In this document: piece by piece, positions 1 through 64,000 of the stretch
How the letters are laid out: the number at the start of each line of letters is the position of its first letter
Position numbering within the stretch: the stretch's first letter is position 1
From: Octopus vulgaris
Lineage: Eukaryota
Assembly: GCA_951406725.2 (NCBI GenBank)
Contig: OX597835.1
Coordinates: 25,730,001-25,794,000 of the forward strand
Direction: 5' to 3'
DNA length: 64,000 bases
Made by a program: the position numbers and the translations under genes
Notes under the pieces: generated by a model
Database searches by the model: none
Seen by the model: the letters and a program-made list of their open reading frames with translations, nothing else
What the model was told of the DNA's origin: nothing

Positions 1-84
1 TAGAGCAAAGAAACATTTGAAGAGCTTCATAAAATCTACAGCATCAGCAGTAGCAGTAGCAGCAGCGGCAGTGTTGGAGGCCAT
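1..84 (-). CDS. Possible first coding exon of a host gene running off the window edge (MASNTAAAATATADAVDFMKLFKCFFAL...)
   Basis: Minus-strand ATG at 84 in strong context (aacATGg); open for 28 codons to the window edge; in-frame TAA upstream; acceptor-like tttattcag ending at 128; second Met starts a hydrophobic, signal-peptide-like stretch. Too short to identify. Confidence 0.3.
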   Translation of the reverse strand, partial: MASNTAAAATATADAVDFMKLFKCFFAL

Positions 85-175
85 GTTGTTACATAGACAC
101 ACTTAACTCTTGACGCTTAAAAACATTCTGAATAAATACACACACACACACCTCTACTCTCTCTCTCTATGTACG

Positions 176-234
<59 letters not shown>

Positions 235-343
235 TCTATATATTTACACACACTGCTTACTCTCATACACACTCCATACACTCACATATATGTAAGGATA
301 CATGCATGCATATATAGAATTATGCAGACGCATGCATAAAATG

Positions 344-418
<75 letters not shown>

Positions 419-453
419 ATGTATGTATGTGTGGGATATTTTTAATGTTTTAC

Positions 454-501
<48 letters not shown>

Positions 502-1089
502 AATGTTAGAAATATGGAAAATTAATAATAAAACTAAATGCGTTTTTCCTTTTAAAGCGAAGTTGATTAATTCCTGAGTATATTATTACAATCAAATTAT
601 TTCAGAATATTATAATATGTATTGAAAAATAGATTATCACAATCAAATTATTTAAAAATACATTATTACATATTCCTAAATATATCGCGCCCAAAACGCA
701 TTACTACAATTAAATCTTTTCATGATTACATTTTCCAAATTACATTACATTTTAAAGCTAAAATCATTTAAAAATACCTTATTTCAACATTCCAAAACAC
801 ATGCTTACAAATAATTACAGGATTGCATAATTAAACATTCCAAAGGAACAGAATTCCAGACCGGTTTCACTTCAAATAGTAGATATTCACTACAATGTGC
901 GTGTGTAATGGTCTGTAATGTACAACGGCGGAGCTGCTTTTTCTGTGACTATAGACAATATTTGTACTTTGTTTATCACAAAAAGTTAAAAACCAAATTA
1001 CAGCAAGAGAGTCATGTGAGGACTCTTGGTAAAGATAATATTACATTTTATCAAATCTGTTACAGATTTAAGAATGCGATGTGGATGTG

Positions 1090-1645
1090 GTTACGCTCAT
1101 AATCGTGTTGACGACCAACACAGACACATACACAGACACATACACAGACACATACACACACAAACACACAAACACACACACATGCACACACGCACAGACA
1201 CATACACACAGACATACACGCACACACACATGCGCACATACAGACACACACACACGCACACACGCACACGCACATACAGGCACAGACACACAGATACACA
1301 GACAGACACGCAAACACAGACACACACAGGCACACAGACACACACGCACACACACGGACACACGCACACACAGACGCACGCACACAGACACACACAAGCA
1401 CACACACAGACAAACAGACACAGACACAAACACAGACAGACACACAGACACACACACAGACACACACACGCACACACACCAACTTACATATATATACGAC
1501 AAGTTTCTATTCGATTTCCTTCACAAAGTATGGTTATATCCGAGCCTATAGGAGAAAAAAAAAACATTTCTAAGGTGCTAAGCATTGAAATTGAACCCGA
1601 GACTATGTAGTGATGACGTGGACTTTTTAAGTAAACAGCCATGCT
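1090..1645 (-). mobile_element. Degenerate tRNA-derived SINE family B with expanded internal (CA)n tract
   Basis: Divergent match to the SINE-B head (attgaacccgagactatgtag...cagccatgc) plus internal CA-rich expansion 1119-1480. Confidence 0.6.
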
Positions 1646-1768
1646 TATGTTTGTGATCTTTGGCCAACCATACTACAATGTAGTCTCTCTCTCTTTTTTC
1701 TCTCTTCCCCTCTCTCTCTATGTATATATGTATATATATATATTATATATGAATACATACTACCTATT

Positions 1769-1842
<74 letters not shown>

Positions 1843-1861
1843 TTTTTCTTTCTTTTTTCTT

Positions 1862-2258
1862 TTATTTGTTTCAGTCATTTGACAGCGGCCATGCTGGAGT
1901 ACCGCCTTTAGTCGAAGAAGTCGACTCCAGGACTTATTCATTATAAGCCTAGTGCTTATTCTATCTTTCTCTTTTGCCGAAACGCTATGTTACGGGGACG
2001 TAAACACACCAACATCGGTTGTCAAGCGATGGTGGTGGTGGTGGGGGACAAACACAGATACACAAACACACACGCACACATACATATATATACACATACA
2101 ACGGGCTTTTTTCAGTTTCCGTCCCCCAAATGCACTCACAAGGTTTTGGTCGGCCCGACGCTATAGAAGAAAACACTTGCCCAAGGTGCCACGTAGTGGG
2201 ATTGAACCCGTAACCAAGTGGTTGGTAAGCAAGCTACTTACCCCACAGCCATTCCTCC
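1862..2258 (-). mobile_element. tRNA-derived SINE family B, full length
   Basis: Head GGAATGGCTGTGGGGTAAG...GGGTTCAATCCC (A/B-box-like), internal TA/TG microsatellite, tail ...CATGGCCGCTGTCAAATGACTGAAACAAATAAA; more than 10 related copies in the window. Confidence 0.85.
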
Positions 2259-2498
2259 ATATATATATATATATATATATACATACATCCACACACTTAT
2301 ACACTCTCACAAATATCATTCACATATACACGTAACGTGTGTCTTACATACACCACATACACACTTTCACACTTTCACACATACACAACACACGCACAAA
2401 CTTATACGTACACGCACATATATGTATATACATGCACATTTACATACATACGCACACCAATATATATTTATATATGTATATATATATATATTCTCGCC

Positions 2499-2560
<62 letters not shown>

Positions 2561-2689
2561 CACATATATATTCATGTATGTATATATATATTTATATATA
2601 CGATTGCCTATGTACATACATGCAAATACATACTTTTATATAGGCAGTTTTATAAATATATATACTTACGTGTAAATATAGATATATGG

Positions 2690-2775
<86 letters not shown>

Positions 2776-2901
2776 GTATCTCTGTTTGTCTACCTGCCTG
2801 TCTGCCTGTCTGCCTGTCTGCCTGTCTGTCTGTCTGTATGTCTGTCTGTCTGTCTATCTATCTACCTACCTATCTATCTATCTATCAATTTATCCATCTA
2901 A

Positions 2902-2951
<50 letters not shown>

Positions 2952-3100
2952 ATCTGTCTGTCTGTCTATGTATCTATATATTTAGAGAGATATAGAGAGA
3001 AAGAGAAAGAAGGAGAGAGAGAGAGGAGAGAGAGAAAAGAAGAGAGAGAAGAGAGAGAGAGAAAGAGTGAGAGAAAGTGACAGATAGAAAGATAGATAGA
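2690..3100. repeat. (TATC)n/(TGTC)n followed by (GA)-rich compound microsatellite
   Basis: Direct inspection. Confidence 0.95.
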
Positions 3101-3471
3101 TATATAGATGCACGCATGCACGCGTATATATAAAAATATACCCTAAAAGATTGAAAATGATTCGTTAACAGATAATAACACTGTCTCCCGGCACAATTGT
3201 CACAGGTTCTAGTCTGGAGATAGTAATCTCATGGAGAAGGTGCTACTTAAAGAATTAAATTAGTCGATTTCTACGGTATATTACGAAGTGATTATTGTCG
3301 AAGTTTTGAAGAAGGCCGTTGCGTTAACATTCGATGATTTATTGATGAACGTCGTTATTTAGTATTATGTTCGGTACTTGGTGACTGGAAAAAGGCAAGA
3401 AACTCCGCGTTAATCTTTAAAAATTCAAGAAACAAACCCACCACACGCAGATACGAATTCTTCAATCTTTC

Positions 3472-3508
<37 letters not shown>

Positions 3509-3540
3509 CTTAATTACTAACCTTATATATATATATATAT

Positions 3541-3626
3541 TTCTATTCCTGAGCGCCATACTAATACAATTGTTTGTTTGTACTCCACCTGCCTTCGTCT
3601 TTTGTTTATTTTCGTAAAGCTTCCTG

Positions 3627-3628
<2 letters not shown>
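3541..3628 (+). mobile_element. Penelope-like pLTR 3' fragment in (TA)n
   Basis: Reverse complement matches the ends of the elements at 38596 and 45117 (ttcctgagcg...ccacctgccttcgtcttttgttt...cgtaaagcttcc). Confidence 0.6.
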
Positions 3629-3689
<61 letters not shown>

Positions 3690-3691
<2 letters not shown>

Positions 3692-4130
3692 GAAGGTTAG
3701 CAACTAAGTTCCCGCCGTTTTTTAAAATTTGAATTTTTAAAAAAGTTTGATAAAAAATAACAACTAATTAATCAATAATGTATTCACCCTTGTTGTTTAC
3801 AGCTTCTTCCCAAAGTTCTACAATATTTTCAATACCTCGTTGGTAGAACTCACCCAACCAAGCTCTCAATTCTGCATTAGTATTGAACGAAACTCCGTGC
3901 ATAACATTTGAAAGAGAACGAAAGAGGTGGAAATCCGTTATTAGCAAATCAGGAGAGTACGGCGGTTGTGGCAGCACTTCCCAGCTTTAGCGGCCTTAGA
4001 ACCTTGATTAAAAGCAAAAAGGAGGTGTCGAAAATGCTCGTTTTTCTTAACTTGGCATTCCATTTTAATGATCTGAAAATAAACAAAAATGAACTAAAAT
4101 TAACTAGAAAAGTAAAAAACAAAATAAATT
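3690..4130 (-). mobile_element. Internally deleted mariner transposon
   Basis: Minus strand: N-terminus MECQVKKNEHFRHLL (ATG at 4063) joined to C-terminal LPQPPYSPDL...DFHLFRSL...YQRGIENIVELWEEAVNNKGEYIID; YSPDL is the mariner motif; TIR-like end abuts (TA)n. Confidence 0.85.
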
Positions 4131-4451
4131 CGAAAAGAATTAAAAAGTAGAATTCTCGAAAAAAAAAAGATTCCTACTACCATTTTAACATCAGGGGGTC
4201 GACTACTCCGGTTAGTTATTCGATGCAATCTGGACATGATATATATTGCAAGCAGGGGAGTGAACTCCTACCAACTTCCAGCCACAAGATCATCAGACTG
4301 TACAATTTCGTGCTCTTTGTGCTCGTCCTCCGATAGAGATAGCAATAGTTCACTCCAATTCGTAATATATAGAAAATAAATGATTCCATCAAATAAAATG
4401 AAATAAAACTAATTTCTAATTTGTATAATTTACAGTAATTGTTTTATTATA

Positions 4452-4659
4452 CAGGGTGGCCCAAAAGTAGGTTTACAGTTATTCAACTCTTTCGCATTCT
4501 CATATTAACAGTTTAGATCTTAATTATAAAATAAAAATGAAACCATTATTCTATGCTTATTTGGTTAATTGTAAGACAGAAATTTAAATGTAATAAAATG
4601 TTTTTAAAAAATTTAAAGTGCTTATGTGATAACTGTAAACCTACTTTTGGGCCTCTCTG
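4452..4659. mobile_element. Tc1/mariner-type MITE
   Basis: 31-bp TIRs CAGGGTGGCCCAAAAGTAGGTTTACAGTTAT (2 mismatches), with TA on both sides. Confidence 0.9.
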
Positions 4660-4816
4660 TATTTCGAAATTTTATCAACATAATCGTAATCTTCTTCATC
4701 GGAAACCTACTTCTGCGAAATTTCATTAAAAAATGTGTTTTTCAGAAAATTCTGCACCTTTTATGCTAAATATCACCGTATCTTTCTTTCTATACGACGA
4801 AGAGCACGACTGGGGA

Positions 4817-4950
4817 AACGAACGAACGAACGAACGAACGAACGAACCAACCAACCAACCGACCGACCAACCAACCAACCAACCAACCAACCAACCAACC
4901 AACCAACCAACCAACCAGCCGACCGACCGACCGACCGACCAACCAACCAA
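4817..4950. repeat. (AACG)n/(AACC)n/(GACC)n compound tetranucleotide microsatellite
   Basis: Direct inspection. Confidence 0.95.
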
Positions 4951-5542
4951 CATTTATATCGGCTATTATTTTAAAAAGAAATAAAACGTTTTAAGAATGT
5001 ACATCGGGGGATTTAATTCGCTTTGAATTAATGGAGATTGACTGATGTTTGTTAGATTAAAGAAATTTACTTTTACGAAATTAAAATTACCAACACCGTC
5101 ACTCTCCTAGTTGCACACACTTACACAAACACACACGCTTACACACGCACATTTACACACACGCAAACATGCACACACACACACACACGCGCGCGCGCAT
5201 AGATACGCATTTACTCATATGAATATTGACAGAATAAATAGGCTTAAAAAGAAAATGGTAGTGAGGCCAATTAGTTCGACTGAAAAATTCCTCAATTCGT
5301 TGCCCCAGCATGGCCGCAGTTAACTGACTGAAACAAGTCAAAGATAAAAGATAGAAATATATATATGTATGTGTGTGTGTCTTTGTGTCTGCGTTTGTAT
5401 ACTCCCCCCATTGCCACCGCTTAACAACCGGTGTTAGCATGTTTACGTCCACGTAACTTAGCGGTCCTACAAAAGATACCGATAAAATAAGTACCAGGCT
5501 TGTGTACTGTGTACTGTGACTGCAATATATTTGTGGGATTAA

Positions 5543-5940
5543 GGCGGCGAGCTGGCAGAAACGGTAGCACGCCGGGCGAAATGCTGAGCGGTATTTCGTC
5601 TGCCGTTACGTTCTGAGTTCAAATTCCGCCGAGGTCGACTTTGCCTTTCATCCTTTCGGGGTCGATTAAATAAGTACCAGTTACAAACTGGGATCGATAT
5701 AATCGACTTAATCCGTTTGTCTGTCCTTGTTTGTCCTCTCTGTGTTTAGCCCTTTTTCGGCGGTAAAGAAATAGGTATTTCGTCTGACTTTACGTTCTAA
5801 GTTCAAATTCTGCCGAGGTCGACTTTGCCTTTCATCCATTCGGGGTCAATAAATTAAGTACCAGCTGCGTACTGGGTCGATCTAATCGACTGGCCCCCTC
5901 ACCCAAAATTTAGGGTCATGTACCTAGATTAGACAAGAAT
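5543..5940 (+). mobile_element. tRNA-derived SINE family A, dimeric form
   Basis: Head GGCGGCGAGCTGGCAGAAACG...GAGTTCAAATTCCGCC, core GTCGACTTTGCCTTTCATCCTTTCGGGGTCG; headless second monomer from about 5774; TSD-like atatatttgtggg / atatctttgtggg. Confidence 0.9.
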
Positions 5941-6521
5941 ATCTTTGTGGGCTCATAGTTAATCACTTGGAACGTTCCAATGCTGAACTACACGTTGCGT
6001 TATTCAACCGAATAATTTATTGCATGTAGACCTTGCTGTAGTTTTATGATACAATAAAGGTTCGCAATTGCTTGTGATACTTTTGTATCGTGGCGTAGCT
6101 GGTAAACTGACTGTATGTACAACGGTATAACTGAGAGCATGATCAAGGGAATCCGGCAATATCTTCAGGGAAGTTCTTTCATAGAATCGACATAGAATTA
6201 ATGTTGCTGACGAAGTACCTTTGAAAGCTGTTGCTTGGCTTCTATCTTTTAAGACGTTATGCAGCCGCTGCTCTAGTTTCCTAACTATGCTGAGATCACG
6301 CAGTTTGTGATATATATATATATACCACGACCACTTTTATCAACGGCCATTGTAAAGTCCATATATATATATATATACACACACATACATGCACACAAAC
6401 ATATATATATAAATACATACATATATATATATATATATATACATACACACGCACATGCACACAAACATATATATATATATATATATATATAAATACATAC
6501 ATACATACATACATATATATA

Positions 6522-7649
6522 TCTTTATATATATAAAACTGAGAATGTGTGTCTGTCTGTGTGTTTCCCCAAAACTTGAGAACTACAAAACCGATTTCAT
6601 TAACATTTTACACATGCCTTACTTAGGGTCCATGTAGTTTTATGGGCAAAAAAATGTTCAACTTCTTGCCTAGAGCGAGCCCATAGCAATATCATATCTT
6701 CTCCACTATTTCAGTATTACGTGTAAAAAGTGAAACAAAAACATTTCTCTATTTTATGTCAGATACTTTCACTTTAACAATAAAAATAATAATAACAATT
6801 GAATTATATGTAGTAAGTAATAATTAAAATCAAACTAAAGTATAATATTATCGTAACATAACAACAGTAAAAATATAGCAATTGGTATAAAATTGCATCA
6901 ATGACTTGAACTTGAATCGGTGGTTTCACATGAATGGGAATAAATAAAAAATAAAATTTAAGTGTAGAAATGGAATAGTCCAGATGGAGGTGTGCACGGC
7001 TTTTACATTAGATTATTTGCTAATTAGCTAGCATGAAGCATTCTACTGAGTACCGCTGTTAGCTTATTTCTGATCCATAAAGACCTATAGCTTCAACAGA
7101 GTACTGCTTTTTGGTTTACCGTAAGGTTTGTTGTTATTATTATTTCTGTTTAACTATTGTTATCACGTTTGTTGGTTCCTTGTAAGGGAAGCGTTGTTGT
7201 GTTGCATTTGTTAAATAATTGTAAACCGTAACCCTCCCCCTTTGGGAGAAGGAGCTTTGGATATTGTTTCAAAATTGAATTGTGTCCCTGTTTGGGGAAA
7301 TTGACAATATTTTCACCGTTTACACGGAAGTATTTTTGTTAAAATGTCTTCGATAGAAGAAAGTCCCAAAATGAATTTCGCTGCAGCCGTCGGATTGTAG
7401 CCACACTTCTATACAAGAGGGAGGAAAAGATACAATTGATCGAAATTACAAGAGACGGGCTAACAATTCCAGTCTGTTATATATTTTGAGTATTGTTATC
7501 ACTAGCGATATCAAGATATAACTTTGTATTTTGTATTTTATGTGTAGATGTATATATATAGATGTACATGTAATATGTACTCATATATATATACACATAT
7601 ATACATGCACTAGCACTATGACCCGGCAGTGACGGGTCTTTAATGCTAG
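6522..7649 (+). mobile_element. Non-autonomous Helitron
   Basis: Starts TC(TTTATATATATAAAA), ends CTAG preceded by the hairpin GACCCG-gcagtga-CGGGTC, and sits between A and T: the canonical Helitron termini. Confidence 0.8.
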
Positions 7650-7701
7650 TATATATATATATATATATATATATAAACATGTAATATATATACATATATA
7701 T

Positions 7702-7890
7702 AGTGAGAATTTACAAAAATAAAAACAAAAGACGAAGACGGGTGTGTAAACGACAAACAGATGTATTAGTTTAACGCTCGGGAAGTGAGAAAGTCTTTTA
7801 CGTTTCGAGCCTACGCTTTTCGACAGAAAAGAAAACAGAAATAATCAGGAAGAGAAAATAGAAAAGGGTTGAGTGGCTAGCGGTGGCTAA
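7702..7890 (-). mobile_element. Penelope-like pLTR fragment with hammerhead-like motif
   Basis: Homologous to 38596-38780 and 45117-45290; minus-strand CTGTCGA-aaagc-gtag-gctc-GAAA-cg-TA at 7795-7830; adjacent to (TA)n. Confidence 0.65.
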
Positions 7891-7912
7891 TAAAAAAATC
7901 TATCTAGCTATA

Positions 7913-8795
7913 CAGGGTGCAATAAGTAAATTGTTGCCATGTTATATTTTTAATTTCGCACATGTGCATTGTTTGTTTTTGATTCTGTCGACTACACAGT
8001 ATAATAGGGTCAGTTGGGCACCGTCAGTGAGAAAAGCAGCATCATGACGCAATTCATTCTGCCAGAAGTTTGGAAACAACATGCTGTACTGCTTGGCATT
8101 CGTATCGGACGCCCCAATATGAACATTTCAGAGTGTTTTGGTGTCAATCTGAGGACATTAATCGAGAGTGATAAAAATCAAACATCCAGTTAACATCATG
8201 GTGTTTAGAGTGATCATTAGTGATGCGATGTTATCACTCCATCTTCCCACACGGCCTCAAACTCAACACGGAGGCTTACATCAAGTTCCTGGGTGTGATA
8301 GTGCTGCCCTGGGTCAAGAGGGTGGCTCATGGAAGACCCTATGTCTGGCAACAGGACTCTGCCCCATGCCACAAACACACAACACACACAAGCAAGAGAA
8401 CTCAGTTATGGCTCTCAGAAAATTTCTGCGACCTCATCACTCCTAAGATCTGGTCACCAAACTCCCTAGACTGCAACCCCCTTGATTATTATGTGTGGGG
8501 CACAGTTGAGCAAGAGACAAACAAAACCCGTTGAAACACCAAAGATGAACTGAAGGCAAGGATTATGGCAGCATTCACCAACTTAAACAAAGAAACCACC
8601 CAGAAGAGTTGCAAGAAATTCCGAAGTCGTCTGGAGGTTGTGGTTGAAGCCAATGGCGATTTTATTGAATAGATTTACTCTTTAGTATTTCATGATATTT
8701 TTACGTAATGTTGGTAAATATATCTGTTAAAATGAGATGTCAGTGTTATTTTCGTTTTTGCGTAACGTAGACGACAGTTTATTCGGCGCAGCCTG
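7913..8795 (+). mobile_element. Deleted Tc1/mariner-superfamily (Tc1/maT-like) transposon
   Basis: Transposase C-terminus YVWQQDSAPCH...IWSPNSLDCNPLDYYVWGTVE (ORF 8220-8534); degenerate TIRs CAGGGTGC.../...GCAGCCTG flanked by TA. Confidence 0.85.
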
Positions 8796-8851
8796 TATAT
8801 ATACATACATATATACATACATACATACACGCACACACATATATATATATT

Positions 8852-8905
<54 letters not shown>

Positions 8906-8924
8906 GTATATATATATATATGTA

Positions 8925-8957
<33 letters not shown>

Positions 8958-8972
8958 ATATATATATCTGTA

Positions 8973-9008
<36 letters not shown>

Positions 9009-9730
9009 TGTATGTATGTATGTATGTATGTATGTATATATATATATCTGTATATATATATATATGTATGTATGTATGTATTTTCATAAAGTTTCCCGTT
9101 ATATATATATATGTGTGTGTGTGTGTGTATGTATATGCATTTATATGTGGGCACATATATGCATGCTCTATATGTGTATGCCTTACTTTCTCGCTTTGTC
9201 TATCTGTGATTTTCTAGTTTGCGTCTCTCTTTTCTCCTTCCCTCCTTCTCTCCCCTTACTCTCTCCTCTCCCCTCTCCCTCTATGCATTCACACATATAG
9301 TGTAGTAGGTATATGTGAATGCGTCTAATTGCTATATAAAGAGTGGAGATTAACGTAACCAATAACATGTTCCTAAGGCTACATACGGTGTCTCATGTGC
9401 TTCACATCGTATATATCTACTATGTTTGATATACTTATGATCAAAGCGAAAGTTCTACACAAACTGATATCAAAAACTTCTGAACAGAACTATTCAGTGT
9501 ACTGCGAACTAAAACGGCTAAGAGCAAACATAAAGATTTAAAGAAACACACATACATATATTTAGTTTTCTCTTTTTCTTTTTCTGTCTATCAGTTTCTT
9601 TTTCTGCCTGTCTATCTCTCTCTCTATATAAATATGTACATGTGTGTATGCATGTATCTATGCATCTATATACATACATATATATATATATATTGTATTT
9701 TATATATATATATATATGTATATATATATA

Positions 9731-9968
9731 GTCGTCTACCTTTCAACTTCTGTTCTTTCAACATGTGATCTCTTGAGCACCACCAGCAAAAATATTTTTT
9801 TCCTCTGTCTTCCCTTCTCGGGATCTTTCCTTCTCCTTTGTTTCCGACGAAGAGCTCCGCTCGAAACGTTAAACCCTTCTTCCCTTCTTTCCTGAGCGTC
9901 AAATAATACTTTAATTGTTCCACGTCCTCGCGTTGGTGTGTTTTTTTTCTGTGTTTTCTTGTTTGGAT

Positions 9969-9972
<4 letters not shown>
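9731..9972 (+). mobile_element. Penelope-like pLTR fragment in (TA)n
   Basis: Flanked by (TA)n on both sides; contains a minimal hammerhead; 3' part resembles the other pLTR fragments (ttcctgagcg). Confidence 0.65.
9840..9874 (+). ncRNA. Minimal type I hammerhead ribozyme-like motif (U4C variant)
   Basis: gttt-CCGACGA-a-gagc-tcc-gctc-GAAA-cg-TT-aaac: stems I and II pair; stem III is reduced to a palindromic CG, as in Penelope minimal hammerheads. Confidence 0.6.
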
Positions 9973-10011
<39 letters not shown>

Positions 10012-10022
10012 ATCTATCTATC

Positions 10023-10138
<116 letters not shown>

Positions 10139-10145
10139 ATATATG

Positions 10146-10220
<75 letters not shown>

Positions 10221-10679
10221 AAATAGCAGTCGAAACACTGACTATAGTACCACGTTAAATGTTCATATCGCACCATGAGGTAAAGCGGAGGGACAAAACA
10301 TACAAGCAAAAATTATTGAATAATTCAAGATCCAAGGATTTCTGGTTCTGCTTTAGATAAGCTTTACCGTCATCAATTGAATATATCAAGGGTACATCAA
10401 TACAGATATATATATGCACAGCAAACGATATACTTACATATACGAGCGTCGCACATACATACATATGCACGTATGGACACAGCCAGTTTGAATCGCCCGC
10501 CAAATCACCGCATAAGTACGACATGGTTAAAATAAGCACCGCAGTGAATATAATAACGAATTATATATTATATAAATTTATATATGAGGATAATATCGAT
10601 ATTTAAGTGTCGAAATTATCAAGTGGCCAGCATGAAAGAAATACCTTACAAAGGTAAAAAAATTTTCTAACAATTAAAA

Positions 10680-10852
10680 ATGAGGGTGTCTAAAATAATA
10701 CAAAATGGGACAAGAACGTAAAACATCCGGAAAGCCAGCTGATACAAAAAGGGACAACAAAACGTCCAGACGGGTCATTCAAAGCTTCCCCCATCCCCAG
10801 TCAAGCACCAGATTATCCTCGCAATTTCAGTTGATTATATATATGTGCATAT

Positions 10853-10943
<91 letters not shown>

Positions 10944-11317
10944 CCCATGGGCTCTTAAGGAGCGTCCTCGTTCGAATTGCTTTGCTGCGCCTCTGTTTTG
11001 TTTTGTTCTGACAACGTAATTCCTGGTTTTTCCTGAAGAGAAAGCTGCAATATGGTATCCTTATTTAATCAGAATTTGGAAAATTGTGGCCTTTGAAACA
11101 TGTGTAGAATGTAATAAAAGGAATTCTGTACAATCTTCGTTCAACTCCATTTCTTCCATTCACTAATTATATTAAACTTCAATTATCCGCACCAACGCAC
11201 GGTTGCAACACCATATGGTCTTATCTCCAACCGTGTTTTTTCTGCTGTGATTTTTGCTACCCAGGTATCGGTTAAACTTTTGAATAATCCGTAACAAGAT
11301 AATTCATCTTTCCATTT

Positions 11318-11320
<3 letters not shown>
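10680..11320. mobile_element. Degenerate Penelope-like pLTR fragments separated by microsatellite
   Basis: Segments bounded by (TA)n; CTGAAGA...GAAAC with a pairing stem II (aaagctgcaat/attgtggccttt) at about 11033-11100, followed by AATAAA. Confidence 0.45.
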
Positions 11321-11371
<51 letters not shown>

Positions 11372-11402
11372 GTATATGCATATATATATATATATATATA
11401 TA

Positions 11403-11681
11403 TCTTTATATATCAAAGAGAGGTTGTGTGTCTGTCTCCTACGATTTAGATTCCTTACTCCCACATTTTGCGGTGCAGTTTAACCAAAACCGGGTATCTT
11501 ATAGTCGCGCGTCTACGATGAGTCTACGATTAAAAAAAAAATTGACCATCATTTTTTCCATTTTAATGCATTTTTTTCGCTATTATATAAGTAACTCTCT
11601 AAAAATGTCTACGATGAGTCAACGATTTAAAAAAATTTACCATCAAATTTATTCCATTTTTAATGCATGTTTTTGCTATTT

Positions 11682-11685
<4 letters not shown>
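11403..11685 (+). mobile_element. Helitron-like 5' fragment
   Basis: Start TCTTTATATATCAAAGAGAGGTTGTGTGTCTGTCT resembles the 5' end at 6522; contains an internal duplication of about 75 bp (gtctacgatgagtc...ttaatgca). Confidence 0.55.
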
Positions 11686-11735
<50 letters not shown>

Positions 11736-11800
11736 GTATATGCATATATATAACATAAACACAATATATATGAATATATATAAATATGTATACATATATA

Positions 11801-11843
<43 letters not shown>

Positions 11844-11977
11844 AGGAGGATGAAAACACCAAAAAGTGGATCACGGCGAGATTTGAGCTCAGAATATAAA
11901 ACAAGACTTTACGGAATACCACGAGCTAGTTTGCATAACTGTTTTTGCAAATCTCACTGTTCTAACAAAATCAACTG

Positions 11978-12036
11978 CACCCACCGCCGCCGCCGCCGCC
12001 ACCACCACCACCACCAAACCTCCACCGCTGTTGCTG

Positions 12037-12080
<44 letters not shown>

Positions 12081-12156
12081 GCCACTGCTGCCGCTGCTGC
12101 TACTGCTGCTGCTACTGCTGCTGCTACTGCTGCTGCTACTGCTGCTGCTACTGCTG

Positions 12157-12192
<36 letters not shown>

Positions 12193-12193
12193 G
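11978..12193. repeat. Compound trinucleotide tract (CCG)(CCA)(CTA)(CTG)
   Basis: Direct inspection. Confidence 0.95.
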
Positions 12194-13379
12194 TTATAAA
12201 CGAAACAAAGGAACCGTTGATATTTACTCTCATAGGAATGAAATAAAAATGAAAAAAAAGCAAGCAAAAAATTTAAGGAAGAAACATTGAAAATAAGAAA
12301 CAAAAAAGGAAAGAAAGGAAAAGGTTTTACTGTCCTTAATGAAATCAATAGCAAAATCGAAAAAAAAGACAAAAAGGAAGAAATTAAAGACGCAAATGAG
12401 AAACATAAAATAAAAATAAAATAAAGAAAAGGGAGACAAACACCACGGAAATACAACACAACAACAACAACAACAGCAGCAAGAAGAAGAAGAAGAAGAA
12501 GGAAAGCTTAAATCAATAAATGGCTGGAATGCGAGATTCTTGGAAAATTACAAAATAGTCCATAATACGAAAAGTGAAAAGCGACAAGAAATCTTTGAAC
12601 AAGACAAATAATTCGACACCAACGCTAAAAGATTTGATCAAGAACTAATTGAATAAAAATAGAAATAAATTCAAAGACAAATCGATGTAGCACTAAAGGA
12701 AAGAAGAGAAAGACGAACGGAGAGGAACTTTTAATCGAGGATGTGTGAAACAATAAACACACCTGCTGCTGGAGATGCTGTTGTCGGAGATGGTATCAAT
12801 TCTAGAAGTAGCCAACATGTTGCATAACACTGAGTAACATGATGTTCGTCCTTGGGTAGCAACTGTTTTTTCCTGTTTGTTTACCTTTAGATAGTATGCA
12901 AAAATGGCTAATGTTTCCTTGTTTTTGTTGTAGTTATTCAAATCCCAGAGAATCCCTCTCAACACATGACTCTGATGCTCCCCCCCACTATTCCTGCTCG
13001 TGATTAGAGATGCACATATTGTCAGCTCAAGTGTTTATGGTCAAGGCAACTGACAAGCAAATCTGTGGTAATGAGCAGAATATTTGCTATAACGATATTT
13101 CTGCTTTAGCAACTCAGCGCAGAATCTTTCTGAAATGTAATGGAAAATAGGTCAGTTTCATAACATTGACGTCCAGGTCACAAAAGCAAAGTTTGAAGGG
13201 AATAGTAGTCATTTCCTTTGATTTCTAGATAGAAGCAAATAAGAAAATAACACTTACTGACCAAAGACAAAAAAAAATTATACAGTGTAATCGAACCATT
13301 CGACAGGGACATATAAAGTGTTGGCAAAAATATTTAGTGGTTAGGGTGTTGGACTCATATTTATCTACTATTTGATTTA

Positions 13380-13752
13380 AGCGTTTTAATCATTAGACTG
13401 CGGCCATGCTGCAGCACCGCCTTGAAGAATTTTAGTAAAACGAACCCACCCCGGTACATATTTTTGTTTTAAGCCTGGTGCTTAGTATATCGGTATCTTT
13501 TGCCGAACCGCTAATTTACAGGGACGTCAACACACGAACAACGGTTGTCAAGCGGTGGTGGGGTACAAGTGCAGACACAAAGACACACACAGACACAGAC
13601 ACAAACACACGCACATACACACACATATAGTCACTCACACACGACGGGCTTTGGTCGGCCAGAGGCTATAGTAGAAAACATTTGCTCAAGGTACCATGCA
13701 GTGAAACTGAACCCGGAACCATGTGGTTGGGAAGAAAACTTCTTACCACATA
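13380..13752 (-). mobile_element. SINE family B
   Basis: Similar to 1862-2258. Confidence 0.8.
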
Positions 13753-14039
13753 GCTGAAAGAAGACCGTCGTGTATGTGTGTATGTGTGTGTGTTTGTGTC
13801 TGTATTTGTCCCCCACCAATGCTTGACACATTCACATATATGATATGATATAATATAATATAATATAATATAATATAATATAATATAATATACGGAGCAA
13901 ATAATTCACGAGAAAATATTTAAAAAGATATTAATGCCTATATTATTATCTAGCGTAACAATTTAAAAATGATAATAATAGAATCAATAATATAAGCGAC
14001 TGCAGGCCTCTAAAAAGCATTAAATAGCTAAAATATAAC

Positions 14040-14221
14040 AATTAATCAAAGGATATACTAAAGATGACTACCTGCTGGAAATAACAGTCAAAATTCTTAT
14101 TTAAATCGCCAAAATACATTGATAATAACTAGTTATTATCAGTGTATTTTGGCAATTTAAATAAAAGTTTTGAACGTTATTTCCAGCAGGTAGACATACT
14201 TAGTATGTCCTTTGTATAATT
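14040..14221. repeat. Spacer-less 182-bp palindrome (91-bp arms)
   Basis: Centre gataataact|agttattatc at 14130/14131; arms align without gaps with about 12 mismatches. Confidence 0.9.
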
Positions 14222-14484
14222 ATAATATAATATAATATAATATAATATAATATAATATAATATATGTTTATGTCCTCGTATCTAAGCGGTTCAACTAGAG
14301 AAACGGGTAGAATAAGTACCGGGCATTAAAAAATGTGAAAGAAAAGTACAGGAGTAAATTTGTTGGACGAAGCTGTTCGACGTAGTGTCCCAGCACGATC
14401 GCAGTCTAGTGACTTAAGCGAGTAAAAGGGGAAAGACAGTGAAACTATTATTAAAGTATGTAACTTGTACTGTAGACTGCAAAA

Positions 14485-14655
14485 TAATCCTTTCCTCTGG
14501 AGACACAAGGCTTCAAATTTGTGGGGAGGGAACTAGTCGATTACATCGACCCCAATGTTTCACTGGTACTTAATCTATCGACCCCGAAAGGGCGAAAGGC
14601 AAAGTCTACCTCGGCGGAATTTGAACTCAGAACGTAGCGACGGGCGTAATACTGT
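14485..14655 (-). mobile_element. SINE family A (partial), head-to-head with the next copy
   Basis: Reverse complement of the SINE-A core and tail. Confidence 0.85.
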
Positions 14656-14685
14656 AGAGTGCAAAATAATAGAAACAAATAGTGA

Positions 14686-15170
14686 AGGCGTCGTGCTGGC
14701 AGAAACGCTAGCACGCCGGGCGAAATGCTTAGCGGTATTTCGTCTGCCGTTACGTTGTGAGTTCAAATTCCGCCGAGGTCGATTTTGCCTTTTATCCTTT
14801 CGGGGTCGATTAAATAAGTACAAGTTACGCACTAGGGTCGATATAATCGACTTAATACCTATGTCTGTCCTTGTTTGTTCTCTCTGTGTTTAACCCCTTG
14901 TGGGTAGTAAAGAAATAGGTATTTCGTCTGCTGCTACGTTCTGAGTTCAAATTCCGCCGAGGTCGACTTTGCCTTTCATCGTTTCGGGGTCGATAAATTA
15001 AGTACCAGTTACGTACTGGGGTCGATATAATCGACTTAATCTGTTTGTCTGTCCTTGTTTGTCTCCTCTGTGTGTAGCCCCTTGTGGGTAGTAGAGAAAT
15101 AGGTATTTCTTCCGGCTCCTTACGTTCAGAGTTCAAATTTCGCCGAGTTCATCTTTGCCTTCCATCCCAT
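14686..15170 (+). mobile_element. SINE family A, trimeric form
   Basis: Headed monomer plus two headless monomers restarting at GGTATTTC (about 14918 and 15102). Confidence 0.9.
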
Positions 15171-15344
15171 CGCATTGTTAATAAAATATTCGGTTCGATG
15201 AAATCGATTTTTCCCCCCCTGGCTTAAAAATTACTAGCTTTGAACTCAGTAACGAACCAACGTCTCATTCCGGGGAAATATTGTGATCTCAGTGATGGTA
15301 ACCATGGAAACCAGCCTTATGAGTCTAAAGGCTAAAAAAAAAAA

Positions 15345-15920
15345 ATGCAAGTAGTTTGCTTCCCATCGACATGGTTCCGGGTTCAGTCCCACTCATGGCA
15401 CCTTAGGCGAGTGTCTTCTATTATAGTCTCTGTCCGATTAAAGCCTTGTGAGAGAATTTGGTTGACGGAAACTGAAGGAAGCCTGTCGTACATATACGAG
15501 GTGGTGCTGAACAGTTCCTGGCTTTGGATAACAGAAAATAGGCGAGGATCAGTCAATTATGATTTTATTCAACATCTTCCCCTCTCAGATTCAAACACTT
15601 ATTGCAGCAGTCCTTCAGTTTTTCTAAGCTCCTCCAACCAGGCCTTTTGCGATACTCTCAAAGCCAGGAACTTTTCAGCACCCCTCGTATATGTATATAT
15701 CCATGATGTGTGTCTTTGTGCCTGTGTTTTTCCTCTCACCACTGCTTGACAACCGGTGTTAGTGTGTTGACGCCCCCATGACTTAGCGATTCGGCAAAAG
15801 AGATCCGATAAAATAAGTACTACACTTTGAAAGTATTGGAGTCGATTAGTTCAACTAAAACCTTTCAAGGCAGTGCCCCAGCATGGCCGCGGCCAAATGA
15901 CTTAAACAAGCAAAAGATAG
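15345..15920 (+). mobile_element. SINE family B interrupted by a MITE
   Basis: Head and tail match SINE-B; the insertion lies in its internal TA tract. Confidence 0.8.
15497..15687. mobile_element. Mariner-type MITE
   Basis: TIRs CGAGGTGGTGCTGAACAGTTCCTGGCTTT / AAAGCCAGGAACTTTTCAGCACCCCTCG, TA flanks; second copy at 24758-24962. Confidence 0.85.
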
Positions 15921-16465
15921 AAAAAAAAATCAAATGTATAAAAAAATACTTTGTAACATAAGGACAAATGTACAAATATTTGAGGACAGAATAATCAATT
16001 AAATCGTTCCCAATATTTCATTAATATCTCACAATATCACCTCTTGCCCGAAGGTGAAGCACCAATTTGTCTTTGGTCATATTAGAGCTCAGAAGAAAAA
16101 GAGCAGAAATAAACTACAAGACGGTTCGTTTATCAGAATGGTTGTTTTTTTAAACAATTCCACCAAAGTACACTCGTTATGATGCCATACCATTTACTAA
16201 GTTTACATTTCTTTGAACTAGAACGTTCTAAAGATTTTTCAAGATTGGCAGAAGTTTGAAAGTTCCTCATTAACGATGTCCTGTCATAGGAAATATTTGG
16301 AAGTTGGTAAAGTAGAAGATAAAAGAATTCAACGTGGGAGATACAAGAAAACTGGTTTCTGTCATCAATTTTCACACTGAAAAATACAGCCGATAAAATA
16401 ATGGCCGGTGAGGTGAATGGCTTACTGCATGCATTGTATAATGCATATTGTGTGTGTGTGATTGT

Positions 16466-16514
<49 letters not shown>

Positions 16515-16842
16515 GATGTATGTGTATTGGCGAAGCCCCTGCATATCCACAACATTAAAGCTGAAACGTATAAAAGAATAAAAGAATATATATATATATA
16601 TATATGTACTCTGTCTCTCTCTCTGTCTCTCTCTCTCTCTCTCTCTCACACACGTACATTTAACATATATCAAATGTATATCTATGTGCGTTGTATATGT
16701 ACATACATATACATATACACACACGAACACATAAGAATATATATATGTGAATGTATATATGCATATACGTATGTATATATTTTCAAGTGTATGTATATGT
16801 ATTCGCATATATATATATATATGGATATATATGGATATATAT

Positions 16843-16883
<41 letters not shown>

Positions 16884-17473
16884 TGTGTGTGAGTGTGTGT
16901 GTGTATATATATATATACATATGCAAATATATAGCATATGTACTTGTAGGTGTATGCATATACGCATATGTGTATATATCTATGTGTGTAAATATGTATT
17001 ATCATATAGGTAGTATACATATTTATGGATGCAAATATACATATAGAGGGGGAGATAGAAAGAGAGAGAGAGAGAGAGGGGGAGAGAGGAAATAAAAGCA
17101 GATAAACAAGTCAATAGATAATTTAGAGATGAGAAGCGCATAGTACATTTGATGTCGTTGACTCGAAAATATTCTATCTTTGGAACGAAATGTATTTAAG
17201 CATAAAATGAGTAAAATTAATTCTTATACATGTTAGAATAGAGAGGTTAAAACTATCGATTTAATGTCTCATTCAGCCTCAATTTAAGTAGAGGTATAGG
17301 GAAAGTTTTCTTTTGCTTATTTTAATAGATAAATTGTTTTGGGCTGGACATTAAATTTCACCCAGCGGTGAGGTTCAGCCTGGGGAGTTCAGGGTTTTTA
17401 GGGAACATAGAGTTACCCTTTAGTTACTACAACTCCTTGGATTGTTTTGGTCAAGAGCGGTGGTGACACTATC

Positions 17474-17815
17474 GAAGGTAAAGGTAAAGTTACCTTCTCG
17501 GATCAACGACTCATAAGAGCCGGTTTCCGGTTTCAATGGCGTATATATTCCCCAACTGGACGGAACACTTGACAACAGATGTTGGTGTGCTTACGTTCCC
17601 GTGACCTAGTAGTTCGGCAAATGAGATCGATAGAATAAGTACTAGGCTTACAAAGAATAAGTCCTGAGGTCGATTACTCGTTTTTGCCAGCGGAGTGGAC
17701 TGGAACAACGTGAAATGAAGTATTTTGATCAAAACACAAAGCGTTGCCCGATCCGGGAATCGAAACCAAAATCTTACGATCATGAGTCAAACGCCTTAAC
17801 CACAAAACACACGCC
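17474..17815 (-). mobile_element. Third tRNA-derived SINE family with (ACCTTT)n tail, containing a SINE-B fragment
   Basis: tRNA-like head on the minus strand (GTGGTTAAGGCGTTTGACTCATGATCGTAAG...GGTTTCGATTCCCGG); tail aaggtaaaggtaaag; SINE-B piece at about 17568-17672. Confidence 0.6.
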
Positions 17816-18789
17816 TCCACTCTATCGGGAGTCCAAGTTACAGGGTTAAATGGCAGAAGAGAATCTTGTAGCTACAGGATTTGGAAAAGAAGGGCTGGTT
17901 TCTGAACATGCGTCACACAGGCCTACTAGAGTGTGGATAAATCGATGGTTTTATTTAAATAAAACCCTCGATTCAATAGCTTTCAGAGTATGTATGTATT
18001 AAACTTTAAAGGTTTTCTGGAGAGAGATAACACAATATAAATCGGAGTCGGCAGCCCTAAGGCCCAAGGACAGATTCATGTTGACAGACAAAAGCAAGAC
18101 GGAGAAGGTTTGAAAAACATTAAGAGGAGAACTGTTTTTATAAACATTCTTTGAAGCGTCGGGTGGGTTGGTATTTTACAGAAAATAAATTAAATTTTGA
18201 GCGCGGGATAGCTGTGTAAACAGCCTGCAAAATAGTTTATCTTTTAAAATCATCAGTGGAACTTGATCCTCATTCGTTACAAGTGTTTGAAGCAGTATCA
18301 CTCATTTTGATTAGTGAAAATTGAGAATGTGCTAAAGCTGATGAAGCGAGATAAAACCTCAGAAGATGATGGCTTAATAAAGGAAGGACAGATTAATAGT
18401 TCTCGATATATTTTTTATTACGAAGGCTAACAAATGTCTTGAGAGGAAGCGGAACTTTACATGGTGAGTTCTTTGTCAAGAGACAGTGCTGAGCAGGAAA
18501 CTTTTTAATGGAAAACTAACAGACAACAGTTGTCTACGTATGCAATTCTCGCCTATCTACGCTACCAAAGTTGGCTCTCTTTCAGTCTATTTCTAGTAGA
18601 TTAGAGACTATATAAAGATCGCAGAATTTCAAAAAGACAAGAACCACTACAGCTTGGCATCAATGACGGCATCGGAATGCAAATACCACAAGACATTCCA
18701 TCTGATGTTCAAATAATTCTGTAAGAATTCTTGTGAGGCGAAAGTACAGTATTACAAACCGGACTGTAAGCATTATTCCATTATTATTC

Positions 18790-19125
<336 letters not shown>

Positions 19126-19859
19126 AATAAAACATATGGTCGGAATTATTTCCTTTAAAATTAATCCGGGGGACTTATGACAGATTTCTGCCACATTTTA
19201 TGATCCTATAGCAAAATCACGCTATGATCAATTGTTTTTTAATGCCAAACCTGTGTATTTCGTGAAGACAGATGCTTCTGGATTTTATACACGTTGAAAT
19301 AGCAAGAATTTCGGATTTTTAAAAGCATGTTATTGAGGGTAATATGTTAATGTAGATTTTTCAATAAAATATTTGACCAGACACGAAAATAATTGACATA
19401 GAAGAAAAATGATTGACATAGAAAAAAAAATTGTGCAAGGATCAAACTTGCTACTGTTCAATTCCTTAAACTTATGCATTGATATTTTACAGGACGACAT
19501 AGTTTTACTTTTTCAAAGATGGTGTATGGTTTTTCCAGTTTGATCCTTGTTTCTGCTCTGGTTATGTATTTTTTAACGATTGCTAAGGGATAAAATCATA
19601 GTTAACCCTGGTGAAATTTGAACTTAGAACGCATAAAACCGGAAAAAATACTGCAAGGCATTCTTTCATTCGATACTCTAACGGTTCTGTCAATTTGTCG
19701 CCTTCATACATTATGTAATACATAAACAGAAAGATATGACATTAACTACAAGAAAACCTTTGATCATAGACCAGCCAAATGAGATCCGACCAAGGGTTAA
19801 GCGTCAGTAACTACAACAATACGCATACCTCTTTCCAGCACATACACATAATTAAATGT

Positions 19860-20283
19860 TAATAGAGAGAAACACACATATTCACAGACAGACACACGCG
19901 CTCTCATGCACAAACACACACACGCACACTCACACAAATAAATACTTTCACAGACAGACACAATGCTTCACATATACATAGTAAAACGCATCCACACATA
20001 CGCACACATATACACACGGACACGCGTACAGGCACACACTTGCGAACACACATGCACAAACAATACATAAATACATTCACAGACAGACCCAAGCCAAAGC
20101 ACATACACGCTCACATGCACATACAAACACACACACACACACAAGTGAACACACAGATAAACGCACTCAATTTCACAAAGTGACACAAACATACACGCAC
20201 ATGCACACATATACACGCACATATGCACACCAACAAACCCAAACACCGACAAACTTGCTTCATATTCACACATACAGACAAAA

Positions 20284-20325
<42 letters not shown>

Positions 20326-20520
20326 ATGCATACATAGTATCTCCAACACCGATATGCATGCACATACACACACACTTACACACATATAAACAAATACACA
20401 GACAAGCCCACTGCATATATACACACACAAACACGGTCAAATGCATCCACACACACATATTCACGGACGCATACACATTGACACATATACTGACACATGT
20501 ACGCACGCATGCGCAGACAG
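19860..20520. repeat. Degenerate (CA)-rich low-complexity tract
   Basis: Direct inspection. Confidence 0.9.
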
Positions 20521-21183
20521 TCGTTCATTAAGTAACCCTGTTATGATAATGTCTTGAAGGTTCTCCTATAATTATTAAATTTCATAAATAACAACAGCAA
20601 AAATGTGTAAATCACGTGGCACTTGTTTTTTTTAAAATTTCTATGAAATAATTGGCAGTATTAGATTTATTTCTAGACGAATAATATTTCAGGCATTTTT
20701 ATTTCAACAATGCATCACCAATTGGAATCGCCTCCACCTTCCTTTTAAAGATTTAGCAGACAAATACAAGAAAAATAAAACAAGCAACAATCAAAAAGGA
20801 AAACCAATAAAGAAACTAAAAACAAAAAACACCCCAAAAACCCTACCAACAGAGGAAATTTACGTTAATCATTTTGTCTCAAAATGGCCGCCATCAATGA
20901 TTCTTCCGAAACATATTAAAAAAAAAAGTGGTTTTAATTTAAGCAGTTTTAATCTGTATTTAGTAATAGATCCTTCTCAGAATTAATTTATTAACTTTAT
21001 TTATTGTGTTTTGTTTTTCGTTTCTAGCATTAAAACAAACAAACAAACAAAAATATAATTCGTATCATTCCCGCTTCGCCTAGTTTATGTCACAACAGAA
21101 AGTATTATTAGTTCGTGTTTTCGGTTGAAAATATTAAATTAGCATCTCACAATAAATCGTCTCTTTGTTTTGTTTAGTTTTCT

Positions 21184-21271
<88 letters not shown>

Positions 21272-21826
21272 ATGTGTGTGTGTAATATTACACACATACA
21301 CACACACACATATATATATATACAATTTAAAATACGCAATACAAAAATTATATTATATCATATTATATTATATATATATATATATATACATATATATACA
21401 TACATTATTTTTGTATTGCACATTTTGAATTTGAGATTCATCAGGCTATCATTTCTTCCGTTCCGCCTTCCACTTCATTTTAATTTTTACTGTTCTAGTT
21501 TGTCAACAAATATAATTTTGAATCAAAATATAGAAAAAATATAAAAAAAACGCAAAAACAAACCCCAAAGCTCAAAGAAATGCTAATAAAGAAACCCTAC
21601 TCTGACCACAATCCTTACACTAAACATGAATGTAAAAAAAAAACGAAGAAAAAAGAACGGTTTGAAAAATCAAATGACAAACAGATACAAACAAACAAAC
21701 AAAGAAACCAGCCCAGTTGTGAAAAGATTAAAAGCAAAATCGGTTTTATCTTGCATTCTAGATTAATGGAACTAAAATCAAATTCATAGGATTTTAGTTT
21801 CAGAGTGTCGTTTAACAATAAATTCT

Positions 21827-21844
21827 AACAACAACAACAACAGC

Positions 21845-21895
<51 letters not shown>

Positions 21896-21904
21896 AATGA
21901 TAGC

Positions 21905-21963
<59 letters not shown>

Positions 21964-22345
21964 TAATAATGATGATGATGATGGTGGTGGTGATGATGAT
22001 GATGATGATGATGGGGATGATGGTGATAATGGTAATAATAGCAAATAAAAACTCATGGTCGGAATTATTTCCTTTAAAATTAATCCGGGGGATTTATGAC
22101 AGATTTCTGCCACGTTTTATGATCCTATAGCAAGATCATGCAAGGATCAATTGTTTTTTAATGCCAAACCTGTGTATTTCTTGAAGACAGATGCTTCTGG
22201 ATTTTATACACGTTGAAATAGCAAGAATTTCGGATTTTTAAAAGCATGTTATTGAGGGTAATATGTTAATGTAGATTTTTCAATGAAATATTTGACCAGA
22301 CACGAAAATAATTGACATAGAAGAAAAATAATTGACATGGAAAAA
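21827..22345 (+). repeat. (AAC)(AAT)(GAT) microsatellite plus local duplication copy 2
   Basis: Matches 19090-19430. Confidence 0.9.
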
Positions 22346-23105
22346 AATAAATTAACTAGATAAGGTAATAATTGACATACGAGAAAAATTATTGACTTCG
22401 TAGACAAATAGTTGACACGGGAGAAAAATAACTGGCTAGATAGACTACTAATTGACATGGGAACAAAATAAATGACTTGATTGACTAATAATTGACATGG
22501 CGCAGGATTGGCTGTGTGGTAAGTAGCTTGCTAAACAACCACATGGTTCCGGGTTCAGTCCCACTGCGTGGAATCTTGGGCAAATGTCTTCTGCTATAGT
22601 CTCGGGCCGACCAAAGTTTTGTGAGTGGATTTGATAGACAGAAACTGAAAGAAGCCTGTCGTATATAAAATATATATGTATGTGTGTGTATATGTTTGTG
22701 TGTCTGTGTTTGTCCCTCTAGCATTGCTTGAAACCGATGCTGGTGTGTTTACGTCCCCGTCACAAAAGAGACCGATAGAATAAATCAAATGACTGAAACA
22801 AGTAAAAGAGAGAGTAAGCGTATGGAAGATAAATAATTGACATGGGAGGAAAATAATTGACTAGACATACTAATAATTGACATGGGAGAAAAAATTATTG
22901 AATAAAATGAGATGCAGTAGAATCACATGCTTGACGGGTTCGCAGTTGGTGCAACTAAAATTTTGGCACCGAATAATTAGTGGTTAAATGATGTTAACAG
23001 TCTTCGTGTGCTTTCAAGTGGTTAATATAAACCTTCTATGCTACATTCATAAAAATAATTGACATGGAAGAAAAATAATTGACATAGTGGAAAATAACTT
23101 GACAG
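22306..23105 (+). repeat. About 21-bp minisatellite (AAAATAATTGACATGG core) interrupted by SINE-B
   Basis: More than 12 degenerate units at 22306-22497, 22831-22900 and 23052-23105. Confidence 0.8.
22498..22812 (+). mobile_element. SINE family B
   Basis: Clear head GGCGCAGGATTGGCTGTGTGGTAAG...GGGTTCAGTCCC and tail, with an internal deletion. Confidence 0.9.
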
Positions 23106-23450
23106 AACATAATCTTTTTTAATTATTTCAGTCATTTGACTGCAGCCATGCTGGGGCACCACCTTGAAGGGTTTTAGTCGAACTAATCGACTCTATTACT
23201 TACTCTTTTTTTTAAACCAATCATTAAGGACAGATACAAAAAATTATTTTTACGGGTGGTATTTTCATCGGTTGTACTATGTTTTGAGTGGATTCTGTAA
23301 AGACACAATAGTCCATCCTGTAAATCTACCCTGTTCATGAATTTGTTGCATATTTTAACAATTGAAGGAGGGCATGGCATGGTTGAGTGACACTTTTCCT
23401 TTCTACTACATACAGAGATTTCAAGGGTTGGATTGACTGCTTCAGATATT

Positions 23451-24351
23451 GGTTTCAAATTTTGGTACAAGGCCGGCAATTTCGGGGAAGGGACTAAGTC
23501 GATTACATCGATACCAGTATTCAACTGGTACTTATTTTATCGATCCCAAAAGGAGGAAAGGCAAAGTCGACCTCAGCAGAATTTGAACTCAGAACATAAA
23601 GAGGGACGAAATTCCTTTAGACTGCTTCATATATTTATTTCCTTATTGCCAGCAAGAGGCTAAACATAGCGGGAACAAACAAGGACGGACAAGGCAGACG
23701 AAATACCTATTTCTTTATTAACCACAAGGGGCTAAACATAGAGAGGACAAACAAGGACGGACATAGGTATTAAGTCGATTACACCGACCCCAGTGCGTAA
23801 CTGGTACTTATTTAATCGACTCCGAAAGGATGAAAGGCAAAGTTGACCTCAGCGGAATTTGAACTCAGAACGTAGAGATAGACGAAATACTGCTAAGCAT
23901 TTCGCCCGGCGTGCTAACGATTCTGTCAGCCCGTCAGCCTGTAATAATCCTTTCTTCTAAAGGCACAAGGCCTGAAACTTTGAAGGAGGGGCCTAGTCGA
24001 TTACATCGGCCCCAGTGCTCAACTGGTACTTTTTTATCGACCCCGAAAGGATGAAAAGCAAAGTCGGCCTTAGCGGAATTTGAACTCAGAACGTAAGGAC
24101 GGACGAAATGCCGCTAAGTATTTTACCCAGCGTGCTAAAAATTCTGCCAGATCGATGCCTTTAGACTGCCTCATATATTAGAGGAAAGGGACTGCATCGA
24201 TCCCAATTTTCAACTGGTACTTATTTTATCGACCCCGAAAGAATGAAAGGTATAGTCGCCGTCGGGGGAATTTAAACTCAGAACGTAAAGATGAACGAAA
24301 TGCCGCTAAGCATTTTGCCCGGCGTTCTAATGATTCTGCCAGCTCGCTGCC
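23451..24351 (-). mobile_element. Stack of SINE family A copies
   Basis: At least four SINE-A cores in the same orientation, separated by repeats of the target motif gactgcttcatatatt. Confidence 0.9.
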
Positions 24352-24757
24352 TTTAGACTGCTCCATATATTGACATCAGAGAAACAGAATACCTGAGGAA
24401 ATTGACGAAGGCTTGGACAAATAGAAAAACGTGTATCTTTAGAATTAGTAATCTTGTTCATCATAAGATCTCCTTAAATTTAACCAACAAATGGAAACTG
24501 CGGTTAAGTTATTTCGCAGCAAGTCCAATTGGGAAAGAGCAACAACTCTCTCTCCCTCTTTCTCAATTATGTTCTCCAGTCTAGAGTCCCACGATGAAAG
24601 TAGTTTCATTCATCGGAGTCTTACTTTGATCCATCTTTCAGCAAATCCACGAGAAAGCAGTAGCATTTTTTCCCTTCCACGTTTTCTTCCTCTTCAAATG
24701 ATAACCGAAAAATTTGATGAGATGCTTGGACAAATATGAAACCGTCCGTCTTTAGTA

Positions 24758-24962
24758 CAGGGTGGTGCTGCTGCTGAAAAGTTCGTGACTTTGGGTAAAA
24801 GAAAATACAAGAGGATCAGTTAATTATGATTTTATTCAACATATTCCGCTCTCAGGTTCACACACTTATTGCAGTCCTTCAGTTTTCCTAAGTCCTATAA
24901 AAGAACTCAAAAGGTTGAGCCTCCAGCCAGGCTTTTGCCGGAAACTTTTTAGCATCACCTCG
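24758..24962. mobile_element. Mariner-type MITE (same family as 15497-15687)
   Basis: Shared internal sequence (gaggatcagtyaattatgattttattcaacat) and degenerate TIRs with TA flanks. Confidence 0.8.
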
Positions 24963-25785
24963 TACTTTCAATAATGTTTATCGTATAATATCATTCTCCA
25001 TAACCAGAAGAGTCTGCTATCATTCTCGATGAAAGGACGGGGTGCAAAAGAAGGCCAAAAGGTCAGGCTGAGGACGAGAAATACCATAGATATTAAAAGG
25101 AATTATAAAAGATACTGAAGATAAAAGTGATAGATAATTGCAGAGCCTCACTCCTTAAAAATCAAAGACATCAAACAAAATCAATAAAAATAAAATTGGA
25201 AAATTTACTAAAATACCCGGTGAAATCTAAAAGAAAAATAACAACAAAAAAGCTTAAAAAAATTGTAAAAATTCTAAAAGAGATTTGATAACAAATATTT
25301 GTTATAGTCAGACTGTTTGTTTAATTCTTTTAATGTAACAAAATATATGAAATATATTTTGTAAATAAAAATAATTAGATAAATGAAAGAAGGTAAATAA
25401 AGAATAAAACGAATAAAAACAAGCAAAAAATATTTATAATAAACAAATCAAAATATAAACAAGAAAATCAAAATAACAAATACGAAAATATTGAAAAAAA
25501 TAAAAGTAACAAAAAAATCGATTATAAAAACAGATAAAAAATACAAAGAATTGATTGATTATGTTATCATTTAGCACTGTGTTAGAGTTGATCGAATTGA
25601 CCTGTGTTATACAGACGTCTCAGCCGTGACCATCCTGTTTTTTTCTCAGCCCCGTGAGTGAAAGCCTGTCTACGACTTCATTATTCGATTGAGATTGTCT
25701 TGTTCATACACACACTTCTCTTTCATTCACGCTCTCTTTTCTGTTTCCCTTTGTATATGTGTGTGTGAATCACTGTCTCTGTCTA

Positions 25786-25820
<35 letters not shown>

Positions 25821-25857
25821 ATATATATAAAGAGAGATAGGGACGGAGAGAGAGCCT

Positions 25858-26082
25858 TTAGCACGCCGGGCAAAAAAGGCGGCGAGCTGGCAGAAACGTT
25901 AGCACGCCGGGCGAAATGCGTAGCCGTATTTCGTCTGCCGTTACGTTCTGACTTTGCCTTTCATCCTTTCGGGGTCGATAAATTAAGTATCAGTTACGCA
26001 CTGGGATCGATGTAATCGACTTAATCCCTTTGGCTGTCCTTGTTTGTCCCCTCTGTGTTTAGCCCCTTGTGGGTAGTAAAGA
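25858..26082 (+). mobile_element. SINE family A
   Basis: Head, core and type-1 tail. Confidence 0.85.
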
Positions 26083-26273
26083 AAAAAAATAATATACTTG
26101 TAAGTATATTCTGGTTGTATAATGAAACACGGCGTCCCAACAAGTAATTAATGTGTACGTACAAACTTGCCAGGAATGAGTTTAATATGTGAAATTGATC
26201 AATCCTATAGTGATACGCCGTTCTATTTGGTGGCCATTTAAGCAATGAACCAGGGATGGTTCATGGGTTGTAT

Positions 26274-26322
26274 ATGGTACTGAAGAAGGAGCAAGAACTC
26301 CCGAAATATGTATACACACCAT
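26274..26322 (+). ncRNA. Degenerate hammerhead-like motif (Penelope-type)
   Basis: CTGAAGA-a-ggag-caagaa-ctcc-c-GAAA with a possible stem I atggt/accat; the cleavage-site geometry is imperfect. Confidence 0.35.
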
Positions 26323-26711
26323 TACCTATTTTTTCTATCTTCGATCGCCTTATTTACAAAATGTTTATCGGCATTTCTTACGGTTCTGAGTTCAAATCAC
26401 ACCTAGGTCAAATTTCCTTTCGGCCTTTCGGGATCGAAAAGAATGTATTACTGAAGTATTGAGACTGATGTAATCGACTTGACCATCCCCTCAAAAATTT
26501 CTGGCCTTGTGACCAAATTTGCTGAGTGGCCATTTTGGTCGTTTATGCGCTATGGAAACCGGGCAATTGGCACCGTGAATCCTACGGTCCCCCACCCAAA
26601 TTTAAGAAACGAATGAATGTAAAGCAAATTCAGTTCCTTTTGTGCACACACACACACACACACACACACAGAGGCGTTCACATACACACACATAAAAAAC
26701 TGACGTCACCT

Positions 26712-26980
26712 AGGCGCAGGTAAGAAATGCGGTAAGGAGTTTGTTTCCCAGCCACATGGTTCCGGGTTCAGTCCCATTGCGTGGCACTTTATGTCGGTGT
26801 CTTCTACCATAGCTTCGTGCCGACCAAAGACTTGCGAGTGGATTTGGTGCAGACCGATAGGATAAATACCAAGATTAAAAAGAATAAATTCCTGCACCGA
26901 TTTGTTTGACTAAACCGTAGAAGGCGGTGCCCTAGTCTGGGCTGCAGTCCAATGAGCAAAATAAGTGAAAGATAAAAGAT
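26712..26980 (+). mobile_element. SINE family B (deleted)
   Basis: Head ggcgcagg...gggttcagtccc and tail. Confidence 0.8.
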
Positions 26981-27269
26981 AAACGAATGAAGTTAAATAT
27001 CGACAAAAATGCACCAACAGTTACTGGCGACCATTTTGCAAGGGCTGCTTGTCATGTGACATAAAAATCATGAGAGAAATAATCCAGACTAATCCGAGCA
27101 GAAGGATCGATATTGGCAGAAAACGAGAAAAACAGAACAAAATCATCATTCATTGAACAGCGATGTTCTGCTCTCTTCCTTCGCATCCCAGCCTCCCCCT
27201 CTTCACTCCAAGCAAACAGATGATGAGAGTAGAAAACAAAAAAGAGGTTACTTTAAAAGACATTTGTTT

Positions 27270-27331
<62 letters not shown>

Positions 27332-27483
27332 CAGGAGTGGGGAGAAAGAAAGAAAGCAAGAAAGAGAGAGAAATACAGAGAGAAAGAGAGATGGTGTGTA
27401 TGTTTATATATATATGTATGTGTGTGTGTATATATATGTATGTGTATGTGTGTATCTATTTACGTATGTATGTGTGTGTATGA

Positions 27484-27539
<56 letters not shown>

Positions 27540-28039
27540 GTATATATTAGTAACCCTTAATGACGATTGAATTTTTCCTTTATGGCATCACATTGCACCT
27601 AGCCGTTAATATCAATCCATATATTTATATCTGTGTGTGTGTGTGTGTGCGCATGATTACTTTTATATATTTATTTGAATTCTTCCTACAAAAAAAAAAA
27701 AAAAGCAGCTGGAATCTAACAAAATAATCCCCACCCCCCCCCCACCAAAAGAAAAAAAATCACAAAACGAAAATCTGGAATTTGGATAAAACTAATAATT
27801 GTTACATACTTTTACTGTCCCCTTTACAGATCGTATCTGTAAAGTTCATGTTAGTCCGTTTCTTACTTGGCTTGAAAATCGTTGCTTTTTCCAGATTGGC
27901 ATCTAAATATTTACGTACAGAAATAAATGAACCAGTAATTAGTGGTATAAATGGGAATTTATAAACAGGAGGAAAGCTATAAACAGGAGTATTTTAAACA
28001 AGAGTAGGGCTATTGCATCAAATTCATTACTTAATCAAC

Positions 28040-28323
28040 CAGTGGTTCCCAAACTTTTTCGTGCTGTCGCCCTCTCGGCTACTGGGCCGCAGACCAAACG
28101 TCCCCCACCACTCATCACCACCACAGACACAGACCCATTACAGCAGCAAGTTCAAAACAATTGCATTTCACAAATAAAACTTTACCTTATTAATCCATTA
28201 TTTTGATCTTTTTACATCCATAGCCCCCTTTTGGCAACCCCATTATTACCCCTACTTTTCTTCAATGCCCCACCGGATCTTTCCACATCTAGGAGGCCAT
28301 ACCGCCTATTTTGGGAAGCAGTT
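28040..28323. mobile_element. hAT-like MITE, degenerate
   Basis: CAGTGGTTCCCAAACT start with an imperfect inverted end TTTGGGAAGCAGTT; the 8-bp TSD is not well preserved. Confidence 0.55.
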
Positions 28324-28499
28324 CTTCAAACGGTTGGTATCATCAATTAATGTTTCATTAGAGCACAGCGGCCATCATCAGTTGATGCTTCATTAGAGAA
28401 CAGAGGACATCATTTGTTATTTTAAAAATCGTACATTGATACGGCTATCATCAATTGAGGGCCGAGCGTCAACTTCGTTAAAAGCATCTAAACGTAGGT

Positions 28500-29052
28500 G
28501 GGCTTTGTCAATGAAGGGCAAAGTTGACCTAAGCGCGATTTTTACTGGCTAGAAATTTTGGCACAAGGCCAGTAATTTTGAGGGCGGGATTAAGTTGATT
28601 ACATCGATCCCAGTGCTCAACTGGTAGTAATTTTATCGGCCCTGAAAGGGATGGAAGGAAAAGTCGACTTCGGCGGAATTTGAACTCAGAAAGTAGCGAC
28701 GGGCGAAATACTGCTAAGCATTTCGTCCAGCGTGCTAACGTGTCTTTTCTACTCTAGGCACAAAGCCTGAAATTTTTGGGGAGGGGCCAGTCGATTAGAT
28801 CGACCCCAGTACACAACTGGCACTGAATTTATTGACCCCGAAAGGATGAAAGGCAAAGTCGACCTCGGCGGCATTTGATATTAGAACGTAAAGGCAGACG
28901 AAATACCTATTCCTTAACTGCCCACAAGGGGCTACACACAGAGGGGACAAACAAGGACAGACAAACAGATTAAGACGATTATATCTACCCCAGTGCGTAA
29001 CTGGTACTTATTTAATCGACACTGAAAGGATGAAAGGCAAAGTTGACCTCGG
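28500..29052 (-). mobile_element. Cluster of SINE family A copies
   Basis: Repeated SINE-A cores including a dimeric copy. Confidence 0.85.
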
Positions 29053-29420
29053 CTCCACGATGCTCCGGCGGGAGGGGGTGAACCTTGCTGTACTCTTTCA
29101 CCACAACTTTCTCTCACTCTTTCTTCATACTTCTGTCACAAAGCAGAGGAACCATGGTGTAACCCACTATGGTGTGATAAACTTTCAGACCCTAGTCTAG
29201 ATTGCGAATCTTCTGTACCCCAAGAAGGTTCAGCTCTCCACCCGTTAAAAAAGCCATCGTTTACGGAATGAGAATAATAACGTAGCTTTCGCGCCCGTGC
29301 AACCGCCAGTCTATCGCGTGTGGTTGGTGGATCTTCAAGTTGCCGCATGCATTCTTAGTAGCTTAGAGTAGGCTCGAATTAGAGATTATTCTTTGTGGCT
29401 AATGGCGTGAGTCCTGATTG

Positions 29421-29782
29421 GAAGAAGAAGAAGAAGAAGAAGAAGACGAAGAAGAAGAAGAAGAAGACGAAGAGGAAGAAGAAGAAGAAGACGAAGAAGA
29501 CGAAGAAGAAGAAGAAGAAGAGGAAGAAGAAGAAGAAGACGAAGAAGAAGAAGAAGATGAAGAAGAAGAAGATGAAGAAGAAGACGAAGAAGAAGAAGAA
29601 GAAGAAGACGAAGAAGAAGAAGAAGAAGAAGAAGAAGAAGAAGAAGAAGAAGAAGACGAAGAAGAAGAAGACGAAGAAGAAGAAGACGAAGAAGAAGAAG
29701 AAGAAGAAGTAGTAGTAGAAGAAGAAAAAGAAGAAGAAGAAGAAGAAGAAGAAGAAGAAGAAAAAGAAGAAGAAGAAGAAGA
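29421..29782. repeat. About 360-bp (GAA)n tract with GAC/GAT/GAG interruptions
   Basis: Direct inspection. Confidence 0.95.
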
Positions 29783-30199
29783 CAACAACAGTATTAACAA
29801 TAACAATGACGTTAATAATGGAGACAAGAACAGAACGTTTTAAATTGGGTTCCTAAAAGAAGCCTAATTATAATTTTTATTTATTTATTCACTTAAAATA
29901 GACAAAATTATTGTTTGAAGCTGGGTGGAAATAGGGTCATAGGTGCTCGACGAAGTTTCGTTTCGTCTTTCGTTTGACTGTTTTTGTTTTATGTTTAAAA
30001 CATTTTTAATTAACTGAAACGAAATTTAAAGTTGGAAAAGAAAATAATTTAGGTAAAACGTAAATAATAACAACAACAATAAGGAAGAAACAAAAAAAAA
30101 CACGAGAGTGTTAAAATAAAACAAATATAAAATAAAGAAAAACAAAACAAAAGATGAGTAACAAAACGAAATTAAATAGGGACGAAGCGAAGGACATGG

Positions 30200-31580
30200 A
30201 TGTATATATGTTTAGCTGTAAGTATGTGTATATGTATGTACATGTGTGTATATAGGTGTGTATATAATCACACTCAGATACATATACGCATACATACACC
30301 CTTACATACGAACATACATTAATACTCCTACATATTGTGTATATGTGCGTGTATTAGTGCATGTATGTTAGTATATATGTGCGTATGTGTGTATTTATGC
30401 GTATATATATATCTACGTGTGCTTGTATGTGCGTATATATGTGTGAATGTGTGCGTGTTGATGTGCATGTGTTAGTAATTGCATGTGCGTATGTGTTCGT
30501 ATGTATGTATGTATGTATGTATGTATGTATGTATGTATGTATGTATGTATGTATGTATGTATGTATGTATGTATGTATGTATGCATGTATGTATGTATGT
30601 ATGTATGTATGTATGTATGTATGTATGCGTATATGTATAGTGTCTATGTGTGTGTGTATGTGTGTATGTTTGTATGTATGTGTATATGTGTGTGTGCGTA
30701 TGTATATGTTTTTACTTATGTAGGTGTGCATGTGTATATGTATCCATGTGTGTGCGTATGTGTGTACATGTCCAGGTGTAGGAGTATCAATGTATGTTCG
30801 TATGTAAGGGTGTATGTATGCGTATATGTATCTGTGTGTGATTATATATGTGTATATATGTGTGCACGCCTGTGTGTATGTGTGCATGTGTTCGTGCATG
30901 TATGTGTATATGTATGTGTGTATGTGTGTAAGTATGTGTATATGTATCTATGTGTGTATGTGTGTATATATATGTGTTTGTGTGTATATATGTTTCTATG
31001 TGTACATGTATGTGTATGTGTGTATGTGTATGTATGTGTATATATGTCTATATGTTTGTATGCGTGTATATATGTGTGTAGGTGTGTATGTATGCGTATG
31101 TATGCGTGCAGACGTATGTGTATGCACGTATGCGTACGTGTGTACGTGTGAATGTATGTGTATGTACGTGTATGTATGCGTGCATGCGTGTATGTACGTG
31201 TGTCTATATGTGTATGCATGACTGTATTATGTATATATGTGTGTGTATGTATATATGCACGTATGCATGCATGATTGTATGTGTATGTATGTGTGTGTGT
31301 GGATGTATATGTATATGCGATGTGCATGAATGTATGTATGTATATGCACGTGTGAGGATTTATGTATGTATGTATGTGCGATTAGCGCTGTCTGTCTGTG
31401 TATGTATGAAGATGTATATGTATGAATGTATGTTCGTGCATGCGTGTGCGTGTATATCTGTGCACGTTTGTGTGCGTATATTGTGTATGCATCTGTGTGT
31501 TTGTTTGTACGTATGCATATGTGCGTACTTGTGCTTGTGTCTATGCGTGTGTGTGCATGTGCGTGTTTGTGTGTGTTGAT
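30200..31580. repeat. 1.4-kb degenerate (TG/TATG)n tract
   Basis: Direct inspection. Confidence 0.95.
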
Positions 31581-31649
31581 AATTAAAATTTATGTAATAG
31601 TTTATAAGCGTGTCTACACACACACACACACATACACACACATATATAT

Positions 31650-31802
31650 AAATTTGTGTACATTTAAACACAAAATGGTGAGCCTTAACAGGTCGCCTTA
31701 CATGCTAGAAGGTTTGGACACTTTTGTTCCTTCTAGTATGTTCCTTCTAGTATGTAAGGTGACTCGTTTAGGGTCACCTCTTTTGTGTTTAAATGTACAC
31801 TA

Positions 31803-31806
<4 letters not shown>
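31650..31806. mobile_element. Fold-back MITE in (TA)n
   Basis: Arms of about 60 bp (aaatttgtgtacatttaaacacaaaa...ccttacatgctagaagg and its inverse), flanked by TA repeats. Confidence 0.8.
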
Positions 31807-31846
<40 letters not shown>

Positions 31847-31850
31847 TCAC

Positions 31851-31882
<32 letters not shown>

Positions 31883-32064
31883 GTATATATACACACACAC
31901 ATATATATACCTATACATATATATATATATAAATGTATATGTATATACAGAGATATAAATACAAATTTATGTAAAGGTCTGTACGTGCATATATATGTTC
32001 TGATGTATTTGGTCCAGATCTTTGTGTTCTGAGTTCAACACCCACTTTCGGGGTCGATAAATAC

Positions 32065-32690
32065 GCGCACTCCTGAGGAGGGGCAGTACTTCCTGGAAAA
32101 TCCGTGGACGGGAAGGGGAGGAGAGGAGTCCTTCCTGGAAAAGTTCGAAGATGGGAAGGGGAAGAGTTGGAGTACTTCCTGGAAATGTCCGAGGACGGGG
32201 AGTTCTTCCTGGAAAGTTCGAGGATGGAGGAGGAGAAGTGCGATCGGACTGGCCATTGATAGAATTTTTCTCGAAAAATCTTATCCTATATTAGATGTAA
32301 ATTTAATAGCGTTCACTTCCGGACTCTCTCACTTTATGAGAGTTTTCAGTCAGATCGCACGTATCTCGAGGTGTCCTGGAAAATTTCTACTTTGGATATA
32401 TTTGGGCTACTTAAGTGTGCTCATGACATAGTGTTTGCTTCTTCCATGGGTATAAGTAAGTATTTCATTTATTTCCTACCATATTTATCGCTGACGAGGA
32501 GAAAATTCTTATGAATTAACTCTGAAATTGGGACCGATACGATAATAACGGAATTTTTTAGAAATTTCTGTCGGCTTACTTCGAGACGCATGCTTGTAGT
32601 GATAAATCATATGGTTATTGACGATTTGTCTATTTTCGGCATATTTGGCATTAGAATTTTTTCTTTTGTCCATGTTTATAAGTTGTATAT
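32065..32690 (+). mobile_element. Probable Penelope-like pLTR with short tandem repeats
   Basis: GC-richer tandem units with TTCCTGGAA; hammerhead-like CTGACGAGGAG...CTTCGAGAC (about 32491-32587); ends in (TA)n. Confidence 0.4.
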
Positions 32691-32809
32691 ATATATATAT
32701 TCTGCGTTAGATGAAGAAACGGTGATGAGTGAAAGTTCTGTAAATAATAATAAACTTTAAGCTTACAAGTCTTCATTGCGTATTTGCTAAAGAAAATTGT
32801 CTAATAGTC

Positions 32810-33010
32810 TTTTCTATTCTAGGCACAAGGCCCGAAATTTTTTGGAGAGGGAGCCAGTCGACTAAATCGACTCCAGTACGCAACTGGTACTTAATTTATC
32901 GACCACAAGAGGATGAAATGCAAAGTCGACTTCGGCGGAATTTGAACTTAAAGACGAAATACCGCTAAGCATTCCGTCCAGCGCGCTTACGTTTCTGCCA
33001 GCTCGCCGCT
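32810..33010 (-). mobile_element. SINE family A
   Basis: Head to type-2 tail on the minus strand. Confidence 0.85.
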
Positions 33011-33254
33011 TTCGAAAGCCTGGTATTGTTATAATTGCTTTTTGAAGCATCCTTACCATTAGAACAGTTTTCGCTTTAAAGCAAATTGTCTAATGTTATG
33101 GCATATAAACCCTCGGCAGAAAAGAATGTGGGTTCCTCACCTGTGCCTACGGAAAACCCACTTTTCCGTCGAATGCTTATATACCCCAATATTGGACTAT
33201 TTTCTATAAGCTTAAAGCTTATAACTATTAATATTTATAGAATACATACGTACA

Positions 33255-33352
<98 letters not shown>

Positions 33353-33459
33353 CTGCTCGCTTAGCCAGCGGGGTGGCGTCATTCGAAGGCTAAAACAATG
33401 CGAGCGCATTGTGACCAGCGATGTGTAACTACATCTGATGGACTGGTCGGTCACGTGAT

Positions 33460-33502
<43 letters not shown>

Positions 33503-33530
33503 CATACATATATATAATTAAATTAATAAT

Positions 33531-33589
<59 letters not shown>

Positions 33590-34943
33590 GTCTATATATC
33601 TCACTATCTATCTATGTGTGTGTGTGTGTGTGTGCGTGTGTGTGTGTATGTATACATACAATATATTTATTTATATGAATGTAACACTCTGTATACATGT
33701 ATATGAATGTGTCTGTGCCTGTGTGACCACGCTTGTGTGCGTGTGTCTGTGTTGCTTTTAGTAGCGAACTAAAAAGTGATTGATCAACACTGCATAGGTG
33801 GATGAGTAAATTTCTCTTGATAGTAGTGTATACTATTAATACGACACCAATGGTTTCATGCCAACTAAGTTGCAATTATAGAACCGTAGTTACAATAAAG
33901 CCAGCCGGCCGGTAATTTTGTCATACTTGATTTGAAACGAAATTGCACTTGAAATTTCGTGTGGAAATGGATGGCACGAGCACAAAAGGCGACGAGCTGG
34001 CAGAATCATTAGCAAGTCGGGCAAAATGTTTAGCGGCATTTCTTTCGGCTTTGAGATGAAAAGTAGGTAAAAGAAGTGGCCAACAAAAGCCATCGTTCAG
34101 GGACTGTAGCATCAGTTGCTTCCCTTGTGTTGTTTTCCAGGTTTATTCGGTAGAATGTTTGACACCAGTTCTTTCTTGTTAGCAGTATATACTCAATCGT
34201 ACTAACAAAGGATTCACAAAATCCACCAACACCAGGGGGATAATAGGCTTTTGCTAAATTAAGTTCTTCCACAAACTCCAGTTTGCGGAAGAACTTAATT
34301 TGCATTAGTACGACATATCATATACACGGATACATAAACACATATAAACACATACATATACACACAATTCACACAAATATATACGTATATATATATATAC
34401 ATACATACATACATACATACATACACAAACACACACTCACACATATATATGTGTATGTATATATATATATGTACATATATAGGCTTAAAGATACATAGAT
34501 ATAGGTAGACACTGCACACACATGACTATATATGTGTGTGAGTGTGTGTATATATATATATCTATGACTATATATGTGTGTGAGTTTGTGTGTATATATA
34601 TATATATATCTATGACTATATGTGTGTGTGTGTGTGTATCTATATATGCACGTATGTATGCATGTGTACGTGTGTGTGAATGTTTTCACATTACCTTCAT
34701 ACACCCCTCAATCAACAGAAACCCTTTGTTGACATCGGTTCCGCAAAATTGGGTTTCGTTGATAGCAAAATTGTAAACAATGTCTTAATTTTTTTGTAAT
34801 ATAATGTTGCTGTCTTAAGCAAAAGAATCTATTTTTATTCTCCCGTCTTTGTTAATTAACTTAGAGGTGGGCCTTTGTTTTTGTTGTTGGAAATTAATTT
34901 CTTAAGTAACTTAGGAAAAATTTGCCAAATAAGAATTATCTGC

Positions 34944-35114
34944 AATTTAAAAAAAAATTCCACAAAAATGGTAACAAAAAACAAAAAAAATAAAATAAAT
35001 TAAAACAGTCCCTGTAAAAGGAACACATACATACATACTTATATAATACATACATACATACATACATACATACATACATACATACATACATACACAAATA
35101 CACATATATATGTG

Positions 35115-35151
<37 letters not shown>

Positions 35152-35240
35152 TTGTCTATGTATATATGTGTTCCTTTTGCAGGGACCGTTTTTACTTGTT
35201 TTGTATTTTGTTTCCATTTTTGAGGATTTTTTGGGAAAAT
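34944..35240. repeat. Inverted repeat with microsatellite spacer
   Basis: aaaacagtccctgtaaaaggaacacata versus tatgtgttccttttgcagggaccgtttt, extending to caaaaatggtaacaaaa / ttttgtttccatttttg. Confidence 0.8.
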
Positions 35241-36093
35241 TATACATATATATAAAGACACAGACGTACACGTATAAATGTATGCGAGTGTGTGTGTGTG
35301 TGTGTGTGTGCATGTGTGTGTGTGTGTGTGTGTATGTGTGTGTGTGTGTGTGTGCGAGTAAAAAACTCCGTAAAACCATTAAACACAAATGTAAAAATAC
35401 AAATTGAAAAAAACAAACATATCAAGTATTAATTTAAGTATTCCCCTCCCTCATAACAAAAAAGTCCCACAAATAAATATATAAAAAAGTAAACCTGAAA
35501 AATGCAGTTTAAAAACAAGCATAAAAAATACATTAGAGCCAAAAAAAACTAAAAGAACGAAAAAAGGAATAAAGTTATAACGCACTGAAATCAATGAATA
35601 AATAAATAAGACAAAAAAAAAAGATTTTAACACAAAAACAACTCTCGCAAAAATATAAGACATAACAAGAGAAAAAAATAATGAAAAACAAAACTTGGAA
35701 AATATAATGAAACATAAAAAGGAAATAAAAAAACGTAAAAAATAGTATAAAAAAAATTTCCGCGAAACTATAAAAAAAACTCTTACAAAAATATATAGCA
35801 ACAACAGGAAAAAAAAAATAAAAAACAAAACCTGGAAAATATAATGAAAATAAAAAGAAAAAAAAACGTGAAAATTTTTTCGAAAATTACTTGAAAAAGA
35901 AAATATCGGGAAAAATAATTTAGCCTAGGAGAATAAAATTTAGGGTTATTTATTCTGGAATCTATTGGAAGTTAATTTAAATAAAACACCATTAATTAAA
36001 CAACTGAATGAAGAAATAATACGAAATACAAATTAAAAAGACAACAATAACTCCCCTCCCCTTACTGCAGAGCGGGTTGTCAATGAGCCAATG

Positions 36094-36893
36094 GGCGGCG
36101 AGGTGGCAAATTCGTTAGTTTAGCGGCGTTTCTTCCAGTTCTTTACGAATCGAGTTAAAACCCGCTTAGGTCAAAATTGCCTTTAATCCCCGAAGTTTCC
36201 ACTCAAATACTCTGAGTCGATGTAACCGACTTGTTCATCCCGTCAAAAATTGCTAGCCATGGTTCCAGGTTCAGTCCTATTGTGTGGCTCATTGGGCAAG
36301 TATCTTCTACTCGGGCCGACCAAAGCCTTGTGAGTGGACTTGGTAGATGGAAACTGAAAGAAGCCCATCGTATATGTATGTGTGTGTGTGTGTGTGTCTG
36401 TGTGTGTGTTTGTCCCCTCCATCGCTTGACAATCGATCTTGGTGTGTTTACGTCCCTGTAACTTAGCGGTTCAGCATAAGAAACCGATAGAATAAGTAAG
36501 AAGCTTACAAAGAATAAGTCCTGGGGTCGACTTCTTTGACTAAAAAGCTGGTGCTCCAGCATGGCCACAGTCAAATGATTAAAACAAGTAAAAGAAAGTA
36601 AAAGTGTCCCGACATCCCAAACTCGGAGTTTTATCATGGCTACCGAATAATTGTCACATATTAATTTTATAGATAAATTCCTCAATTTACATAATATCGA
36701 GGTCTCTTTCATTCTTTTGTTGTTGTCTTGTGTAAGTACCATTTCTATCAATATATATATATTTGGTAGACGGAAACTGAAAAAGCCTGTCGTATATATG
36801 TATATATATATGTATGCGTGTGTTTGTGTGTCTGTGTTTGTCCCCCTAGCATTGCTTGACAACCGATGCTGGTGTGTTTAGGTCCCCGTCACT
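36094..36893 (+). mobile_element. Degenerate SINE-A followed by two SINE-B copies
   Basis: SINE-A about 36094-36255, SINE-B about 36257-36600, SINE-B fragment about 36760-36893. Confidence 0.8.
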
Positions 36894-36921
36894 TATATAT
36901 ATATATATATATATATAAAGA

Positions 36922-36956
<35 letters not shown>

Positions 36957-37148
36957 CAATAATATAGATCCAGAAACTGCAGTCCGTGCGTATCACTTAG
37001 GTTGATGATGGAAGGATGACCTCCCTTTGCAAATACCGATAGGGCACAGAAAGTGTGCCTATAGCCAGCTGGAGGAGATGTTCCCCTGGGGCTACAAGCT
37101 ACAGTAACACCCACCCTTAGTGGTTAGCCATATTGAGATGGCAAATAT

Positions 37149-37230
<82 letters not shown>

Positions 37231-37274
37231 CATGTGTGTATGTGTCTGTGTGTGTATGTATATATATATATATA

Positions 37275-37443
37275 TACGACAGGTTTCTTTCAGTTTCCGC
37301 CTGCCAGAGCCACACACAACGCTTTGGTCGACCTGAGACTATAGTTGATACCTAAATTGATTACTCAAGGTGTCATGCAGTAGGACTGAACCCGGAACCA
37401 TATGGCTGGGAAGCACGCTGCTTACCACGCAGCCACGCCTGTG
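37275..37443 (-). mobile_element. SINE family B head half
   Basis: Reverse complement of the SINE-B head. Confidence 0.8.
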
Positions 37444-38115
37444 CCTACATACATATACATATACACACATGTATGTATATGTGAGTGTGTGTGGTTGCGC
37501 GTGCGAATGTGTGTGTATGAGTATGTGAGCATATGTGTGTGTATGTGTGTTGAGTGTTTATACGTATGGGTTTGTATGAGTGTATATGTGTGTATGTGTG
37601 TGTATGTATGCATTTCCTTGTATGTTTCATATATGTATTTCTGTGCATGTATAATACACATAAGCGCGCGCACGCACGCACGCACACATACACACAGACA
37701 CTCATAAATGCATATATGTGTATAAATATAATAGATGGAATGAATGTCTACATATACAGATATGATATATACAATGTTTGTATGCGTGTGTGTGAGTGTG
37801 TGAGTGTATGTGAGTGCATATATGTATGCATACGTGTATGTATAGTACCATAGGTGTCCTGTACGACTATATTTAGCTATTTGCATATACTTTCCAATTT
37901 TCAAATACGTACAGCTGCAGGTGAATATTTAATTAGCTTTACTTGAATTACCTGAAATAATAGTTTGTACGGTGACTCTATTTTTAGTATTGAGTCTTCT
38001 TCCTATCAGTAAAAAGTTGTTCTGTTGTTATTCTAAAAAATTTTAACTGAAAGACCTTAAAATATTAATACACACACGCGTGCGGGTGCATACACACATA
38101 CAAACATATGCACAC

Positions 38116-38169
<54 letters not shown>

Positions 38170-38522
38170 ATACACACGCATATATATATATATAAATATA
38201 CACATACACATACATATGTATTTATGCATGTATGTACATAGTATATAAATATATTAATGTTTGTTTTTATGACAAATTATTTATAAAAAACAATTCAATA
38301 TTGTAAACTGAAGAATTATTGGGTACGATTGAGTAGACTAAAAATTAATTAAGCTTATGAAAACGGGGATGATGAGATGACAGTAACATAGAAGTTTTAG
38401 CCTGCTAGACTTCGTAAGGACAACTAGCTGGAACTTCGAAAAGTCATTCACATCTCTCTTCTTTTGAAACTATATATATATGCATACATAAATACATACA
38501 AGCATGTATATATATATGTATA

Positions 38523-38595
<73 letters not shown>

Positions 38596-38597
<2 letters not shown>

Positions 38598-38777
38598 AGA
38601 GTTTACGAAAAAAAGCAAAAAACGAAGACAGGTGGTGTACAAAATAAACAGATATATTAGTATAACGCTCAGGAATAGAAAAAGTCTTTTACGTTTCGAG
38701 CCTACACTCTTCTACAGAAAGGGACACAGAAAAAAACCAAGGAGAGAAACAAGGAGAGAAAAGGATGTATGTAGTGG

Positions 38778-38780
<3 letters not shown>
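38596..38780 (-). mobile_element. Penelope-like pLTR fragment with hammerhead-like motif, in (TA)n
   Basis: (TA)n on both sides; cttt-CTGTAGA-a-gagt-gtag-gctc-GAAA-cg-TA-aaag at 38686-38721 on the minus strand. Confidence 0.7.
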
Positions 38781-38831
<51 letters not shown>

Positions 38832-39292
38832 GTCAGGGTACAATATGTAGCAAATATGCTAAAAAACAGTCCTCTCCATTTGTAAGTGGTATAGACTTGA
38901 TATAATAATATTTACCTGCACATATAACACAAATAAACAAATGCGTAGATACAGTCGAGCATCGGACACTTTTACCAAAATACTGGACCAACCGACCGTA
39001 AAAGATTACACTCAAGGAAGATCAGCTGCTACCGAAATTATAGTTTCATTTCCAGTCATAAAATTTCAAGAAACTTTAATAAAATATTAAAAAATTTCTA
39101 ATAAATAAATAAATAAATAAATAAATAAGTAAATAAATAAACAACAAAAACGAAAATAATGTGGTACTCCAGCATGGTCGAAGTCCATCGAATAAAACTA
39201 CTAAAAGAAGAAATTTATGTATTTGTACATACATAACAACTTTTTATATATATCAGTATAAAAAAGCAAATATATACATTTGTGTTTATATG

Positions 39293-39347
<55 letters not shown>

Positions 39348-39350
39348 ATG

Positions 39351-39454
<104 letters not shown>

Positions 39455-39478
39455 GATGTATATGTATATATGTATATA

Positions 39479-39521
<43 letters not shown>

Positions 39522-39527
39522 TCTATG

Positions 39528-39558
<31 letters not shown>

Positions 39559-39617
39559 ATATATGCATATATGTATATGGATATATACATATATATATAT
39601 ATTTATAGATGTATATG

Positions 39618-39678
<61 letters not shown>

Positions 39679-39764
39679 GAATGTATATATACACACATAT
39701 ATGTAAGTATGTTTACATTCTTAGGAGTTAGAGACTGAGATATGTGAAATAAATTATTTTTTGT

Positions 39765-39909
39765 GGTGGAACACGAAGTAGATAAAACTATAAATAATAG
39801 CGCATAGAATATTGGGGTAAAAAATCACTTGGATAGAAAGAAAACGTGTTTCAGCCCAGTATTTCGACACCACATTGTTATTTATAGCTTTATCTACTTC
39901 GAGTTCCAT
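39765..39909. mobile_element. Fold-back MITE-like element
   Basis: 33-bp terminal arms ggtggaacacgaagtagataaaactataaataa / ttatttatagctttatctacttcgagttccatc with degenerate inward extension. Confidence 0.7.
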
Positions 39910-40168
39910 CGTTAAAAATGTTTTATTTCATATCTCTGAAAGTTCCGAAAAAATTTCAATGTAAACATCTTACAATTCTCGCTGGTAAAAACAAAGCTTC
40001 TAAAATGAATGTTGGAAATTCGAAGTATTTCTGTGGTATTGTAGTTAGCACATCTGTCATTTTCAGAGACTATACGGGTTCGAGTCCCACGGGCAAGCTT
40101 CCATTTGTATCCATTTTAGGTATTTTTAACTCTATATTCTATACACTATTATTAATAGCCTTAAATAA

Positions 40169-40628
40169 GGCGGTAAGATGGCAGAATCGTTAGAAATTTT
40201 CGCGGTATTTCACCCGTCTCTCTGTTCTGAGTTCGAATTCCGCTCGTCTCTATGTTCTGAGTTTAAATTCCGCCGGGGTCGACTTTACCCTTCATCCATT
40301 CGGGGTCGATTAAGTACCAGTTGAGTTCTGGGGCAGTTGTAATCGACTATTCACCTCTCCCAAATTGCAGGCCTTGTGCCTATAATAGAAAATATTATTA
40401 ATAGCCATAAATAAGGCGGCGAGCTGGCAGAATCGTTAGCACGTTGAGCGAATTGTTTAGCGATATTTCGCCCGTTGCTACGTTGTGAGTTCAAGTTCAA
40501 CCGAGGTCGACTTTGCTTTTCATCCCTTTCGGGGTCGACAAATTAAGTACCAATCAAGTACTAGGGTCGATGTGATCGATTTTCCCTTCCCCCTCAAATT
40601 TTAGGGCTTGTGCTTATAGTAGAAAGGT
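40169..40628 (+). mobile_element. Two tandem SINE family A copies with a triplicated target site
   Basis: ttattaatagcyttaaa motif at 40147, 40393 and 40629 brackets each copy. Confidence 0.9.
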
Positions 40629-41084
40629 TTATTAATAGCTTTAAAAAGTAATTTACATATACATCTATACGTCTATCGATAAGCCCATCTATGCACTTTC
40701 ATCATGGTTGTCTGGTTCCAAAATACTTCTTGTGAAATGGTTTAATGAGTCAATGATAAGTAAATAATATAACACTGGAAAAATAGATTTCGTTCCGATA
40801 CCCCAAGTTGTCCCGAGCATTGTGGATGGTTACTGGGGCGCGCTTTTGAAGTCCGGACAGAATTTTTGACTGCTCGCCGATCCGTGTTGTCACGGATCAA
40901 TTCGTGATAAGCATAACACGGTTCATAATTGAGCGTCAGCTGTTATCGTAAGTCAGTGACAAACAAGGATAGATGTGTATGCGTGTTTGTTTGAAGTTGG
41001 TGGCTGCAGTTTTGCATCGAGGTAACTGAAAATTTCATCACTGGCTTACCTATTCAAGGTGAAACTTGAATAGGCTATGTTTCT

Positions 41085-42280
41085 GAATTTTGCTTCCTAA
41101 CCACATGGGTGTCACCTTGGGTAAATGTATTCTACTATAGCCACGGGCCGACCAAAACTTTGTGAGTGAATTTGGGAGACGGAAACTGAAAGAAGCCCAT
41201 CGTATATATACGAGGTCTGATCTATAAGTATCCGGACTGTTGCCATAGTAACAAAGCTAAAGCACGTAGAGTGAAGACACTCGGCACAGATTGACCTTAG
41301 ACTCTGCTGTGCATGTGTATTAAGTTTTAACAATGTAGCTCACTTCCTCTGTTTATAGCAGTACTTGGAAGAAACGTGTGTAGCGTGTGATCACCGCATT
41401 GACCATGACAAAGTTGTCATGGCGATATCTGCTCAGAGGCCTACGCAAAGTTGTCGAAAATGTATGGAGAGGAGTGTATGAGCCGTACATAAGTGTACGA
41501 GTAGTCCAGATGTTTCCAAGACGGCTGAAAAAATGTCGATGTTGACGAACGTTCTGGGAGATCCGCAACCAGTAGAACTGAGAGAAACCATTGCAGATAT
41601 CCGCGAAGTCGTGAGGGGTAATCGTCGAATCCCCATCTGCGAATTATCAGAGGATGTGCAGATTAGTTACGGCTCAATTCAGTCCATTATCAATGAAGAT
41701 TTAGGTATGAGACGTATGTCTGCCAAGTTTGTACCAAAACTGCTTCCAGGTGACGAAAAAGACACCCGGGTTTCAGTTGCCCAAGATCTCCTTGACTGTG
41801 TCCGTGTAGGCCCCTGAGCAAGTATCGCAAAGCTTTTGACAAAGAATCTGCATCAAATTTCTGTCATGATCAATGCAAAGATCACGCGCTACACACGTTC
41901 CTTCGAAGCACTGCTGTAAACAGAAATGACCTAGAATGTTACAACTTAGTGCGATGGCACAGCAAAGTCTAAGGTCAATCTGTGCCAAGCGGCTTCACTC
42001 TGCATGCTTTAGCTTCGTTACAATGGCAACAGACCGGATACTTATTGATCAGACCACGAATATGTCGTTGTGTTAGATTTTGTCTTCTATCACCGTTTGA
42101 CAACTAGTTGTGGTATGTTGACGTGTCCGTAACTTAGCGGTTCGACAAAAGGGTACGATAAAATAAGTATCAAGATTAAAAATTAAAATAATTCCTGGGG
42201 TCATTTCGTTCGACTAAAAACTCTTCAAGGCGGTGCCCCAGCATAGCCGCAATCTAATGTCTGAAACAAGTAAAGATAAA
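41085..42280 (+). mobile_element. SINE family B split by a mariner insertion
   Basis: 5' half ends at its TA tract (41210); 3' half resumes at about 42061. Confidence 0.8.
41211..42058 (+). mobile_element. Internally deleted mariner with long (about 100-bp) TIRs
   Basis: TIR CGAGGTCTGATCTATAAGTATCCGG...GACCTTAGACTCTGCTGTGC mirrored at about 41957-42058; transposase remnant IREVVRGNRRIPICELSEDVQISYGSIQSIINEDLGMRRMSAKFVPKLL (HTH plus WVPHEL-equivalent). Confidence 0.9.
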
Positions 42281-42592
42281 CGCTGAAATATCCAATCAAC
42301 GCAATGCAATAAACATTGGCGAAAAAAATCACGTAATTGGAAAATCCTTTATTGCAATTATGGAAATGAGTAGAGTATTTTGAATAAAAAGCATGTTTTC
42401 TCAGAAAATGCAAAAAGAGAAAAAGTGAATAAAATCTTAGTTTAAGTTCTCTATTTGTTAATGTATTTCTGTGTCTTTTTACGAAGATCAGCATGGATAA
42501 TTCTTTGATTAGTTTAGATGCAATAATACTGAAAGAATTAGGATTTACAGTCCAACTGAAGATTGCTAATAACATTTTAAAGTAATTTTTAA

Positions 42593-42790
42593 GGCGGTGA
42601 GGCTGGCAGAATTGTTAGCGCATCCGACAAAATGCTAACGAGTATTTCGTTCGTCTTCACGTTCTAAATTCAAATTTGGCCGAGGTCGACTTTGCCTTCT
42701 ATCATTTCGGGTCGATAAAGTAAGTACCAGTTGAGCACAGGGATTGATGTAATCGACAAATTGCTGGCCTTGTGTCAAAATTTGAAATCA
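42593..42790 (+). mobile_element. SINE family A
   Basis: Head, core and tail; TSD-like attttaaagtaattt / attttaaaataattt. Confidence 0.85.
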
Positions 42791-42840
42791 ATATTTTAAA
42801 ATAATTTATACAAATAATGATGAATCTAGATCTATATAAT

Positions 42841-42872
<32 letters not shown>

Positions 42873-42873
42873 C

Positions 42874-42915
<42 letters not shown>

Positions 42916-42960
42916 GTCTGTCTGTCTGTCTGCCTGTCTGTCTGTCTATTTGTATGCATG

Positions 42961-43088
<128 letters not shown>

Positions 43089-43425
43089 GTCTTAATGCTT
43101 TATCATATAAATACCATAAAGTGTTCAAAACATACGAGGGAAGTGTGTTGAACCTAATGTCGTATGTAGAGTGGCCGCAGGTCAGTTGACACGGTTAAAC
43201 CGTCGTCACGGGCCATTGGAAGCGTCGGATTGTTGTCCGTTTTAGTTTATATTGTTATTTTGTTTAATTTTTGCTTTTCACTTGTTGATGAGCTGTGTCG
43301 ACCAGACAAATCTGATCTGCACAAATGCACAAATCTGAACATCTTTAGGCAGAACACGTTGCATATAATCCTCATTACCAATCATACACATACATATATA
43401 CATGAACGCACAAATGCAGGCACAT

Positions 43426-43456
<31 letters not shown>

Positions 43457-43859
43457 CACACAAACGCACGAACCCCGCCACCACATACATCTATTTGTAA
43501 ATTAGGGACTTTTTCTTCTGTTATGGAGAAAGAAGATACAATGTTAAAAACAAAATGGCTGAACTATCTAATTAGATTTCAACCTGTTCCGAGGCAACAG
43601 TCTAGACTATTTCACAGTCATTGAAATGTCAAGTCTGCTTTTTCTCCGGCATTTTTCATCCTTACTTAATTCTTTTATTAATCATTCATCATTGTTCTTC
43701 GTATTCTTCTTGTATTTATTATCGCTGTTGCTCTTCTCGTTCTTCCTGTACATGCTGTTGTCCTCGTATTCATCATGGCTACTGTTGTCATTGATGTCGA
43801 CGTTCATTTTGTTCAGAATATTTCCCAGAATTTGATTGGCTGCTCGAAGCTGTGTAGTG

Positions 43860-44736
43860 TTGTTAATAGTGATGGCAGTAACGGTAGTGATAATAGTGTT
43901 GTTGTTGTTGTTGGTGGTGGTGGCGTTGTTGTTGGTGGTGGTGGCGTTGTTGTTGGTGGTGGTAGCGTTGTTGTTGGTGGTAATGGTGGTGGTGTTGGGG
44001 CTAGATGGTGGTGTTGATGGCATTATTGTTGGTATCAGTTATGCTGTTGTTAATGACGGTGGTATTGACGATGGTGGTGGTTGTGATGGTGGTGTTGGTG
44101 ATCGAAGAGCTATGTTAGGAAGGAAATGATTGATCTGATATCGATTATCTTTAGATTTTGTATAGTTACATTCATCTTCTTCACCCTCAACTTACTCTTC
44201 ATCGTCGTCCTCACCAGCTTATTTCCCCTCACCAACAACAACGACTAACCCACTGCCACCACCAGGACCACTACCACCGCCACCACCACCACTACTACCA
44301 TCGCTACCAACACTACCACAACCATCACCACCACCAGCAACGCTACCACAACCGTCACGACCATCACCACAACCGTCACGACCGTCACCACAACCGTCAC
44401 GACCATCACCATTACCGTTACCACCGCCATCACCACCACCAACAACAACGACACGCCCACCACCACTATTACCATCACTACCACCACTACCATAACCGTC
44501 ACTAATACCACCACAACCACTACTACCACCACCACCGCCACCACCACCGCCGCAACCATCACAACTACCGTAGCCACCACTTCCACCACCACCACCACCA
44601 CCACCATCACCACCACTACTACTACAACAACGACGACTCACCCACAACCACAGCTACTACCATCGCCACCACCATTACCACAACCATCACAACTACCATA
44701 GCCACCACCACCACCACCACCACCACCACCACCACT
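43860..44736. repeat. Opposed (GGT/GTT)n and (ACC/AAC)n low-complexity trinucleotide tracts
   Basis: Direct inspection. Confidence 0.9.
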
Positions 44737-44938
44737 CTCGAAGGTTCTAAGTTCTTATGACGTTAACAACTAAGTTATTTTAAGTCGAAGGTAACTAAAT
44801 GACGCAATGTGTCTTGTTTAAATGAGAGAAAGGCAGCCTTAATTAATATGATTGGTTTTCCTTTGAGCGATAACCTAATGATGGCAACTGTGAACGCCCC
44901 TTGGGCAATAGCTGTGTTTACTGTTGGTATTTGCCTTG

Positions 44939-44981
<43 letters not shown>

Positions 44982-45078
44982 TATATGTATATATCTATAT
45001 ATCACTTAAATATATACATAGATACATACACACATATACATACATAAATACATACATAAATACATACATGCATGTATA

Positions 45079-45116
<38 letters not shown>

Positions 45117-45118
<2 letters not shown>

Positions 45119-45290
45119 AAGAGTTTACGAAAAAAAAGCAAAAAACGAAGACAGGTGGTGTAGAAAACAAATAGATGTATTAGTATAACGCTCAGGAATT
45201 GAAAAAGTCTTTTACGTTTCGAGCCTACGCTCTTCTACAGAAAGGGACACAGAAAAAAAAAAACAAGGAGAGAAACAAGAAGAGAAAAAA
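45117..45290 (-). mobile_element. Penelope-like pLTR fragment with hammerhead-like motif
   Basis: Near-identical to 38596-38780; cttt-CTGTAGA-a-gagc-gtag-gctc-GAAA-cg-TA-aaag at 45209-45244. Confidence 0.7.
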
Positions 45291-46854
45291 ATATAATACC
45301 GAGAAATCAAGGGTATGAAAGGGACACCCTTAAAGCTAGAAACGTTTCTGCACCCCCATCGTATATGTATATATATAGTTGCCAATTTTATATGAAAAAC
45401 CATTTAAAACTATTCCAACATCTCCCATCTGTAAGTTCTACTGCGTTGTGAAAAAAACAATCTGTCGCAAGCGGCCTCTATAAATAACATAATTACATTA
45501 CATAAATATAGACAAGATGCAGTTAACACACAAATTATGTATAACCGGAGAAATACAATAAAATGTACAGCTTTCTACTTTGATATACGTTTCTAATGAT
45601 CATAAGTTTTATTTGATAAAGGAATAAAAAAAAATAATAGATGCGAAAAAATATTAGAATCGAAAAAGGAAACGAGTACGATTTTATTATATCATTTACT
45701 AGATATAATGATGTATAAAAGTCAAGAAAAGAAGCAATTTCCTGGTTGTTGCTTCGTTTCATCACGCCAGAAAAAATATTATTTTAAAGACTTCTGTTTT
45801 TTTATTGAATAATTTATCAGTTGTTTCGTTACTTGAGATATTTGGAATGTAATTACACCGCTGTTTTCCTCAAGCTACCTTGTACAATACGAATAACACG
45901 TACAGAAATTTAAAATGTTTTAGTACATCGCAGTATTTCACTAGTTGAAGTGTGTAAAATTAATTACACCGCTGGGTCTCTTGTACTTTACTCATTTATA
46001 ATGCTATCCACTATCCACATAATGAGAAATATTATTAGTATAATTTTAATTATAGAGTTAATTGACTTTTAAAATAACACCTAAAATTGTATTTTAAGTG
46101 TTTACATGCGCCAAAAAGCTGATTTTACTTCCGACTTAGTTGCTGCTATTGACTAACGGTGTCAAACGTAAAAGTGTCTCTCATTTATATAACGTGTCAG
46201 TCGTAAAGAGTTTTCTAATTGGAAGTAGATTTTACTTCATATTTCCTCTCAATAAATCTCCATTAAGATAGATCGACTTCACGTTTTACTGTTGAAATAT
46301 ATTTAGAATTTCAATGTTCAGTTTTTGTTTAGGTAGTTCATAATTACCGTATTAACACCAATAATTCCGTTTCATCTAAACTAATAGGCCATGTTTTACT
46401 CTCGCAGATATTTGATTCTGTTGCAAAATTGTCAAGAAATTGTTACATCTCCAAGAGGTTTATTGCTAGAAATTACCAAATCTCAGACGTCTCATTAATT
46501 TGGGTACCGCTTCAAGAATCTTCCGGTACTTAATATTTCTAAAGCGAACATTTACATTCTTCATAAAGTCTTTCAAAGAGGAAATCTTTCCGCTTATAAA
46601 TGCCATTTCAAAACGTTTGATATTGAAATGAATTCACTACCGCGATTATATCGATGGACTTTTCCGAATCTTTGTTATTGCATGGAGTTGAATATAGGAG
46701 ACAACCACGGATAATTACTCGACATCACTGTTGAGATGTTAATCCGCGTTACGGATCAAGCCTACCATCTATGTTGGAGATGACAGAATTCGAACTTAGA
46801 ACATAGGGGAACGGAACAAATATCGATGCTTTAACGATTGCACCCGTCCATCCC

Positions 46855-47045
46855 CTTAGCTTAGCTTAAGCCTTTCGCTCTCTACGGAGCATAGGCCATC
46901 CACAAATTTACCCCTCTCTTCTTGACTCTGGGATGTCATGCTTCTCTCCGGCTGGATCCTTACTTTCTCAGCTCTGTTTCACTCTCCCAATTCGTATGTT
47001 TCCCGGAGAGGAAGTCTTCCTCTCTCATCTATCATTGGTTTTGAA
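46855..47045 (-). mobile_element. RTE-like LINE 3' end remnant
   Basis: Minus strand ends ...FVDGLCS-like coding remnant followed by a (TAAGC)n tail. Confidence 0.45.
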
Positions 47046-47989
47046 TCGCCATCGATGCTTCTGTAACCTTGCTTTTTTTCTAGGTAGGGGTATCGGTTCG
47101 ATGCAACCACCTTATACCTTATTTATCGATCTCGGAAGAATGAACGTCAAAATTGATCTCAAGATGGATTTGAGCCCAGAGCGTAATAAACCAGAATAAA
47201 TAAAGCATAACATTTCGTATGATGCTCTAAAGATTCTATTCTGTCACTGGGTATTTGTAGTATTACAGAAATGTCTATAAGGATGTAGGATTTACGTACA
47301 ACACCAAAAGAGTTTGGACGCCAACATATTGGTCATTTCAGAGTTGTTTGGCATCATAAGCGACACAAGTAAATCTGTTTTGCTGAGAACTTTCAACAAG
47401 ATCGAAACATGCCCGTTGCTCTCATGAGTTAGTTTTAAAGTGTTTAACTCCTAACTTCATTGTTTTTCTTTAAAAAAATGAATTAACTAATATTATTGGA
47501 GTTGTCCTTTTTCTTGATGTTTTTCATATCTTGAAAAACTCCTCTTAAAAAAGAGGGAGATTTTGGTTTTAATTACAAAGATAGTTTTAGTTTCCAACGA
47601 ACTTCAATGTTTAAACATTTCCTTTAAATGCTATAACAAATTCACCTATCTAAGAACAAGTTTGGCTGGCAGTGATGCGACAAAGCTAGAGGTATTTTTT
47701 TCTGGTGAATTGTTGGCGAACTCGCGACAAAAATAATCCTGAATTGTTTTAGTAACCATCATACCATTTATGGTTTCCAACCAGAAAGCCAACGCGACTC
47801 TCGTTTAGAAAGGGGCTCTACTGGCAGACCGATTCTTTTTCGCTGCTTTCGCAGATTCCTATGACTATTTGTCGCCATTCAATTATATTATTATGAATTT
47901 GAATTAGGAGTTCGTGTCATAATGAATCTTTCATTAGCTGATTACATAACCAAGAACACAACCCCTATGGATGCATTGTAACTACTCTC

Positions 47990-48211
47990 TTGATACAGTT
48001 TAGTGCTCCAGACCGTTTATCAAGGATTCCTCTGCCCAGCATCAATACAAGAAGCATCGTTGGTTCACTTGATCTCTTTCGTTACCGCTTCACAATCCAC
48101 CATGTTGCAGCCCCAAAACTTCACCGTGTCCCTGGAAGGGTGGTTGAACTGGAGCAATGTCTTGCCAAAGGCCAGCCCATAACTACGCAGGGCACGGTCA
48201 TCACTCCGTGA
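47990..48211 (+). pseudogene. Possible AP-endonuclease N-terminal remnant of a LINE
   Basis: PLPSINTRSIVGSLDL...FTIHH resembles APE starts (PLPS..NxRSL..KLD..L, FTIHR); weak. Confidence 0.3.
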
Positions 48212-48619
48212 GGTATTATCAAAATACCCGCATACACGTGACAGAGCAATAGGTGTATAAAAAAACATTCAATTTTACATAAAACGTCCATTGATATTGT
48301 TCTTTTTCCTCTGTCGTAACTAAATTTTCTGAGATGTACTTGCCAGGAACGTGAATGACTCTGAGAACATGTATCGAAACTAAAACAATTATACTGGGTA
48401 AAAAAACTTTTATTTTATTTTATTTTATTTTTTGTCTTTGGTCAGTAAATGCTATTTCCTGTTTGATTCTCTTTAGAAATCAAGGGAAGTGACTACTATT
48501 CCCTTCAAGCTTTGCTTTGTCACCTGGACATCAATGTTTTGAAACTGACTTATTTCCTATTACATTTCAGACAGATTCAGCGCACAGATTTGATTGTGAG
48601 TTGCTTGACCGGAACAACT

Positions 48620-48950
48620 TTATTTCAGTCATTTGAATGCGTCCATGCTGGGGCACACCACCATGAAAAATTTTCGGCAAATGAATCAGCCCCAGTAGTT
48701 ATTTTTTGTTAAACCTGGTACTTATTCTATTGGCACATTTTTACCGAAGCGTTAAGTCATGGGGACGTAAACACACCAACACAGATTGTCAAGAACACAC
48801 ACATACACACGACAGGTTTTTTTCGGTTTCCATCAACTAAATGCGCTCAGAAGAGCTTGGTTGATGCAAAGTGGCGAAGGTGCCATGCAGTGAGACTGAA
48901 ACCGGAACCGTGTGGTTGGGAAGCAAGCTTCTTACCGCACAGATACGCCT
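48620..48950 (-). mobile_element. SINE family B
   Basis: Degenerate full-length copy. Confidence 0.8.
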
Positions 48951-49537
48951 GTGTGTGCCTATTTGCCTCTGTTTTCTTTTTTGCTGTTATTTTTTGATTC
49001 CTAAATTAATTCACATTGAAGTATTAAAATATTAAAATACTAAAGTAAAAATAAAGGCTCATCTTTAAAATTGCAATTAATTGATCGAAAATCATTAACC
49101 TAATTAATAACAAGTCATCTTAGACATCGAAACATTTAATTAGTGGATTAATTTAAATAACTAATATTTTCAAAACAAGAGAAATCGGGGAAGGGGTAAA
49201 ATCGGACGAGGTAAGAACAAAATGGCGCTTAGTTACGACTGACATTGTCGCTAAAAAATTAGCGATGATATATCGAGACATACTAGTTAATTTAATTTAG
49301 CTTTCTACTCAAAATGTATTGTGGCTTGAAAGTAAGAGAAGAAACCAATATTTAAAGTAGGAATGTACATAATGTCAGATTGGTGTTAAATCACGGAAGT
49401 CGACATTAAAAAAAATAATAAACGAAACAAAAATTTATATTTTTGTTTTTATTTATACTTTTCGCTGAGATTTTATTTTTTACACAAAATCAAATATATT
49501 TATGCAATGTAACGACAATTTATTATTTGAATCTTGT

Positions 49538-49589
<52 letters not shown>

Positions 49590-49859
49590 ACATATATGTG
49601 TGTGTGTGTACAATTAAACACAGGCACGCAACACACGCCCAGGTACAAGCACGCACACTCACACAGACCGCGTACACACATGTATGTATGAAATTTATTT
49701 TAATATTTGTAGATATAGCTTACGTTGTTTATAGTATGCTTTGAGGATTCAGTGTACACATATTTTATGTTTGTTCAATCGAAAAATCTCGAGCAGTATC
49801 TTGTCATTGATGTTCATATATCAATTATATATATGTATATGTATGTGTGTGTATCTATT

Positions 49860-49915
<56 letters not shown>

Positions 49916-50028
49916 TATATACATATATATACATATATATATATATATATACATATATATATACATATATATACATATATATACATATATATATACATAT
50001 ATATATATATATGTGTGTATATGTATGT

Positions 50029-50068
<40 letters not shown>

Positions 50069-50549
50069 GTATATATATGTATATATATGTATATATGTGT
50101 GTGTCTATTTATATATGTATATGCGTGTGTCTATTTGTATATATTTTGTATATATATATATATATAGTATGTGTGCATGTGCGTGCGCGCACCCATGCAT
50201 ACAACATGCGTCTGTGTGTGTTTGCGTTTATATATGTATATGTAGTAACAGATAGATTCAGAAGTACATTACTTAATGTTTCGCTGGTAGAAAAAAAGCT
50301 TATCTAATCACTTCGATGTTTGATACTCGTCAGTGAATTAGAGATATCAATTCAGTACATTTGATCCGAGTCTCACTCACGACCCCAATGACAATTAGCC
50401 TTATACAGACCTTTGTCTGTCGGTCTGTCTATCTATCGACCTATCTAGCTATGTATCTATCTGTCTGTTTGCCTATGTATGCATGCATGCATGTTTGTAT
50501 GTATGTATGTATGTATGTATGTATGTATGTATGTATGTATGTATGTATG

Positions 50550-50592
<43 letters not shown>

Positions 50593-50607
50593 ATATCTAT
50601 CTATCTG

Positions 50608-50671
<64 letters not shown>

Positions 50672-50703
50672 GTCTATCTATCTGTTTATCTATCTATCTG
50701 TTT

Positions 50704-51909
50704 AGCAACGCGACACTCGCAGTGCCATTCGCCCTTCTAAAAAGAGGCCGAGGAAGGGCGTGTGGCACCGCGAGTGTCGCGTTGCTCTCAAGCAACTCTG
50801 CCGTCCTGGATCGACCTTGAGTGACTCCATCACAACCAAAGCATTCTATAGGGGATTAGTGGAGGGAGGTACGACGACGATCTCGGGGCGAACCTGGGCG
50901 TCGACGAGGAATACCTGACCCGCCTGTTTCAAACGACTTTCGGCCCGGGACCTATGGACAACTTCCAGAGATCCCTGGCCTGGCGGTGCTACCGAGAAGC
51001 GCTACCCGTTCGGGATAAGCTCTACAAACACGGCTCGAAAAACACAAAGCCGACCTGCCCGAGATGCGGTCAGAGCGACGAAACCGTTCTGCACGCACTC
51101 GTGCAGTGTCCAACAATTTCCGACCTGTGGGCTTGTGTCGAACAACTGCTGTCACGTGTGGGACGAGTCGGTTTATCAGCTGAGTGTATCGTCAATATTG
51201 TCACGCCTCCTTCCTTCAAACGGGAAGGAAGAGCTATTTTCATCATCCTTGTGGCTATGGCGAAGGAATGTATCTGGTGGACGCGTCTGAAAGGATTGGA
51301 GACAAAGACTTTCGTCTTTGGTCAATCTCTCATCAACTTTTTCAAGTACCACTTGAAAAGGAAAGTGAGAGTAGAGAGGCAAGTTTTGTCTAGCGAATGT
51401 TTTAAAAAAAGATGGGTGAATGTAGCAAGGATGGCACGTATGAATGACGAAGCCACCTTGAGCATAATCCTATGAACCCAGAAATTGAAAACAGAGGGTT
51501 ACCCACTTGCAAACAAATGTGGTAACATATAACAATATTGACCAAGGTTACCGTGGTCTTTTTCGTAGGCTTTCTTTCCACGGATAAACCTTACTTGCTT
51601 TCCCCTTTACACCATACATCATGACACTGTGATACACGATCCCTATTGATCGTTTTTTTCCCTCTTCCCCTTTTTTTCCTCTTTTTTTCTTCTTTTTTCA
51701 TTTTTCTTTTCTTTTGTTCCTTTTCCTTTTTTCTTTTTTCTTTTCCTTTTTTTTGTTCTTTTTTTCCTTTTACGATCCCTTTTGATCGAAAACCTACGCC
51801 ACCTTTTTTTGTTTCTTTTGTTTTTTGTTTTTTTTCATCCCCCAAAAGAAAAGCTCTACCTTGTAACTTGTCCCATCTGTGTGCAGCCCTGTGTGGCCAA
51901 TAAAGAAAC
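50704..51909 (+). mobile_element. 5'-truncated Tx1/L1-like LINE, copy 1
   Basis: ORF2 C-terminus, pyrimidine-rich 3' UTR, AATAAA at 51899, (TATC)n on both sides. Confidence 0.85.
50954..51475 (+). pseudogene. ORF2 C-terminal region with zf-RVT-type zinc knuckle
   Basis: LAWRCYREALPVRDKL...CPRC...ETVLHALVQC...LW...AKECIWWTR is characteristic of L1/Tx1 ORF2 ends. Confidence 0.85.
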
Positions 51910-51917
51910 TTATCTGT

Positions 51918-52041
<124 letters not shown>

Positions 52042-52543
52042 TCTCTCATCAACTTCTTCAAGTACCACTTGAAAAGGAAAGTGAGAGTAGAGAGGCAAGT
52101 TTTGTCTAGCGAATGTTTTAAAAAAAGATGGGTGAATGTAGCAAGAATGGCACGTATGAATGACGAAGCCACCTTGAGCACGATCCTATGAACCCAGAAA
52201 TTGAAAACAGAGAGTTGCTTATTCGCAAAAAAAAAAAAAAAGAAATATAACATGTGACTCCATTGACCGAGGTTACCGTGGTCTTTTCCGTAGGCTTTTC
52301 TTTCCACGGGTAAACCTCACCTGTCCTCCCCTTTACACTTCATATTGACATTTCTGTGATAACGATCCCTATTGATCAATTTTTTTTTAACCCCTCCCTT
52401 TTTTTTTGTCCTCTTTCTCTCCTTTTACGATCCCTTTTGATCGAAACTCCCCCTTCCTTTTTTTTTTTTAAACCTTCAAAAGAAAAGCTCTACCTTGTAA
52501 TTTGTTCTATCTGTGAGCAGCCCTGTGTGGCTAATAAAGAAAC
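52042..52543 (+). mobile_element. Tx1/L1-like LINE 3' end, copy 2
   Basis: Matches 51326-51909 with a diverged 3' UTR; ends AATAAAGAAAC followed by (TATC)n. Confidence 0.9.
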
Positions 52544-52570
52544 ATATCTATCTATCTATCTATCTATCTG

Positions 52571-52757
<187 letters not shown>

Positions 52758-52811
52758 GTCTGTCTGTCTGTCTGTCTGTTCGCCTATGTATGTATCTATC
52801 TGCCAGTTTGC

Positions 52812-52856
<45 letters not shown>

Positions 52857-52857
<1 letters not shown>

Positions 52858-52999
52858 GTCCTCTTTCTCTCCTTTTACGATCCCTTTTGATCGAAACTCC
52901 CCCTTCCTTTTTTTTTTTTTTTTTTTTAAACCTTCAAAAGAAAAGCTCTACCTTGTAATTTGTTCTATCTGTGTAGCCCTGTGTGGCTAATAAAGAAAC
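52857..52999 (+). mobile_element. Tx1/L1-like LINE 3' end, copy 3
   Basis: Near-identical to the last 140 bp of copy 2; flanked by (TATC)n. Confidence 0.9.
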
Positions 53000-53003
53000 A
53001 TAA

Positions 53004-53069
<66 letters not shown>

Positions 53070-53083
53070 GTCTTTCTGTCTGT

Positions 53084-53175
<92 letters not shown>

Positions 53176-53622
53176 GTTAGACTGCAGGTGTACATTAGTA
53201 CAGGCGACATAGAATTCGTAGCTTCGCTGTATCATTCAATTTCTTTTTAGCTCTGTTCTTTTTCCTTTCGTCTTGTCAACTCCGTAAACATCGTTACTTG
53301 TAACAATTTAGCCAAACACGGCCCCAAGAAACCAAATGAACAAAACATCATTGTTCACAACCAAAAACGAAAAGAAAAAACAAAACAAAAGAGAGAAGCA
53401 AAGACAGAATAATACACAGACATTCAAAATGAAGGAAAAAACAGAAAAAAAAAACATAAATAAAAATAAAAAAGAGAGAAAAGGATTCTTTTGTAGAAAA
53501 CAACAATGTATAGAACGCGGAAAACGACGACAACAACGTTGATACACATACACTTTTAATGAGGTCCACGTTTAACGAGAAAAATAGACGAGGAAAGAGA
53601 GAGGGAGATAGGAGAGAGAGAG

Positions 53623-53659
<37 letters not shown>

Positions 53660-53909
53660 TTGTGTATGCGTGGGCATATAATAATATGTATGGGTTGGAA
53701 GTAATATTAATGTGTTAGAGAAGGAAAATGTTGGTGCGGGTGTAGTGTACTTCACTTCAAAGCATCGGTGAGCCACATGTGGGCGGAATATTTGCGCTCG
53801 TCTAAACCGTTCTGGTACAATACAGGTTGCTACAGAATGGCAGTGGGATTTAATCGACGCCAGTATCCAGTTGGTGCTTTATTTTATTGATCCCAGAAGG
53901 ATAAATGGC

Positions 53910-54354
53910 GGATCTTTTCGGTTTGAACGGCAGTTTTTAACATAATTTCTAGGTAACTAAAAAATTTTAAACTTCGTATACTGGTAGAATGTATTTATAA
54001 AACATCTTTTTCTCTTGGCTTTATTGAGAAAATTCTATAGTTTGTAAGATATTTGTTGTTTCTTCAATTTCTGCAATTTCAACCAATCACTGACGTCCAT
54101 TGAGGTAAACAACATTCTGTGCCGTATGAATATGTCCCTCGTTTAAGAAACAGATTGGATTTACTTACATTTGTGAAGAAAAAAAATACCCTCCCCCCAT
54201 CCCTAACCCTAACCCTAACCCTGACCCTGACCCTAACTAACCCTAACCCTAAAATAGATTGAAATGCAATAGATCGATACTAGGGTCATAATTATGGGTG
54301 ACAATTTCATATGACACCGCTAGAAAAAAACTGCCGTTCAAACCGAAAAGATCC
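53910..54354. mobile_element. Merlin-like MITE with internal telomeric repeats, inserted in a SINE-A
   Basis: Perfect 29-bp TIRs GGATCTTTTCGGTTTGAACGGCAGTTTTT; 8-bp TSD taaatggc/taaatagc; GG termini with an 8-bp TSD fit Merlin; (CCCTAA)n at 54201-54252. Confidence 0.8.
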
Positions 54355-54494
54355 TAAATAGCAAAGCTGACCTCGATGGGAATTGAATTCTTGAATATAT
54401 AAAAGCTGCGTAATAAATACTGTGAAGTGACATTGTCCGACGTTGCAAGAATTCTGCCAACCCACCACCCTCCGGAAATCATAATTTTTTATCT

Positions 54495-54648
54495 TTCTTT
54501 TTACTTGTTTCAGTTTTTGTACCGCGGCCATGCTGGGGCACCGCCTTGAAAGTTTTAGTCGAACAAATAGACCCCAGTGCTCATTTCTTTTATCGGTGTC
54601 TTTTGGCCGAACCGCTAAGTTACGATGACGTAAACATACCAACACCAG
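54495..54648 (-). mobile_element. SINE family B tail half
   Basis: Reverse complement of the SINE-B tail. Confidence 0.8.
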
Positions 54649-54649
54649 T

Positions 54650-54978
54650 ATTGTTTGCAGCTGCGTTTGTTTATCCGTGGACAAGATATCTCAAGAACCG
54701 CTGGATGGAGTCGGATGAAAATTTCAGGGATGTTTGGCCTCGTGACTGGCACGAAGTGATTATATTTTGGAATCGATCCTGTACCAGACAAGGATTCTGG
54801 ATTATTTTTCCTGTATTTTTTTTTTACTTAAATCTTGAGAGCGGTCGGTTTCATTTTTAGCATTCTCATTTGTGAGAGTAGTCGAGTTAATTTCATTTTG
54901 AAAATCCTCTCCGGCTAATCGCTGAAAGAACGTTGGTGTTGCCTTGGAGGAGGTTTGCGCATCCTGAGTGCTCTTGTT
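54650..54978 (+). mobile_element. Helentron-associated (HINE/DINE-1-like) fragment
   Basis: tgtttgttt-rich start, core gatatctcaagaaccgctggatggagtcggatgaaaattt, 3' end ccttggaggaggtttgcgcatcctgagtgctcttgtt. Confidence 0.55.
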
Positions 54979-55014
54979 ATCATTAGGAATGGGTAAAGCA
55001 ACTTATGATCATCC

Positions 55015-55084
<70 letters not shown>

Positions 55085-55129
55085 GGTCATAAGCATGGAC
55101 GTGTTATAATATTGTTATCATTGATAAAC

Positions 55130-55168
<39 letters not shown>

Positions 55169-55281
55169 GTGACAGAGGATGGACGTATTTTTAAGAAGAA
55201 GGCGGCTGGACGTGACAGAGGATGGACGTATTTTTACAGAAGAAGGCGGCTGGACGTGACAGAGGATGGACGTATTTTTAC
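55169..55281 (+). repeat. 2.6 copies of a 43-44-bp unit at the LINE 5' end
   Basis: gtgacagaggatggacgtattttta(c)agaagaaggcggctggac at 55169, 55212 and 55256 (partial). Confidence 0.95.
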
Positions 55282-56150
55282 GATGCTCTGAACTGGCAAC
55301 AGCGAACCCAGCAGGTCAACTGTAGAAAACTGGAAGATCTACTGTTTACTGTAAGTAATTTGAATTACCCTCAAAATAAGTGAAAAAAAAAACTTACATA
55401 TCTACAGCTCATACAAACGTACACCTAACAAGAAAAATTAGAAACATAAATATCTCCAATCCTGTGTGTGAACATTTACATTTAGTCGTCTCTCATGACT
55501 ATAAGAATGTGTAAAATTGCCTTTTAAATTACCTTTTATTGTAACAACACAATTAAATGCACGATAAAAAGTTATGGAATTAAGCACCTACTACTATATA
55601 CATACAACTGAATTCAGAAATTTAAAAATATATACATAACATTGAACTCAGAAAGTTATTTAAAAAAAGAAAAAAAAATCTTCGACGAAAACATCAGATA
55701 ATATGTGTGAGTGAATATACATATATATACATATACATATGCATGTGGTGAAGAAGAAAAGAGAAAAGAAAAAAAAAAATAAATAAACGTAAACAGGTTT
55801 GACCTTTTACTGACCATTAACGTCCTTTGTCTCCACCATCTACCGTAGCTATTTATAGACCCAAAGAACATGAATTCTTTAACCACCCATTCTCCAACAC
55901 AATGGAGTGTTGATGGTGGCTGTGGCTACACATAAAACAATGTCATTGAAGATGATGATGGTGATGGTGATGTTGCTGATGATGGTGATGGTGGTGAAGA
56001 TGATAGTAATAACAATAATAACTGACAGATCCCGTCTTTTTCCCTTTCGTTTTCGTTTCCGTATTTTATTCTCATTATTTCGAACTAATACAGACACAGT
56101 AAGCCTTGAAGAAAGGAAGAGGAGGAAAGGAAAAAAAAAAAAAAAAAAAA

Positions 56151-59100
56151 ATGTCCGGAGATAAAACTATCAACAAAAAAAATACAGACGAATATAGATC
56201 TGCTAGTCTTAAGAAGCGGCGCTATGAGCAATGCTTACATGTAGTGAACCCTAAACTGACAGATCCATCTCCTAATATAAGAATGGATGCTCGTCATGCT
56301 TCAAGGTCAACAAATCAAACAATAAACCGCATTGGTCATTGCGCGGATTACAAAAGACCACGTACCCGAAAATTGAACCAAATCCTGATTGAAAAATCAG
56401 TTACTGGATCAAATCTTCCCAACACACAGGAGCTGGACGAACCCCACAACCGGAATATTCCAACAGATGGCCATCCATGCTCATCACCAAATAATCAAAA
56501 GAAAAAGAAGGAAAAATGGTCTAGGGAAGATAATAAAGAAGTTCTTGAGGCCTTCTACCATGCCATATATTTCCCCACAGATAAGTCTAGCACTGTACAA
56601 GCATACTTAAACTGGAGACAGAAACACCCTGAAGTAAGACCCTACATAGACAGTAACAAGCTTGCCAATGTTAGAAGAAACATTATAAAAAAGAAATTAC
56701 TGACTGAAGTAGAGATTGATCAGGTTAGACAAGCAATATCGGATAAAATGAACGAAGCTGCAGCTAGAGAAGATAATACAGAGGAAATGATTATAGACCA
56801 GCCCAGGGCGGATAAAAACGAAGAGAGGATTGAAAGAGTTAGTATAAGTGATAGGCAAAGTGAAATACGCCCTGAACCAATCATAAACACTAAGACAGAT
56901 GAGCATCAAATAGATAAAGAAAGTCACACAAATATTGACCCAACAGAACTACATGAGCTAAAAAATCAAATCATGATTGAATGGCTGAAAATTAAAGAAA
57001 CCAGCATGGATGAGCGTGATACACTTCCTAAAATCCGCAACTCTAACCAAAACATGAAAATAATTGGTAAAATCCGGCTTGCACTTAAGGATATAATTTC
57101 AGTTAATGATGTTGATATCACAAACCTCAACCACCTATACTATGCATCCGCGAAAATCTCAACGATCCTATGTGGTGTAAAGATTAGAAAACGGCAACAG
57201 TCCCACAAAAAGCCTTCTTGGCAAGAGCGTCTGCAACAACAAATTAAAATATTTAGATCTGACATTGAATATTTGAAAAACCTTAAGGCTCACAAGATTA
57301 CCAAACCTACAAAAACCCAAAAATTACTGAAAAAATACAATATGAAAACTATACTTGATATTGATGCCACCATAGAAACCATCAAACAAAAGGTATCTGC
57401 CAAAGCTGCCCGCATAGCGAGGTATGAAAAGCGTGTTAGATTTTTCAAGGACAACAACATGTTCAAAAATAACACCAAGAATTTTTACAGGAAGATAGGA
57501 AAAACAGCGTTTACTGCAGGGTCTGTACCATCAAAAGAAGAAGTGCAGAGATTTTGGAATAAAATCTGGGCAGAAGAAAAAACACACAACGAAAAGGCCC
57601 CTGGATTGACAGAATATCTACAGAACTGGACCCCTTAGAAGAGCAAAAGTGGGAGGGTGTCAAGGTAGAAGATATAAGATCTGCTCTCAGGAGGTCAAGC
57701 AAATGGAAGTCTCCAGGAAAGGATAAAATTCCTAACTTCTGGCTGAATGCCTTCCCAGAGAGCCATGAACTGCTAACAGAACTGTACAATGATGTTTTGC
57801 AACACCCTAGTAGGATGCCTCCTTGGCTAGTTAATGGGTTAACATTCCTGCTTCCAAAAAGTGAAGAAACAAATGAACCAAAAAACTATAGACCCATAAC
57901 CTGCTTAACAACTATGTACAAAACACTAACATCTGTCCTGACGGAATATACCTATAGTTTTTTAACAGACAGCAGCATATTCCCTAATGAACAGAAAGGA
58001 TGTAAACGTGGATCCTACGGCTGTAAAGACCAACTACTCATCAATAAGATGATCTTAGAAGATTGTCACAAACGACACAAAAACTTATCAATAGCCTGGA
58101 TAGACTATAAAAAGGCTTTTGATAGCCTACCACATAGCTGGATTAGGAAATGCCTTGAAATGTATAAGATAGCACCAACTCTGCGAAACTTCTTGACTGT
58201 AAGTATGAGATCATGGAGAACCACACTAACTCTGAACAGTGACAGTAAATCCCTAAATGCTGGTGATGTAAAAATTTCGTGTGGCATTTTCCAGGGTGAC
58301 TCACTGTCACCACTCCTCTTTTGTTTATCCTTAATACCTCTCTCAAAGCTGCTCAATGATGCGCAGTACGGGTATAAAATGTTTGATAAAAATATAAATC
58401 ATCTCGTTTACATGTATGATTTAAAGCTTTTTGCAAAAAATGATCAACAACTCAAGGGCTTACTAGCGATAGTCAAACAATTCAGTGACGACATCAGAAT
58501 GCAATTCGGCCTCGATAAATGTGCAAAGGCTACCTTTATCAAAGGAAAAATGACAGAAACATCTAACGTTAACCTTGACCAACAGAATGTCATAAAAGAA
58601 CTAGACCCAGCGGAGAGCTACAAGTACCTAGGGATAATTGAAGGGAACGGAATAAGGCATTCAGAGATGAAGGAAAGGATCAGGAGAGAATGCTATCGAA
58701 GAGTGAGAGCAATACTCAAGACAGAGCTGAATGCAAGAAACAGGATCGAAGCAATCAATGCATTAGCTATACCAGTCGTGACTTACAGTTTCAATATTGT
58801 TAACTGGTCAATTACTGAAATATGTCAGCTCGACAGAAAAATAAGGAAACTGTTGACAATGCATAGAATGCACCACCCTAAGGCAGATACAGAACGACTC
58901 TATCTGCCAAGAAAAGAGGGAGGCCGTGGTCTTTTGCAACTGGCAATAACAATGAAGATTGCTACAATTGGCCTAGACACCTACCTGAAAAACTCTGAGG
59001 ACTGGATGTTAAAACTTGTCTCAAAACATGAAAACAAGAAAGCATCATACTCAGTCACAAAACAGGCAAAGGAATATCTAAGTGAATTCCGAATACAACC

Positions 59101-59968
59101 AATTTCGGAATTAGAGATAGATATACAAGAAACAAGCACAGAAAAAGCTAGGCGCATGAAAACCCGTGCCAAAACTGCGGCCTTAGATATTCTGAATAAT
59201 AAATGGCAAGAAAAACCTCTCTATGGCAAATACCCAAAGAGAGCGAATAATGCAGATATCGACAAAGCCCTGACCCATCAATGGCTAATGGCCTCTGGCT
59301 TAAAATCTGAAACAGAGGGGTTTATCATAGCAGCTCAAGATCAATGCCTACCAACAAGAAACTACCAGGCCAACATATTAAAGATCAGAAGCAGTCCAAC
59401 GTGTCGTGTATGCAAGCAACAAAATGAAACCATTGACCATGTGGTCTCCAAGTGCAGTCTTCTAGCGCCTACAGAGTATCTCAACAGGCACGATAGAGCT
59501 GCACAATATATTCACTGGGTAATCTGTAAAAACCTGGATTTGCCCCATGAAAAAAACTGGTGAGAACACAAACCACCCCCAGTGCTTGAAAATGACCACA
59601 TCTCACTCCTCTGGAACTTCACCATTCAAACTGACAGGAAGATAGATGCAAATAGGCCAGACATCATATTGAAAAACTTCAAACAAAGAACATGCCTCCT
59701 CATTGATATGACTGTCCCAATCGATATAAACGTATCTGTCAAGACCTACCAAAAACTGAGCAAATATAAAGATCTTGAAATAGAAATCAGCAAAATGTGG
59801 AAGCTGAAGACTAAAACAATACCTGTTGTCATAGGTGCCCTGGGAATGATAGCAAAAGGGGCTGATAGCTACCTAACTCAGATACCAGGAAACCCAAAAA
59901 TGGCAGAAGTTCAAAAGATAGTGCTCATGGGAACTGCTCATATCCTACGCAAAATACTCTCTATGTAA
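56151..59968 (+). pseudogene. Disrupted R4/Dong polyprotein (N-terminal Myb-like region, reverse transcriptase, CCHC knuckle, restriction-like endonuclease)
   Basis: KWSREDNKEV...; NYRPITCL, IDYKKAFDSLPH, GIFQGDSLSPLLF, YMYD (normally YMDD), YKYLG; CRVC...ETIDHVVSKC, RHD, RPD...LIDMTVP...KLSKYKDL. Lesions: 1-bp deletion at about 57600, GAT>TAT at 58415, TGA at 59561. Confidence 0.95.
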
Positions 59969-60193
59969 TCTCAAGGTTTAAAACAAACATAAGTTTCGGT
60001 TTAAAAAAAAAAAAAAAAAAAAAAACTTTTTTTTATTTTTTTTAGACATTCATTAGTACAACATCCCCACCCCCCCAAATATATGGCACACTAGGCATAA
60101 CAACAACATGAACTTCCAACCCTGTTGTCTCTTGAGGTCTCTGGGTGAGACCTGGAGCCAACTTGTACAAATATAAAGCAAAAGTCAAACATA

Positions 60194-60225
<32 letters not shown>

Positions 60226-60779
60226 TTGATAATTGATTATTATTTATCTGGTCATAAGCATAGACGTGTTTATATGTTCCAATATATGTATATATATGTA
60301 TATGACGTATGGTATATCTACTTGGACCTATTGTTTAATTGTGTTTATTTATGTATTTTACACATGTAAAAGTATATACACTCTGCTTATGTATGTATAT
60401 GTGTATATATGTATATGTGTATATATGTATATGTATATATCTATATGGATTCTAATATCCGAAAGTTGATAAACAAACTAAATTTGTTTCTCCATTTTCT
60501 TATTTGTATTATATATATATATATATGTAACTCTAAAAACCAGAACAAAAACAACACTAATTTATACTTTGTAAAATTCCAGATCCTCGGAGAGAGTCAA
60601 TACACTGAAAAACAACTCCAGCAGCCGTAACGATTACAAAAAAGAAAACAAACAGGAAAAACAACAAAAGAAAGAAAACAAAGAGTAAAAAACAACAAAA
60701 TGAAAGAAAACAAACAGAAAAACAACAAAAAAGAAAGAATATAAACAAGAATAAAAAAAATTCTATTAATTAAGGCAAA

Positions 60780-60950
60780 ACGCTAGCGATTTTGGGGGAA
60801 ACGGAATAGCAAATATTGGACACTTGTATATAATTTATCGATCTCGAAAAGATGAAAGTCAAAGTCGACCTGGGCGGAATTTGAATTCAGAACGTAAAGA
60901 CAGGCGACATCCCGTTAAGCATTTCGCCTGGTATGCTAACGATTCGTCAC
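60780..60950 (-). mobile_element. SINE family A, degenerate
   Basis: Core aaagtcgacctgggcggaatttgaattcagaacg. Confidence 0.75.
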
Positions 60951-60955
60951 CTTAA

Positions 60956-60956
<1 letters not shown>

Positions 60957-61032
<76 letters not shown>

Positions 61033-61206
61033 GTAATAATAATAATAATAATAGTAATAATAATAATAATAGTAATAATAATAATAATAATAATAGTAAT
61101 AATGATAATAATAATGATAATAGTAGTAGTAATAATAATAATATTAATAATAATAATAATAATAATAATGATGATGATGATAATAATAATCATAATGATA
61201 ATAATG

Positions 61207-61264
<58 letters not shown>

Positions 61265-61283
61265 TGATGATGATAATAATAAT
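60957..61283. repeat. (CAA)n-(TAA)n compound microsatellite
   Basis: Direct inspection. Confidence 0.95.
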
Positions 61284-61579
61284 GTTGCATTGCCGCCATT
61301 ATTCTTTATCAAAATGTATGAAAACGTTCCTTGCTTCTATTTTAGCATTTCATATACAGAACCACAAAAACGATGGCTGATTCAAATGTGTTTATTTTCC
61401 CTGCAAACGGTAATAGTGCAATAATAATAGATGTATTCATAAAAGATCCCTTCAATATATTCGCCCTTTTCTCTATCCGCCCTATTGCTCACAATTCACC
61501 CATTTTATTTTGCCAAACAAAAGATTGTTATAACCACAAACCTTCCTAATCTTCAAGCCTGAAAATTGTTATAACCAAA

Positions 61580-62261
61580 AAATACGCTGAATTAGCAAAG
61601 TTAGACAAAAGAACTAGGAATGGCAGGAGTATCCAGATTATACTTACTTAGAAAGGAAGGCGGATGAGGGTTAATATCAGTGGAAGACTGAGCAGAGTTA
61701 GCTAGCTGTAGATATAAACTCCTACGTAGGTAATAGTGAAGAAAGTTTATTATAAGCTGCTAAAGTCACAGCAAGACATTGGGAAACTAAAACACCAAAC
61801 GAACATAAAAACCAGGAAAAAGAACAGAAATTATGTGACTGGCAGGAGAAGGCGTTGCATGGTGGATTCACAAAATAGTTTCAGCAGGTAATAGTAGTGA
61901 GATATGGTTATGGTTGCAGAAGGGGAAGCTGAAGAGGGAGACAGAAAGTGTGTTAGTAGCTACACAAGATCAAGCATTAAGGACTAATTGGATAAAAACC
62001 AAAATAGACAAAACCAAGTAGATTCACAATGTAGATTATGCAAATCGAAAAAGGAAAGCGTTACTCATATAGTAAGTGGCTGCAGCACGCTGGCAAAGAA
62101 ACAATACAAAAAAGATATGACAATCTAGGGAGGGCAATCCATTGTGAGATTTGTAGAAAGTTAGGATTTGAACACACTGATAAATGGAACCTAGTAAAGT
62201 ACTAGAAAGTAAGAAATAGAAGATGTTGTGGGACTTTAACATTCAGACTGACAGAGTAATT
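61580..62261 (+). pseudogene. Older Dong/R4 LINE fragment from a different subfamily
   Basis: Frameshifted RLYLLRKEGG*GLISVED, WQEKALHG, WLWLQKGKLKRETESVLVATQDQALRTN, CRLC...ESVTHIVSGC, LWDFNIQTDRVI; truncated by a SINE-A. Confidence 0.85.
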
Positions 62262-62570
62262 AGATCGACCCCAGTACGCAACTGGTACTTAATTTATCGA
62301 CCACGAAAGGATGAAAGGCAAAGTCAACCTCGGTGGAAGTTGAACTCAGAACGCAGCAGCGGACGAAATACGACTAAGCATTTCGTCCGGCGTCCTAACG
62401 ATTAATAATAATGGTTTAAAATTTCAATTGAATGCAAACCAATTTGAGGGGAGGTGGTAAGTCGATTAGATCGATCCCAGTGTGCTTTTCTGGTACTTAT
62501 TTTATCGATCTCGAAAGAGAATTCAACTTGGCCTTCACAGTATTTGAACCTGAATGTAAAGAGCTCGAAA
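62262..62570 (-). mobile_element. Two SINE family A fragments
   Basis: SINE-A core on the minus strand. Confidence 0.75.
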
Positions 62571-62696
62571 ACTGCCTCAATGTTGACTTGATCTACACAC
62601 ACACGCACCCGCCACACAGAGACATATATGCGTGTAAATATATATATGAATCTATTGGTACACGTATATATATATATAATAAACATACATATATCC

Positions 62697-62747
<51 letters not shown>

Positions 62748-62769
62748 ATATATACATATATATATATAC

Positions 62770-62806
<37 letters not shown>

Positions 62807-62875
62807 CATATATCTATACATATGTATATATACACACACCTATATCTATATATATATGTATATATGTGTAGGTAT

Positions 62876-62929
<54 letters not shown>

Positions 62930-63539
62930 ATGTATGTATGTATGTATGTATGTATGTATGTATGTATGTATATAAACAGTAGTAAATGACAAAACAAAAT
63001 AATTTGCAATAGAATAGCAACGTGCTGTAGGTTATATTATTCCAAGTTCGAAATAAACGGATCTAAAACCTGAAACAGCGCTCTGTGAGATCACCTTTGA
63101 TCACAAGTCCGCACAGTCAGACTCCAACTAACATAATAATGGATTTATAACATAATAATGGATTTTAGCACATTATCCTGGATTTAAAATAGCGACACTG
63201 CTAAAACAGCACCCTGCTGGATGCTGTATTTTGTCTTCCATTTTTTGTACTCCCCACCGTCTCTCTCTCTCTTTCCAGAATATTCAACTGCCTTATAGAG
63301 GAATATCACTATTGTTGTTTTTGAATTCATAATGATGATAAGAGTAGGTTGCGTTTTTTTGATGTTTAGGCACATGTATGGTAGGTATTATTCTAGTTTG
63401 GCACAAAGAGATTTATTCCCGGGTCTGCAGTGTCAAACGGTGATATCGGTTTGCATGCAGGCACATATAGAATAGAAGAGTGTATGTATGTATGTATTTA
63501 TGGATGTATGTATGCGTATGTGTGTATGTATATATATAC

Positions 63540-63657
<118 letters not shown>

Positions 63658-63841
63658 CACACACAAAGCTTTGCGCTCACTTGATGTTCGGGTTGATTGG
63701 TTCTGTAGTTCTGAGAATGTGTAGAAAAAATGTGTGTACGTGTGTATGTGTGTGTGCGTGCGTATGCGAGTGCGCATGCGTCTTTGTGTTCATATGACTT
63801 TGATCGACTGAATGCAGAAAGGTACGTAGGCACACATGATT

Positions 63842-63897
<56 letters not shown>

Positions 63898-63940
63898 TTA
63901 TTTATGTATGTATATGTATATGTATACGTATATGTATATG

Positions 63941-64000
<60 letters not shown>

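Follow-up and report, generated by a model that had tools for sequence, protein, structure and literature searches.

A probable, rarely removed spliceosomal intron in the 5' leader of an R4/Dong-type LINE of Octopus vulgaris

Introduction

Does a LINE of the octopus carry a spliceosomal intron in the leader of its single open reading frame (ORF), and, if so, which of its RNAs is copied back into the genome? The question is raised by a 64,000-nucleotide stretch of Octopus vulgaris DNA (assembly GCA_951406725.2, contig OX597835.1, positions 25,730,001 to 25,794,000 of the forward strand), here called the window, to whose positions all coordinates refer. A preliminary description of this stretch proposed a 498-nt intron at 55351-55848 in the leader of a Dong/R4 element, named a distal acceptor ending at 56093 as an alternative, and supposed that spliced RNA is translated and unspliced RNA serves as the retrotransposition template. 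Its premise that only Penelope elements show intron retention overlooked the SpIREs of human L1 (PMC5860796). As that paper describes them, SpIRE97/622 copies account for 1.8% of full-length L1 copies, most L1 RNA is unspliced, and a transcription-factor site coincides in part with the conserved donor at +98 (PMC5860796).

Recently active Dong-R4 families have been reported from octopus (PMC13282606, PMC9115989); supplements aside, "intron" and "splic" are absent from the main text of both papers. The accessible parts of PMC7998251 mention no intron inside Dong elements, and those of PMC9977147 hold nothing relevant to a leader intron. A literature search, with supplements and Repbase or Dfam notes outside its scope, turned up no account of an intron in the leader of a Dong/R4 element. 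We analyzed the copies of the element in the octopus genome (2.8 Gb, 227 contigs).

Results

The element has a single forward-strand ORF (56151-59968) of about 1,270 amino acids, comprising a helical N-terminal domain, a reverse transcriptase (RT), a CCHC knuckle and a restriction-like endonuclease (RLE). The ORF of the window copy is broken by a frameshift near 57598, a stop at 59561-59563 and an RT motif that reads YMYD, and a frame of at least 1,270 amino acids is open in 7 of 80 fetched siblings. For the sibling L104, with an ORF of 1,270 amino acids, a Pfam scan of the protein returned RVT_1 (E=4.7e-27) and no APE family. Between residues 505 and 1243 the same protein can be aligned with R2 proteins (E=8e-29), a span that includes the C-x2-C..H..C and PD..D..K regions. 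A PDB profile search gave no match below E 0.09, a protein database search gave one close relative and no named Dong/R4 reference, and the Atlas gave unnamed clusters only. The N-terminal domain, modeled at pLDDT 90, had no Pfam or Foldseek match; its VIA matches, all with Z below 8, were the Sap1 DNA-binding domain (Z 6.9, rmsd 7.0, 87 aligned residues), Zeste (Z 5.0, rmsd 3.1, 67 aligned), the ISWI SANT domain (Z 4.9, rmsd 3.0, 63 aligned) and R2 residues 147-215 (Z 4.7, rmsd 3.9, 69 aligned). A Myb-like character of this modeled domain is suggested, not established. R4/Dong elements are described as combining RT and REL endonuclease in one ORF, with a (TAA)n target and a helical N-terminal domain resembling Myb/SANT (PMC7998251), and the octopus element has in common with them the single-ORF RT and REL endonuclease, the target and a helical N-terminal domain. 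Because its protein joins an RT to an R2-like knuckle and RLE and its target is (TAA)n, the element fits the R4/Dong type.

In the window the LINE extends from about 55239 to about 60195 on the forward strand, with (TAA)n tracts on both sides, as the preliminary description had observed: a target microsatellite at 55130-55168 and, behind the ORF, a 3' untranslated region (UTR) with a (TAA)n tail at 59969-60228. An upstream TAA, GAA or TGA run lies within 300 nt at 75 of 80 family loci, and all 30 loci examined for their 5' end begin after the microsatellite at the position corresponding to about 55239-55243. The leader, first given as 55169-56150, is family sequence from about 55239 onwards; the preceding 55169-55238, where the LINE's first 44 nt are duplicated in tandem, is specific to the window copy, and 5' duplications of other lengths are present in other copies. 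When the leader (55282-56120) was used as a query, all 40 scored matches, of 1,242 candidates, were 95-100% identical, so that the leader is element sequence, as had been claimed. A repeat noted on both flanks is real as a 24-mer (55082-55105 and 60247-60270); it is not adjacent to the element, its two copies diverge immediately beyond it, and we rejected it as a clean target-site duplication.

Several further features of the insertions were observed. Tandem repeats of the first 15-44 nt are frequent at the 5' ends (window 55169-55281; L016, L028, L151, L162), with up to about 20 units in L162. Short GAA or GAGAA runs stand between the TAA target and the element in many copies, and different Dong families often lie head to tail within one TAA tract (L047, L074, L102, L171, L179, L182). 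Elsewhere in the window, a 207-amino-acid open frame on the forward strand (50852-51475) contains a C-x2-C..H..C motif; we take it to resemble the C-terminal part of another, Tx1/L1-like LINE.

Every motif named in the preliminary description lies where it was placed: GTAAGT at 55351-55356, TACTGAC at 55808-55814, TAG at 55846-55848, CAG at 56091-56093 and ATG at 56151. When the leader was simulated 3,000 times from its dinucleotides, GTRAGT arose in 35% and TACTRAC in 17%; the combined arrangement, a pattern defined post hoc, arose in 0.6%. The motifs alone are weak evidence, and the case for an intron is carried by the spliced copies described below. The GT-AG stretch that those copies delimit is 743 nt long (55351-56093, forward strand) and has the hallmarks of a U2-type intron, namely GT...AG ends, a GTRAGT donor, a pyrimidine-rich tract and YAG. 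Its putative 5' splice site (55351-55356) reads GTAAGT in the window and GTGAGT in older subfamilies (61 and 37, respectively, of 110 loci). Its putative 3' splice site closes a conserved block (56061-56093) that ends in TACAG and holds two candidate branch points, CTCAT at about -20 and CTAAT at -9, between which the data do not distinguish. The young subfamily has a second AG, the use of which would give the junction 55350/56100. Exon 1 (55239-55350) contains a 19-codon upstream ORF (55266-55325) and two GGACGT motifs, which may be DPE-like; the untranslated part of exon 2 (56094-56150) is variable, at 37-131 nt. ATG triplets are concentrated in the GT-AG stretch (15-39 in 45 of 46 scored copies). 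Exon 1 has none to two, with none in the older subfamily and two in the young one, and untranslated exon 2 has none in 42 of the 46.

The genome contains 144 exact copies of a 21-mer from the end of exon 1, 70 followed by GTAAGT and 74 by other sequence. Of the latter, 50 were fetched and represent 49 loci (GTGAGT in 37, other bases in 12), and the remaining 24 were covered by patterns only. Two of the 144 exon-1-bearing copies, L043 and L074, are exactly without 55351-56093 (1.4%; 95% confidence interval, 0.2-4.9%). Both are full length and bounded on each side by (TAA)n; they lie on different contigs, and their flanks are unrelated. In L043, TTTTCT is joined to GGAGAG, exon 1 running straight into the bases that in siblings come after the distal TACAG; in L074, TTTTCT is joined to GCAGAG. 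A junction pattern allowing up to two mismatches matched exactly these two places genome-wide (control, 0), and a DNA search across the junction returned the same pair among 40 scored of 409 candidates. In pairwise global alignments, the part missing from each copy starts with GT and stops after AG, to the base; the microhomology is a single shared G. Eight other internal deletions in ten chosen copies include none with GT..AG ends as aligned.

L043 is sister to the intron-bearing L044 (99.3% identity), exon 2 of both beginning GGAGAG, and L074 is nearest to the intron-bearing L033 (98.1%), exon 2 of both beginning GCAGAG. The two fall in separate branches of a 64-copy tree built on the 5' part of the ORF, from which copies covering less than 90% of that region were left out. 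Because each spliced copy is closest to a different intron-bearing sibling, they are, as judged from these relationships, two independent events. From established LINE biology, the best explanation for them is that spliced RNA was reverse transcribed, and by their sequence they qualify as SpIREs, being full-length copies with the hallmarks of the element and without the 5'-UTR intron. Both come from the older subfamily, about 91% identical to the window, and none of the 70 GTAAGT-type copies is spliced, a difference from the other copies that is not significant (p=0.50); splicing in the window's own subfamily is therefore suggested by the shared signals. No progeny of L043 or L074 was found among the matches, and two singletons are too few to show that such copies are dead ends. 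These data bear out several expectations of the preliminary description: copies precisely without 55351-56093 are found, and the donor at 55351 is used, as judged by the two exact copies. Of the two acceptors that it offered, the distal one at 56093 is used in L043 and L074, and no copy is spliced at the proximal one at 55848. Nearly all insertions keep the intron, in agreement with unspliced RNA being the template.

Other copies break near the same sites. L097 is a lone exon 1 that ends exactly at the donor (position 321 as oriented), L087 ends two bases past it inside an inverted duplication, and L083 has a deletion of about 55 nt from donor +2; breakage may be frequent at this position. L097 and L087 were searched as possibly interrupted copies, and the missing part of the leader was not found within about 25 kb (L097) or about 15 kb (L087). 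At L222:535 and L223:534 (G000 C7), segmental duplicates that are 99.6% alike, a 5'-truncated copy follows a TAA run whose last bases are AG, and its own first base is precisely that of exon 2; this is one event, possibly due to chance. Contigs of four runs over 55238-55640, of uncertain run type (perhaps DNA) and of a kind that drops rare variants, all bridge the donor unspliced. On the donor side, 12 of the 14 loose ends were compared with 55350 and none falls there, a result uninformative on the splicing rate.

Conservation was assessed in an alignment of 49 leaders (55 were intended; 6 without the anchor motif were dropped), with a variant counted as shared if present in at least three copies. 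Shared variants occupy 172 of 438 sites of the non-repeat interior, compared with 2 of 33 sites in the acceptor block (Fisher p ~5e-5) and 4 of 42 in the donor region (p ~7e-5), the sites in these tests not being independent. The single shared change within the donor hexamer is the splice-neutral A/G at +3. One of the two acceptor variants changes AG to AA in 4 of the 49 copies, two of these with common flanks; TACAA was seen in 5 of the 94 copies in which the acceptor was found, once through an insertion and twice with common flanks. A block within the intron (55532-55570, forward strand) is as conserved as the acceptor, with no shared variant in its best 33-nt windows, and conservation alone therefore does not single out the splice sites. 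This block is likely a cis-element, either of the promoter or of the RNA. It is strongly conserved together with 55788-55815 and is double in older leaders, and both blocks are candidate promoter or RNA elements. The expectation that splice signals are more conserved than the intron interior thus holds for the donor and the distal acceptor; it fails for the proximal TAG, and block 55532-55570 equals the acceptor. Among the 30 closest copies, variation of about 0.1-0.5% in intron, exon 2 and ORF is uninformative on conservation.

The interior varies in length from 672 to 1,444 nt, with (GAT)n expansions. In one older sub-lineage (L084/L127, L121, L125, L130, L140, L141), an insert of about 480 nt, SINE-like on our reading of its sequence, lies shortly before an intact acceptor block. 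This sub-lineage went on spreading, and a 5' truncation inside the insert in L125 shows that the insert was copied as part of the LINE RNA. A metagenome scan for the acceptor block returned no match.

Two related Dong families were compared with that of the window. Family 3 has about 62-66% protein identity to it and a leader that is unalignable except at the acceptor block; of 30 copies, 22 have GTAAGT as donor and 19 have CACAG as acceptor, with a spacing of about 210-225 nt. Family 2, with 39% protein identity over 663 amino acids and copies about 98% alike, has GTAAGT about 125 nt from the 5' end in all 14 aligned leaders and no AG before the ATG. As the donor occurs in all three families and the acceptor in two, these sequences suggest that the donor does something even without splicing. 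In a search for spliced family-2 copies, with a pattern blind to junctions whose second base is T, the one match was a point change; for family 3, with three mismatches tolerated and the junction assumed, one chance-like match compared with three control matches. All three families have AATT(T)GA a few bases after the donor (window 55351-55366), which hints at one ancestral donor element common to them. The part of the acceptor common to the window family (56084-56093) and family 3 is CTAAY directly before ACAG. A branch-point-like motif that near the AG is unusual for an animal, and this position might weaken splicing.

Discussion

The leader belongs to a retrotransposon family, the stretch 55351-56093 was lost exactly and independently twice, its splice signals are conserved, and it is retained in the great majority of copies. 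We consider it probable, with considerable room for doubt, that this stretch is a spliceosomal intron that is rarely removed and that unspliced RNA is the normal template. The same two short copies might instead stem from deletions at the DNA level or during reverse transcription, with the conserved motifs being promoter or RNA elements that resemble splice sites. Internal deletions are common in the LINE family, and L083, L087 and L097 are interrupted at the donor or no more than 2 nt from it, none of them joining the acceptor, as a possible break hot spot would have it. However, in two phylogenetically separate copies the breakpoints coincide to the nucleotide and fall on GT and AG, with microhomology of a single base, and we regard this explanation as very improbable. 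We give equally little credence to the 498-nt intron of the preliminary description, ending at the TAG of 55848 or, in a variant, at the AG of 55858, as the main or regular splice form. The proposed branch point and proximal acceptor (55808-55858, forward strand) have in their favor a CTGAC core present in 49 of 49 aligned leaders and an AG at 55857-55858 in most copies. The TAG at 55846-55848, in contrast, is a minority allele, found in 9 of 92 scored copies (of 110 loci) and replaced by TGG in 27 of the 30 closest copies and by GAA in older subfamilies. No copy precisely without 55351-55848 was found: patterns of exon 1 followed by a non-G base gave no match and then four, none joined to a proximal site. 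Splicing to this site would moreover keep the ATG-rich (GAT)n tract in the leader.

A different question is whether the splicing serves the element. In the scheme of the preliminary description, carried over to the distal acceptor, the spliced mRNA would be translated and the protein would pick nuclear unspliced RNA in trans, so that the intron is required and inherited. Such a scheme would explain the paired conservation and the ATG load better than rare splicing does. Both signals are conserved while the interior, with its wide length range, (GAT)n expansions and inherited insert, behaves as free intron sequence; the ATGs lie in the intron, with exon 2 mostly free of them and exon 1 of the older subfamily entirely so; family 3 retains donor and acceptor in an otherwise unalignable leader; and R2 proteins, which are related, are able to work on a separate template RNA (PMC11371274). 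As far as the sequences tell, acceptor conservation paired with that of the donor, including that in family 3, exceeds what purely incidental splicing would predict. Against the scheme, the protein would have to shun its own mRNA, contrary to the cis preference of non-LTR proteins (PMC5860796, PMC11371274), and cis preference predicts many spliced insertions if spliced RNA is the main mRNA. The observed share of 2/144 equals that of incidental L1 splicing. Family 2 has no acceptor before its ATG, the two exon-1 ATGs of the young subfamily would survive splicing, and no spliced copy of family 2 or 3 was found in searches that each cover only some junctions. Because the proportion of spliced copies matches that of the L1 SpIREs, we favor rare splicing of a retained intron and hold the division between a translated and a copied RNA to be rather unlikely. 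The same doubt attaches to its broadest form, in which Dong/R4 LINEs in octopus would possess an ancient, selected 5'-UTR intron, a spliced mRNA relieved of about 20 upstream ATGs and an intron-retaining template used in trans.

Rare splicing of a retained intron could arise as follows. RNA polymerase II would start at the 5' end of the element, and the promoter-proximal donor would likely be kept for the aid that U1 binding, or an overlapping cis-element, gives to full-length RNA. U1 might protect the A-rich RNA of the element from early polyadenylation; the L104 leader contains three AATAAA motifs. A donor role that does not need splicing fits family 2, given its GTAAGT without an AG before the ATG. 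A weak acceptor would leave perhaps 1-2% of templates spliced, and insertions from these would probably lose cis-elements of the intron and be dead ends, as L1 SpIREs are regarded to be (PMC5860796). Relieved of 15-39 upstream ATGs, the spliced RNA, though rare, would lend itself more readily to translation.

The exact junctions given here can be checked with octopus RNA reads. Should the spliced RNA be the one translated, this would explain how a LINE makes protein behind a 900-nt leader laden with ATGs; an RLE protein could then favor an RNA different from its own mRNA, a matter of interest for cis preference and for R2-type gene-insertion tools. The separation of translated from copied RNA, if true, would be a retrovirus- or copia-like division of labor in a LINE.

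Retained 5'-UTR introns are described in Penelope-like elements, including Chlamys-3_cRei (10.1101/2021.04.23.441226). Unlike the octopus LINE, these elements have GIY-YIG nucleases, pLTRs and splicing supported by transcripts (10.1101/2021.04.23.441226), whereas splicing of the octopus LINE is indicated only through processed genomic copies. The element also resembles L1, in which a long-conserved donor likewise lies about 100 nt into a 5' UTR with an internal promoter and about 2% of insertions are spliced (PMC5860796). The octopus element differs from L1 in belonging to an RLE clade and in having a single ORF. It also differs in that the removed part is most of the leader, is laden with ATGs and evolves like free intron sequence. 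In contrast to the several shifting acceptors of L1, it has one fixed acceptor shortly before the ATG, conserved across subfamilies and in a second family. Judged against the published accounts considered here, L1 5'-UTR splicing with processed copies and retained introns in Penelope elements are known, and the same in a Dong/R4 LINE has no earlier report among them. Spliced retrotransposed copies and conserved leader splice signals are thereby extended from mammalian L1 and Penelope elements to an early-branching RLE LINE.
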